Source: Macrostomum lignano (Eukaryota). Taken from it: 64,000 bases of DNA. Position 1 is the first letter of the stretch; every line of letters begins with the position of its first letter. The notes beneath the pieces are model-generated. The model had not been told where the DNA came from. It ran no database searches and saw only the letters and a list, made by a program, of their open reading frames with translations. Position numbers and translations under genes: made by a program. The stretch lies in assembly GCA_002269645.1 (NCBI GenBank), contig NIVC01000497.1, positions 62,001-126,000 on the forward strand, written 5' to 3'. Of this stretch, positions 1 through 64,000 are shown piece by piece.

Positions 1-412
1 ACTTCCCCAAGCAGCTCTGAGCTGCCGAAGACTTAATTCAAATTCACCGCTTCCAGCTGGGAAAGATGGAGGAAAGTTTACGATGAACCAGGCGTGGCCC
101 AGCTAGCTGCTAAAAAGCCATTGCAATAGGGAAGCCGCCAGTCAGGGAAGGGGTTAGCTAGTGCAGTAAGACGGGCCACTGCAACGCTATAAGGGATATA
201 CCCCCCCCCCTGATTAAATCTCCCATTCTATCCCTTATCGTTGATATCTCCAATTTTTACAGATCTCTTCTTTTAGACTAGAAAAAGCGAAGCGAAAAAA
301 TACGTAAGCGCTAATGCACAGTCAGTTGGAGTAGAAGGACGTTAAACCGAATTTTCTTAGAACCTTGCTTAAGGTTGCTAAGGCACATATATTCTTAGTG
401 AATTTGGTGTTG

Positions 413-675
<263 letters not shown>

Positions 676-1356
676 TAGAGTATGTTATATTCCCTAACGC
701 TAGTCTAGCTATATCCTTTAAAGCTACACTTTGCGCTGCTCTTCATAGACCAACCAGCTCCTGTAGCGAACTCTGCCATCATGGGGTTTCAGTGCCGCTT
801 ATTGCAGCTTCCTTTTTCCCACGGGTGGGGCGGAGCATCATGAAAACATGGAGAATACGTGGGAAAAATAAGTTCCTAGGTAAGAAACAAAGAAGAGTTA
901 AGTTATGGCCCTCCGTCAAGTCTAGAGTCGGCTGTAATTATTCGGGGTTCTCATTTCGAGTAATAAGGGCTGCTGCAGTTGCTAGTGGTGCGAGCGTAAC
1001 ACTACTAGCTGGGTTAGTGACCATGCAGTTGTTCGATGAGTGAGTCACAAAAATTATAACCTGCGGGCTTCCAAGCACCTGAGGCCTTTGTTACTGGTTA
1101 GTGATCTATATAGCTTATACAGTGTATAACTGATATAACACGTATCATTCAGAATAGGCTGTGTGAATAGGCACAAACGAGCTTACACCTCATAAAATGC
1201 AGCAATTATGCTTTTATTCAAATATGCTTTTTCAGCTTTCAATTGTCACCAAGATTACAAAATTCGGTTTACACGCAGTTAAACCAAGCAGGGGCGCATG
1301 CTGGAGTTTTTATTGGAGGAGCCGCTACCTTAGGGAGCGAAATATTTGGTGTTGTA

Positions 1357-1460
1357 GTGGGTGCCCCTGTCTCATGGTGGGCGCCCCTGTCTCTTGTTGG
1401 GCGCCTCTTGATGGGCGCCTCTGCCTCTTTATGGGCGCCCCTGTCTCTTGGTGGGCGCCA
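1357..1460. repeat. Short degenerate array of the 21-bp GCGCCCCTGTCTCTTGGTG(A/G) minisatellite
   Basis: About 4-5 imperfect units of the same motif as the long array at 9334-9650. Confidence 0.8.
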
Positions 1461-2522
1461 CTGTCTAATGCTTGGCGTCCCTTCTCCAGTCTCCAGGCCA
1501 GTGGACGTCACGCCCAAGAGGTGGCAAAAGTGGAGCTCCCGTCCTCCGTCCATTTAGATTTTAGAGGAGCGCAACTTTTGTGAAGCGATTAGGGGGCCTC
1601 CTTGGCTTTCAAAACTGAAGTTAGCTCGTATGACAAGTTTAGTAAAAGGTGACACGTAGACTTGCCTACAATTAGTGTGCAAATTGAAGAACTGCAGTCA
1701 GCCTCACAGTTATTAGCCTGAAGTGCTGCCACTCCAAGTTCCATGCTTTAGGCCTTTTTGGACGAGGCCACGGCAAGGGAACCTGTGGCGGTTGGAGGAG
1801 AAGAGGCGATAGCGGGCGAAGTTCGGAATCAAGATTTTTTCCACATCAAGAAGGCCACTGCAGCCAGGTGTAAGGAAATCCGCCCTAATAAGAAGGAAAT
1901 ACGAGCGGATAAATTTGATTGGGGCCGTGCCTGCAGCGGTGATTCACCCAGTCCATTACTGCTGCAGTGTGTAGGCCGCCGCATGCTAAGCCTGGGAAAG
2001 TTTTCGGGGAAGGAAGGAAGATTATGGGAATCTTCAGGCGCCATTACCGCGCAGCAGTCTTAGATATTGTGCGCACACTTGGCACCGCCAGAACAGATGG
2101 GGCATTGGGGGGTTTATTGGGGAGGGGCTCAGGACTGTCGGGAGAAAAGTTCCGCTTGGCCTTACGCTGCCACCCCCTTCGCGCCACTCGACTTTTGGGA
2201 GAAATAATTGTGACCTGCGGGAGCTGTGCCGGCTGCAATTGCAGGGTTTCTCTTTGACGATAATAATAATAATAATAGTAGTGGTGATCCAAGCCAAACG
2301 GACTATATAGGAATCTGCGATATGCGGGCAACAAGTGCCAAAGTCCCGCCCTAGGAATGGGAGTTTTGATTTTCTCTCCAAGGGCATTAATCAGGACCAA
2401 AATATTTTTGAGGGGGCTGGACGGTAGCAATCGATATCCAGATATGCACTAGATAAAGTCTCCGAGACACGGTAGCCGCACTGCCTCGAAAACCTCGCAT
2501 TTCAGAAGAGCAAAGACCAGCA

Positions 2523-5150
2523 ATGCAGTTAGTCGGGCTGATGTCGGCCCTCCTTGCCGCCATGGCAGCTGCAGTTTGCGCTGTTCCAAACGACTGCTCG
2601 CGCATCTCCGCCGACCTGACGGAGGGCTCGCCGCCCGACACGCCGGTGGTGAACCTCGGCGACAAGCTCGGCCTGGCGGTCGGCCAGGCGGAATTCGCCC
2701 TGCTCAACGATCGAACGGACGGCCACCTGCTGAGCTTGAACAGCAAGAGCGGCCTGGTGTCTACGCGGATGTCCATCTACCGAGACACCTTGATCAGCTC
2801 GCCTGGACATCATCGGGGCTCTTGCGACCGGAGCGGTTGCGTCGTGGCTATCATGGTGCAGGTGAGCTACGGCGACTCCATCCGGCTCTGCACAGTCAGA
2901 CTGCGTCTCGAGGAGCGCAACAACCACGCGCCAGAGTTCAAAGTGACTTCGCCGATTGTGGAGGTGAGCGAACTGGCCGAGTTGGACACGCGGGTTGGCC
3001 TGAGGCTGGTCGTCACGGACAGGGACTCGCCGAGGTACGGCGTGGCTCGCCTACAGCTGACACCTTTTGACCCGAAGGACACGGGACTTTTTGACGTCGC
3101 GCCGCTAGAGCCGAACGAGAAGGACCATCGAGTGGTGCTGCTGCTGCGAGGGAAGCTGGACAGGGAGACCAAGGCCGAGCACCACATGCTTCTCACAGCG
3201 TTCGACGGCGGCAGTCCGCCGAAGAGTGCATCGCTCAATCTGACAGTTCGAGTCCGGGATGAGAACGACCACGCGCCAGTCTGGGTGACCAAAAACTTTC
3301 GTTTCAATTTGACGGAGAATGCCGAAGGCGGCCAGTTAATAGTGAAACTGGAGGCCACTGACGAAGACGCCGGGCCCAATGGCCGAATAATTTACCTGTT
3401 CAACGATCCGAGGCCGTCGCGCGAAGCGCAGATGTTCTACCTGCACCCTAACTCTGGCGAACTGCAAGTCGCCCACGGCGCTGTGTTGGACTATGAGCGG
3501 ACTAGCGTCTACCGCATCCCCGTGGTGGCCAGGGACCGCGGCGTTGTGCCAAAGCAGATCGAGCAGACCATAATAATCGAGCTGCAAGACTACAACGACA
3601 ATGTTCCGGTGATCAGCGTGCGCGGCCTTCCAGTCAAGCCGGGCGGTGGGCCGCACACGCTGTCGATTCGCGAGAACCAGCCTCCCGGACAGACCATTGG
3701 CTACGTTGTCGCACGCGACGATGACTCCGGGAACAACAGCCACGTTGAGTGCAACCTCGGAAGCCCTGGAGAAGGGAAAATTCGTTTCCGACTGCAACAG
3801 CAGCAGCGCCACAAGCCTCAGGTAGTTTTCAAGCTGATCACGGATGACACATTTGACTGGGAGGTGACGCCAACTGTCCAGGAGACCGTCTGGTGCCACG
3901 ACAACGGTGTCCGAGACTCTCCGCATCGCAGCTCATCACAGTAGTGATTCTGGACGAGAACGACTCACCACCGACTTTCGATCGGCAGGTATTCGAGTTA
4001 GCCTTCGACGAGGAGCAGCAACCAGGTATCCAGATCCATCGGTTTGAGGCAGTCGATCGCGACCAGTCGCCCACTCTGGTCTACTCACTAGACGATGAGG
4101 GCCAGCGCATCGCCACTCTCGGTTCATCGACCGGCGTTCTTAGATCGGCTGTCCGTTTCGACCGCGAATCATGCGACCAGTACAGGTTCAGCGTGCACGT
4201 CACTGATGGCGTGCACTCAGCCAGTGCGGAGGTTCGCCTGACAATTCGAGACGTGAACGATCATGCACCTGAGTGGCACCCGCCATTCACGCTGGAGATC
4301 AAAGAAAATTCGCCGCCAAGTAGTCATGTTGGACGAGTCAACGCCACAGACCGAGACGCCGATGTCAACGGTCAAGTCAAGTTTTTCGTCGGCCACAACC
4401 CCTACTTTGCCATCAGGCCAACTGGCGAGATTTTCACCAAGTCCAACAACCTGGACCGAGAGCGCACGCCCTCCATCCAGCTGAACGTGACCGCCTACGA
4501 CTTCGGGCAGCCGTCGAGGCACCGCTCCACCATCGTGCACGTGACCCTGCTGGACGAGAACGACAACGCGCCGGTGTTCTACTTCCCGTCCCCGGCTAAC
4601 AACCGCCTCAACGTGTCCTGCGACTACGGACCCGACGACGTGGTTGCCAAGGTGATCGCGAACGACTCGGACAGCGGCGAGAACGGCCGGCTAACTTTCA
4701 ACCTGACAGGCAGTGGCCAGGATCATTTCCGCATCAACCCGGACACGGGCGAGCTCAGCCTGGCCAAGTCGCTCGAGTGTGGCGCCTATCAGCACCGATT
4801 CACGCTCACCATCCGCGCCACGGACCGGGGCAGCCCGGCGCAGACGCGCATCGCTACGCTGCTGGTTGCCACCACGCCGAAGCGGCTGGGAGCAGCTGGG
4901 ACTGCCGGCTCCGGCAGCGCCAACGGATTCGGCAGCGACGGCCGGGCGAACTCGGCTGCTGGCAGCGGACGCGGCCCCGACGGAAGCGGCGGAGGCGGTG
5001 GCCTGGGCGATCGGGACTCCAGCCTGGCTGCCATCGTCGGGCTGATCATCGCCACTGCCATCCTCATTGTCATCCTGGTGTTCGCCATCTGCCTGCTGCG
5101 TAGGCGAAACTTTCACCAGCAGACGGACGGGGTCGGAATGGCCGATAGGC
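2523..5150 (+). CDS. Protocadherin (7 extracellular cadherin repeats, delta-like), exon 1: signal peptide, EC1-7 and TM; interrupted by a 1-nt frameshift at about 3911
   Basis: Signal peptide MQLVGLMSALLAAMAAAVCA. Six cadherin linker motifs delimit seven repeats: ERNNHAPEF, DENDHAPVW, DYNDNVPVI, DENDSPPTF, DVNDHAPEW, DENDNAPVF. DRE/DYE and DxDxGxNG motifs are present. TM segment LAAIVGLIIATAILIVILVFAICLL is followed by RRR. ORFs 2523-3944 and 3893-5173 join as DNGV-PRLSAS if one C is added at 3911-3912. Donor GTAAGT at 5151 (phase 1). A single large ectodomain exon is typical of protocadherins. Confidence 0.93.
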
Positions 5151-5747
5151 GTAAGTTGAGGCGACTTTGTTAATCTGCTTCTGGTGACTTGGGGCTCGTG
5201 TGGACATAATTCAGAACCATGACAGCTCTTTGTGTCTGCCTCACTTTGATCTCCGATATAAGCAAGCACAATTTACAATCTATTTTTGTTATAATTGAGC
5301 GCGTTGATGTGAGCTGGCGGGAGACCATTACTGGAGCAGTGATACCTGCAAGTGCAACCCGTACTCAAAAGTGTTTTATTGCTGGCAATTAGAATAAATT
5401 TCCCCCAGAAAAGCAGACTGGATTGCTTTGCATTGGCACTGTTGTCTGTTTTGTCCAGCTGGTTTACGACCTTTACCCCAGTTAACACTCACGGACCTGA
5501 ACGATGGGGAAGTGCCAGTTTTACGAGCAGTTGGAGTCCTGGCTCATTGTTCGATATTTGAGATGACTTTCGTTTACAGTCAGTTTTGCTTTATTGACTG
5601 CTTAAAAGCTCAAAAGGCTTATTGGCTGTAAGGGGACACGGCAATGAGTCAAGATATGTTGTGATTTCATCACCTGAATTTCACATTTTTTTAGTCGGTG
5701 CTCTGCTAACAGTGTGGCGAGTGTTTATGAAGAGTTATTTATCCCAC

Positions 5748-5850
5748 CAATCAGACAAGTATACAATCAATCAATCAGACAAGTATACAATCAATCAATC
5801 AGACAAGTATACAATCAATCAATTAATCAATCAATCAATTAATCAATCAG

Positions 5851-5922
<72 letters not shown>

Positions 5923-6081
5923 CCAACCAACAAATCAATCAATCAATCTATCTATCTATATATCAGAAAATCAATCAATCAATCATCAATAAATGAACCA
6001 GCAGCTCAATAAAGCAACCAGCAGACCAATCAATCGATCAATCAACCAACCAATAAATCAATCCAACAGTCAATCAACCAA
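5748..6081. repeat. (TCAA)n microsatellite with three upstream 20-bp TCAATCAGACAAGTATACAA units, in protocadherin intron 1
   Basis: Direct reading of the tandem units. Confidence 0.93.
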
Positions 6082-6111
6082 TCCGCCATTCACCCACTCC
6101 TGTGTTTGCAG

Positions 6112-6203
6112 ACAAACGTGCTCACCTGGAGAGCTCGGTAGCCCGAAGCGCCTCGATGCCCCCACCCGCATCGTCGCTCCTGGAGCATGCGCTCATTAAG
6201 AAA
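6112..6203 (+). CDS. Protocadherin exon 2 (cytoplasmic tail)
   Basis: Acceptor TGTTTGCAG ends at 6111, and its phase 1 matches the donor at 5151 (joined codon C+AC = His, then KRAHLESSVARSAS). Donor GTGAGT at 6204 (phase 0). Confidence 0.75.
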
Positions 6204-6284
6204 GTGAGTATTTTCACAAACACAAATATTCTTAATTCGATAATTGGCACCAGAGCTCACTGGGCCCCTGCCTTCCCCTACCAG

Positions 6285-6749
6285 TCGCTAACCCAGGACC
6301 GGAACATGTTCAGCCCGTCGCCGCCGCCGTATTACTACACCTGCGAGCCCAGAGACGGCGGACTTGGCAGGCAGCAGCGCCGTCGGGCTCACCAGCAGCA
6401 GCAGGTGCACGCCATGCACCAGCTGGCCTCGCCGCCTCTCCGTCAGCATCACGGCTACCAGACCATCCGGGTGCTGAACCCGGCCATAGACGAGAGGGCT
6501 GACTACTCCCGCCTGCCCGCCGCCTCCGCGTCCGCCGCCGCTGCGATCTCTTCCATGGACGATGATGACACCCTGGACTGCCAGCAGCCCGCCAGCTCCG
6601 AGGTTCGAACTCAGGCTCTCGTCAGCTCCGAGCCCGGCTCCGGAGGCGGCGGCGGTGGAGCCAACGGAGGCAGCAGCATCAAGAAGCGGTCAGTCACGTT
6701 GGACCATAGACAGTTGAAAGCGCCGTACACAACTGTTAGCTTTGTGTGA
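6285..6749 (+). CDS. Protocadherin exon 3 (cytoplasmic tail, ends YTTVSFV*)
   Basis: Acceptor CCTTCCCCTACCAG ends at 6284 (phase 0, in frame). GC-rich codon usage matches exon 1. Stop TGA at 6747-6749. Confidence 0.72.
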
Positions 6750-6816
6750 GTCCTGGCTCCCGCCAGACTGCGGGGTCCTTTGATGGAAGGCTGAGGAGAG
6801 GCATGGCTGCTGTTAC

Positions 6817-7146
<330 letters not shown>

Positions 7147-7526
7147 CCTACATCCCCATGTTTTCTGATGCTCCAAAGCAAACCCTAAGCTTCTTCAGTG
7201 CTTTGCGTTGAAATTAATTGGTTTTTTTCGCTCAACTGTCGTCGTATCTCTAGCCTCGCTATTTTGTACATAACAAATCGAATTCTGTTTTTATATTGCA
7301 ATTTTCACCGCGGATTCACCGCTTGGATTGTATAGTGGTGTCAAAAGTCATTTTATTAATTTTACTGGCGCTATTAACTAAACCTCTCTTTTGCAATCGT
7401 ACGCCTGCGTCAGGCAAGTGCGGTTACTGAAATGCGCAAGCTTGATGACTTCGTTACCTAATTTTTTGTCACTTTATTTTCTGATCTAATCACCCCTCAC
7501 ACCCTCTTACATTACCATCTTGCCCT

Positions 7527-7607
7527 CTCTCCCTCTCCCCCTCTCACCCTCTCACCCTCTCACCCTCTCACCCTCTCACCCTCTCACCCTCTCACCCTCT
7601 CACCCTC
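7527..7607. repeat. (CTCTCACC)n 8-bp tandem repeat
   Basis: Direct reading. Confidence 0.9.
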
Positions 7608-8208
7608 AATCTCTTTTACTCGTCAGAATTGGTCGGTTGATCTCTCGCCAAATGACTTCACTAAAATAGGAAAAGCAAAACTCAACATTTAGCCGATGAC
7701 CAAAACTGTTGATAAAAATCAGGCCAAGTGAATACAAGGGATAATTAGCGTCGGGATTTGATTACGCAACATTCTATCCAAGAGACCACACTATTTTTGC
7801 TCGAGGGGAAAGAAGCTATAGGGATTTCAAGAAGGCTCAGATCGTGGTAATGGCTCAAACCATTGAAGTGCTCGAGTGGGCTTGGGCTAGCATAATCCTT
7901 GATTGATTTCCTACTCCCTGATCCCATCCTCAACACCCCAGCTGCGAATTCAATCAGGGCCTGGTCACTTCAGCTCTGCCCGTCTTTCACAGAGTTTCTC
8001 CGATTGTGGAGTTCAAGACAGACTCTGTCAGTGACTCACGGAAGCCCCGCTTTTAGTCTGTGTGCGTTGGGAAAAATTGAATTCATGTTAGAGACATTGA
8101 TAAGCATTGCTTCTGTCATTATGCAGTTTTCTCAGTTATGATGAACAGTTATATTTCAACCTCACTCCTCTGACAGACAGACCAATATATATAGGGCGGA
8201 AAAGCAAG

Positions 8209-8689
8209 CACTGAGACAGACACTGAGACAGACACTGAGACAGACACTGGGACAGACACTGAGACAGACACTGAGACAGACACTGGGACAGACACTGGGA
8301 CAGACACTGAGACAGACACTGAGACAGACACTGGGACAGACACTGGGACAGACACCGAGACAGACACTGAGACAGACACTGGGACAGACACTGGGACAGA
8401 CACCGAGACAGACACTGAGACAGACACCGAGACAGACACTGAGACAGACACTGAGACAGACACTAGGACAGACACTGAGACAGACACTGAGACAGACACT
8501 GAGACAGACACTGAGACAGACACTGAGACAGACACTAGGACAGACACTGAGACAGACACTGAGACAGACACTGAGACAGACACTGAGACAGGCACTGAGA
8601 CAGACACTAAGACAGGCACTGAGACAGACACTGGGACAGACACTAAGACAGACACTGAGACAGACACTAAGACAGGCACTGAGACAGAC
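8209..8689. repeat. 12-bp minisatellite (GACAGACACTGA)n
   Basis: About 40 units with variants CTGG, CCGA, CTAG and CTAA. Confidence 0.97.
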
Positions 8690-9333
8690 CAGCACCAAAC
8701 GCAATCGCTCCTGAAGCTTGGCAACTCGACAAGAACTGCATCAGATTAATTACAGCCAGGATGAAGAGGTGCGGAAGACTGAGGCTGAGGCTGCGGCAAA
8801 GGCTGAAAGCAATCATTATCTTAACAAACTGCCCGATCAAAGACCAGCTAAAATTATTTTTCCCCAGAAACAATATCTGCTTGTCAGGAGCGCGAGAACA
8901 GATCCCAGAGCCTGATAAAGTCATAATCATCGTGCTGCTTTCGCGTTACCCCAGCCTCCTACGATCAGAGTGAAGTATAACGAATCCTGATCAATACTCG
9001 GTTGCGCAGAAGGCCACACACGCGAACACGCAGGTTGCTAAACAGACGTTTCTCTTCAACCGCAAGCGAGCTTGCTTCTTGGTTGGTTAGTCAGACTCGC
9101 TTCAATCTGCTGATTTACCAGCCCAGATAAAAGTGGAAGAAGGCGCCCGAGTGTTATTTAGTGAATACAGGCCCCTTTCATCCGCTTCAGTTGACTTACA
9201 GATTCGATTTGTGAAACAGCACGGGAGTTCGTTTGGGGTTAGAAAGATGATGAAAACAGAAATTTATTGTGGACGAGGAGTACTAGAAATGGAACTAACG
9301 CTTGGATTGAGAAATAACTTTTGTTTTAATAAG

Positions 9334-9650
9334 GTCTCTTGGTGAGCGCCCCTGTCTCTTGGTGAGCGCCCCTGTCTCTTGGTGGGCGCCCCTGTCTCTT
9401 GGTGGGCGCCCCTGTCTCTTGGTGAGCACCCCTGTCTCTTGGTGAGCGCCCCTGTCTCTTGGTGAGCGCCCTGTCTCTTGGAGGGCGCCCCTGTCTCTTG
9501 GTGAGCGCCCCTGTCTCTTGGTGAGCGCCCTGTCTCTTGGTGAGCGCCCTGTCTCTTGGAGGGCGCCCCTGTCTCTTGGTGGGCGCCCCTGTCTCTTGGT
9601 GGGTGCCCCCTGTCTTTTGGTTGGCGCCCCTGTCTCTTGGTGGGTGCCCC
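9334..9650. repeat. 21-bp minisatellite (GCGCCCCTGTCTCTTGGTGA/G)n
   Basis: About 15 units read directly. Confidence 0.96.
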
Positions 9651-10286
9651 CGTCGGATTAGTATAGATTGATTTTTTTATACCGGCATACGTATTACATG
9701 CATGCATTTGTGCAGTCCATGGCTTTACACACGTCCATATCAGGTAAAACATATACGCGATTTCAGCACAAAGAAGCCATTGCTTGTAAGGACCTGCTGC
9801 ATCATAAAAAAGTTGCTACAAACACCTAAGAAATCAAAGGATACCTGCTATCTAACACGTGCCCTCACGATTTTTACTCTAATCAGCAACTCGTTCCGGA
9901 GGGGTGGGGGTTCAGCAAACCACCTTTTTTATCGGGCTTCATCATCTATCTTCTGCACCTGGGGTTTGGGTAATCCTTAAGCCTCACCCTTACAGGTCTG
10001 ACGGGATGCAGGCTGCCTCATCATGGAGGCATTAAACTACCCCCCGCAGCAGGATGAGGCTGAATCAAGAGCGATGAAGATCTGGGATCAGATGCGGCAT
10101 CTTCGATAACACAAGAAAGCACTTATTTAGGGGGCTTCGGAACTTCAAGTGGGGTTGCACTGTTACCACCGGGTGCTTCAAATTCTTTTCTCTGGGGGGG
10201 GGATTATGGTGTTCACGCATGTCCGTGGGATTTCTAGATGAAATCCGACTCTCATGGCAGCAGGTTGAGCGCTTTGAAGCCTCAGA

Positions 10287-10770
10287 ATCAGCGACTCCTG
10301 ACAGCTGAATTAGCGACTCCTGACAGCTGAATTAGCGACTCCTGACAGCTGAATTAGCGACTCCTGACAGCTAAATTAGCGACTCCTGACAGCTGAATTA
10401 GCGACTCCTGACAGCTGAATTAGCGACTCCTGACAGCTGAATTAGCGACTCCTGACACCCCAAAATCAGCGACTCCTGACACTAAAATCAGTGACTCCTG
10501 ACACCCAAATTAGCGACTCCTGACACCCCAAATCAGCGACTCCTGACACCAAAATCAACGACTCCTGACACCGAAATTAGCGACTCCTGACACCCCAAAT
10601 TAGCGACTCCTGACACCTCAAACAAGCGACTCCTGACACCCCAAAATCAGCGACTCCTGACACCCTCAAAATCAGCGACTCCTGACACCCCAAAATCAGT
10701 GACTCCTGACACCCCAATATCAGCGACTCCTGACACCCCAAAATCAGCGACTCCTGACACCCTCAAAATC
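10287..10770. repeat. 21-24-bp minisatellite with constant core AGCGACTCCTGACA
   Basis: About 21 units. The linker changes from GCTGAATT to CCCCAAAATC-type part way along the array. Confidence 0.95.
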
Positions 10771-11189
10771 ATGGATTTCATCCAGTTCTGCAGCAGTAAT
10801 TCCAGTCAATAATAGAAAAAACAGCTGTTAAACAATTAATTTGCTTTTCGGCGAAGCTATGCTTGCTACACCAGTTATTATGGCAGAACAGTTCAGTCCG
10901 TTCGCATTGATACAATTGACCCAGTTTTATTGCCTGACAAGAAGCAGAGCTCGCCTTGACTGCACAAAACTTGAAATTGCTGAATGAGGGAGGGGTTCAT
11001 TTTTTACGAGGCGCATATTACTGAAATTATGCATGAGAATTATGTGCGCTTATGCGAGAAGTAACAGTTGCTAACAGATTGGGTTACAGGCCGGAAACAA
11101 GGAGGCTGTAGAGGACTTGCAGTGAGGTACATAATATATATGCATGAAGCTATTGGTGCCAAGGACCTCCCGAACAGTAGCAATGGATC

Positions 11190-12340
11190 TGGCACTCCCT
11201 CGAATAAAATGGCACTCCGTCAAATGAAATGGCACTCCCTCGAATAAAATGGCCTACCTTCAAATAAAATGGCAATCCGTCAAATGAAATGGCACTCCCT
11301 TGAATGAAATGGCACTCCCTAGAATGAAATGGCACTCCCTATAATGAAATAGCACTCCCTCCAATGAAATGGCACTTCCTCCAATGAAATGGCACTTCCT
11401 CCAATGAAATGGCACTCCTTCCAATGATATGGCACTCCCTCCAATGAAATGGCACTCCCTCCAATTAAATGGCACTCCTTTAAAAGAAATGGCACTCCCT
11501 CAAATGAAATGGCACTCTCTCAAATGAAATGGCACTCCCTCAAATTAAATGGCACTCCCTCAAATGAAATGGCACTCCATTAAACGAAATGGCACTCCCT
11601 CAAATGAAATGGCACTCCCTAGAATGAAATGGCACTCCCTTAAACGAAATGGCACTCCCTCGAATGAAATGGCCCTCCCTTAAACGAAATGGCACTCCCT
11701 CGAATGAAATGGCAGTCCCTCGAATGAAATGGAACTCTCTCGAATGAAATGGCACCCCCTAGAATGAAATGGCACTGCCTAGAATGAAATGGCACCCCTT
11801 AAACGAAATGGCACTCCCTCACATGAAATTGCACTCCCTCGAATGCAATGGCACTCCCTCGAATGAAATGGCACTCCCTCGAATGAAATGGCACTCCCTC
11901 GAATGAAATGGCACTCCCTCGAATGAAATGGCACTCCCTCGAACGAAATGGCACTCCCTCAAATGAAATGGCACTCCCTCGAATGAAATGGCACTCCCTC
12001 GAATGAAATGGCACTCCCTCGAATGAAATGAAACCCTTGCAAAAGAAATGGCACTCCTTCAAATGAAACGGCACTCCCTTAAATGAAATGGCACTCCCTC
12101 GATTGAAATGGCACTCCCTCGAATGAAATGGCACTCCCTCGAATGAAATGGCACTCCCTCGAATGAAATGGCACTACCTCGAACGAAATGGCACCCCTCA
12201 AATGAAATGGCACTTCCCTCGAATGAAATGGCACTTCCTCGAATGAAATGGCACTCCCTCGAATGAAATGGCACTCCTTCAAATGAAATGGCACTCCCTC
12301 AAAAGAAATGGCACTTCCTCAAATGAAATGGCACTCCTCA
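11190..12340. repeat. 20-bp minisatellite (GAAATGGCACTCCCTCGAAT)n
   Basis: About 57 units read directly. Confidence 0.97.
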
Positions 12341-12859
12341 ATGGCTACACCAGTGTCTGTACCCCTTTAATATAGAAGATTTGAAATGGAATTCTGGCCT
12401 CCAGTCCAGGAACCTATTCAGAAGTCCCTGAGGGCTAGTTATATTGTATCGCATGCACGTTGTTTCGGCAGTTAGCAGAGAAGTTTTCTACTGAAAACAA
12501 GTTCTCTGTATGCAGGTTACTGTTGACAAGGAAGGTTCAAGAAGGAAACAACACAACTACGTCATATTGCATAGTTATGGAGATGGGGCCCGGGACAGCC
12601 TCCGCGCATGGCTGAGGGTGCGGCGCGATTAATTGTAGCCTTAATAAACTGCAATTCTGTGCTGCAGACAAGAGAATTCGGAATTCTCTGTACTGTCGAA
12701 TTAGCAAGCGTTTCTTGCTGTCCTGCAACTGGGTTGGGAAATGGAAAAATTACTGACAGAATTACTGCCACAAGTGCCAAGTTAAAGAGGGTCGATTTTC
12801 TAAGAAAGAGTTGGACAGGGCTTTTTTAAAGAGGTTGCAGGATTTCCAGGCATGTGCTG

Positions 12860-13576
12860 GGGTCTATAGATGGATGTCAGGGTCTATAGATGGATTTCCG
12901 GGTCTATAGATGGATGTCAGGGTCTATAAATGGATTTCAGGGTCTATATATGGATGTCAGGGTCTATAAATGGATGTCAGGGTCTATAAATGGATGTCAG
13001 GGTCTATAAATGGATGTCAGGGTCTATAGATGGATGTCAGGGTCTATAGATGGATTTCAGGGTCTATAGATGGATGTCAGGGTCTATATATGGATGTCAG
13101 GGTCTATAAATGGATGTCAGGGTCTATAGATGGATTTCAGGATCTATAGATGGATGTCAGGGTCTATAGATGGATTTCAGGGTCTATAGATGGATGTAAG
13201 GGTCTATAGATGGATGTAAGGGTCTATAGATGGATTTCAGGGTCTATAAATGGATGTCAGGGTCTATAGATGGATGTAAGGGTCTATAGATGGATATCAG
13301 GGTCTATAGATGGATGTCATGGTCTATAAATGGATGTCAGGGTATATAGATGGATGTCAGGAACTATAGATGGAAGTCAGGGTCTATAAATGGATGTCAG
13401 GGTCTATATATGGATGTCTGGGTATATAGATGGATGTCAGGAACTATAGATGGAAGTCAGGGTCTATAAATGGATGTCAGGGTGTATATATGGATGTCAG
13501 GGTCTATAGATGGATGTCAGGAACTATAGATGGATGCCAGAGTCTACAGATAAATTTTAGGGTCTATAGATAGATG
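12860..13576. repeat. 20-bp minisatellite (GGGTCTATAGATGGATGTCA)n, with degenerate units continuing at about 13840-13942
   Basis: About 35 units in register with the 60-bp lines. Confidence 0.97.
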
Positions 13577-15238
13577 TTATTTTTGTTGATAGGCGATTTT
13601 CAGGGTCTATAGATGAATTTTAGGCACAGTGAAGTGTACATGCCTAACGATAAAATAAAGTTAGGGCCGCTGTACACTCCTGTGTGAGTGTGTGCCTGTG
13701 CGTATGACTGCGTACGCATCCGCGCGCTTGTGTGCCTGCTCAGGGGAGTCGGCGGAATGGGCAGTAATGCCTCTCGCCGGCTGTGTGACAATGTCGTGTA
13801 AAGGGTGCACACTGCACGCCTTGTCTCCAATAAAAAGTATATGGATGTCAGGATCTATAGATGCATGTCAGGGTCTATAGATGCGTCCTAGGATTTATAG
13901 ATGGTGTCAGAATCTCTAGATGTGTTTCAGGGTCTATAGATATTAGATGACTCTGTGTGATAGCTTCTCTAAACGAGCAGCAGTGTCAGCAGTGTCTACA
14001 TGTACATTTGGGTGACAGTGTCTCTAGATCGGTTAGGTCTCAGGTTCCTTGGGTGGGACCCCAAGGTCTTTGGATTGGTGCAAATGTGTTTATATTGATC
14101 TCTCTGCATAGCGGTGCCCAGACACTTTCATTCAGTTGATTATTAGAAAACTGCGCAATTTGAAATTGAAAAGAAAATTGAAGAAATGACTGTCAAAAAT
14201 GACAACAGCATTTAAAGTGAAATAAAACCCGAAAATTATTTTCAAAGCAAAGAAGCAGCGCGAGTCTTTTGGCAATTCAATATTTTATTTGCGTTTAGTA
14301 ATTAATATATAAAGTTTAAAATATCAATGTTTGATCAAGAGGTTTGCTAGTTACAAATATAAGTTTTGACTAGTTGCGCAGGTGCTCTGTATCAAACAGG
14401 CTATCATCTTTGCAGTAATAATTTTAGAACATCCAAATTTTATAGTTAAATATGCAAAATACATGTCATTTCGTTTGAGAAAAATATTAAGACTTGAAAA
14501 TAGCATCAAAATCAAAACCAACACTAAGTTGTCATTCTCAAGGAATATGATCTGTAAAAACCGAAATTAATTCAATTTTGCAAGCTCTGGAAAAAATAGG
14601 AATTATTACAATTCGAGCATAACAGATCACCAGCAAAATATTTTAATTAGCCTACTAACAGTAAGCTATTTAGAAAAATTTGAGAAATTTTGATGGAATG
14701 ATTTGAAGAATATGGCTGAATTCAACAGCTGGAGAAATAAAACTTTCCTAGGCACCAGTATGCAAATTGTCTAAGTTATTTACAGTAATGAAAACAGAGT
14801 AAGTACATCATTAGGAATATTAGAAAAGTGATAAAAGTGGTGAATATTACAAAAGTACAAAAAAATAGTAAACGTGCAAAACAAGCAAAACTTTAATTTT
14901 AATTTGATTTCGGTTGCCTGATCCTACGTGAGAAATGAGGCATCAAGTAGACAGAAAACGCTACTTCTTCATTGTTTAAAAGGTTTACAAAAGATTATCA
15001 AACTTCGATATCTATCGGTAGCTGACTAACACTGATCTGTTAGGGTCGTCGTTTGCAAGAAGTACATGTACAAAAGGTCAATCGCAAAGTTGCTAGCAGC
15101 GTTTAACCAAAACACTTTTAGAATAATTCCTGGTTAGGATATACAGCAAATTGTTGGTACACATTGACGGAATTGACCAGCGACTTCAACCAATTGGCTA
15201 TTTGTTGTTACAGTCTAAGCCCACTTATTGGCAAAATC

Positions 15239-15738
15239 TGGGGCCAGTTATTTGCACAGTCTAGGGCCAGTTATTTGCAGAGTCTAGGGTCAGTTATTTG
15301 CACAGTCTAGGGCCAGCTATTTGCACAGTCTAGGGCCAGTTATTTGCACAGTCTAGGGCCAGTTATTTGCACAGTCTAGGGCCAGTTATTTGCACAGTCT
15401 AGGGCCAGCTATTTGCACAGTCTAGGGCCAGTTATTTGCACAGTCTAGGGCCAGCTATTTGCACAGTCTAGGGCCAGTTATTTGCACAGTCTAGGGCCAG
15501 TTTTTTGCACAGTCTAGGGCCAGTTATTTGCACAGTCTAGGGCCAGTTATTTGCACAGTCTAGGGCCAGTTATTTGCACAGTCTAAGGCCAGTTTTTTGC
15601 ACAGTCTAGGGCCAGTTATTTGCACAGTCTAGGGCCAGTTATTTGCACAGTCTAGGGCCAGCTATTTGCACAGTCTAGGGCCAGTTATTTGCACAGTCTA
15701 GGGCCAGTTATTTGCACAGTCTAGGGCCAGTTTTTGGC
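15239..15738. repeat. 23-bp minisatellite (GGGCCAGTTATTTGCACAGTCTA)n
   Basis: About 21 near-identical units ending about 75 bp from the stop codon of the minus-strand TM gene. Confidence 0.97.
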
Positions 15739-15813
15739 ACAATCAATGAATGTTCTCTAGTCATGGTAGAATTACAGTCTCAGAACGACTCAAAATGGTC
15801 ACTAACTAAAATT

Positions 15814-16959
15814 TTATGGCGACGTAATGAGCCCAGCCCTGGATCCCGACAGACTCTCGAGCGGCTGCTCAAGAGACCCGACATCAGCTTGTTGTTGGCT
15901 TCTAGAAGCACCAACAGAAGCAGCCGCAGCGGCAGCAGTTCCAGGCAAAGCCGACTGGCCAGCCATCTCAGGCAGAATCTGGCGCATCAAGTCGGTGAAG
16001 TTCAAATAGATGAACAGAATATTTTTCACCACAAAAGCTGACACAAGAGTCAGTGACAGGCTGTACCACAGGTAGAGCCGGATAATGAACAGAGGCAGGT
16101 TGCACAGCAGCACAGAGAACAGCAGGTGCAGCGATCGAACTAATCGACTCTTGGCCGTGGTCAGGTAGCCGAACCGGCTGAACGAGTACACAGACATCAG
16201 GCAGGCTGGAGCCAGCAGTGTGGCCGCGGCAAAAGTCAGAATGCACTCAGTCAGACCCGCTGGCAGGCGTTGACGCGAATTATTCACTAACAGCACGTCG
16301 AGAAAGTCGACAGCGTCCAGCACATCGATGGCAGTTTCCGCTCCGATGCGGAAGATGAACAAATGATTCTTCAGTATGAACGGCGGTCCCAGCAGCAGGG
16401 ATTTCATCAATAGGAATCCTGTCACGCAGCTCAGTGCTCCGGTTGTGCGCAGCAGATTCGAGCCGACATTCCCCCATGCGCCTACTGTTGTACCAAACGA
16501 GTAGTATATAACGATTAGGCGAGCAACCACGCAGGCCTGGTTCAGCAGCCACAGGGCCCAGGCAAATGGAATTTCGCCGGGCTGTTTCGCTTCAAGGAAC
16601 CTCGTGTACTGGCCCCGCCTGTAAAGGTAGGTGTTGACAAAGCCATAGACTAAGGCTCCGATCACGACAATGTCAGCGACAAGGAACCAAAGCCAGGCAA
16701 CGCTCAGACCCGTCACTAAGTAGTAATTGAGCAGTGCGCACTGGACCACGGCCACAAGGCCGCAGACCAGGCAGTGAAAATGGTCGGCGCATTCCTCAGC
16801 AACAGTGGAGAAAGACTGCTGCGATGATGGGGTTGAAGGCCAGGGCAGCGGGTGCTGCTGTAATGGAGGAGCTGTACCTTGAGAGACAGTCGATGGGCCA
16901 GCAGCTTGGCCAGATGGGCCAAAGCCCACCGTTGCAGGGCGTCTAGAAGCTGCTGACAT
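15814..16959 (-). CDS. TMEM121/CECR6-family-like multi-pass membrane protein (381 aa from MSAASRR), single coding exon
   Basis: Open 399-codon ORF with ATG at 16959 and several hydrophobic segments. Recalled family-like motifs: EIPFAWALW, DVLDAVDFLD, NLPLFIIRL, SAFVVKNILFI. The family assignment is from memory, not from a search. Confidence 0.72.
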   Translation of the reverse strand: MSAASRRPATVGFGPSGQAAGPSTVSQGTAPPLQQHPLPWPSTPSSQQSFSTVAEECADHFHCLVCGLVAVVQCALLNYYLVTGLSVAWLWFLVADIVVIGALVYGFVNTYLYRRGQYTRFLEAKQPGEIPFAWALWLLNQACVVARLIVIYYSFGTTVGAWGNVGSNLLRTTGALSCVTGFLLMKSLLLGPPFILKNHLFIFRIGAETAIDVLDAVDFLDVLLVNNSRQRLPAGLTECILTFAAATLLAPACLMSVYSFSRFGYLTTAKSRLVRSLHLLFSVLLCNLPLFIIRLYLWYSLSLTLVSAFVVKNILFIYLNFTDLMRQILPEMAGQSALPGTAAAAAASVGASRSQQQADVGSLEQPLESLSGSRAGLITSP

Positions 16960-18155
16960 TCGTAGCACACTGCATGAAGTAGAGTAGATAGTAAAACAAA
17001 TAGAAAAAAGCAAATATCTAAAAAAGTATCTACACTCAAGATATAAGAATTAGATTCAAATTTTGATAGTTTGAAAACCAAAGTTACAGATGCTACATAA
17101 AATTTTGCAATGCTTTCATTGCACTAAGACCATAATGTTTCTCTATAACTATAAAATATAATAAAAAATTAAGATTTAGATATACATGCATTAAGTGCAG
17201 AATAAGCTATAATAAACTTTAATAAACAATGAAATTGGTCTTTCACTTTTATCTAAAGTTGCTAAATATTAATACATCATAGATTTTAAAATTGGCAATC
17301 AAGTTTTGTGCTTTCAATGCCAATGTTACTTACAACAAATTTAGCATTTTCTCATACTGCCTAAATTTTATATCAACCTCTATAGAAAAGTGTTGGTATT
17401 TAGGCATAATTATATATTTAACTAAAGGGTCACAAGGCCCAGATTATTTCTAGATATAAGGTTAAATAATAATCTATTTTATCATATCCTATCCATAAAT
17501 GATTCGGAACTAATTAGGGCCTAATGCTATCAAAGTAACGATTCTATAGTATATTATACACAACAAGGTAACTTTTTTAATTCTGAAATATTTAATTTGT
17601 CAATGTTTGAGCCAGCTTACTTTTAATGAAAAAAAAATTACTACAAGAGCACCTGAAAAAACTACCTATCAATTATTTTATCAAAGCTTTAAATAAAAGT
17701 ATTATATAAACAAGAAACAAACAAATGTATATAACCACTTTATTACATAGCTGGTTCTTGCCTATAAAAATTTTTTACTAAGTCTATAATGCTAGCTGGC
17801 AATTTTATGATTCCTATTCGCTATCTATAGCTTTACCCTTATAGCGAACTCACACCTATGCTATGGGCTATGGCTATGCAGGATATACTGGTTAGTGGTT
17901 AGTCAGGCAGGTTATAGGTTAGGCCTATATATATTATATAGTATAGTATCACCCAGAATATCAGAAACAGGTTAGAGAACCAATCATTGACTTCGAATGT
18001 CGACAAGTTGAAAAAAGCATTCATAAATTAGCTTGCAATATTCGAAAAAGTGATTTAGTTCTGAATTTTTTTCCGAACAGCAAACAAAAATAGAGTGTGG
18101 GGGAACTGTGAATGTTTTAATATCGATTATTGGGTAGTGTTAAAAGTAAAAAATG

Positions 18156-18853
18156 CAAGGACGACTTAAGTAGAAGGACGGGAAACCTCGTTTCTTAGAA
18201 AATTTTTGAAGGCACTTTTTCCCGAAAAAATACACTGCGGAGATAGGAAATTTTCATTTTTTCAGCACAAAAATTGCTATAACTTTTGATAGGAGGCAGA
18301 TCCAGTGTTGATCTTTTGATATGTTGTGCCTTTTTTATTGCTCTATCGATATTTATAAAGCTTTTCGTTCAGAAAATTAGGATTCTATGTTAATTTTTTA
18401 TTCTGCGTATATTTCCTGTTTCTAAAAATCACAAAAATGCATGACACAGCTCTAATATTTGGTTTTATGAATCTATTTTATCATCTATGTTACGACTATT
18501 TGCTATACAGTCAGGTAAGAAGGATAAAATAGACTCATAAAATCAAAGAGCCAAGCCGTGGCATTCTAATGTATTTCAAGCACAAGACACATTAAAATAT
18601 ACGTAGAATAAAAAATTAACATAGAATCCTAATTTTCTGAACGGAAAGCTTTATAAATATCGATAGAGCAATAAAAAAGGCACAACATATCAAAAGATCA
18701 ACACTGGATCTGCCTCCTATCAAAAGTTATAGCAATTTTTGTGCTGAAAAAATGAAAATTTCCTATCTCCGCAGTGTATTTTTTCGGGAAAAAGTGCCTT
18801 CAAAAATTTTCTAAGAAACGAGGTTTCCCGTCCTTCTACTTAAGTCGTCCTTG
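18156..18853. mobile_element. Non-autonomous foldback DNA transposon (P-like; CAAGG ends, 259-bp TIRs, 8-bp TSD AAAAAATG)
   Basis: 18156-18414 is the reverse complement of 18595-18853, with about 2 mismatches seen. AAAAAATG lies at 18148-18155 and 18854-18861. A weaker inner inverted repeat pairs about 18455-18482 with about 18522-18548. Confidence 0.9.
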
Positions 18854-19299
18854 AAAAAATGATGCAAACATGAGAGCAAGTTACAAACAATCGAACTAAA
18901 TTATACTGTATATTTAGTTGTTAAAGAAATAAATGACTTTAAATCTAGATTTTCATTCATAACTTGTACAAGAGATAATCTACTTTGTTATATTTTAATA
19001 TATCAACGAACATCTTCGAATCTTTGTACACATTTGAAAAAAGGGCACGAAAATTGGTATTTTTGATTTTCGATCAGTCCAGCTGGCCGGGCCAGCTCGC
19101 ACTAAAAAATACTTGTTATTTACATTGAGCAGTAAGCAGTAGCTAGTAAGCTAAGCATCTACTTTGTTATCATTTACATAATTTTATTAACTAATAATTT
19201 TCTCTACTTTTGCAAGCTTCAATTTTTTGAGATTTTTTACTTAAACTAACTAAAAGTAGTAAAAGATATTCGATTAATTCTTTTTTCTCATTCTCACAC

Positions 19300-21840
19300 C
19301 AGACACCACATATAAAATTAAAAAATAAATGTGTATTTTTTCCTGTATCCAATCCATATGTGATATGTATCTTTCAGCTCTTAAATTTAAATATTAGTTT
19401 TTATAGTATATAGTCTTAGGATTTAGGATTTTAACTAATTAGAATGAGTTTTGGGATTAAGCCAAGGATTATTAAGATATTAGGACTTAAGGAAAGCATT
19501 GCTAAAGAATCAAGGTTTTATATAAGAATTTGATAAAATGTCAAGGCTTATATAAGAATTGCTAAGATATCAAGCTATCAAGGCTTATAGAAAAGAGAAT
19601 TATTGAAATGTTTGACTTAAAGGAAGTTGCTTTGATGCTTTAAGCCAAAGCTTATAAAAGATATGCTAAATGCTAGTATGAGGGGCATGACTAAGACTAC
19701 CACACACCAAGACCACCACAGCTATTACTGGCTAGGCCTACTGGTATTAAGGGAGAGCTACCAATCTTTTATCATTGCTATTCCTCTCATAAGCCTAGTC
19801 ATAGGTTCCTTTCTTGCAGGCTTGTCCTGCTGGCTCTCCTACCTACTTATCTTCTCTCTTGCACCATTTAATAACACATTGAGCCAAATTCCTCTCTTAG
19901 CTCCTAAGTGAGGAATGTGGCGGTCTTGGTCCTACACAATGTATGCAGCCATGCTATATATATAGTTCTTAGAGTATATAGCAATCTAGGTAGCAAGACC
20001 AATGCTGCATTCTATGTATATCTAATGTAACTTTCTGACCTATTGCATTGCATAGGTAACAACTTTGAATAGCTAGCCATATCATTTGGTCAGAGGCCTG
20101 CTACCTTAAACCACTATATAAAATATTGCTACTCAACCTAGGGGGGCCTATAGGGACCACACATTTGCAAGGGCAAATGGCAAGATATCTTGAAAAGCTT
20201 TTGACTGATGCTAGTATCCCAGACCAAGCTAGGAGTATGACTTTTTGAAGGTTATGGGATAGCCCAAAATGCTCTGATTTCTCCCCCCCTTTCTAGTCAT
20301 TGAGTGGCTGGCAGATAAAGTTTTTTTGTTATTGTTGTTATTATTACTTATTCTTATAAAGGATCTAATATTTTTTTAACTCAATAATTAGCTTGCAAAG
20401 CAGATATTTTATTCATAAACTATTTTCCCTTAGAAATAATGGACTAAGTTAACAATACTAACTATATGAATTTATAACCTAGTATAGTTTATTCCAATAC
20501 TAATTTATTTCTTTGTTGCTTTCCTAATGGGGGGGGGGCTTAGATTGCTAGTTTATAAGCATATTTTTTATTACATTTATATTGAAAATAGCTTAGCAAA
20601 ATATTTTTTCTTTGTGCCAAGAAAATCAATTTTTTAAATTATGATACGGTTATTTTATATAGCTTTATAAAAATTGTAGCTATAGGCATAAGTAAGGTAA
20701 ATATATTAAATTGACCGTAAAGAGTATAGATGGTCTCTGACTGTTTTTACCCTGGCTACCTCTGGTGGCATTTCTCAGGTTGTGCACAATCCAATTAGCC
20801 TAATACTTGCTAGCCCAATCCAATTAGAGTCCTCAACAGAGGTGATATACTCATCTAAAAATAACCCTATTTTTTCTTTCTAACTATTTTGACCCTTGGC
20901 TTTGGTTAGGGGGTGTACCTGGAGTGAGTTGGAATTCTAGACTGCAGTTGCAGTATAGCTAGAATAGGACTTGAGCCCCCAGTTGCACCTGCCCTGCAAG
21001 AAAGACAACCATTCACAAAAGTGTATAGTAGAGCCCAGTTGATGCCAGCCCTGAGGCTGAGCTCCAGGTTTAGGGTTTAGGTGCTCTTCCCATTTTGTTT
21101 TTATCCCTTTATGTTTTAACTTTGTGTTTTATCCCTGGCCTTGAAGCCTTCCAATATTCTAGAGTTATGAGCTCTGCCCTCCTTGCCTAGTCTATCTTGC
21201 TTGGCCTGGGTCTATCTGCTGGCTCCTTTGGTTGTCTCCCAGGCTCTTATCTCTGACAGTGGATTGGAGTCCTAGGGTAGAAGTTTGTCCTGAATTGGGG
21301 ATACCAGCTGAGTCCAGGTTCCTCTTGCTCCTTGTGCCCCTTCCCCCCTTGGCCTGGGCCCCAAAATAGAGCTAGGTAGTGAAAGCCTTGAGGCTTGCAG
21401 CCCTGCAGAATAAGAGGTTTGCTTGGTGCCCATCTGACAGGAGCCTTGCCCTTGGTAATTAAGCTGCCCAGACTCACTCCAAAATTAAGACATTTCCATA
21501 GACTTCGAGGTCTCCCTGCTCTTGGATTGCTTTCAGTAGTATTTCTAAAATTTTCCTATCTTTTTTGCATATTCCCAGGATTTGTCTACTGGGTGGTTGC
21601 TTGGATGGACTCAGTCTTAGCACCCTCCCTGATTCCACTGTTGGTCATCAGTGTCTTAGTCCATAGGTTTGGGTTAGTAGCTTTCCCTGACCTTAATGCC
21701 AGGGTCCAATCTGGGCTGCTCAGGCTATATGCCCCTGGTAGATATGCCCCCCTCAGTGGCAGAGCCCCTTTCAGGGCTGATCTGCAGGTTGCCATCTTCC
21801 CATCCCCATCTAACAACAACAACAAATATATTAAATCAGT
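19300..21840. other. CpG-depleted block, probably a hypermutated repeat or retroelement relic
   Basis: Only 4 CG dinucleotides counted by eye in about 2.5 kb (19921, about 20647, about 20706, 21506). Only 1 falls in the roughly 50% GC part (20881-21840). Confidence 0.75.
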
Positions 21841-21953
21841 TATAAAAACATTTTTTATTTAAAGCTTTATTTTTTATAACAAATATTTGTACTTTTTCAA
21901 AATGCTTTGACCAATCTAAGCCATTATTTTGTTTGATTTCATGATCTCATCTA

Positions 21954-22387
21954 ATGGATGCAAAAGAGATATTGGCAATAAATTTAAAATGCAGTGACCA
22001 TCTCAATACAATTGCTTACCAATGTCCAGAATGTAATTACCTTGGCCTGCGATTTGATTGGCTAGAAGAACATGTCAAGCAAACTCATTTTAATAAATGT
22101 GTTTTACTCCAAATCTTAGAATGCAAAGCCTGCAGCATGAGTACAAATTCGCTTTCTTTGTTAGAACAGCATTCTAAGCTCTGGCATGCTGGCAATGTGG
22201 ACTATGGCATTGTTCACGAAATATTAACTAATCCCCAGCTTATTGGTAGTGGTCACAATGACCTACCAAGCTGTCCAAGCAGCATTGTGAATGCTATGCT
22301 TTGCGACAGCGAGCTGGCGCCAAGGTTGAGGTGCACTTTCTCTGAGCTGCTGGCATGTTCGATTGAGCTGCCTGAACAGGAGGGTTC
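21954..22387 (+). CDS. Exon 1 of ZnF-tandem-AlkB gene: two C2H2 zinc fingers
   Basis: YQCPECNYLGLRFDWLEEHVKQTH and LECKACSMSTNSLSLLEQHSKLWH. Donor GTAAGT at 22388 (phase 2). Confidence 0.8.
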
Positions 22388-22570
22388 GTAAGTGGCTAAT
22401 GTTTTATGAATTATATAATTACACTAGCTCACTAGATATTGTTTGTTATTGTTGCCAAACTATGACAATAAATTAAGCTTTACATTTTAATTGAATAGTT
22501 AGTGAGATTTTTTCTCTTCTGTCCTTTTCTTTTAACTAAGCCGTTAGTCTTGTATTTTTTTTCACCACAG

Positions 22571-24254
22571 AATTTACAAGATCGAAAAGTCCGGTGCCTA
22601 CAATCTGCCCGATCAAGTTTCTTTGCAATCTCACAATTTGCCAATTCGTTTGACGCTTGTGCGCCGCTTCCTTGGTCCAGAGCGAGTCCGACTGTCTCGA
22701 GAGCGCATCCTAAGCAACGCCGAGTGGCCGCAGCCTCCGCCGGCAGGACTTCCAGCCGAACAGCGTCGCTCGGCCAGCAGTTCCAAGCGTCTGGCAGCTG
22801 TTCAGGCGGCTTTCTTGACGCTTCATCTGACTGCAACTGTTGCGGCCTGGCATCCGGAGGAGGCGACGCTGTTGAAATTGCTGATCGAGCAAGTTACTGG
22901 CAGACTGTTCAATTCGGCGATACTATGGTGCTTGCGCCAGCAGCACGCTGTGGATTGGTTTGCTTGGTCTGATTGCACCGTTTCAAATGATAGACCTTTG
23001 CCCGGTACTACCGTTGCTATGCTGTTTCTTGGCGATGGAGAACGTAAACTGCGGCTTCGTCGTTCTAATAGCAAAAGTAAAAGTGAAATTACGCTGCAAT
23101 CGGGCGATCTCTGTCTGATGGACGGCGGCTATTGCTTTGATAATAGCTGGCAGCAGAGGCTTGAGTCGGGCGGTGTCGGTAGCGCCAAGACAGCTCTCGT
23201 GGCCTGTTTCATGTGCTGTCACCATCGCAGAGAATCGGAAGTGCTGCAGCCAGTTGATGTTTCCGAAGCCGAAGGACTGATAGAATGTTCTCCTAAGGCT
23301 GAGACTGAGTCCGAACATGCTGACAATGGTGCGGCGAATTCCGAAGGCGCTTCCTCTGTTCCCAAGATTTCGTTCACTGCTTTATCAGACGCGCTGACTG
23401 TGGCGCTGAATTCGAGTCTATCCCAAGCCGTGTCGGAAGCCGTATCAACCGCTCTGATTGCCAGAGCGGCAGAAGCGCAGGAAGCAGCCTGTCAAGTTGA
23501 TTCTAATGAGCTTGACTGTTTACGGAAGGATGCTGAAAAATCTGCTGCGAGATGCAAGTCTAGTACCGCCGGTTTGCCTCAGATTAACTTACTCCAATTG
23601 ATGTACATGGCGCATGGACCAGTTGAGATTAACTTACCTGGCTCTTATCAACTCGATCGGACCAAGGACGGCGTTCATGCTTGCATCTCGTTTATGCCGT
23701 CATTTTTGAATCGAACTGTTGGCCAAAATTTTATGGAGTCTCTGAAGCAGGATTTGGCCTGGAAACAGCTTACTTCTACTACTAAAGATGGTAAGGAGAG
23801 GCAGGAGCCGAGACTGACCTGTTATGTTGGGCCAGACTTTGAGTATTATGGAAATTCGTTAAAAAACTGCAATGATTGGAACCCAAAACTACAGGATCTC
23901 AAAGAAATAGTTGAGAAAGCAGTTGGTCGTCAGTTCAATGCGTGCATGTGCTATATGTATCGCAATGGACGCGACAGTCTTGGCTGGCACTGTGAGAAAG
24001 AGAAACCGCTAGGTGAGCATCCCTACATTGCCGCTGTGTCTCTAGGTCAAGCTCGTTACCTTGAGTTCTCACGCAAAGGTCGAGAAGATCGCTATGTGCG
24101 ACTACGTTCAGCTCACGGCGATCTTGTCGTCACCGAGGGTGCCATCGAAGACTTGTACATTCACCGAGTACCGAAGGACCCGATGGCGCGTCGGACCAGC
24201 TACGCATTTAGCTTCAGATGGATCGAGCCGACCCACCGAAGCGATGTAGTTTGA
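22571..24254 (+). CDS. Exon 2 of ZnF-tandem-AlkB gene: degenerate AlkB-like domain, acidic/helical linker, ALKBH2/3-like 2OG-Fe(II) dioxygenase domain
   Basis: Polypyrimidine tract plus CACCACAG acceptor ends at 22570 (phase 2, in frame, no stop to 24254), giving 705 aa in total. The C-terminal domain has EPRLTCYVG, W-x-P-x-L, FNACMCYMYRNGRDSLGWHCE, IAAVSLGQAR, HGDLVVTEG, HRVPK and FSFR. An N-terminal copy has WHPEEA..VTGRLFNSAIL..AVDWF..VAMLFLG..SGDLCLMDG..WQQRL. Confidence 0.88.
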
Positions 24255-24558
24255 ATTGGCTAAACTTAAAACCTAACATTTCGTTTGATCATACGACTTG
24301 TACATCAGATTTCATTCTTTTTGTACATTGGTTATGTGATAGTGAAGTTTGAATGAGCCTTGTATTTAGCTTGTCATACGAGCCCAACCCTACGAGTAGC
24401 TAAAGGCAGATTCATACTGCAATCAAATGAGCCATCAGATCGCACGATCAATGTACAAAGGAATCAACTGTCCTCGTGTCCCATATTATATTGCCTTCCC
24501 GAGACTCGTTCGCACCGCCGAAAAGCACAGTGAAATGTATTGTAAGGCATTGAATGGC

Positions 24559-24564
24559 AATAAA
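24559..24564 (+). promoter_or_regulatory. Candidate polyadenylation signal AATAAA for the AlkB-like gene
   Basis: First AATAAA about 305 nt after the stop codon. Support is by position only. Confidence 0.35.
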
Positions 24565-24646
24565 TCGATCAGTATCTCAATTACCCTAAGGTAGTATGAG
24601 GGAGCCGTCATTCGCAAGGTTAAATTTTTTATCAACCTTAGAAGGA

Positions 24647-24878
24647 AAATTATGGCGGATAGATAGGCCTGTTTTTAATCATTTAACTGGTTTATTTCAA
24701 CAATAGCGTTCTTAGAATTATTTTTCATCCACTCACTATCAGAATAGAAATTTTGAAACTGACAAATTATGGCGGATAGAGAGGCCTGTTTTTAATCAGT
24801 TAACTGGTTTATTTCAACAATAGCGTTCTTAGAACTCTTTTTTATCTACTCACTATTAGAACAGAAGTTTTGAAACAG
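24647..24878. repeat. Diverged direct tandem duplication (2 x about 117 bp)
   Basis: AAATTATGGCGGATAGA...TTTTGAAAC starts at 24647 and again at 24764. Confidence 0.9.
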
Positions 24879-25300
24879 TGAAAAATCTTTTACTCTCGAA
24901 TAAAAACAGTTTTAAAGTTGTTTTCGCCATAAATCCAAAATTTTGGCATTAGCTATCACACTTTCGCACAATGCTGATATTCGCGCCAATTTTTTTCTTT
25001 CAAAATTTGTGTTTAGTAATGACTTGTTGACTTTACACACGCACTGGAATGATGTAACTTTGCCCGCTAATGCATGATATATATATGGTTTTGAATGTGC
25101 GAAATTGGCAATTTTTGTTATTTTGACATCATGATTCAAACCGTATTCATTGCTCAAGATAAGTAACGACTCCCTGCAAGTATCGAGTACCTTTTATCAT
25201 TATAATGATTATTATAACTTTAAGAATATGATTTTACAGTACAAATTCCTGTTTGATTTGAAACGTATGAATTGGAAAGTTTAGGGGAATGGCATAGAAT

Positions 25301-25665
25301 ATGAAATGCTGCTGCTTATCGATTTGTCGCTAGAGCAGTTTGTACGCGACCTTTTGTAACACCTCTCGTATTTCATAGCTTGCTAACTGGAAAAAGAATA
25401 TATACACAGCTGGAGCTTCTGGAAAAAATGGATCTCTGCAATTCCCCGAAAGTGGACAGCAGCAGAGTTGCAGAAGTTGCGCTGCGATCCAAAGCACAAA
25501 CTACCGGATCTGCTCGCTGCATTTTTCGGAAAGGTTCTTTGTAACAAACTCTCAGTACTCCAACTCCATCCGTAAGCGCTCCGCATTTGCATATGCAGTT
25601 GGACAAGCAAAGAAGCTGAAAATCGACGGTGGTTGACTTCTGATGCCGTACCCAGCATCTTTCCA
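25301..25665 (+). pseudogene. Decayed THAP zinc-binding domain (P-element/THAP transposon relic)
   Basis: Across frameshifts and stops: MKCCCLSIC, EKWISAIPRKW, RICSLHF and LTSDAVPSIFP. These match the C2CH and AVP motifs of THAP domains. Confidence 0.7.
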
Positions 25666-26592
25666 AACGCGCCATCCTACTTCATCGAAACTGTTCCTGA
25701 GAAGCGACCTACCACAATGACATCTGCTCAGACTCGGCGAGAGAGTGCCATGCGTCGCTGCGAGGATGAGGCAGAAACATTTTGAAGTCAAAACTATCTG
25801 AGAAATGAGCTATAGCTCTGATGTATACTCGTAGTAGACTGTTTTTGTTTTTTAGAGTCATACAAAGTGCTATTTTTATACAGCTTGACCCAGCAATTTC
25901 TGCTCTGTAGGTAAGCTAATTTCACTCTCTTTTGCTTAATTATCACCTAAAGGTAACCATTTCATTTTTATTTCATATGTTTGCATGGCCTGAAGGGTCG
26001 TAAAGTATTTTTTCGCACTAACAAAACGGAAGTTTTTTGAATAATACAACTTAACCTTGGAGACCTAAAGTTCTGAGTGTTTTGCGTTGAATAGTGCAAA
26101 CCGCATCTTTCTATGACTTTTAGTTAAAAAGTTATCAATCATAGAAATGAAAAAAACGTTGCATTTTCCTATTCATTCACTGCTTTTCTATTGGGTTTTT
26201 ACCCCTAAACTTGTATGCTGCCTAAACTAGTGTCCCTTCCTGGGGAGCGCAGCGACCATAGAGGCTTCCCTAGCTGTGCCCTCGTGTACACATCCACCGA
26301 TGAGAAATCTCTAGCACTCTAACCCCTTCCCTCATTGGCGATCAGTGACACGTTGAGTCGATCGATTTATAGTTGTTGGGGTTGGTACCCTGATGATTAG
26401 CGGATTAGGATATTAATTGGTCAATTTATCCATTTAAATATGCGCAGTGGGCGACTCAGACGCGCGCGCCTTTTTTTAAAAGCGATCTGACCAAACTCAG
26501 AACTTACGACAGTGTAATCGATTCTGTAACCTCGTGCCTGTTATGAGGTGCATGGCGTGAAATGTACTCGTACTTGAAAATTCCTGTACTCA

Positions 26593-27151
26593 GGCGCCGA
26601 AGCTGCTACAAAAGGTGGCGCCGAAGCTGCTACAAAGGTGGTGCCGAAGCTGCTACAAAGGTGGTGCCGAAGCTGCTACAAAGATGGTGCCGAAGCTGCT
26701 ACAAAGATGGTGCCGAAGCTGCTACAAAGGTGGTGCCGAAGCTGCTACAAAGGTGGTGCCGAAGCTGCTACAAAGATGGTGCCGAAGCTGCTACAAAGGT
26801 GGTGCCGAAGCTGCTACAAAGATGGTGCCGAAGCTGCTACAAAGGTGGTGCCGAAGCTGCTACAAAGGTGGTGCCGAAGCTGCTACAAAGATGGTGCCGA
26901 AGCTGCTACAAAGGTGGTGCCGAAGCTGCTACAAAGATGGTGCCGAAGCTGCTACAAAGGTGGTGCCGAAGCTGCTACAAAGATGGTGCCGAAGCTGCTA
27001 CAAAGGTGGTGCCGAAGCTGCTACAAAGGTGGTGCCGAAGCTGCTACAAAGATGGTGCCGAAGCTGCTACAAAGGTGGTGCCGAAGCTGCTACAAAGGTG
27101 GTGCCGAAGCTGCTACAAAGATGGCGCCGAAACTGCTACAAAGGTGGCGCC
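26593..27151. repeat. 23-bp minisatellite (GCCGAAGCTGCTACAAAG(G/A)TGGT)n
   Basis: About 24 units. Confidence 0.97.
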
Positions 27152-27734
27152 CATGCAGAAATTGAGAAGATAGAAGGTCAAGAAATACGAGTATATAAGT
27201 TGTCAAGACCGGATAAAGTGACAGTGCTGTGTTGCCAGTGAATCACGATCTCATGCATTAGCAATAAGTTATACACAAGCTAACTCAAAGATTTCAATAG
27301 AAATTAAACGCTTCTATCCTCTCTCAATTACCGGCACTCATGAGCAGTGTGAAACAAACAATACAAAAGTCCAAGGGCAAGGCTCCTTGCGGAATCCTAT
27401 ATTGAGAGACCGAGTAGAAAATTAAGCCAGGGCTAATGACTCACACTCGCACTGACTTCAAAAGCCAATTCACAATCAGCTGTAGCTGCTGTGAAAGTGA
27501 CATTCGCAACTGCCAGCTGGTTGGCTCAGTAGCTAAACAAACCTCCAGAGCTCGGCAAATACCAGCATTTTCAACCGGATGGTGGAGCCAACACTACCGG
27601 CCTGGTTCTTTCAGAGTTAATGCATCGACAGAGAGACAATGCCTACAGGCATATATGCCTATATGTATGATGGAGAAGGCATATGTCATATTCCTTCCTC
27701 GGATCCAACTCACTTCATTAGAATGTCTGTGCCT

Positions 27735-28126
27735 TCATCACACCTCTTCTCCCTGCATCTCTCTTCTCTATCTCCATCTTCCTGCCTCTCCTTCCATCTC
27801 CATGTCTCTTCTTCCATCTCACTGTCTCTTCTTCCATCTCACTATCTCCCCCTCCATCTCCCTGTCTCCCTCCATCTCACTGTCTCTCCCTACATCTCAC
27901 TATCTCCCCCCCCATCTTCCTGTCTCTCCCTACATCTCTCTGTTTCTCCCTCAATCTGTCTGTTTCTTCCTCCATCTCACTGTCTCTAACTCCATCTCAC
28001 TGTCTCTCCCTCCATCTCACTGTCTCTCCCTCCATCTCATTGTCTCTCCCTCCATCTCACTGTCTCTCCCTCCATGTCGCTGTCTCTCCCTCCATCTCCC
28101 TGTCTCGCCCTCCATCTCCCTGTCTC
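27735..28126. repeat. CT-rich 20-bp degenerate repeat (TCCATCTCACTGTCTCTCCC)n
   Basis: Direct reading. Confidence 0.9.
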
Positions 28127-28142
28127 TGAAACAAGAGAAACA

Positions 28143-28450
28143 AGCCTGATGCTGTCTGTTACAGCCTGATGCTGTCTGTTATAGCCTGATGCTGTCTGTT
28201 ACAGCCTGATGCTGTCTGTTACAGCCTGATGCTGTCTGTTACAGCCTGATGCTGTCTGTTACAGCCTGATGCTGCAGCCTGATGCTGTCTGTTACAGCCT
28301 GATGCTGTCTGTTACAGCCTGATGCTGTCTGTTATAGCCTGATGCTGTCTGTTACAGCCTGATGCTGTCTGTTACAGCCTGATGCTGTCTGTTACAGCCT
28401 GATGCTGTCTGTTACAGCCTGATGCTGCAGCCTGATGCTGTCTGTTACAG
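28143..28450. repeat. 20-bp minisatellite (AGCCTGATGCTGTCTGTTAC)n
   Basis: About 15 units, two of them truncated. Confidence 0.96.
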
Positions 28451-29443
28451 ATAGCTGCTGTCAGCTACTGCCTGCATGCTTCCTGGTGCTATCTATTTAT
28501 CTATTCTGGCTTCGATAGTTATCTGCTTCCTGCGCCTTCAGCTTTTTTGCTGCAGTCTGCTGCCATGGTACTGTCTGCTGATGTCTGCTTCCTGCTGTTG
28601 GGCACACTAGATAGAAATCAAAGATCTAAAAGAATAGTTAGTTTTAAAATATTTTTCATGCCATCATGTGATTACCTCATAAATTCATTTGTTGAAAGTG
28701 GTACAACGTGCAGCAGCGCTCAACATATATTACGAGTACAAATTTGCAGTTGTGCACACACAGCAGAAGCGCAGAACTGTAGCTGTTGTAATTGGATATT
28801 TCTATGCGCAATTTGCTTGCTTTAAAGTTGAAAGACTCCTAGTAAAAAACCATTCAAATTTCATTGGTTGAAATAATGAAAGTAAAATAAGCAGTTATGT
28901 AGTAAAAAAACAAAAACAGTTTCAATCAGCTTACTATGAATAATTTTATTATTTTAATGGAAGAAATGAAGTTACGAATTCATTTTTTATGTTCTTTCTC
29001 CCCGGGGTCCCAATCCAATTCCCTGGGACGTGGGGAGCATTCCCCGACAAGCTCACCGGGGTCAACATTCCTATAGCTACTGGGTGGGATTAGGTAGATT
29101 GGGTCGTCCGCCTTTTCACCCAGAGAAAATGGGTCACAGCCATAGTGTACAGTCACAGATGAGTCGAGCTTCTGCCTTCTACTACTGTATTACTTGGGTT
29201 TTTTAGTATATGGACATACGGCACGGTAGGGGGAGGTGGTGCGAGGTGGCGTGACCGGCGTACGCATTGATTATTGATTGGAGGGGTGGGGCAGACTGGA
29301 AGGGTTGGGGCGGGGCAGGAGGGCGAAAAAAAACACGATTGCACAACACTTGCTGCCTGTCAGCTGATTGACGACCGACCAGACGGCACGCGGTTTCTTG
29401 TCGGAGCCGGCGGCTGTGATAGCGGTGGGGGCGCTTCATAAAA

Positions 29444-29907
29444 CCTAAATTTCACAACGCCTAAAGCACATGACTTCACATCACCTAAATTTCATAACGC
29501 CTAAATTTCACAACTCCTAAAATCTAAATGCAGCCTCCTTCACAACGTCTAAATTTCACATCGCCTAAATTTCACAAGGCCTAAAATTTCTGCACGCTCC
29601 TTCACATCGCCTAAATTTCATATCGCCTAAATTTCATAACGCCTAAAACCGAAAATGCATCCTACTTCATATCGCCTAAATTTCATATCGCCTAAATTTC
29701 ACAACGCCTAAAAATCTACATGCTCTTTCATATCGCCTAAACTTCAATCGCCTAAATTTCACAACACCTAAAACTGAATGTGAAGGAGAGAAGCAAAGAT
29801 TTTAGGCGTTGTGAAATTTAGGCGATGTGAAGGATGCTGCATTTTCGGTTTTAGGCGTTGTGAAATTTAGGCGATATGAAATTTAGGCGTTGTGAAGGAG
29901 GCTGCAT
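29444..29907. repeat. Array of about 15-bp CGCCTAAATTTCAC repeats with an inverted block (foldback)
   Basis: Forward units run 29444-29773. Reverse-complement units (TTTAGGCGTTGTGAAA) run 29800-29907 and mirror 29527-29720, including the AAACCGAAAATGCA spacer. Confidence 0.88.
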
Positions 29908-30069
29908 ATATATAGCGGCAGACTTGAGTTGAGGAATGAAGTGGTGTGCGAAGGTTGGACGGACTAAAGCTACCCCAATCAGTTTTCTCGTATCTTTTAT
30001 TTTCAGAATAGTCGATGAGAAACTGCTCACTGGCGCATAGAGTGGCGACTTTTCAATGTTGCTGAGTAT

Positions 30070-30700
30070 ATGTTCAGCCACCTACTGACTGGAGGAAAGG
30101 CTTTGACTTTTAGCCAGCTTGTGAAACTCATGTCGAGAATCAATAATTTTACAAAGATTCCTGCAAGGCCGTCGTCGTCTGAGACCAAGGTCGCCAGTCT
30201 GCTGGATGCGGTCCAAGACCTCTTGGAGGAAGCAGAAGGGCTGACGGACAATCGGACTGTGAGCTTTGCCCTAGCTGAAGCTGCAGAGCAGGAATTCATC
30301 AGGCACCAGGACTCCAAGGATCTCTTTGTGTTCTCCTACTTGATATAATCCATCAGGATACAAGACCGTGCTTGAGCAGGACGTCATCTGCCTCCCATCA
30401 TATTTGATCGCACGCCGAGGTTCATAATTGCAAGAGTTGGATCTTCAAGTGGCGCGCCTTGACAGCCAAGACTACCATGCGCCGAGAGTTTCAAAGCTGT
30501 CATAGATGAAGAAGGTCGTGACCCTGGTCATTGAAGAGATCTACATCGCAAGTGAGATTGAATTGGTGCCATCATCATTCACGGATGAGGCATCAGACAA
30601 ACCAGCTGTCTTCCTGCTATTCGATCCGAGCACAACTTTAAAAACGTCGAAAACTTTCACAGCCGAGGAGTCTTCCATCTCCCTCCTTCTCCGGCTCTTG
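30070..30700 (+). pseudogene. P-element/THAP9-like transposase fragment, decayed
   Basis: Frameshifted motifs FVFSYLI, GYKTVLEQDVICLPS and KKVVTLVIEEIYIASEIE resemble the YxxLR-x-LPS and VxLxxDE regions of P-type transposases. Recalled similarity only. Confidence 0.45.
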
Positions 30701-32349
30701 TAATTGTAATTATTTTTAAACAAATTTGTTCAGAGCCTGGCTCTAAATCAATACATGTATTTTGCTCTATTATAGCAGCAATGTCCAAAAAATCATAGTT
30801 TTTTTGTATGCTGTTGGTGTTCAATACTCTCGAGTCTCCATCTCGAAACAGCTCTCTGAGAGATAAAATTCCCCTTGTTCCACCAGTGAACGAGCCGAGC
30901 CGAGCGGCGTCGGGCGAGAGCGAGAGAACCCGAGGCCCCGCCAGGGGCCGAGGGCGAGTAAATAATTTCTACCCATGGCGGCCGAAGGCCGACATGGGCT
31001 AGAAAGTATTTACGAGTAAATAAGTTAGACTCCCATGCATTTTGAAATTTCACGTTTTTTCGCTAAAAAATGCTCCTGTTTTGCAACCATTGCATCGATT
31101 AAGTTGAGTGAGGTGTCGATCGATAGAAAACTTTTAAATCTATCGAATGAATATACTTTTAAGTGCAGAGATTTTATTACTAAGCCGTAAAATAACTCGA
31201 GAGACGATTTTTTCAAAAGTGCTTCTGGGAGATCTCAAAATTCTGGTACACCTTACGAGATACGGCTTCGACATCTGAGGATCAAAGTTGTAAAACTAAA
31301 TTTCCTACAAAATGGTATATGGCGCTTTGATTTATTTCGCCATCTTTATGCAGTTTTGGTGGGTTTTTTGGGTAAAAAAGTCACCCTCATTTTATTATTT
31401 TGCCACTTTTTCCTACAAAGGTTTTTTAGTTTGGGCTTCAAAGCAGTGCAGTTGGATGCGCAATGCAAAAATCTACAAGTGTCTAAAGTTTTGTTTTTTT
31501 TACAATTCTGCAGTGCTGAGAAAATCGACAAAAATCGATTTTTCAAAAAATCACATGACTTTCGCATTATTGCTCATTATAATTTTGAGAACATGGTGCG
31601 AATAAGCCGATTTCGAATTTCTATAGCATAGTTGCTGTACTATATTGGTTTAAATTGCCGCCGTCTGATTTCGCTGCTTTCGGGTTGAAAAATCGATCAG
31701 AAATCGATAATTTGTGATTTTTGGCTGATTGGGTGCCAGAAAAATGGGTGATTAAATTTTTAAAAGAATGGTAGATCAAATGCGGATACTGCAACGAGTT
31801 GTACTAATGTCTGGCTAAAATTGACCAAGTTTTTGAGTGTCTGCACCAAATGCTCATGTGTCAAAAGTGATTGGAAATCGATCAGAGTAGTGATTTCTTT
31901 ATATTTTGCTTGAAATCAGGCAAAAAACGCAATAGGACGGCATTATTTTTATGACGGCTGATTTCCCACAAAACGACGCATATTTGTGTGCAATTTCTAG
32001 AGATTCGGTTCATTGGGTAAAAAATTATCGATAAAAAACTGAAAACTTGACTTTTTACTTTTATGTTAGTTCCGGGGCTATTTAAACTGGAAATGGTAGG
32101 AATTTTGCAATGAAACTAATGCACAGTGTTCCATATAGTTAATTTAACAAATTTCTTAAATTTCATAACCATTCGATGTTTTTTTCATGTAAAAAATGCC
32201 TTTTTTGCATCGAAATTCATCACATTAAGCTGCATACCGCTTTGCATAATTTGCATTTGCATGCGATTGCTTGCATTGCATGGCTTTGGCGTTGGGCTGA
32301 GTTAGGCTGGTTAGAAAGGAAAGGAAGGAAGGAATAATCGTACATACAA

Positions 32350-32617
32350 TGTACACTCCCGTCCCTTTTAACTGGGGTTGTGGCGTGTGGGCTTGGACCA
32401 TAGATAAATAGATTATCTATGGCTTGGACCGGAGAGGCGTCAATAGAGCTTCATTTGCTTCGCGCACAGACCAAGGAAAATTAGATCGATAAACGGGCGT
32501 CACGTGATTAGAATTTCGTATTAAATTTAGCTCTTTAACTGCACGTTTGAATTGCAAGCCCAGTACAAAGTTTGGCGGGGGGAAGCTCCAAGTCACTACG
32601 TGTACAATCCTCCCCCT
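32350..32617 (-). mobile_element. LTR (TGTACAC...GTGTACA, 257 bp) with adjacent polypurine tract; 3' end of a minus-strand LTR retrotransposon relic
   Basis: 7-bp inverted termini at 32350 and 32606. The minus strand reads AGGGGGAGGAT immediately before TGTACAC, i.e. a PPT-LTR junction. Confidence 0.6.
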
Positions 32618-33206
32618 GACTAAAAGGTCAAGCGATACGGCTTCTGAAGTAGCTATGCTATGTACAGTGTTTTGGAAAGACTATTTATAGCTTTCTTTGC
32701 AACTCCGTTAATGGAGAAGAGGCTTAGGGTATCTTATTATTCTTAAGTGTACTATCTGATTGAGAGTACGAGGTTTATGTTCCACAAAACTGGCCTGACT
32801 TTCCATTTCCAAGCACTTAAGCTGATGCTAAGAGGATCATGCGCCGAAACAACCAGCTTAATGAGGTGGTATAACCCTGCTACGCTCTGGATACTTTAGT
32901 TTAGAGTCATTAGACAATTTTTTTAGATCGAGGCCTTCGAGAAGTTCGAGGGCCTATTATAGAAGATTCGATTCCAGCTCATGGCTGCGGGTCAGATCAG
33001 ATGAGAGAAAATGAAAGAGAATAGAGAGAGAAGAGATAAGACTAAGAGGAGATAAGAGATAAGACGAGAGCTAGAAGCGAGAGGAGAGGGGGAGACTAGA
33101 GAGAGAGATTAGAGAGGAGGGAAACAGAACAGACAGGAGAGAAAATGGGAGAAGTAGAGATTTACATTTTTCTTGAGCTTCTCAAAGTTCTTTTTCATCG
33201 GTACAA

Positions 33207-33309
33207 AACTAGGTTTATCAAGTAGTATGAAGACCCACGTCTAAAAAGAAGCCCGTTCACTGGTGGCAAAAAGACGTGTGCGTCTTCATACTACTTGATA
33301 AACCTAGTT
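33207..33309. repeat. 103-bp hairpin / mini-MITE with a 28-bp perfect stem
   Basis: AACTAGGTTTATCAAGTAGTATGAAGAC pairs with GTCTTCATACTACTTGATAAACCTAGTT. Confidence 0.88.
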
Positions 33310-34661
33310 AAGTTAGTTACTCACACAACACAATAGCTTGGAATGGCTGCAACACTTAGGTAAATGCGTGTGGAACTTCCCGTCCAGTGATGCTATTTTT
33401 AGGAGTCCCTGAGTGTGGCCAGCGGTCAGCGGAATATCGATTGACCCCAGAACCCCCCCTCACAGCCAGGGTTTGGAATTGGACAGGAATTGGGGTGGTG
33501 GGGCTGGGGTTGAGGTTTGAGGGTGGGCCTGTGGGCCCCACAGCCTTTTCAACCTCATATTAGGGGCCCCGCTGCATAGAGTCGTCACAAAGGTCCTAAG
33601 GCGCCCCGCCATGGCTGAATACTTCTGTACTTCCTTCTTTACTGGATGAATCTTCGGTAAGTAAAATTTCCCACTTTATTTTTAAAAGGATTCAGGTAAA
33701 CTTCCGAGTTTAATTTGAATCGAACGTACTGTACCATTTGGCATTTAGTATCTTCTCACTGATTCATTCAATTTAGAAGAAATGACCTCGTTTCGCATAT
33801 CATAAGCAGGAATGGATTGCAATTTTTTTAAATATATCATAGATTCATAGACTCATAGTTAAGGAACTTAGTGAGGGACGAGGATCACGTGACTAGGGAA
33901 CAGAACACAATCCCAAGATTTCGATTAGGCCTGCTAAATCCCAGGATTAGAAGTGTTTGGGATTCGAAAATATTGAAATTGGCAATCAGAATCGTTGCCA
34001 CGGAAAATTCTGCTGCACATAAAAGTACAAGATGTAACTTGGTGCACAATCATGGCACACACAAGGGATCCACAATGATCTTCGTACCTCTAGAAATTTG
34101 TCCGACTTGGAATATTCTAACCATTATTAGTCTGACCTTTTTGGCCACTTTATGTAGCCATTTATTGGCCAATTTTAAGTGGCTGATCAATACAAAACAC
34201 TTTTGGCCCCTTATTAGCCATTTATAACTAGCCAACACTTGACCATTTTTTGGCCACATTTAGTAATAGTCAGTCTTAAAAAATTCTACTATTTACCATC
34301 TAATAGAAAATCTTAATTTGCCCCAATTGTTAGGTAATATCTACCTAGTAGCTATTTGGTATCAACAAGGCATATGTTGTAGGGCTACTTTAAATTCCTA
34401 GGATAAAACATCATCAGCCAGACAAGAAAGTTATGTTTTATAAAATAAAACAATCTATAAATTATATTTTGCAGATATAGCAGCCAAAGAAAAACAAAGT
34501 TGTAGAAAACTTTCTCAGCTTTAAGAAAAGTGTTGACTCAAGTATTTTGGTTTAGAAAAAAATTATTGCCATTTTTCATCCAAAACCAGACAATGATGTA
34601 AGTATATCTTCAAACTGGATAGTGCATTTGATGTCTAGTTTTAAAGTTTTAAATTGTACTA

Positions 34662-35892
34662 TACCATTTTATCTCCTATTTTGAACAAAGTCTTGTTCAA
34701 AAGAAACAAGCCAAACTTCAATTCAAACACTTTAAGAAATATCAGTGCTTGCGGAACTTCAATTTAAACAAAGCCCCTTTCTATTGAAACAGAAGAAATT
34801 CAATTCAGACTGTCTGTGGCCAAAATTGTCCTCGAATGACGTGCATGTACAGATTTGAAATTCAAAAGAAACAAAGTCACATTCTATTTTGACAGAGATT
34901 TTTGCCAATACATTCATATATGAATACATTTTCAGTACATTAATCTAATTTTTTGTTTGTCCTATACTGCATAACTATACAATCATTGTGCAATAAGAAA
35001 TGATATGAATGCTGAAGATCAGATTGAATAAGATGATGAATTGCTGGAAGAAGGTGGAATCAGTGAATTTGAAGCAGAATTCGATGAAGATATCATGGAA
35101 CAGCAGCTTTGGCAATACACAATTGTAAGCAACAGTGATAGAGACTATAACATTAGGGCTGCTGATTGTGAAGATCACTTTGTGGAACTGGCGCGCCAAC
35201 TTGCAGTCAAGAGATCAATAGCATACACAATTGTGAGGTCAGGGAGAGCAGAAAAGCAGCCTAAAAGATTCTGGACACCATTCAGGTCAAGCGGCTTCCA
35301 CCATACAGTCCATTTTTAAGTCCTGTGGAGAACTCAATCTCCTGTTGGATAGCCACTCTGAAGAGAGAACTGATAGCAGACCAGCAAAATTTCATTGCTC
35401 CGACAGCTGAGCAGCACGGGAATCAGTCAATGGCGGCCTATCAGCAAGACATTCTGTACAGCATGGTGGACAGAACCATTGGCTGCATCTCTGTGGACAA
35501 GTGCACTGAGTGGTTCAACCATGTGTTTACATATGTCCCTCGCTGCCTTGGTGGACAGGCAATTGATGGTTAGGTGTCTCAAGTTGGCCAACTGACACTG
35601 TCTTGTTCCTGTTTTTCATTTTACTCTTATGTTTGTCAATATGTTGTGTTTTATCCCTTTGTCGAAATAGAATGTGACTTTGTTTCTTTTGAATTTCAAA
35701 TCTGCACATGCGCATCATTCGGGGACAATTTTGGCCATAGACAGTCTGAATTAAAGTTCTTCTGTTTTAATAGAAAGGGATATTTTTTGAATTGAAGTTC
35801 CGCAAGTGCTGATATTTCTTTAAGTGTTTGAATTGAAGTTCAGCTTGTTTCTTTTGAACAAGACTTTGTTCAAAATAGGAGGTAAAATGGTG
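34662..35892 (+). mobile_element. Internally deleted Tc1/IS630-family DNA transposon with about 235-bp TIRs and TA TSD
   Basis: 34662-34896 is an imperfect reverse complement of about 35658-35892. TA lies at 34660-61 and 35893-94. The interior encodes an HTH-like stretch ELARQLAVKRSIAYTIVRSG joined to PPYSPFLSPVENSISCW (PPYSPDLNPIE-like motif). Confidence 0.88.
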
Positions 35893-36682
35893 TAATACTA
35901 GTAGCTTCTATTTTGAGATATAATGCTTACAACTTATATTACTGGAAAGATAAATTACTACACTATATTTGTGTGCTGTTTCATCTAATTTGACTTAGAA
36001 GAAGAGCCTATTTTAGTTCTTCAAAGTAGGTTACCAACCCAAAATTTTGTCCAAAGTTTGTTTTTTTCTATTGCATAGGATAAACTGTGCTTTTAGCCAA
36101 ATAAGCATGCTAAATAAGGCTACAGGGAAGTAAACATTATAAATGGTACATGTACCTCTGCATTATTGGTTTTAAACAAAATTTTTGCCTTGGTTTTGTA
36201 ATGGGAGGTACAGTTAATCTATGAATCTATATCCCTCCATTGTATGTCTACTGTTTAACATGTTGCAGCATTTTTATTGTAAGTATTTTTTTGCTTATAA
36301 CTTACAAAAATGTTCTTATATAGCGTTACTTCCTAAGAGTGGCAACAAGCCCATCTGGTTTCCTTCTGTTGTTAAAAATTTCAAAAATATGACTTTCATA
36401 GTATAAAATATCGGGAAAAAAATAAAAACATTTTCTATTAGTGCGTACAACTCTATATGCTACTACTAACTGTAAAAAGTAGTCTACTTAGCATATAAAA
36501 TTTGCTGATTAATTTTAAGATATCATCACAAATAGCGAGAACGGCCCTACTTAAAATTTGTTAGCCCTAGTAAGATCAAGTGAAGTACATATGAGAGTAA
36601 ATAGTAAAACAGCATTCTTAGCGGTGCCCAGGACCCAGCCTCCCCATCCGACCTTCACCTACTGGCCACCTCACTGAGACGG

Positions 36683-37445
36683 GCGGAGAGAAGTCAGGGA
36701 GAGAAAGGAGACTGGCGGAGAGGAGACGGGCGGAGAGAAGATGGGCAGAGAGGAAATGGGCGAAGAGGAGATGGGCGGAGAGGAGACGGGCGGAGGGGAG
36801 ACGGGTGGAGAGGAGTTGGGGGAGAGGAGACAGGTGGAGAGGAACTAGGGAAAGGAGACGAGGGAGAGGAGACCGGCGGAGAGGAGACAAGGAGAGGAGA
36901 CCGACGGAGAAGAGACGGGCAGAGAGGAGACCAGCGGAGAGGAGACAGGTGGAAAGAGAGGAGACGGGTGGAGAGGAGACGGGCGGAGAGAGAGGAGGCC
37001 GACGGAGAGGAGACGGACAGAGAGGAGACGGGTGGAGAGAGAGGAGACCGGGGAAAGGAGACGGGCGGAGAGGAGTCAGGCGGAGAGGAGACGGGGGAGA
37101 GGATACCGGCGGAGAGTAGACGGGGGAGAGGAGACGGGGGAGAGGAGACGGAGGAGAGGAGACGGGGGAGAGGAGACGGGTGGAGAGAAAGGAGACCGGC
37201 GGAGAGGAGACAAGCAGAGAGGAGATGGGGGAAAGGAGACCGGCGGAGAGGAGACGGGGAAAGGAGACCGGCGAAGAGGAGACCAGCGGAGAGGAGACCG
37301 ACGGAGAGGAGACGGGCAGAGAAAGAGGAGACCGGCGGAGAGGAGATGGGTGGAGAGGAGATGGGGGAGAGGAGAGGAAATGAGATGAGTGGAGAGAAGA
37401 CGGGAAGAGACAGCAAGAGGAGACAGCGTAGAGGAGATGGGGAGA
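36683..37445. repeat. Purine-rich about 15-bp degenerate repeat (GGAGAGGAGACGGGC)n
   Basis: Direct reading. Confidence 0.93.
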
Positions 37446-38046
37446 AGAGATGGAGAAGACACTGTTTTTTTAGCTGGCTAGTGATTGGGCCTATGTTTCT
37501 AAATAGGAGGAATCACAGATACTATAAACACTAGATAGGCCACTCAGGCTAATTTTCTGGGCAAGTTTTTTATTCTACTTTCTGCTTAGTAGCAATGAAA
37601 GGAAGCAACAGTATTATTTGCTAAATTAGACAAATCGAGTGACTGTTTTTAAGACATCGTTTTGCTAACGCCATAAACAACTAACTTGTTTTGTGCAGTA
37701 ATGGTGTACATTAAGACGCGACAGACAGTGTGCAATGCCGCTATCTTTCAAAGTGGAGGAAGGGGGGTAGTCTGGAATAGGGTTAATATCAGTTTCGTAT
37801 AAGGCAGGGTGAGTGGATCGATAATTTAGGCCCACTGGTGGTGGGATAGAAAATAAAGGACTGCACATAGCTAGCCTGGGTTAGGGGTGGGGGTTGAGAG
37901 GTTGTGGGTTAGAAAATTTGGGGGTGGCGAATCGTGCTTAAATACAAGCTTATATAGATGAACAGGACAAGAGTCAGAGTTAAAGAAAGTTCGAGTGCAT
38001 ACTAGCTTTTCTATCTAATCTTGTACTCGAGAAATGTTTTGATTCG

Positions 38047-38250
38047 AACCACTGCTGTGCTCCCACTTGCACGAGCTTTGTACTAGTGCTATTAACATCC
38101 GAGAAAGAAAAATCCGTTGCGAATGCATAAATTACCAAAAGATGACACTGGCGAAGCGCTGGCAGCAGCTACTGCAGGAGCGTGGATATTGACCTTTATA
38201 AACAATTAAATCACGGGGCCTCCGTGTGTTCAGCTTGCACTTTATGGACG
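38047..38250 (+). pseudogene. Decayed THAP domain inside the P-like element
   Basis: NHCCAPTC, MHKLPKD, KRWQQLL and a frameshifted (V)CS/LHF motif. Confidence 0.6.
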
Positions 38251-38590
38251 AGGCCTACTGCTGCCTTACAAAGTGCCACGGATGTGCAAGACATCTGTTT
38301 TCGCTGGGACGCAATCCCACACCAAGAGTTGATGCTGCCTCGGCTCGTTCAAATAGACCAGCTACCCTCTGTGCAAAGGACTGATAAACGATGAAGAGGC
38401 AGACGACATGTACCCTCCAGTGCTGGGCCAATTAGCAATCTATCTGCAGCCGAGCCTGCGACTTGCCTGCTGCCAGTGCTGTGGCAGAGCAACCTTCGGC
38501 TACCAGATTCTGCGCCGAGAACAGCTGTTGCGGCTGAAAGCTCTCACCTCTGCAGCCGATTCGCGGGTTCCAAGCGCTAGAGGCAACGAT

Positions 38591-38975
38591 CAAGCGGCTG
38601 CAGCAACGATCCCGAGGCCGAAAGTGACAGGCGAATCAAGCGGCTGCAGCGGCAATCCCGAAAGCGACAGGCAAATCAAGCGGCTGCAGCGGCAATCCCG
38701 AAAGCGACAGGCAAATCAAGCGGCTGCAGCGGCAATCCCGAAAACGACAGGCAAATCAAGCGGCTGCAGCGGCAATCCCGAAAGCGACAGGCAAATCAAG
38801 CGGCTGCAGCGGCAATCCCGAAAACGACAGGCAAATCAAGCGGCTGCAGCGGCAATCCCGAAAGCGACAGGCAAATCAAGCGGCTGCAGCGGCAATCCCG
38901 AAAACGACAGGCAAATCAAGCGGCTGCAGCGGCAATCCCGAAAGCGACAGGCAAATCAAGCGGCTGCAGCGGCAA
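38591..38975. repeat. 40-bp minisatellite (CAAGCGGCTGCAGCGGCAATCCCGAAAGCGACAGGCAAAT)n
   Basis: About 9.5 units; the lines repeat with a 120-bp period. Confidence 0.96.
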
Positions 38976-40448
38976 CATTCGATGGTCAAGGCAAGTGCAG
39001 CGCAGTCGTGCATCCATGGACTGTGGAGGCGTGGCTAGCGCAGCTTCCAGCGGTCGACTGGGCGGCAGGGCGCTCGCAGTCAGGGGTGCTCTGGTCAAAG
39101 GATGTCATCTCATCAGCAGCTCATTGCAGCTGCACCACAAAAGTCCTGCTGCTTATCGGCTGCCTGTTACGAAACCACTGAGGATTGGCTCTCCATCGGA
39201 TACATCCCTGGACCTTGAAGTGGCGCATTCGCCAGTTTTTTTCATCTGTTGGGCCGTTCTGAATGCTGCCTCTGAACAAGGGCGACTGGCGACCCTGTTC
39301 TTCAACAGCACGCTGCGAGTTTCACAAACAGATGAGCTGATTAAGATGAGAAATCTTTCTATTTTGCTACACGAATATGGATTATGGAGTATATGATATA
39401 GCTCGTATTTGCTAAATATACAATAGTTGACTGCAATAATATAGCCTTCTATGCAATCTAAAGCATTCACAATGTTGCTTTGAATTGTGGAAAGTATAAT
39501 TATAAGTTTCTTTTTGCAAAAAAATCAATACAATTGCTGCATTGCATTCATCTGTTTTTTTATTTTTAAAAAATATAAATAACGCTAAAATGTTTTTACT
39601 ACTACTAAGCAGAAAGTAGAGTAAACTGTCGTGTTGTGAAAATTAGCTGGAGTGGCCTATCTAGTGTTTATAGTATCTGTGGGAGGAATAGCATAAAGGT
39701 GTATAATATAGTCTAGCAGAGTATTGCAAACATGCAAAAAATAGACCTAGTCATGTCCGAATATACAGAAGCTTAACTTTTGGGGGTCCCGTGCCATGCG
39801 GACCACTGCAGTGTTTACAGTGGGGAAATTTCGAGGAGTTTTAGTTTTTTTCCGTCAGCAGGTTTGTTGAATAATTACCGGCTAGGCTAGCCTATCCTTT
39901 AAACCTTATATATATCTTATTGATCTATCTATCATATTATCTTGATCTAGCTTTGAATTCAGTTAGGCCTCCGCAAGATATTCATTCAACTTGAGGTTGA
40001 GCTTTAATTCACACCAGGAAAATCAGCCGTTTTCGCAAGCATGCAAAGAGGGCAGCGATTTGGTCAATTACGAGTATATCCCGCTGAGATGGCACTGAGC
40101 CATTCGCCCATTCCAGCTTCTAGAAACTCAGCAGGGGTAGGGGCGGTAGAGCTATAGATTACGGTATGCAATTAAAGCAAGCTTCTCGATTGGGGACTGC
40201 GCATTGCAGAGTTTAGCATGCAGAATTAAAATTTTGTTTGTACGATTACATGTCCTGTCCAGTGGCGGATCCAGACATTTGCTTCGGGAAGAATGGGGCT
40301 AATAATTGGGGGGGGGGGCGCCACAAAGAGGCGCCATTTTGGGGGGACCCTTTTGGGGCCCACTTTGGGAGGCGCCTTGTACGCGAGCGCCATAGAAGGA
40401 ACTTCATAGGAGCGCCATAGAGGCGCCTGCCGCCCTATAGTACTCATT

Positions 40449-40640
40449 TTGACGCCCTGCGGCTTTTTTGGCGCCCTGTGGCTCTTTTTAGCGCCCTGCG
40501 GCTCTTTTTGGCGCCCGGTGGTTCTTTTTGGCACACTGCAGCTCTTTTTGGCGCCCTGTGGCTCTTTTTTGGCGCCCTGCGGCTCTTTTTGGCGCCCTGC
40601 GACTCTTTTTGGCGCACTGCGGCTTATTTTGGCGCTCTTA
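40449..40640. repeat. About 21-bp GGCGCCCTG(T/C)GGCTCTTTTT tandem repeat
   Basis: About 9 imperfect units, downstream of a CAGTGGCGGATCC sequence at 40260 that resembles a hAT end. Confidence 0.85.
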
Positions 40641-42055
40641 GATATCTTCATGTTTTTTGTTTCGTACGACCACTAAATTTTTTAATTAAATTTCATCCTT
40701 CAAAACTGTTCCCCCCTCTCCTGCCCCTTGTCTCCTCTCCTGACCCTTGTCTCCTCTCCTGCCTCTTGTCTCCTCTCTCCTGCCCCTTGTCTCCCCTCTC
40801 CTCCCCGCCTGATAAATGATAGTACTGATATATGGGCCCAACTTTCCTTTCTGTGCACTGAATTTAACTCGATATCTACGAAACAATCCCTTTTCAAAAG
40901 AGATTCTGCTCATAAACTTACTTAATTGGAACTGTTAATTTAAGGCTAGCAATAGCTGAATGAGACGAAATAAGCATTTCTTTACTTTTATTTGGTTCTA
41001 TCTTCACCAATTTATTACATTATAAAACACATTTGAGAGACCTTTGCAGATTCACTGGCTTTCATTCGCTCAGCTATTTTTTTCTGCTGGGTTGCCCATT
41101 TGGTATTTTTTTTCTGCGCGTTGAGCTGACGTTTTTCTACACGCATCTTCTTGGCATCAGCCAGTGCTCGCCGGTTGTTGGCCTTGTTTCGGAAATAGGA
41201 CAGCGTTGACAGGCTTGTGAGGTTTTAGTCCGGCAGGTCCTGGCAAGTCGATTTACCTCTTTTCGAACTTGAGGCCTCCTCTGCTGCCTTCCTCTTTCTG
41301 TTCACAGGTATAATGAAAGAAGAAATTGCAGCCGCCGCCGCAGCTGAGATAGACTCGACAGGACAGAACGAACCTGTTGAATTAGGTAGAGTAAACATCT
41401 AGCTCGTATTTAAGATTTGCTTACTCTTATACGAATATCATTGCCCGAAAAAGTGTACGGCAGTCTTTAAGGCTGTTTGAAGCTGTCTTTAGGCTCAATA
41501 TATACGTACGAGTGAGTCAATTACATAAATAAAGTAGGAGTGCACTCAATGACCCACGAGTCCCAGCGGCGGACAGCTCTCAGGGGAAATATCTTTGCTA
41601 AAATTCTAGTCTCGTAATAAAAGTAGGCAGAGTCTTTGGAATTTTTTGTTTTCTGGAAGGTTAGTGCCCAGTGGCCGATCAAAGGTTCTTGCTCTGGGTC
41701 TTCGAGGGGGGCCACCAGCAAAGAAACAAGTCATTTGGTTGGCGCCAGAAAAGTGCCATTTTAACTCTGGGGGACTTTTTGGGACGCCAGGTTATGCTTA
41801 AAGGGCGCTGTGGGTTCAAATATGGATTTCAGGAGGAAAGCTGCTCCCAGTTCCCTGCTCATGACAGAATGTTAAGTCGGATTATGAGCCTTTAAATACA
41901 CGTGATTAGACAAGCTAAGAAGCTCTACCAATAAAAAACCGTCTATGTCCGAAGCAAAGCCAGGCAGAAGAAATTTAATAAAAAGTCTTAACTGAAGGTG
42001 GCTCAGAATCCACATCTGAATCGCACATTGCGATTGTGGCCTCAGTGTAATAGCC

Positions 42056-42566
42056 TCAGTCAGCATCCATATTAGGGAATGCTCGGGAGGATAATTCTAT
42101 GAGGGCATCAGCAAAGCTATCAGTGGACTTGTTTTTACCTTGCATTTGGTTTCGGAATTCTTCTCGAAATTCAGCGGAACTTCCTGCTCTTCCAAAACTT
42201 TCTACTAGTCTTTCCTTAAACTCTTCGTAGGAGAGATCTTCTGGGAGATTGAGGCATCGAACTGCCGCAAACACAGTGGTTAGGTCTAGATTGGTGAGCA
42301 ATTCTTGCTTTCGGTGGTCTTCAGCAATGCCTTCATTCTTGAATCGCTGATCAATTGTGGTGAGCTAGACTCTAATATCTTGGCTGGGGACATCTGGATC
42401 TTCTGGATCTTCATATGTCTAAGGGGGACTAATTCTAAACGGTTACGGAGCTCTTTAATCATTAATTCCTGCTGCGGCCATTGTACTTTGGAGATAGGGA
42501 TGGGGATTTAAAGCCTGGGTTTGATTGCGCATTTCACCAGATTCTGACCCTTTACTGTTGCCACCA
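42056..42566 (-). mobile_element. Ty3/gypsy-like gag fragment with a possible primer-binding site
   Basis: LSYEEFKERLVESF..FREEFRNQMQGKNKSTDSFADALIELSSRAF resembles a retrotransposon gag capsid. The minus strand reads TGGTGGCAACAG at 42566-42555 upstream. Confidence 0.65.
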
Positions 42567-45500
42567 ATTTGTGTTAGGCATTCTGGGTCTGGGGATAACT
42601 TAATAATCAAATATTAGTTTTAATATTCCCTTCAATGCCTCATCAAATATCAGTTTTGGGTGAGCACTGCCTAATCCATGATGAGAGACTAGGTATCTGA
42701 AGCGATTCTCTTCTGCCACTGTTATTTGTCAGAATGATGGCAATTTGGCAATTTTGTGGCAAAATAGTCCCTCTCCTTTTACATCCCACTTATATAAATG
42801 AATTCTCTGAGTTGGAATTTTCATGATGAAACTATAGGTTTCTACCAGAACCCTCGTTTTTATAGGATGCCTCAACAGTCCAGAAATTACTATTACATTT
42901 TGTTGACAATGGTGACATTTTGTGATTTTAGCCCCTAATTCGTAGGTAGCAGGATGACAGCTTGTGCAAGGATAAATATAATGCCTCATTAAGAGCAGCC
43001 TTACTGAACAAGAACTGTGATCCATTTTTATGTTCTCTCAGTTGTACTTTCTCTATTTCCGACTGCTTCAAGGTGACCATTCCAGTGACGATATTATTAA
43101 ATGCATTCTCGGAGTCAAACAAGAGTCCATTCAGTGGAGACTGTGGATCACTACTTTTTTGTTGCGACTCCTCATACGCATCATCACTGATTGTCTCAAG
43201 TACTACCTTTGGTGCGCAAGTTAAAAATTCCATTCGATTGTTTAATGTATTTTAAAGCCTGAGTTCATCAGCAACAAATAAAAATGGGTTTCGGATAGCG
43301 ATAATCTGTGGGCAATAGGAATGAAAATAGAGCCTGTGAAACTGTGTTATCAATCTGCAAGATGTGATTCAGTGATAATTTAGTCAACACTTTCTGGGAT
43401 ACGTAAATGCAACTTTACATTCAATTCAGCTATATAGTCAGGTTGACATAGTTTACTTTTAAGTATCAGCCAAACTTTCAGTCACACGCTGACACATTGA
43501 CACATGCGTAAAAATTGTAACTGATATTTAGGACTCAAAGACAAAAATATGCAGCATCATATTGCAACAAAAAATCAAAGATTTATTTTGAGATCTTTAA
43601 AATTCTATTGCAGACAGACTTTTGTGTTTGAAATATTTTTCGAATTAAAGATTGATTAAGAGCGCTCGCAATGTCAATTAAAAGCAGAGGTATACGTAAG
43701 CTTTACATTGAAATTTAACTGACGACAAACAAATATTTTTAGCAGAGGCATGAGTCTATTCTTAACTTAAAGCTGAGCAAGAAGTATACAATCATGCTTT
43801 AAACGAAAAAAATCTCCTTAGAGGAAACACAATATTATGTGTGACACGTATTGTTGTCGCCGAGATGGCGTAAAGGTGTAGAAATTACTTTCTATTCAAA
43901 ACGATCATTATAAAATTTGGAAAATTCCCTTCAAACATAAAAAGCAGAGTAGTAACACTGCAAACTTCTTGTGTTGCTAAGCCGTAGTTTTTTACATTTT
44001 TTCTTTCATGCTTCTTTCAAAGTTTCAAAGTTTCTTTCAAAAACTTTTAAATCAAAAGAAAACTCACAAATGCGTAAAAAGATGGCTAAAATACAGTTTG
44101 CATTGAGCATCTTTGTTAAACAGAACACTTGTTTATTTGAATTGTCTGTCTGAATATCTGTCGGGAAATCAGTACATGTTCATGGAATGTTTGCTCTAGC
44201 AAACATCATCTCTAATGATGTAGACAGCATCTCTAAAATGACATCTAATTCATACAAAGTCCCTTTTACTCGTATTATCAACAACTGAAAGTGAAGGTCA
44301 ATTCTAACCTCAAGAAAATGCTCTTTGTGGTCAAAATTGTACCAAATTTGTACAGTTTTTATTTGAGCAGTGTACGATCAGAATCTCCTTTCTGTGCCAA
44401 AGCTACCTGTTGCAAGTTACCATACCAAAGCTTTGTGGTACTTTAACTGTAGACAAAAAGAAAAAAATAATTAACTAGAAACAGGAAATGTTCAGGTCTA
44501 ATTTTGAATTTCACACGTAAATCTAATTAGCAATTCTCTCAAATTCAAATTAACCATTGATGGGCTGAAAAGCCAAGCACTGTGGCAGATATCTGACGCA
44601 GTGACCAAACCACCAAGCAACCTTCTCTGCCGTGATTGAACCACAGTGGCGTCCACTTCTCACATCAGAATGTCCCGTCGGTAGGTAGTCATACGAGCGT
44701 ACTATGACCAGCGATCTGTTCCTGTATAGAGCAGAATTAAGATTTTTATTTCTATTTTGGCTTACAAGTACTTATGGGAATCAATGTTTGAATTTCGCAG
44801 TTCAAGCCACTCCTGCCTACTGCGCTCTTGCAGTTCGCTAGGGAGAGGTATACTTTCTGGGGAAATCTATACAACCAAAAAATCATACTTGAAAATGATG
44901 ACAAATTTCATTCTGAAAAGTGAACTATTTTGAATTTAAAAATGCAAAATTGCAGGTTAATGAAGGATGAACTTACCGGTTCCCAGCAACCATGCCAGCT
45001 ACCAAATTTCTACTATTGACTGTGCCACGTATACAACTTAACAATTGTGTCAAACCCAGTGGAGATTTTTAGTGCGCTGAAGTGTACGCAGACGGCGGCG
45101 CTCAATTTGGGACAACAGTGCGCCCGAAGTACTACATTTATCTCGCCAAGTCGGCGCCGCGCCCGGCGCTGAGTGTACAGTTAGCATTTTTAGGCTGCGC
45201 GAATTCACTGATTCTACTCTTAGCAGTATGATGAACACATTATGCTTAAGCAGACCCACCCTAAAGCACAGTTGCACAGCTCGTTTTTGTGAGCGTAGTT
45301 GCACCTACACAGTATAATGACCAATTATTGTGCACTTTTAACTGATAATCCCCTATCATCAACTCATTTTCAGGAAGAAAGGAAATAAGAACAATTATTA
45401 TCTTTTTTCCATTCGGTTTATTTATAATGAAAATTCTTATATGATACAAATAAATGACAATAATAAGCACTTTTACACTTACTAGGTACTAAAGCGATTA

Positions 45501-47899
45501 AAAGAAAGAATACAAATAACACGTAAAGAGTACCTTAAAATATAATATATGATTATTAACAGTACATAAAACATAATGTAGAACGAGTAATAGAATTGGA
45601 GAAAAGAGAGTCAAGAGGATAGTGAAGCTGCTGACTGGAGACAGGAAAAAAATTAAAAGTTTTCGGCAGCGCAACTTTCCTGATTCTACTCTTAGTAGTA
45701 TTATAAGTGCATTATGCTGGAATTTTTAGGATATCACTACCGATTTTAAAATCCCACTACTAATCGTAAGATCACACTACCAACTTTAAAATTCCATTAT
45801 CGATTCTGAGAGATCCCATCGTGCATTCTAAGATCAGTCTAAAAATTTGAAAAGGTATTTTAACACCCCCAAACCCGCTGGCTGCTCTGCAGCCATCTGC
45901 CATCCTCGGAATGCCCGCCGCCACAGCTGTCTGTGGCCAGGACCAGCGGCACCCTGCAACTCACTCTGAGAAAACTCACTGTGGCTGCAGAGCAGCCATC
46001 AAAGAAATAGCACTCATTTTTACACAGCTCACTAGTAAGTCTATGGCTACTCTGCAGCCAGCGGGTTTTCAAAGGGTGAATGCTGTGGCTGCTTGTGGGC
46101 AGATGCAGATGTCTATGACTGCTCTGCAGCCAACGGGTTTCCTCAGAGTGAATGCACATGCTTGAAGTGGTTTTAACCGCCATCCAGCACTTTCTTGCCT
46201 TAAATAATTTAACTATAATTCACTGTCAATGTCACTGTTTTCTAGAGACCCTTTCATGGCACCTGGTGCTTTAGTTAAAAGAACCCTGGGGCGGATGCCA
46301 GTCGGAGTCAGAGTTAGAAGTCGAATCTTACTCGGCAGACTCGCTGTCTGCCCACATCAAGACTGACTGCGCCTGCGGCGGCCGCCCACCTGGTATTTGT
46401 CGTCCAGCGCTGCGTGACGGCGCTGTCAGTTGAGTGGCTGTAGCAGGTCGTCCGCTACCCTAGGGCGTTGTAAGCTGCGCCGCAGCAGGTGCTGTACTGC
46501 CGGCGCACTGACGTCGCAGAAGCAGCTGTGGTTTTGTCGGTGCAGTGGCTGAGGGAGGTCTCGGGCTAGCCGTCAGTGCATTGTTACCTTCGGCGCCACT
46601 TTCTGTCCTTCGCCGATGGACCTGACGAACGAGTCTGTTGCCGCCACGCTTAAGTTGGTCGACAACCGTGTTCTTTACCTCATTTCGCGTAGGCCTTTAG
46701 TTGTCGCCATAAATCGTAGAAATCACGTCTGTCGGTTGGGAGAAAGAATAAAAATGATCATATTCTCGAGCCCTGATTAATTCTTCCCCCTCCTGACTCT
46801 TCAGTCGTACTAGTTACTTCCTATACTAGTGAAATTAATCTATGATGCATATGCTCCCACTATACCTTAGTATCTTTCCAAAACGCGTCCTAAATGCGAG
46901 CTGCGCATCGCCTAGCAGTGTTTCCACGCCTGCAGCTCGAGCTCTGTCCCGCATGCCAGTACCAGCTCACGGCGGCTTGAAGTTTGGGCATCAGTGTGAG
47001 GTCCAACATTGTACACGTAGTGATTTTTGCCACCGCAGCCGCCGACGAAGATGCAATTGACGCCTCTGAATGAGATGAGACGGTGAATGACTTTGATTTT
47101 TCTATTTAACTCCCTAAGTTTTTCTGAGCAGCGCGGGAAGGTCATAAAGGAAAATTAAAGGAGAGAGGGTAGGAGAAGGTGGAAAACAGAGAGACAGGAT
47201 AGAGAAAGCGGCTAAAGTCTAAATCTATGAGTATTTCTGAGCAGCGCAAAAAGTCGTATAGGTATATTGAATGAGAGGGCGGAAGAGAGGGCGGAGGAGA
47301 GGGCGAAAGGAGGAGAGAGTAAAGGAGCAAGCGGCGGAAGTCTAGATGCATGATTAGTTCTGACTAAATCACCCAGGCATTTTGGCTGTCTATATATATT
47401 TAACTATTCATCTATTTCTCATTAAAACTATTCAGCTTTATAAATTTGTAACACTAATAAACTAGAAAACTCACGAAAGATGCCACGTGCTTCGACGGCA
47501 AAGCGGTAGCAAAATCGACGTACTCATTCCAGGAGCTGATTGGCCAGAACGTGCAATTTAGTTCAGCCATTTCAGGACTGAGCAGTGCTGTTCAGCGCTC
47601 GATCTCTGCCCGGACACCATACAGTTCCTGCGACATCTGGGCTTGGTGCTGTTGCAATCGCGTTTTGCGCACGGAGAGCTCCCGAAACGTCGTCAGCATG
47701 ACGAAAAGGAGCCCTTGCGTGTTACAAACCGGGCCACCAGCGGCTTCTTACAGTTGGTGATCGAGGCTTTTAATACTGTCCGGCCATTGATTGCTTGCTC
47801 CTGCTGAAAGCACACGGCATGTCGCTTCCCGCTATTGTCGCATCTTGCGACTTCAAGACCGTACCCAGCGCCTCTAGTGCCGTATTGCTCTGACAATAC

Positions 47900-48300
47900 C
47901 TCACATGCCGCATCTGACGAATCCGACATCTGACATCTGATTAATCTGACATCTGATAGGCAGCTTTATCCTACGCAGCATTCTACGGGCGGCTTGGAGA
48001 TTGACGGGTTGGGTGAAGATCAGTTTCTCACAGTTGTCTGGGGATGTTCTCACACCTTTGATGAACTGTTCAACCAGTTTCTCTTCTCTCTGTTCAGCAT
48101 CCATATTCAGGAATGCACGGGAGGCCAATTCTATGAGGGCATCAGCAAAGCTGTCAGTGGACTCATTTCGACCTTGGCTTCGGTTTCGGAATTCCTCTCA
48201 AAATTCGGCGGAACTTCCTACCTCTACTAGTCTCGCTTTGAACTCTTCATAAGGGAGATTCGCAGGGAGATTCAGACGTTGAACTGCTGCAAACGCAGTG
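47900..48300 (-). mobile_element. Ty3/gypsy-like gag fragment, paralogous to 42056-42300
   Basis: Shares ATTCTATGAGGGCATCAGCAAAGCT...GGTTTCGGAATTC...GGAACTTCCT with 42098-42290 and continues EEKLVEQFIKGVR. Confidence 0.7.
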
Positions 48301-49699
48301 GTCAGAGAGAGAGAGAACGTTCCCGGCCGGTGGAGCCTAGTGTTACCCAGTTGAGGTTCGAGCGGGCTAAAAACACCGGTCTAAATAGCCGCCAACTGGA
48401 CCAACTGGATTTTGATTGGCTGAGCCGATTTGTTAAAATGAGCGTCGAATTTTCTGATTGGCTGAGCTTTTTGCTACCCAAAGTCACGTGACCAAGAGAT
48501 TCTATCAGTTCCCTCGGGGCCATAAAAATACGGCAGTTGCGGTCATAAATCACTCAAAATCGCTACATAATGATTTATGACCTTTCGCGTAGGACTGACA
48601 AAAATTAATGAAAAAGTATACATTAGAAAGCTCTTATTAAGTAGAAAGTGAAGATGATGAAGAGAAATCGTAAATCGCTAATCCGAACGTACTTTTAGGG
48701 GTAAAACGCATAGCTGTCAAAGCTGTCACACGCTTGAGTGAACCCGAACAACAGACCCTGACCTCATAAATCTTGATGGCCTGTCAAAATGATGAGGAAA
48801 AAAGCTACCGCCCGCATTCTCTCAGACCATCTGGCGCCAGTCTCAGCACTGAGTGAGGCGCAGGTGGCTGTCAGACCAGCTTCGAACGCGATGATTTATG
48901 ACCCAAAAGCCGCGCCTATGTTATTATAACTACTAGTATGGCAAAATCATATATCTAGTATAAATTCTATGATAATTCGCATGAAAAGTAGAAAAAACGC
49001 TCATAGCCTGCTGTTAGTAGGCTAGTAAGTTTAGAGCCCATGTGCTAGCGTGGAATTTGGAAAGAAAGTGCGTCCTCATCAAAATTTTTAAACGAGTTTA
49101 TTGAGTGCAAAAATTCATACCAATAAAAAACTAATATTGCAAAAGGTTAAACGCATTTAATTGTTCAGTTACACGCATTACAGTCACATGAAGCGGAAGT
49201 CTTCAGGCAGCCGGTCCGGGTACGGTCAGCGGCACTTGTAGCCGAGCCAACGAACCTCAGTGACGAGATTGTCCGTGTTGTACTGCCGCTGTCCTCTGTT
49301 CAAGTCGTTGAGGGCGTACACTGTGGCGCGTCGCCAGGCGGCGATGGCATGGTTCGGCTGCATCAGCCGCAGCCCTCTCAGGACGGGCCGCACGTCTTCT
49401 CCCGGCCGGGAACTCCCGGCCGTCTAGTTTAAAATGGGCCACACGGACCAAGTACAACTTGAGGGTTGTTACATAATGCCGATACTCTGACCGTCGATAT
49501 TCGGGCAGGCTAGCGGCGACGAAATTCGCTGTTCATCTCATAATTCAGGGCCAAGGTTCACTCATTAATCCATGAATCTTCAGTACATTAAATCTGGTTA
49601 ACTTTCGCAGGGGGATGGGGATTGGGAGATTGGGTTTGCCAATAGGTTAAGTTTTTGGCTCTCATGGGTTTGGCTAATCCTATTAAGGAAGTCTTAGTT

Positions 49700-50320
49700 A
49701 AATTCACATCTACTGGGTGGCGGTTAATAATTTTAACAATTCCCTTGCCTTATTTCATAGTTACTAGGCTCGGAACCATTTCTAAGGATAAGTTTCGGGT
49801 TCGGACAGTATCTCCGATGGCTGCAATGTTCATGGGGCTGCCGTAATTAGATTCACAGTTCTTAGCTAATTTCACGGGTATTCGGAGTGCACTATTGGCT
49901 GGAATGATGGCTCTTTCTTGGGTATAAACTCGGCAAACTTTCACTGGTAGGCGGGTACACTGCATGGGTATACAGGTACCTTCATTAAGCACTAGCATTC
50001 CTTTGGCTAGCTTAATGCTTTGGCATTGGGACAGGAAAAATTCTATACCCAGAATATTGTCACAATCAAGTCGGCATAGGAGGAATTCGACCTCTATTTG
50101 GATATCACCAAATTTAACTTGGTTGAACACCTCTCCTAATTGAACTGGGGTACCATCAAATGTACTGATGCTTTTATTGTTGTCTTGAATTTGATCGGTA
50201 TGGAATAGCTTAGACCAGGTTGAACGGCTGAGAAAATTGTTTCTAGCGCCTGTGTCTAGCAAGAAACCAATTGATTCTTTCTCGATAACACCGACAATTA
50301 CGGCTTCGTAGCCTTCTAGC
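49700..50320 (-). mobile_element. Ty3/gypsy retropepsin (aspartic protease) fragment
   Basis: IGFLLDTGARNNFLS carries the DTG catalytic motif, followed by DNILGIEF. Confidence 0.82.
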
Positions 50321-50409
50321 TTAGTCAGATCAATTCGGGATGGGGAATTGGGTTTCGGCTTTTTCGTTTCCTTTAACGGCTTTCAGCACTGGATCATTTC
50401 CAGTGCTGA

Positions 50410-51239
50410 TCAGATCAGTTGCGGGTGAAGATGGACTCCCAACTCCTTTAGGTTCCGCCACGGTTCCAGGCGTGTCCAATCGCATGGCCTGCGAACGTCA
50501 GGGAGCAGGTGTCTAAGAATGTTGTTGGCTTGTTCCTGTAGTCCGCGATTGGCCTTGAGTCTGATGTTGGTGTTTCTTTCGCAGACTTGACGCCAAGGGT
50601 CCTTGGGTGGTCTTCTCAGGGCTTTCTTAACTGAGAGGAGTACACGCCTTTTGGCTTCGATGCTGATTGGCTCGCATCCCGCTTCGAGGTAGATGACTTC
50701 GCAAGGGGTAGACTTGGGCAATCGGGTCAGCAGCCGTAAGGCCTCTCTTTGGGCTCGATTAAGGGCGTCGAGCGGGTCTTGGAGAGCCACGGCATCCAGG
50801 CAGCAGCGGCATGCCAGACAACTGCCTCAACAACGGCTTTGTAGACGCTCCTCAGAGCAGGGAGACTCCATCCCTATTCACGATTGGACAAAGCCCGAAT
50901 GACAGCTGTTCATCTTTTGATGTTAGCAATCACATAATCGCAGTGAGTTCGAAACAGCAATTCCTGATCGATCCAGACTCCCAGGTATTTGATGGTCTTG
51001 TTAGTAGGGATTCTTTGGTTGAGAATGCTGAGATCGAGTTGTCGGTTTTTGTTTCTGGGATCGCGCGAGAAGAGGCAGCTCTCGGTTTTACTAGGATTGA
51101 ACTCAATGCGAAGGTGGCTGGCCCATTCCTCTATTTTGTGGAGAGCTTCTTGGATGCGTTCCTTGACGACGCCGAGGTCGGCGTCTGAGGCCCAGATGCT
51201 GAGGTCATCCGCGAAGCATCCACAGTTGATGTAGGGCAT
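50410..51239 (-). mobile_element. Truncated non-LTR (LINE) reverse transcriptase, C-terminal part
   Basis: CFADDLSIW, FNPSKTE, IKYLGVWIDQELLF and LPKSTP..LEAG; interrupted by stops and a frameshift. Confidence 0.88.
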
Positions 51240-51359
51240 CTATCGACTGTGAAATCACGGATATTTTCCAGTGATTTATTCGCTTTAAAGCTGTATAAAA
51301 CAACAAACTGCAGTCATAACCTGCTAGGTTATGAAAAAGAATCGGCAAAAAGCGTCGCT

Positions 51360-52075
51360 AAAGTTGCGATTGCATGTTGCAATCAGGACAAGAAGCCCCC
51401 CTTGAATTGTCCGGTCAAGTGATCATGATCCCAGTGCTGGGATCATGATCATGATATGGGTCTGGGAAAACCGATCCGCAGCGGAAACAAGTAGTCGACT
51501 CATCGAAGGCTTTTACATACTTAGCAGTGACAGTTTTAGGTTGATGGCTATGCCTTTTGTTCCAAGAATAGACTTCTCTGGAAACTTCTTCAAGCGAGTG
51601 CAAAAACTTTTCAACGCAGCTTTCAGACGCGCTCTCATTAAAAATTTGCAAACTAGCGTTTCTGTCTCGCAATCGAGGACCGATTGTATCGTCTCGTTGG
51701 AGAAGAATGTATCCAGCAGCGGCAGGGAGGTGCTCTGTCAGGTACATTGTTCCACCATCTCGGGACGGGACACCAGAATTCTCGAACACTGATTTGTCTA
51801 GTTCAGTCACGCTTGCTGAAGCTGCTTTATCCTCATACTTGGAGCAAGGGGAATTAAAAGCCTTGAAATCAGCGTAGACAACAAAATGAGGCGATATTGT
51901 ATTTTCTAGTTGGTTAATTATAGAGTATTTAGTCTTGTCGGCACTTGGCATCACCTCTCGAACAGTACAGTCATCACTTTGGTAGCAATCCTGTCTGTGC
52001 TTCTTAAGTCGTTCCTGAGAACGAAAGCCTGACAGGCACCGCTCGCACCATTTTCGTTGATGAAGACCATCCTTC
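51360..52075 (-). mobile_element. Polinton/Maverick-like protein-primed polymerase N-terminal region, decayed
   Basis: WCERCLSGF..RLKKH..C, PHFVVYADF, HLPAAAGY, CVEKFLHSL, CFRCGSVF, then DHDHLTGQFKG and a frameshifted CPDCN (DHxHxTG..G..CxxCN, endonuclease VII-like). Recalled Polinton pPolB architecture. Confidence 0.72.
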
Positions 52076-52169
52076 TATTTAAAAGACGTTAGTACCATTA
52101 GTCTGCGCTGGGGCATGAGAATCGACTGTGTTGTAATCTGCGGCAACCTGCTGAATGCCGGCAATGCCA

Positions 52170-53480
52170 CCCTGCTGCTGAGTACCGCCTTGCTGCTGAA
52201 TACCGTCAAGCGGTGGCAGCTGCTGGGCGGTGCCGTCTTGCTGCTGAATTCCGCCTTGCTGCTGAATGCCGTCTTGCTGCTGAATGCCGCCTTGCTGCTG
52301 AATGCCGCCTTGCTGCTGAATGCAGCATTGCTGCTAGCTGAATGCCGCCTTGCTGCTGAATGCCGCCTTGCTGCTGAATGCCGTCTTACTGCTGAATGCC
52401 GCCTTGCTGCTGAATGCCGCCTAGCTGCTGAATGCCGTCTTGCTGCTGAATGCAGCATTGCTGCTGCTGAATGCCGTCTTGCTGCTGAATGCCGCCTAGC
52501 TGCTGAATGCCGTCTTGCTGCTGAATGCCGCCTAGCTGCTGAATGCCGCCTTGCTGCTAGCTAAATGCAGCATTGCTGTTGAATGCAGTCTTGCTGCTGA
52601 ATGCCGCCTTGCTGCTGAATGCCGCCTTGCTGCTGAATGCAGCATTGCTGCTAGCTGAATGCCGCCTTGCTGCTGAATGCCGCCTTGCTGCTGAATGCAG
52701 CATTGCTGCTGAATTCCGTCTTGCTGCTGAATTCCGTCTTGCTGCTGAATGCCGCCTTGCTGCTGAATGCCGCCTTGCTGCTGAATGCAGCATTGCTGCT
52801 GAATGCCGTCTTGCTGCTGAATGCCGCCTTGCTGCTGAATGCCGCCTTGCTGCTGAATGCAGCATTGCTGCTGAATGCCGTCTTGCTGCTGAATGCCGCC
52901 TTGCTGCTGAATGCCGCCTTGCTGCTGAATGCCGCCTTGCTGCTAGCTGAATGCAGCATTGCTGTTGAATGCAGTCTTGCTGCTGAATGCCGCCTTGCTG
53001 CTGAATGCCGCCTTGCTGCTGAATGCAGCATTGCTGCTAGCTGAATGCCGCCTTGCTGCTGAATGCCGCCTTGCTGCTGAATGCCGCCTTGCTGCTGAAT
53101 GCCGCCTTGCTGCTGAATGCCGCCTTGCTGCTAGCTGAATGCAGCATTGCTGTTGAATGCAGTCTTGCTGCTGAATGCCGCCTTGCTGCTGAATGCCGCC
53201 TTGCTGCTGAATGCAGCATTGCTGCTAGCTGAATGCCGCCTTGCTGCTGAATGCCGCCTTGCTGCTAGCTGAATGCAGCATTGCTGTTGAATGCAGTCTT
53301 GCTGCTGAATGCCGCCTTGCTGCTGAATGACGCCTTGCTGCTGAATGCAGCATTGCTGTTAGCTGAATGCCGCCTTGCTGCTGAATGCCGCCTTGCTGCT
53401 GAATGCCGTCTTGCTGCTGAATGCCGCCTTGCTGCTGAATGCCGCCTTGCAGCTGAATGCCGCATTGCTGCTGAATGCCC
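52170..53480. repeat. 18-bp minisatellite (GCTGCTGAATGCCGCCTT)n; reads GIQQQG repeats on the minus strand
   Basis: About 70 units with periodic GCTAGCTG variants that shift the frame. Confidence 0.96.
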
Positions 53481-55439
53481 GCAGGCAGGCAGTCTGCGGG
53501 CGTCGCAGGCAGTACCAACTGCTAAATGTCGGCAGGCGGTGGCAGCTGCTGAATGTTCGCAGGCAGAGGCAGCTGCTGCGCGCTGCTGCCTTGCTGTTGA
53601 GTTGGTGGCCGATGTTCACCGACGATAATCAATTCTTCTTCTCCCTCCTCGCCGTCAGCATCCAGATCAATATTGACATCAGAATCATTTCTTTTGGAGG
53701 ACTGCTCATTCTTATGTCTTTGCCTTTTACTTCAATGCGACGTTGCTCACCAACTGGTTGCAGTGCAACAAAGTCGTCGTCGCTGTTTTGACCTTCATTG
53801 ATGCCCGCAATTATCTGGCTTAGCGACTCACGAGTGGCCTGTTCGTCAGCTGCCAGTTGCCGAGCCTTCTACATCACCATTCGCCTCAGGTTGCGCATGC
53901 AAATATCGCCACTGGGCAGCTGTAGATTACCACAGTGGGTCCTGACTCCTTTTACCACATGGCCACATTCTTCTTGATCATCCCGCATTGCCAGCAGACC
54001 AGCCATGAGCTTCTTCCACTGCAGCTATCATGCCGGGCCGTTAGCTGACCCAAAACAACTTTGTTGCAGGTCAGACAAACGTTAAATTGAGCAGACCTGC
54101 TGCTTTTTATTTTCATTTTAGCGGCTAAATTTCAATTTAAGAAAAAATTAAATGGGCTTTAAATACTCTTTGAGGCTTCGAAGACGCAGGGACGGGTGGA
54201 GGCCGTGCTATTTATGTTTTTTTAAAAGCATGAGAGGGGCGCTGATTGGGGAAAATAATATTTCATAATATTTAATTGTATTTATTTTCAATAGTTTTTA
54301 TAGTATACATTGACAATATCCCCATTTCGAACCCCACACACCCAAACCCAAACCCTCATATGGCCCCCCACCCCAGCTCAACCCCCCTTTACGATTGGCG
54401 ATCTTAGTCTACATGGAATGGAACAGTGGCTGTACATTTATATGCTCTTTGTAAAACATTGCGGCTGTAAACATGTCTGTGGGAACTAAAAATTTAATTC
54501 AGTGCTGCTACACCAAAAGTGTTCGCAAAACTTTATGGCTTGTTTTTGTTTTCGCCCTCCTGCAAGCCCCCACCCTCCCCGCACTAACGGGTTCTGTTAT
54601 CTATACCCAACAAACCCCCCCCCCTAATTTTTAAACAGTCTCCTGGACTCCAGGCTCCAACAAATTAGACTTCGTTCTTCTTTCAAAGTTCATAGTTATT
54701 ACTATTGAGCAAGAACTCTCATAGAATTATTTCTATGTAAATACGAGTGTAGATACAAACTATTTTTAGTATAGTGCATTATTTAAAAGCGATTGCTCAT
54801 ACAGTCATGGCCACGGGAAGGAACTGATTTCCCGCGGGATTCCCACGGGTCATTCCCGCGGGAAACACATTTGATTGGCTCGCTCCACCAACCCCCACCG
54901 AGACGCGACCCTCTGTTGTGTCACCCTATTACCCCTCATTATCGTCTCTACTGTGCTCAGATTTAAAACTTGTACGAGAAAGCACATTAAGGAATTGTTA
55001 TTTAGCAACTATTTGAACTCGTTTTCAACTGTAGAGATCTCCAAAATACATTACAAATTAAACTACTATAAGTAGTAAAATAATAATGGAAAAACTTTAA
55101 AGCAAAAAATTCCAAATTGTCACACTATTTTTAAGACCACGAAAGCAACAAATGATAATCTTTTGCAACATTTAAATTTAGAACTCTGAATAAGGTATTC
55201 GATGCTCAAATCTATTGTATTCTATAGGGTCAAATTTCCAAAACGCAAAACAATAAGCCCGGGAAACGCTGCTGCGCTCTCCACTGGTGCTCAGGTAGCC
55301 AGTCCAACTCCATTGCGGCTGAACGGACTCACACATGTTTCAACTGCACCTGCAGGCTCGCTGTCAGCTGAACGGGATACATCGACGTCGCTGCAGATAG
55401 TAGACATTGACTACCGCTGCAAGGCACTCACAGTTTGAT

Positions 55440-55780
55440 AGCTTTCATGATCTCGTGACTCCAGTTGAACTTGACGACCTGACACCTGCTGATCTGCATG
55501 CTGTGAAAGTTAAATCTGACTCCGCTGGATCGTTAGCAGCTCAACTGTCACGATTAGCAATTCCTGGTTACGAAAGGTGCAAACTGACAGTTGGACAGCC
55601 TCGGCTTCAAGGAAAGCAAAGTTATCCAATCTTCATTCTGCAGCACATAACAGCCATCACTCTGCAGCACTTTCCAACTGCGCGTAAGGATGAAATCAGT
55701 GCAGCGATTAATCAAGAGGCGAGAGATCTCTTGAAGAAGGCCAAGAATTGCAACTGGGCAGGACTCGAAGAAGCGAGCAA
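55440..55780 (+). pseudogene. BEN-domain-like coding relic
   Basis: SAGSLAAQLSRL..LTVG..GKQSYP..LQHITAITLQHFP..ISAAINQEARD resembles the helix pattern of BEN domains. No clear start codon or exon context. Confidence 0.45.
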
Positions 55781-56656
55781 CATGTATTTGAATGACCTGT
55801 TGATTGAAAATGTGCTTCAATCTCACTGACCATACATACAAAAGGCAGTGATATACCGTATAGGTCCTCTTTTTAGTGGTTGTACAGGTGCATGTATGCA
55901 ATTGATACGCACTACATTTTGAACGCATTGACTGTCACTTAAAGCTCCCTTTATATTAAGCAATGGAAGCGTAGTGCTAAATAAATGACGAATACAACTT
56001 TTTATGCGTTCTAATTTTGCTGCGCTTGCAACTGATTTTATTTGAGTAGCACGAACTATGCAAGACAGATAAAATCAAAAGCCAAAGAGCTAATACTCGT
56101 AATTGGGAAGAAAATCATTCTATGCACTGATATTAGGAAGCCAACATTCGCATAATAAAATTTAGTAGGCCTTCGCTTATGCAAGACATACCGATTCATA
56201 TCACAACACATGGAGAACAGTTTGATATTAGCTCTATGTATGTACATGTAAGAGAAGCATATTACTGGGTTATAAAACGGGTGATTCAACCCAACCCATG
56301 TGCAAATCACTCAGCCCAGAATGAGTGTAGCTTGGTCTCAGATTTCAATAAGGCCCTCAACAATAATGGGTGATTCATAATGAGTATATCTGACAGACTT
56401 CTCAGCAACGTTGACTGGTTGATGCAATTACGCAATTGTGGGGCTGTGTGGGGCAATATGCGAATGTGTGACTACTAAAACCATAGCTCACTTTCCCTCT
56501 TCCCCCCCCCTCCTTCGTGCCAAGAATCAAAGGTGGTGGTGATTCATTCTAGAGATGTCTATAGCAAAATCAAGAGTAGTGAATAGTTGTTCATGCACGT
56601 GGGGTTTCTATTGCAACGAAGAACGAATTCTTCACAGGTATTAGAACCCTGACTAG

Positions 56657-56786
56657 CAATCTCGTGCTGTCATCTTCTTGGACCAGAAATCCTCGATGCC
56701 TTGTATTAGCTCGGCCTGGGTCTTAGGTTTTACATTCTTGTCTAGGAATCCCTTCATGAAGCTCCAGGTATTCTGATGGATTCAGG
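56657..56786 (-). pseudogene. Tc1-like transposase C-terminal fragment
   Basis: Frameshifted LNP-x-E, then WSFMKGFLDKNVKPKTQAELIQGIEDFWSKKMTARDC. Confidence 0.55.
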
Positions 56787-58099
56787 AATGATATACACCT
56801 GCGCAGCCCTTAAATTCCCCAAACTTTCTCAGACATCTTGTATCAATAATATTCCACAGGGGAGGTGCTGCTTAGTGCTTGCCTTCCACCGGACAAACCA
56901 AACGCTAGGCGCGCTGAGCCTCTCTAATTTCTCCAGTTCAACCAATTCCACACTGACTTGCACCCCTACCCCCATCGCCCCGTACGCTCGCTCTCCTATC
57001 TCCGCACTGTTCGACAGTGTTCTGCTAACTTTCAGACGACCCACCTCAACTCCTTGCGCCAGCCTCACCTCCACCCGCCCATCGCCACTCTGCCCTTCTA
57101 TCTTCGCACTGTTCGACAGGGTTCTGCTAACCCATACTACTATTATCATACTGTATCAAACTTTCGCGAAGGTCACTACAGAATTTTATGTTATGTGGGT
57201 GTTATTAAAAATGTCTAACTAACGGCTAGTCAGTCCCTTCGTTGAATTTTTTTTCACCATTCATAGCTCGTAACTGCTCAAATGAGTACAGACTAAGGTA
57301 CTTGAGGCCCCATACATAAAATCTCGTACACCAACCATAAAGAAGCAACTTGCCAATCATGGTGCCAGTGCCCTCCTTAGAGTATTCTAGGTGCGCACAT
57401 GAGCTTCACACAACGTAATGTGCACACACAAGACTGTGAAATCGACTGTTAGTTAAATGTACACTTTTTGACTTTTATCGTCCCGTTTTTGTCTAAATTG
57501 ATCGTTAGTAAAATAAATCTTTACTAATTCATTAAGAGCCTGACGATGCATGAAGCGAGGCAAAACATGTCGCTTATCAAAAATGCTAGTGCCTCTAACG
57601 ACGTCCACCGACTGCTGCTGCGTGGTGCCTCTAACGACGTCCACCGACTATTCGTAGGTATGAGGCTGCCGTCAACTGCGTCGTAAAGCACAACGTGTCG
57701 TCCAGAGCGCCAAATTATCTTAAGGGTATTTAGTCGTGCAATACGACCATTAAAATCATTTCCCGTAGCCTCGGCAGCCATTGTTGATAGCTCCTGAGTA
57801 ACCTGAAATTTCAATTTTAATTTCACGTTAGTTCACTGAAACTGTATTTCTAACAGAGTTGCGCTTATATAAATTTAAATTAATTTTTCAAGGGTTTACA
57901 CTAAAGAGCTAACACGAAATGCATCGGTGTATTTCTCTTGTCGCGACATTATATGATGAGGCGTAATCTTCTCAAAAGAGTACAAGGCTTGGCCTGACAA
58001 GTTTGAACGAGCGCTTTGAATTGAAGTGCTTTGCTGCTTTGTCTGTAATAGCTTATTGTCCATCGGCTGTGACAGAGCTCTGGAGCAAATAATTCGAGC

Positions 58100-59231
58100 T
58101 CCGCATCTTAAAAATGTGCTGACAAGGCAAAAGTGACGAAAAATGGGAAATTGCAGGACACAGTTGAAGTCTCGCCCAGAATCTCTATCGTCTCTTGCGT
58201 CGCTTTCGTCAATTCCTTGATAACCTTTTTAAGTACGTACGGCGTCAAAATCTTCGAGAACCTATACTCGATTGAATCCGTCTCGAACAAGCGAACAGCA
58301 GTTTTGTAAAGAGTAGAAAGTATTTCGTTTTTTGCTGAATTCTTGTTGAAGAAATGAATTGCAAGTCTTTGCAGAAACTGTAGAAAGTTGGAGTTGCGTG
58401 GAAAAACGGTTTCAACTTTTTGATAAAGACTTTCGACACGGTTGTTAGCGCTATTTCCAAGATTCGCAGCCTTGAGACCGACGACCCACTCGTGACGAAT
58501 TTTATGCCAATTTTTGTTGAAGTAGTTTTGTAGCCTAGCACTGGCAACCGATTCGAGAAGGCGTATATTTAAAACGTACGTCTCTTTATCCGCAGAATAG
58601 GCTATTTACTAAAGTGCCTCCATGACGAGCTCCAAATTCCTCTACTTTAAAGCCACTTTACGGAAGGTTTTAAGGACGTGAAAAAGGCATATTTGAAGCT
58701 TGGTATTAAGCTGCTCAAAAAAAAACACTTCTTTTAACGCAGTCTTTGTACGTTTCAAGCGCATCCTGAGAAAAAAGGATTTAACATAAAATACATGGCT
58801 GTGAAACTTTCTTAAAAATGTGTTACTTGAATTTAATATTCGACACTTGTACCAACAGTAGCAATTTTATTATAAAACATACTGCAGTGATGCAAAGCTA
58901 AGGTTTTTATGCATTCCAATTTTAAATTCACTTTCCTAGGAGAGCTAAATCCAGCTCTCCTGGATTTATGGAGAAGATATATGGCTATAAAAACTGCTTT
59001 TGAGAAACTCCTAGACCCCGACCTAAACTTTACTAAATAACTTCTTTCCAGCTTGCATTTAATTAGGCCGAGAGCCTTTAGACGTCTTTCGTTGACTACC
59101 AAACTGAATGCAGCAAAAGAGTATTTAGAATACACGATCGCATCGCTAATTTTTTTGAGGCAAACGTCTTTGAGCAGCCGACAGCATTCTACTATCTCTC
59201 TTATACAACTGCACAAAATGACTGTCTTCAT
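58100..59231 (-). pseudogene. MULE (Mutator-like) transposase relic
   Basis: ICLFHVLKTFRK (CxxH motif) at about 58660-58692 and EWVVGLK..LGNSANNRVES at about 58430-58500; many stops and frameshifts. Confidence 0.68.
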
Positions 59232-59439
59232 ATTGTTTAATTAAGGGCTGAAGATCAGAATAAGAAGCAAAAGACTAACCCTAAAAAAACTCGGGTTGTT
59301 CTTCACATGGCAAAAGGCCTCTGAAAAAAAACAAAATTTCCAGAAAAGGTGTATTAAATGGAAACAATGTCTTAATAGACAAAAAAGAGGAAAATATTAG
59401 GTTAGATTAGGTTAGACGAGACTAAATTAAAGTTTGTAA

Positions 59440-59800
59440 AAGTTGGATGAGGTTAGATTGAAGTTGGATAAAGTTGGATAAGGTTGAATTGAAGTTAGAT
59501 GAAGCTGGATGATGTTAAATTGAAGTTGGATGAGGTTGGATTGAAGTTGGATAAGGTTGGATTGAAGCTGGATAGAAGATGGATTAGGTTGGATGAGGTT
59601 AGATTGAAGTTGGATAATGTTGGATCGAAGTTGGATGACGTTGGATTGAAGTTGGCTAAAGGTTGGATTGAAGTTGGATGAGGTTGAAAACGGATGGATG
59701 AGGTTAGAAAATGATGGATGAGGTTGGATTCAAGTTGGATGAGGTTGGATAGAAATTACATGAGATTAGATTGAAGTTGGATAAGGTTGGATTGAAGTTG
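59440..59800. repeat. About 21-bp degenerate satellite (GTTGGATGAGGTTGGATTGAA)n
   Basis: Direct reading. Confidence 0.88.
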
Positions 59801-59957
59801 GATAACATTTGATTACATTAGTAACATTACATTAAAGTTAAAATTAACATGAACATAACATTGGTGTATTATATACACAAGCTAAATAATATATGTACGC
59901 TCGTAAACTAGATAAAATTATACTATAAGAATGATAAATTAAGCAGCTAGTTATCTA

Positions 59958-59990
59958 CTAGCAATCTAGTGCCTCCCTTCGGGGTGGCCA
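59958..59990 (-). mobile_element. Possible Helitron 3' end (hairpin followed by CTAG|T)
   Basis: The minus strand reads GCCACCCCGAAGGGAGGC (hairpin), ACTAGATTG, then CTAG-T. Confidence 0.35.
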
Positions 59991-60007
59991 ATAAGCAAGG
60001 GACGAAG

Positions 60008-61816
60008 CATAGTTGCCACCCAGTTTTTAAAGAAAAGTAGCGCAAGGACTATTTTTTAGCGCAGTTCTTAAAAAATCTCTCATCCTTCCCACAAACCAGT
60101 TTTTCTTTACACTATGACAGACATTTAGTAAATTCGAAAACAAAAATGAATTACATGTACAAGGAAAATTGTTTCAAGTTGCGCAGACAAAAGTAAAAAG
60201 AAGCACCTCAGACAATAAAGACTACAGCATGAAGCTTAGAGTTATAGTTACTACAAACATTCAGTAAATTTTAAGTTGATAAAATGTACAAACATAATCA
60301 TTTCTTCTTCTTCTTTGATTTTGCTTCTTCACTGTCACCATGCCACTTGCGTAGGGCATGCTCCTCCTTATCAGCAAGTGCGAGAATGTCCTGAACCTTC
60401 GTGCGCATTTCGTCAATCTTTGTTTGGGCCTCTGCCTGCTTTTGTTGCTTCTGCTGCTGGAGCTCTTTTCTCCTTTTCAGCAACCAGTCGTCGCTGCTCC
60501 TCCAGTGCTTGCTGAAGTCGCTTCATGGCCTTTTCGTTTTGCTTAGCTCGTCGTCGCTCATCGGCTTTGCTTTTGGCTTGAAAAGCTGTGTCCAGCAGGT
60601 TAGAATCAATAGTGACCTTGGCTGGGCTAGTGCTGTTGCATTTCATCCAAACTTTCACAGCCAAAATCGAGTCCAGCGTAACTTCTCCTAGCCTATTGCG
60701 CTGCTTGGTCAAGTTGTTGGCCACCCATTTCAAAACTCGTTCTCTATCTGCATTACCGTGCAGTATGCAGCAGGCAGCATGACCTAGTTTAGAAATATGA
60801 GGATAATTTTCAGCAGAAAGCTGTGCCCAAAAAGCCTCTGGTGTCTCCTTTGCTTTCTCAGTTGGGCAGGTCAGTCGAAGCCTTGTAGCTTCCAGCCGGA
60901 TATCATCCAGCAAGTCGGCAGAAATGACTGTGCTTATAGCATGCCCAACACGTAGAATAATGTTGTCAAAGTTGAATTCTGATCCCAACATGTATTCAGG
61001 ATCCACAAACTGAAGGCCAGAAAGCACCTTGTTGTTGAAAGGTAAGTAGGTGAACAGTCGACTAATAATTTCAGAAAAGAAGCAGCGAACTGACTTAAAA
61101 AAGCCAATCTGCTCCATCTGACGTAACCGTGCAACAGTCTCACGGGTGGCCGAGCCGATGATTAGATCCTTGTTCATTAGTTGATTGTTGCGATCAGTAG
61201 CCCTGTCAACCAGGTCTGAAAGAGAGCGGCTGTTTTCAACAACTTCACTCCGCATAAAGCAAAGAAGAATGTCACAAAAGCTTTTCCAGCGAATAAGCCA
61301 AGTGGTGAACCTGAGTGCTCTCCCGCTGAAAATTTTTCTCGAATGCTTCGCATCTTGGCAGCACTTGGCTTAAAAACTGGAGCTTGGCTAGCATCTCATC
61401 AGTAAAAGCCAGCTTGATTCGTCGTGCCCGAATTTTGTCCAGTTCTGAGGCACTAGCTTTGTGGCTGAAATGTGACTTGAATTTTATAGTACCTAAACTA
61501 CTACTTCCCTAGATTCCCACTTTAGTACTTTCACTACTTATACCTATAATATACTTATACATAGACTTATCGTATAAGTTTATAGAGAAAATTACAAAAC
61601 TAATGACCCAAAAATAGGAACAAGAATCATTTTGACCTTTCTTACTTTATTTAGAATGAGTTTTTAGCAATAAAAGTAAAAAAAAGATAAGCAAAAAAAT
61701 AATTACTTTTTTGAGCAGACCCAAATTTTTTGAGCAGAACCAAATAAAATTGAGCATTTGAGCAGCTTAATTTTTTTGAGCAATTGCTCAAAATTTGAGC
61801 AGGGGTGGCAAATATG
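60008..61816 (-). mobile_element. Internally deleted hAT DNA transposon with 14-bp TIRs and 8-bp TSD
   Basis: TIRs CATAGTTGCCACCC (60008) and GGGTGGCAAATATG (61803-61816). TSD GGACGAAG / GGACGAAT. The ORF at 60413-61255 contains the hAT dimerisation region FWAQL..YPHISKL..HGNADRER..TKQRNRL..TLDSIL. Subterminal TGAGCA repeats lie at about 61710-61800. Confidence 0.9.
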
Positions 61817-62650
61817 GGACGAATCCCTTAAAATGAAAAAAAATTCTTAGGGAGGGGGCTTGGAATCGAATTCTCATTTTAATTCTGGGGCTTATGTACC
61901 AATCAAACATGCTTGTGCAGAATTTTAAAACTGACAATTCAACCATACTTGCCTTCTTTCAGAGCAATAGCGTACTACTTCTGTAGCGGGGGGTGTCGCA
62001 GTGCAAGGTGTACGCTCTGCAACGGCTGGAAAAGCAGTAACAGCAAAAAGTATTGTTACCTAAAGGCAACACAGTTGCCTATCATGCAGAGGCGTCACTG
62101 GCGTTGCACCAAGTTTAACTGTTTTAATGTTTACTTACAAACATTGGCGTTGACAATGCTATTGTCATTGGAGCCAGTGGTTATTTGATAGTGGATATTG
62201 CCTGGTAAAATGACTTACATTAATTGGTTGGACTTGCTTAAAGTATTGTTTCCGTAATTTAGATTTTGTACTTTTGTACTTTTACTTGCGACTCAAATTG
62301 CCAATATTTTCCCATAGCCTAACTTCCTTTTAGCTACAGTTTTTTTCTTGCAGTTCGCATGTGCCCCAACCCTTTTCATCTTTATTCACTCACAGGGTAA
62401 TTAAAATGCAACTTAAATTTCACTCACTCAACTCTAGGAGCTTGTAGTTTTCTAGCAGTTTTTAATTTTAGTTTTTTACGACTTTGGTTTGACACATTTT
62501 GCAAATCATGCATGCAACTTTAAAATACATGGACACACTCTGGTTAACTGATGCAACATATCTGTGCGAGTCGTACACTAAATTCGTCATCGATATTTTC
62601 AAATCTACTTGATTAATTCCTTAACTGCGGAAACACGAGTGTGTGATTAG

Positions 62651-63409
62651 TATACTCAGCAACATTGAAAAGTCGCCACCCTTGGGCCGAGCAATTTCTC
62701 ACGTGCAAGTTGCGCAACTCACTCTCTCACTGCGGGACATACATTACGTAATCACCCCACTGGCAATAGGGTGTAGCACAAAAATAATGAAGACACAATT
62801 TATTAGGTTTTAGTTAAGTTACGAATATAAGCCCTGGCAGCAAAGTTCGATTTAAATGTTCAATTCAGAAAAGGTCTTAGTTACGAGTGTGCCCTCCGCG
62901 AGCATGCAGCAAGGCAGAAATTCTTCGCGGCATCCCCAGAATACCCACTGAAAAAATCGATGACGATTCTGTAACGAAACATCGCCATCGAATCGTGAAC
63001 GAAAATGGCACACAGGATCTGTACAAATTCAATGATAGATAATTGACAGAAATTTCGATATGATGTTTTAGTGATAGTCTACTTATAGTAGCATATGGAA
63101 ATTTAACTCGATGGAACTCCGAATTATATGTTGTTGCATCAATATCAATTGTTCAGTGTAGCGGTGATTTTTCATTTGTATTTAATAGAAGTGCGCAAAT
63201 AGAAGTGCGCACATGAAAACTGAGTTGGAGCTTTAACTCGCCCGTCACTCCCACCTCTATTTATTACACAGCTCAAATCCATTGTATGTCTATCTATTGT
63301 ATTACATGTATATGCCCCCGCGGTATAGAGAATGAGTTGCGCAACTTGCGAGATCCGAGAGAAATCGCTCGGCGCAAAGGGTGGCGACTTTTCAATGTTG
63401 CTGAGGATA
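62651..63409. mobile_element. MITE with about 100-bp imperfect TIRs (TA|TACTCAGCAACATTGAAAAGTCGCCACC...)
   Basis: 62651-62752 mirrors 63301-63409. A solitary copy of the same end lies at 30032-30070, ending GCTGAGTA|TA. Confidence 0.78.
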
Positions 63410-64000
63410 GAATTAAAATGTAAAAACGAATCCAGTCTTCTGTCTGTTTACAAATCTGTTCGCTATGGTCTCTATGGCTATGGACGCTATAATAGCTTTT
63501 TCTGGCATTGGACTGTTCTCACTCACTCATTACCCCAGATCATAGGGGATAGGCGGCATATGCCAGTGTACATAGCATGTACTGTGTTTTGGAATAAATT
63601 CGAGTTCGTTGGCGCCCCAGTGAAGAGGCTTGGTAAAAATTTCTCAACCAAACTTTTCTAGCCCGACAAGGCTACTATCATAAACGCCTACCCATTCCAA
63701 AGGGGGGACACGCCCGTGTACTTAACACTGTACGGTGTCGGAATAACTTCTTCATTTGCACCCCAACCGGTGGAGAGGGGCGCAGTCATTGGCGGAAACT
63801 AATAGAACAAAGTAAATATTACGCTCGTACTAAATGTACTTAAAGTAAAACACTGCAACCTGCAGCTACCATGTTGATCACACTCCCAAACCTGTACATT
63901 TAAAGTAATCTAACTAACTAACCAAAAATTAGAATGGTTGACAATAAATATTCAGTAAAATTTTCTAAACTTTTAATGCAGAAGCAACTTTTTTAAAATG

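What the first reader, a model, noticed from the sequence alone, without database searches (positions are those of the whole stretch)
21954..24254. Unusual architecture: 2 x C2H2 zinc finger + pseudo-AlkB + AlkB in one 705-aa protein
Seen: the ORF track shows two separate ORFs, but a canonical GT-AG intron (22388-22570, phase 2 at both ends) fuses them without a stop. The product has two C2H2 fingers, an AlkB-fold copy lacking its metal ligands (about 22780-23220), an acidic/alanine-rich linker, and a second ALKBH2/3-like domain (about 23675-24220). Established: ALKBH2/3 are single-domain Fe/2OG dealkylases without C2H2 fingers. I do not know of a described protein with this combination, but I could not search. 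Inference: a sequence- or structure-targeted base-modification enzyme, with ZnFs for targeting, the dead domain as reader or scaffold, and the C-terminal domain as eraser or writer. It could act in epigenetic or transposon control in this repeat-rich genome.
Basis: partly seen in the sequence, partly recalled or inferred. Interest (0 to 1): 0.85.

Follow-up and report, generated by a model that had tools for sequence, protein, structure and literature searches.

The report
Flatworm zinc-finger protein with two AlkB domains
This is a real, already catalogued but unstudied gene of the flatworm Macrostomum lignano whose protein joins two zinc fingers, a dead copy of an AlkB-type nucleic-acid repair domain and a second ALKBH3-like copy with an altered cofactor pocket; it is an unusual local variant of a known enzyme family, not a new kind of system.

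Summary
A GTAAGT...AG intron (22388-22570, phase 2) joins two ORFs into a 705-aa protein. That protein is identical to GenBank PAA82071.1 (Macrostomum lignano Mlig021122g2, "hypothetical protein"), a model from an RNA-seq-based annotation.

The protein has:
- two C-x2-C-x12-H-x4-H fingers;
- a full-length but dead AlkB-like domain (aa 170-355; ligand positions F275/W277/Q340);
- an Ala/Ser/Glu-rich helical linker;
- an ALKBH3-like domain (aa 491-701).

First, C2H2 + AlkB is not unique. At least two other M. lignano paralogue groups and two proteins from unidentified organisms have it. Only the inserted dead domain looks specific to this gene.

Second, the "live" domain is not a canonical ALKBH3. 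It has H-x-E...H, and it has lost the near-invariant 2-oxoglutarate-binding Arg (S688; Arg in 134 of 136 relatives) along with other pocket residues. A 350-aa paralogue shares these changes. The two AlkB domains are about 89% identical in protein while their synonymous sites are saturated, so the altered pocket is under selection.

Catalysis is therefore plausible but unproven. Nothing found here supports an epigenetic or transposon-control role.

Verdict: new variant of a known kind, of moderate interest.

The parts
21954..22387 (+). Exon 1 (ATG to donor). Encodes aa 1-144 plus 2 nt of codon 145: the two C2H2 fingers and a low-confidence spacer.
   Evidence: An in-frame TGA lies 9 nt upstream of the ATG.
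22023..22088 (+). Zinc finger 1: C24-x2-C27-x12-H40-x4-H45.
   Evidence: Motif found. Sub-threshold Pfam C2H2 models (zf_C2H2_ZHX 17.6 bits, cut-off 27). Strand-strand-helix in the AF2 model at pLDDT about 70. Conserved in paralogues.
22122..22187 (+). Zinc finger 2: C57-x2-C60-x12-H73-x4-H78.
   Evidence: Motif found. zf-C2H2_7th_ZNF462 scores 22.5 bits (cut-off 27) and PF00096 13.8 bits. The BCL11A finger pair in the PDB matches aa 14-82 at E 1e-4. pLDDT 76-81.
22388..22570 (+). Intron of 183 nt, GTAAGT...polypyrimidine tract...AG, phase 2.
   Evidence: The same junction is used in PAA82071.1 and in UniProt A0A1I8J7G8.
22571..24254 (+). Exon 2 (acceptor to TGA stop at 24252-24254). Encodes aa 145-705 as one uninterrupted exon.
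22644..23201 (+). Dead AlkB-like domain, aa 170-355. Metal-ligand positions are F275 (22959-22961), W277 (22965-22967) and Q340 (23154-23156). The R-x-N-x-T-x-R strand reads T-A-L-V-A-C-F-M.
   Evidence: Family profile scores 33-37 bits, E 1e-12 to 1e-13. Best PDB sequence hits are ALKBH3 (E 0.03). BLASTP against the protein's own C-terminal domain gives E 2e-4. Family-guided AF2 model has pLDDT 76.8 and TM 0.66-0.69 to ALKBH3. Pfam PF13532 does not detect it.
23202..23606 (+). Ala/Ser/Glu-rich linker, aa 356-490, containing long predicted helices (about aa 413-474).
   Evidence: Composition. Helices at pLDDT 72-86. No Pfam hit. No relic of zinc fingers in any frame.
23607..24239 (+). ALKBH3-like domain, aa 491-701. 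Residues: H618 (23988-23990), E620 (23994-23996), H676 (24162-24164), S688 (24198-24200) in place of the 2OG-binding Arg, and R694 (24216-24218).
   Evidence: PF13532 E 8e-17. ALKBH3 E 5e-29. AF2 pLDDT about 97 with TM 0.94 and rmsd 2.0 A to 8jnk_A. Residue states.
24559..24564 (+). First AATAAA after the stop codon (305 nt downstream). A candidate poly(A) signal only.
   Evidence: Not tested.

Best explanation
The locus is Mlig021122g2 of the flatworm Macrostomum lignano. It is an expressed two-exon gene belonging to a lineage-specific family of ALKBH3-like proteins that carry two N-terminal C2H2 zinc fingers.

Compared with the 350-aa family member Mlig024840, this gene has about 370 extra residues between the fingers and the AlkB domain. 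Those residues hold a second, old and highly diverged AlkB domain that has lost every metal and 2-oxoglutarate ligand, followed by a helical linker.

The N-terminal half (fingers plus dead AlkB) is colinear with a whole short family member. The simplest origin is therefore duplication within the family followed by fusion, or insertion, with decay of catalysis in the upstream copy.

Inferred mechanism:
- the fingers and the dead domain act as non-catalytic binding or scaffold modules for nucleic acid or a partner protein;
- the C-terminal domain is the working part. It has the ALKBH3 fold, an intact H-x-E...H metal site and the conserved substrate-side residues (P-R-L-T Arg, E622), so it most likely still binds iron and single-stranded nucleic acid and oxidises alkylated bases of the 1meA/3meC type.

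Its co-substrate pocket has been rebuilt (N606Y, D620E, Q671E, R688S, N690A, T692S). 2-oxoglutarate use may therefore be altered or lost.

Shown: gene structure, domain homologies, residue states, the paralogue family and purifying selection. Inferred: origin by fusion, the role of each module and catalysis.
For: Identity and expression. The window equals NIVC01000497.1 at 100%. The protein is identical to PAA82071.1, and that annotation is built from RNA evidence (PMC5730564).

Domains.

Family. P0155 (Mlig024840g1, 350 aa, two fingers + AlkB), P0157 (468 aa, two fingers + canonical AlkB), and P0005/L004 and P0006 from other organisms all have fingers + AlkB.

Colinearity. Residues 1-400 match P0155 in order: fingers aa 20-80 to 9-67 (E 1e-9), and AlkB aa 238-330 to 215-302.

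Uniqueness of the middle domain. In an exhaustive HMMER search of 1.84 billion representative proteins, every one of the top 150 hits outside this gene's own cluster has its best-scoring stretch inside aa 465-705.

Selection. The C-terminal domain compared with the L003 copies gives pN 0.09 and pS 0.86-0.87, with 88-89% protein and 76-77% DNA identity. The unusual residues E620 and S688 are shared with P0155.

Precedent. OGFOD1/Tpa1p pair a catalytic double-stranded beta-helix domain with a metal-free one thought to serve in binding (PMC4396695).
Against: - No activity data exist.
- The Arg that holds the C5 carboxylate of 2-oxoglutarate is Ser here, while it is Arg in 134 of 136 relatives. 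Two further pocket residues are also changed. That argues against ordinary 2OG-dependent turnover.
- AF2 without family sequences gave no confident fold for the middle domain (pLDDT below 50). The confident model was guided by AlkB-family sequences, so it is not independent of the profile match.
- Pfam's generic model misses the middle domain, and both fingers score below Pfam thresholds.
- Constraint on the middle domain could not be measured. The only other copy differs at 3 of 2118 coding bases.
- The linker shows no relic of a second finger pair, so the fusion route is unproven.
- I saw no reads, so the splice evidence is second-hand.
Confidence: 0.55

Rival explanations
1. The whole protein is non-catalytic. 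Both AlkB-fold domains are pseudoenzyme modules, and the protein acts as a zinc-finger-guided binder (reader, sensor or scaffold) of single-stranded or alkylated nucleic acid. The short paralogue Mlig024840 would then be non-catalytic as well.
For: - The C-terminal domain lacks the near-invariant 2OG-binding Arg (S688), the Asn two positions later (A690) and N606 (Y). It also has E for D in the metal triad.
- About 15 otherwise conserved family positions are changed together.
- The changes are fixed in two anciently separated paralogues under strong purifying selection. That fits a new, stable non-standard function.
Against: - H618, E620 and H676 are all kept. H-x-D/E...H is the accepted motif for the superfamily (PMC10816986).
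- One other relative (P0057) has H-x-E together with the Arg.
- Substrate-side residues (R559, E622, Y608, R609, D613) are conserved.
- Other 2OG oxygenases hold the C5 carboxylate with a basic residue elsewhere in the fold (my own knowledge). New basic residues do exist in this clade: R555, K584, R598, K621 and R657.
Confidence: 0.3
2. The extra segment has no function. The gene is a recent-looking accident of duplication or fusion, and the dead domain and linker are tolerated spacer. The protein would then work exactly like the short two-finger AlkB paralogue, or the gene is on its way to becoming a pseudogene.
For: - The middle domain has lost every functional residue.
- AF2 alone cannot fold it.
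- No homologue of it was found elsewhere.
- The near-identical second genomic copy (L001) already carries a 1.83-kb retrotransposon fragment inside exon 1.
- Codon GC3 is much lower than in the short paralogue: 0.33-0.55 against 0.76-0.80.
Against: - The domain is old. It is about 20-28% identical to any relative, and less similar to its own C-terminal partner than to distant AlkBs.
- Despite its age, 372 extra codons remain open and the family's core pattern is still recognisable over the full domain length. A neutral sequence of that age would be expected to have stops and frameshifts; this is an inference.
- The gene is transcribed and spliced according to the annotation.
Confidence: 0.12
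3. One reading: a sequence-targeted epigenetic writer or eraser (6mA or 5mC) acting in transposon control.
For: Only circumstantial. The protein has zinc fingers, the window is repeat-rich, and M. lignano retains DNMT1/3 (PMC9246332).
Against: - The catalytic domain is closest to ALKBH3 (E 5e-29, TM 0.94), whose substrates are 1meA/3meC damage, and not to the m6A or 5mC enzymes FTO, ALKBH5 or TET.
- AlkB-fold enzymes remove or oxidise alkyl groups and are not writers (established knowledge).
- Neither the locus nor the literature links the gene to transposons.
Confidence: 0.03

Closest known systems
Human ALKBH3 (PDB 2IUW, 8JNK, 9NCZ), Fe(II)/2-oxoglutarate dealkylase of 1meA/3meC in single-stranded DNA and RNA
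   Same: The C-terminal domain (aa 491-701) shares its fold and about 31-32% identity: E 5e-29, TM 0.94, rmsd 2.0 A. The two His ligands, the P-R-L-T Arg, Y608/R609, D613, E622 and the last Arg of the R-x-N-x-T-x-R strand are all kept.
   Different: - H-x-E replaces H-x-D.
- The first Arg and the Asn of R-x-N-x-T-x-R are Ser and Ala.
- N179-equivalent is Tyr.
- Human ALKBH3 has one domain and no zinc fingers. Here there are two fingers, a dead second AlkB domain and a helical linker upstream.
Macrostomum lignano Mlig024840g1 / Mlig002470g1 (PAA90535.1, PAA59263.1), uncharacterised 350-aa two-finger AlkB proteins
   Same: Closest relative. It has the same two-finger N-terminus (35% identity, E 6e-10). 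Its AlkB domain is 88-89% identical and has the same H-x-E and S-x-T-x-S-x-R pocket.
   Different: It has no middle domain and no long linker. It is intronless, present as a tandem pair 3.5 kb apart, and has GC3 of 0.76-0.80.
Mlig015948g2/016819g1/021096g1 (about 468 aa), and the ENA proteins P0005 and P0006 from unidentified organisms
   Same: C2H2 finger(s) followed by an ALKBH3-like domain.
   Different: Canonical H-S-D and R-I-N-(L/F)-T-F-R motifs, 34-52% identity, and no dead domain.
OGFOD1 / Tpa1p / Ofd1 ribosomal prolyl hydroxylases (tandem double-stranded beta-helix 2OG oxygenases)
   Same: One catalytic and one metal-free beta-helix domain sit in a single chain. They are thought to have arisen by duplication, with the dead domain kept for substrate or partner binding (PMC4396695). 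This is a functional analogy.
   Different: A different subfamily (prolyl hydroxylases, not AlkB). The dead domain is C-terminal there and N-terminal here. They have no zinc fingers and are conserved across eukaryotes rather than lineage-specific.

Membership tests
AlkB family (ALKBH3-like) - C-terminal domain aa 491-701 | AlkB-type double-stranded beta-helix fold with nucleotide-recognition lid | tested here: met
   PF13532 scores 62.6 bits against a cut-off of 31.2. ALKBH3 E 5e-29. AF2 pLDDT about 97, with TM 0.94 and rmsd 2.0 A to 8jnk_A.
AlkB family (ALKBH3-like) - C-terminal domain aa 491-701 | H-x-D...H iron-binding triad | tested here: met
   H618-C-E620...H676. The superfamily motif allows Asp or Glu (PMC10816986). 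Among the 154 ALKBH3-like relatives, however, Asp is found in 147 and Glu in 3, two of which are this gene's short paralogues.
AlkB family (ALKBH3-like) - C-terminal domain aa 491-701 | R-x-N-x-T-x-R strand that binds 2-oxoglutarate | tested here: not met
   The strand reads S688-Y-A690-F-S692-F-R694. Among relatives the first position is Arg in 134 of 136, the Asn is present in 114 of 136, and the last Arg in 134 of 134. Only the last Arg is kept here.
AlkB family (ALKBH3-like) - C-terminal domain aa 491-701 | Fe(II)/2OG-dependent oxidative dealkylation of 1meA/3meC | not testable with these tools
   Needs a biochemical assay.
AlkB fold - middle domain aa 170-355 | Significant sequence similarity to the family over the whole domain | tested here: met
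   A custom profile of 154 relatives scores 37 bits, E 1e-13 for one comparison, over profile positions 11-176 of 197. The best of 2000 shuffles scored 6.8 bits. Top PDB sequence hits are ALKBH3, at only E 0.03. Pfam PF13532 gives no hit at E<=10.
AlkB fold - middle domain aa 170-355 | Predicted double-stranded beta-helix structure | tested here: inconclusive
   Without family rows over this region, pLDDT is below 50. With 108 AlkB relatives as the alignment, pLDDT is 76.8, pTM 0.77 and TM 0.66-0.69 to ALKBH3. That model was steered by the family alignment.
AlkB fold - middle domain aa 170-355 | Metal triad and 2OG-binding residues | tested here: not met
   H->F275, D->W277 and H->Q340. N->W264 and Y->L266. 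The R-x-N-x-T-x-R strand reads T-A-L-V-A-C-F-M. The domain is catalytically dead.
C2H2 zinc finger | C-x2-4-C-x12-H-x3-5-H spacing | tested here: met
   Two motifs, at aa 24-45 and 57-78, both C-x2-C-x12-H-x4-H. They are conserved in paralogues.
C2H2 zinc finger | Match to curated C2H2 profiles above threshold | tested here: not met
   The best match is 22.5 bits (zf-C2H2_7th_ZNF462, cut-off 27). PF00096 scores 13.8 bits against 25.2. The BCL11A finger pair in the PDB gives E 1e-4.
C2H2 zinc finger | Beta-beta-alpha fold | tested here: met
   The AF2 model shows strand-strand-helix at both motifs, pLDDT about 70-81.
C2H2 zinc finger | Zinc and nucleic-acid binding | not testable with these tools
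   Needs an experiment.
OGFOD1/Tpa1p tandem-DSBH oxygenases | N-terminal catalytic prolyl-hydroxylase domain followed by a metal-free C-terminal DSBH domain | tested here: not met
   Here both domains are AlkB-type and the dead one comes first. This is an analogy only (PMC4396695).

The most novel reading that the evidence does not exclude
The Mlig021122/Mlig024840 clade may be an AlkB-fold protein that keeps its metal site but no longer uses 2-oxoglutarate in the standard way. It could use another co-substrate, or act as a metal-dependent reader of alkylated bases. In the 705-aa form this module would be coupled to a dead AlkB domain and zinc fingers, making a targeted recognition-and-repair or signalling device. 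Such a device might have evolved in a flatworm that retains DNMT1/3 and so has endogenous 3mC damage.
Probability: 0.15. Interest if true: 0.7.

Novelty: new variant of a known kind. Interest (0 to 1): 0.4.

Why it matters
AlkB enzymes are well-studied repair and RNA/DNA demethylation enzymes, and all characterised members bind 2-oxoglutarate through the same arginine. This flatworm clade drops that arginine, switches the metal-binding Asp to Glu, and still stays about 89% conserved in protein while its synonymous sites have saturated. That makes it a natural experiment on what the AlkB fold can do without its standard cofactor pocket.

The 705-aa form adds a second example, in a different subfamily, of a live oxygenase domain paired with a dead one, as in OGFOD1/Tpa1p. 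Zinc-finger fusion suggests direct nucleic-acid targeting where mammals rely on partner proteins.

M. lignano has transgenesis (PMC5730564) and published knock-down studies, and it keeps DNMT1/3 (PMC9246332), so these ideas can be tested. The scope is narrow: one lineage-specific gene family with no demonstrated activity.

Tried and rejected
1. Word-indexed protein searches with the full protein, the C-terminal domain and a five-sequence family alignment returned only M. lignano's own proteins plus one unrelated AlkB. The candidate lists were probably swamped by low-complexity words. The exhaustive HMMER search was the informative one.

2. Pfam on the isolated middle region gave no AlkB hit. 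A family-specific profile was needed.

3. AF2 of the full protein gave no usable model for aa 100-415.

4. I tested whether the linker is a decayed second finger pair, by comparing the protein and all three DNA frames with the finger region of P0155. The score was at shuffle level (z 0.1), so the idea is not supported.

5. dN/dS between the window copy and the L001 copy is uninformative, because only 3 coding differences exist.

6. dS for the C-terminal domain against L003 could not be corrected. pS is 0.86, above saturation, partly because GC3 differs (0.48 against 0.80). Only the statement that pN is far below pS is claimed.

7. A metagenome scan with the middle domain found no relative.

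8. The literature holds no paper on this gene, on C2H2-AlkB fusions or on flatworm ALKBH3.

9. A link to a transposable element was considered, because AlkB domains occur in some viral replicases. The gene sits between ordinary genes (CECR6/TMEM121 upstream) and has no paralogue elsewhere in the window, so this was rejected.

10. The source organisms of P0005 (ERZ25070786) and P0006 (ERZ3792534) could not be identified.
Full report
**What is at the coordinates**

The window is Macrostomum lignano (a free-living flatworm), contig NIVC01000497.1 of assembly GCA_002269645.1. A 22.3-kb locus fetched from that contig matches window 11945-34254 at 100%.

Joining 21954-22387 to 22571-24254 gives a 2118-nt reading frame of 705 codons plus stop. 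The donor is GTAAGT at 22388. The intron has 28% GC, against 37-56% for the coding parts.

The translation is residue-for-residue GenBank PAA82071.1 ("hypothetical protein BOX15_Mlig021122g2, partial"). That model carries three extra N-terminal residues read from just after an in-frame TGA. A 263-aa UniProt fragment (A0A1I8J7G8, "C2H2-type domain-containing protein") also reads across the same junction.

The GenBank annotation of this assembly was built from RNA-seq, a de novo transcriptome and TransDecoder, not from ab initio prediction (PMC5730564). The splice therefore has transcript support, though I could not inspect reads myself.

**The four modules**

(i) Zinc fingers. There are two C-x2-C-x12-H-x4-H motifs, at aa 24-45 and aa 57-78.
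- They score below Pfam thresholds. The best is 22.5 bits against a cut-off of 27.
- They resemble the BCL11A finger pair in the PDB (E 1e-4).
- They fold as strand-strand-helix at pLDDT 70-81 in the AF2 model.
- They are conserved in paralogues.

(ii) Middle domain.
- Pfam's general AlkB model does not see it.
- Its best PDB sequence hits are human ALKBH3, but only at E 0.03.
- BLASTP against the protein's own C-terminal domain gives E 2e-4.
- To test it properly I built a profile from 154 ALKBH3-like domains returned by the exhaustive search, leaving out this gene's own cluster. The middle region scores 37 bits (E 1e-13 for a single comparison) over profile positions 11-176 of 197, which is aa 170-342. 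The best of 2000 shuffles of the same residues scored 6.8 bits. On the whole protein the profile finds two domains, aa 171-342 and aa 512-698.
- A MAFFT alignment with 108 relatives is colinear through the W-x-Q, (P)R-L, F-N-S, D-W, L-G and L-x-x-G-x-L-x-x-M landmarks.
- Every catalytic position is replaced: H to F275, D to W277, distal H to Q340. The 2OG contacts N and Y become W264 and L266. The R-x-N-x-T-x-R strand reads T-A-L-V-A-C-F-M.
- Structure prediction adds only weak support. With no family rows over this region, AF2 gave pLDDT below 50. With the family alignment it gave pLDDT 76.8 and pTM 0.77, with Foldseek hits to ALKBH3 and ALKBH2 at TM 0.66-0.70. That model is not independent of the profile result.

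(iii) Linker. It spans aa 356-490 and is rich in Ala, Ser and Glu. It has long predicted helices at pLDDT 72-86, no family match and no trace of decayed fingers in any frame.

(iv) C-terminal domain. It is clearly ALKBH3-like:
- PF13532 scores E 8e-17.
- Human ALKBH3 scores E 5e-29, against E 7e-7 for ALKBH2.
- AF2 gives pLDDT about 97, and the model superposes on ALKBH3 at TM 0.94 and rmsd 2.0 A.

**The "live" domain is not canonical**

The table compares its residues with the 154 relatives.

| Position | Residue here | Residue in relatives |
|---|---|---|
| First His of the triad | H618 | kept |
| Distal His | H676 | kept |
| Acidic ligand | E620 | Asp in 147, Glu in 3 (two are this gene's short paralogues) |
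| First Arg of R-x-N-x-T-x-R | S688 | Arg in 134 of 136 |
| Asn two positions later | A690 | Asn in 114 of 136 |
| Asn that contacts 2OG near the Y-R motif | Y606 | Asn in 139 |

The first Arg of that strand holds the distal carboxylate of 2-oxoglutarate in AlkB enzymes; this is established knowledge, which I did not re-derive here. In all, about 15 strongly conserved family positions differ, many of them around the cofactor pocket.

Substrate-side residues are kept: the P-R-L-T Arg, Y608, R609, D613 and E622. H-x-Asp/Glu is an accepted form of the metal motif in the superfamily (PMC10816986).

These are not random decay. The 350-aa paralogue Mlig024840g1 has the same E and S. Its AlkB domain is 88-89% identical in protein but only 76-77% in DNA. 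Non-synonymous difference is 0.09 per site and synonymous difference is 0.86, which is saturated and inflated by a GC3 shift from 0.48 to 0.80. The remodelled pocket has therefore been preserved for a long time.

**Family context**

An exhaustive HMMER search of 1.84 billion representative proteins found 4047 relatives at E<=0.001. Outside this gene's own cluster, every one of the 150 best has its best-scoring stretch within aa 465-705.

Several of the closest hits have N-terminal C2H2 fingers:
- Mlig024840g1/g2 and Mlig002470g1: two fingers, then a short spacer, then AlkB.
- Mlig015948g2/016819g1/021096g1: two fingers, a Gln-rich spacer and a canonical AlkB with H-S-D and R-I-N-L-T-F-R.
- P0005: encoded on an ENA contig (ERZ25070786) of unknown origin, in three exons, with two fingers and canonical H-S-D and R-I-N-F-T-F-R.
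- P0006: from ENA sample ERZ3792534, with one finger and canonical motifs.

M. lignano also has ALKBH3-like genes without fingers (Mlig032459, Mlig033276).

"C2H2 + AlkB" is therefore the ground plan of a small family that is uncharacterised, to judge from the literature searched. What is peculiar to the window gene is the roughly 370-residue segment (aa 93-464) carrying the dead domain and linker.

**Origin**

Residues 1-400 align colinearly with a whole short paralogue: fingers to fingers (35% identity, E 6e-10) and dead AlkB to AlkB. The dead domain is more similar to distant AlkBs (up to 31 bits) than to its C-terminal neighbour (8 bits), so it is an old copy and not a recent internal duplication.

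The short paralogue occurs as a same-strand tandem pair 3.5 kb apart. This shows the arrangement from which a read-through fusion could arise.

Two routes fit the data:
- fusion of an old, degenerating finger-AlkB gene to the AlkB part of a Mlig024840-type copy; or
- insertion of a diverged AlkB segment between the fingers and the AlkB domain.

I could not separate them. The linker keeps no finger relic, and similarity to the short paralogue resumes only about 25 residues before the AlkB domain.

**How it probably works**

Shown:
- an expressed, spliced gene;
- two finger motifs;
- one dead and one metal-site-intact AlkB domain;
- strong purifying selection on the latter.

Inferred:
- The C-terminal domain binds iron and flipped-out alkylated bases in single-stranded nucleic acid, as ALKBH3 does, and most likely still oxidises them. 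Its use of 2-oxoglutarate must be altered or lost.
- The fingers give direct nucleic-acid or partner targeting.
- The dead domain serves as an extra binding or scaffolding surface, as proposed for the metal-free second domain of OGFOD1/Tpa1p (PMC4396695).

M. lignano retains DNMT1/3 and ALKB2, and DNMTs generate 3mC as a by-product that AlkB enzymes repair (PMC9246332). That gives a plausible, untested reason for an expanded ALKBH3-like family. I put about 0.55 on this reading.

The rivals are:
- About 0.3 that the whole protein is a non-catalytic reader.
- About 0.12 that the extra segment is functionless baggage or the gene is decaying.

**Comparison and novelty**

The C-terminal domain meets the fold and metal-triad criteria of the AlkB family but fails the R-x-N-x-T-x-R criterion. 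I therefore file it as an atypical ALKBH3-like domain and not as an ALKBH3 orthologue of known activity.

The middle domain is an AlkB homologue by sequence and a pseudoenzyme by residues.

The gene model is already public, and the finger-AlkB plan is shared with paralogues. The new points are:
- the recognition of the dead domain, which Pfam misses;
- the tandem dead/live AlkB arrangement;
- the conserved remodelling of the cofactor pocket.

This is a new variant of a known kind and of moderate interest.

Noticed in passing
L001 10369-12196 (contig NIVC01000499.1), corresponding to window position 22312 inside exon 1: The near-identical second copy of the gene (Mlig021122g3, PAA82062.1) differs at 3 coding bases. 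It carries a 1.83-kb GC-rich insertion that ends in (AAG)n and looks like a 5'-truncated non-LTR retrotransposon. It was not run against any family library. GenBank models the insertion as an intron although it has no GT donor, so that copy is probably disrupted.
   Followed up: partly
L003 10016-11065 and 13483-14532 (contig NIVC01000625.1): The short paralogue (two fingers + AlkB, 350 aa) is intronless and present as a same-strand tandem pair 3.5 kb apart (dS 0.046 and dN/dS 0.28 between the two). Its GC3 is 0.76-0.80, against 0.33-0.55 in the window gene.
   Followed up: partly
window 21954-22387 versus 22571-24254: Exon 1 (the fingers) has a clearly lower GC3 (0.33) than the parts of exon 2 (0.46-0.55). 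The two exons may have different histories.
   Followed up: no
window 24647-24876, 26596-27151, 27748-28480 and 29473-29896: Satellite-like arrays lie just downstream of the gene: 117 bp x2, 23 bp x24 (which creates spurious ORFs at 26562-27241), two 20-bp arrays and a 16/65-bp array. The 23-bp array is also present in the L001 copy.
   Followed up: no
window 18156-18414 and 18595-18853: A 259-nt inverted repeat, 99% complementary, with 180 nt between the arms, lies 3 kb upstream of the gene. It looks like a foldback or MITE-like element.
   Followed up: partly
window 2523-5173 (+), 15814-17013 (-), 49750-50262 (-) and 60413-61255 (-): Other coding features in the window are cadherin-repeat ORFs, a CECR6/TMEM121-family gene, a gag-type aspartyl protease fragment and a weak hAT dimerisation-domain remnant.
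   Followed up: partly
Protein P0160 / P0014 (Mlig033276g5, not in the window): Another M. lignano ALKBH3-like protein has a canonical AlkB domain followed by a C-terminal extension of about 220 aa. phmmer reported a second matched stretch in this protein, but my AlkB profile did not detect a second domain.
   Followed up: partly
L004 (ENA ERZ25070786, contig ctg135792l) 1711-2337 and 7551-12024: The unidentified organism's finger-AlkB gene lies among reverse transcriptase, RNase H and integrase ORFs, so that region is retroelement-rich. The organism was not determined.
   Followed up: no
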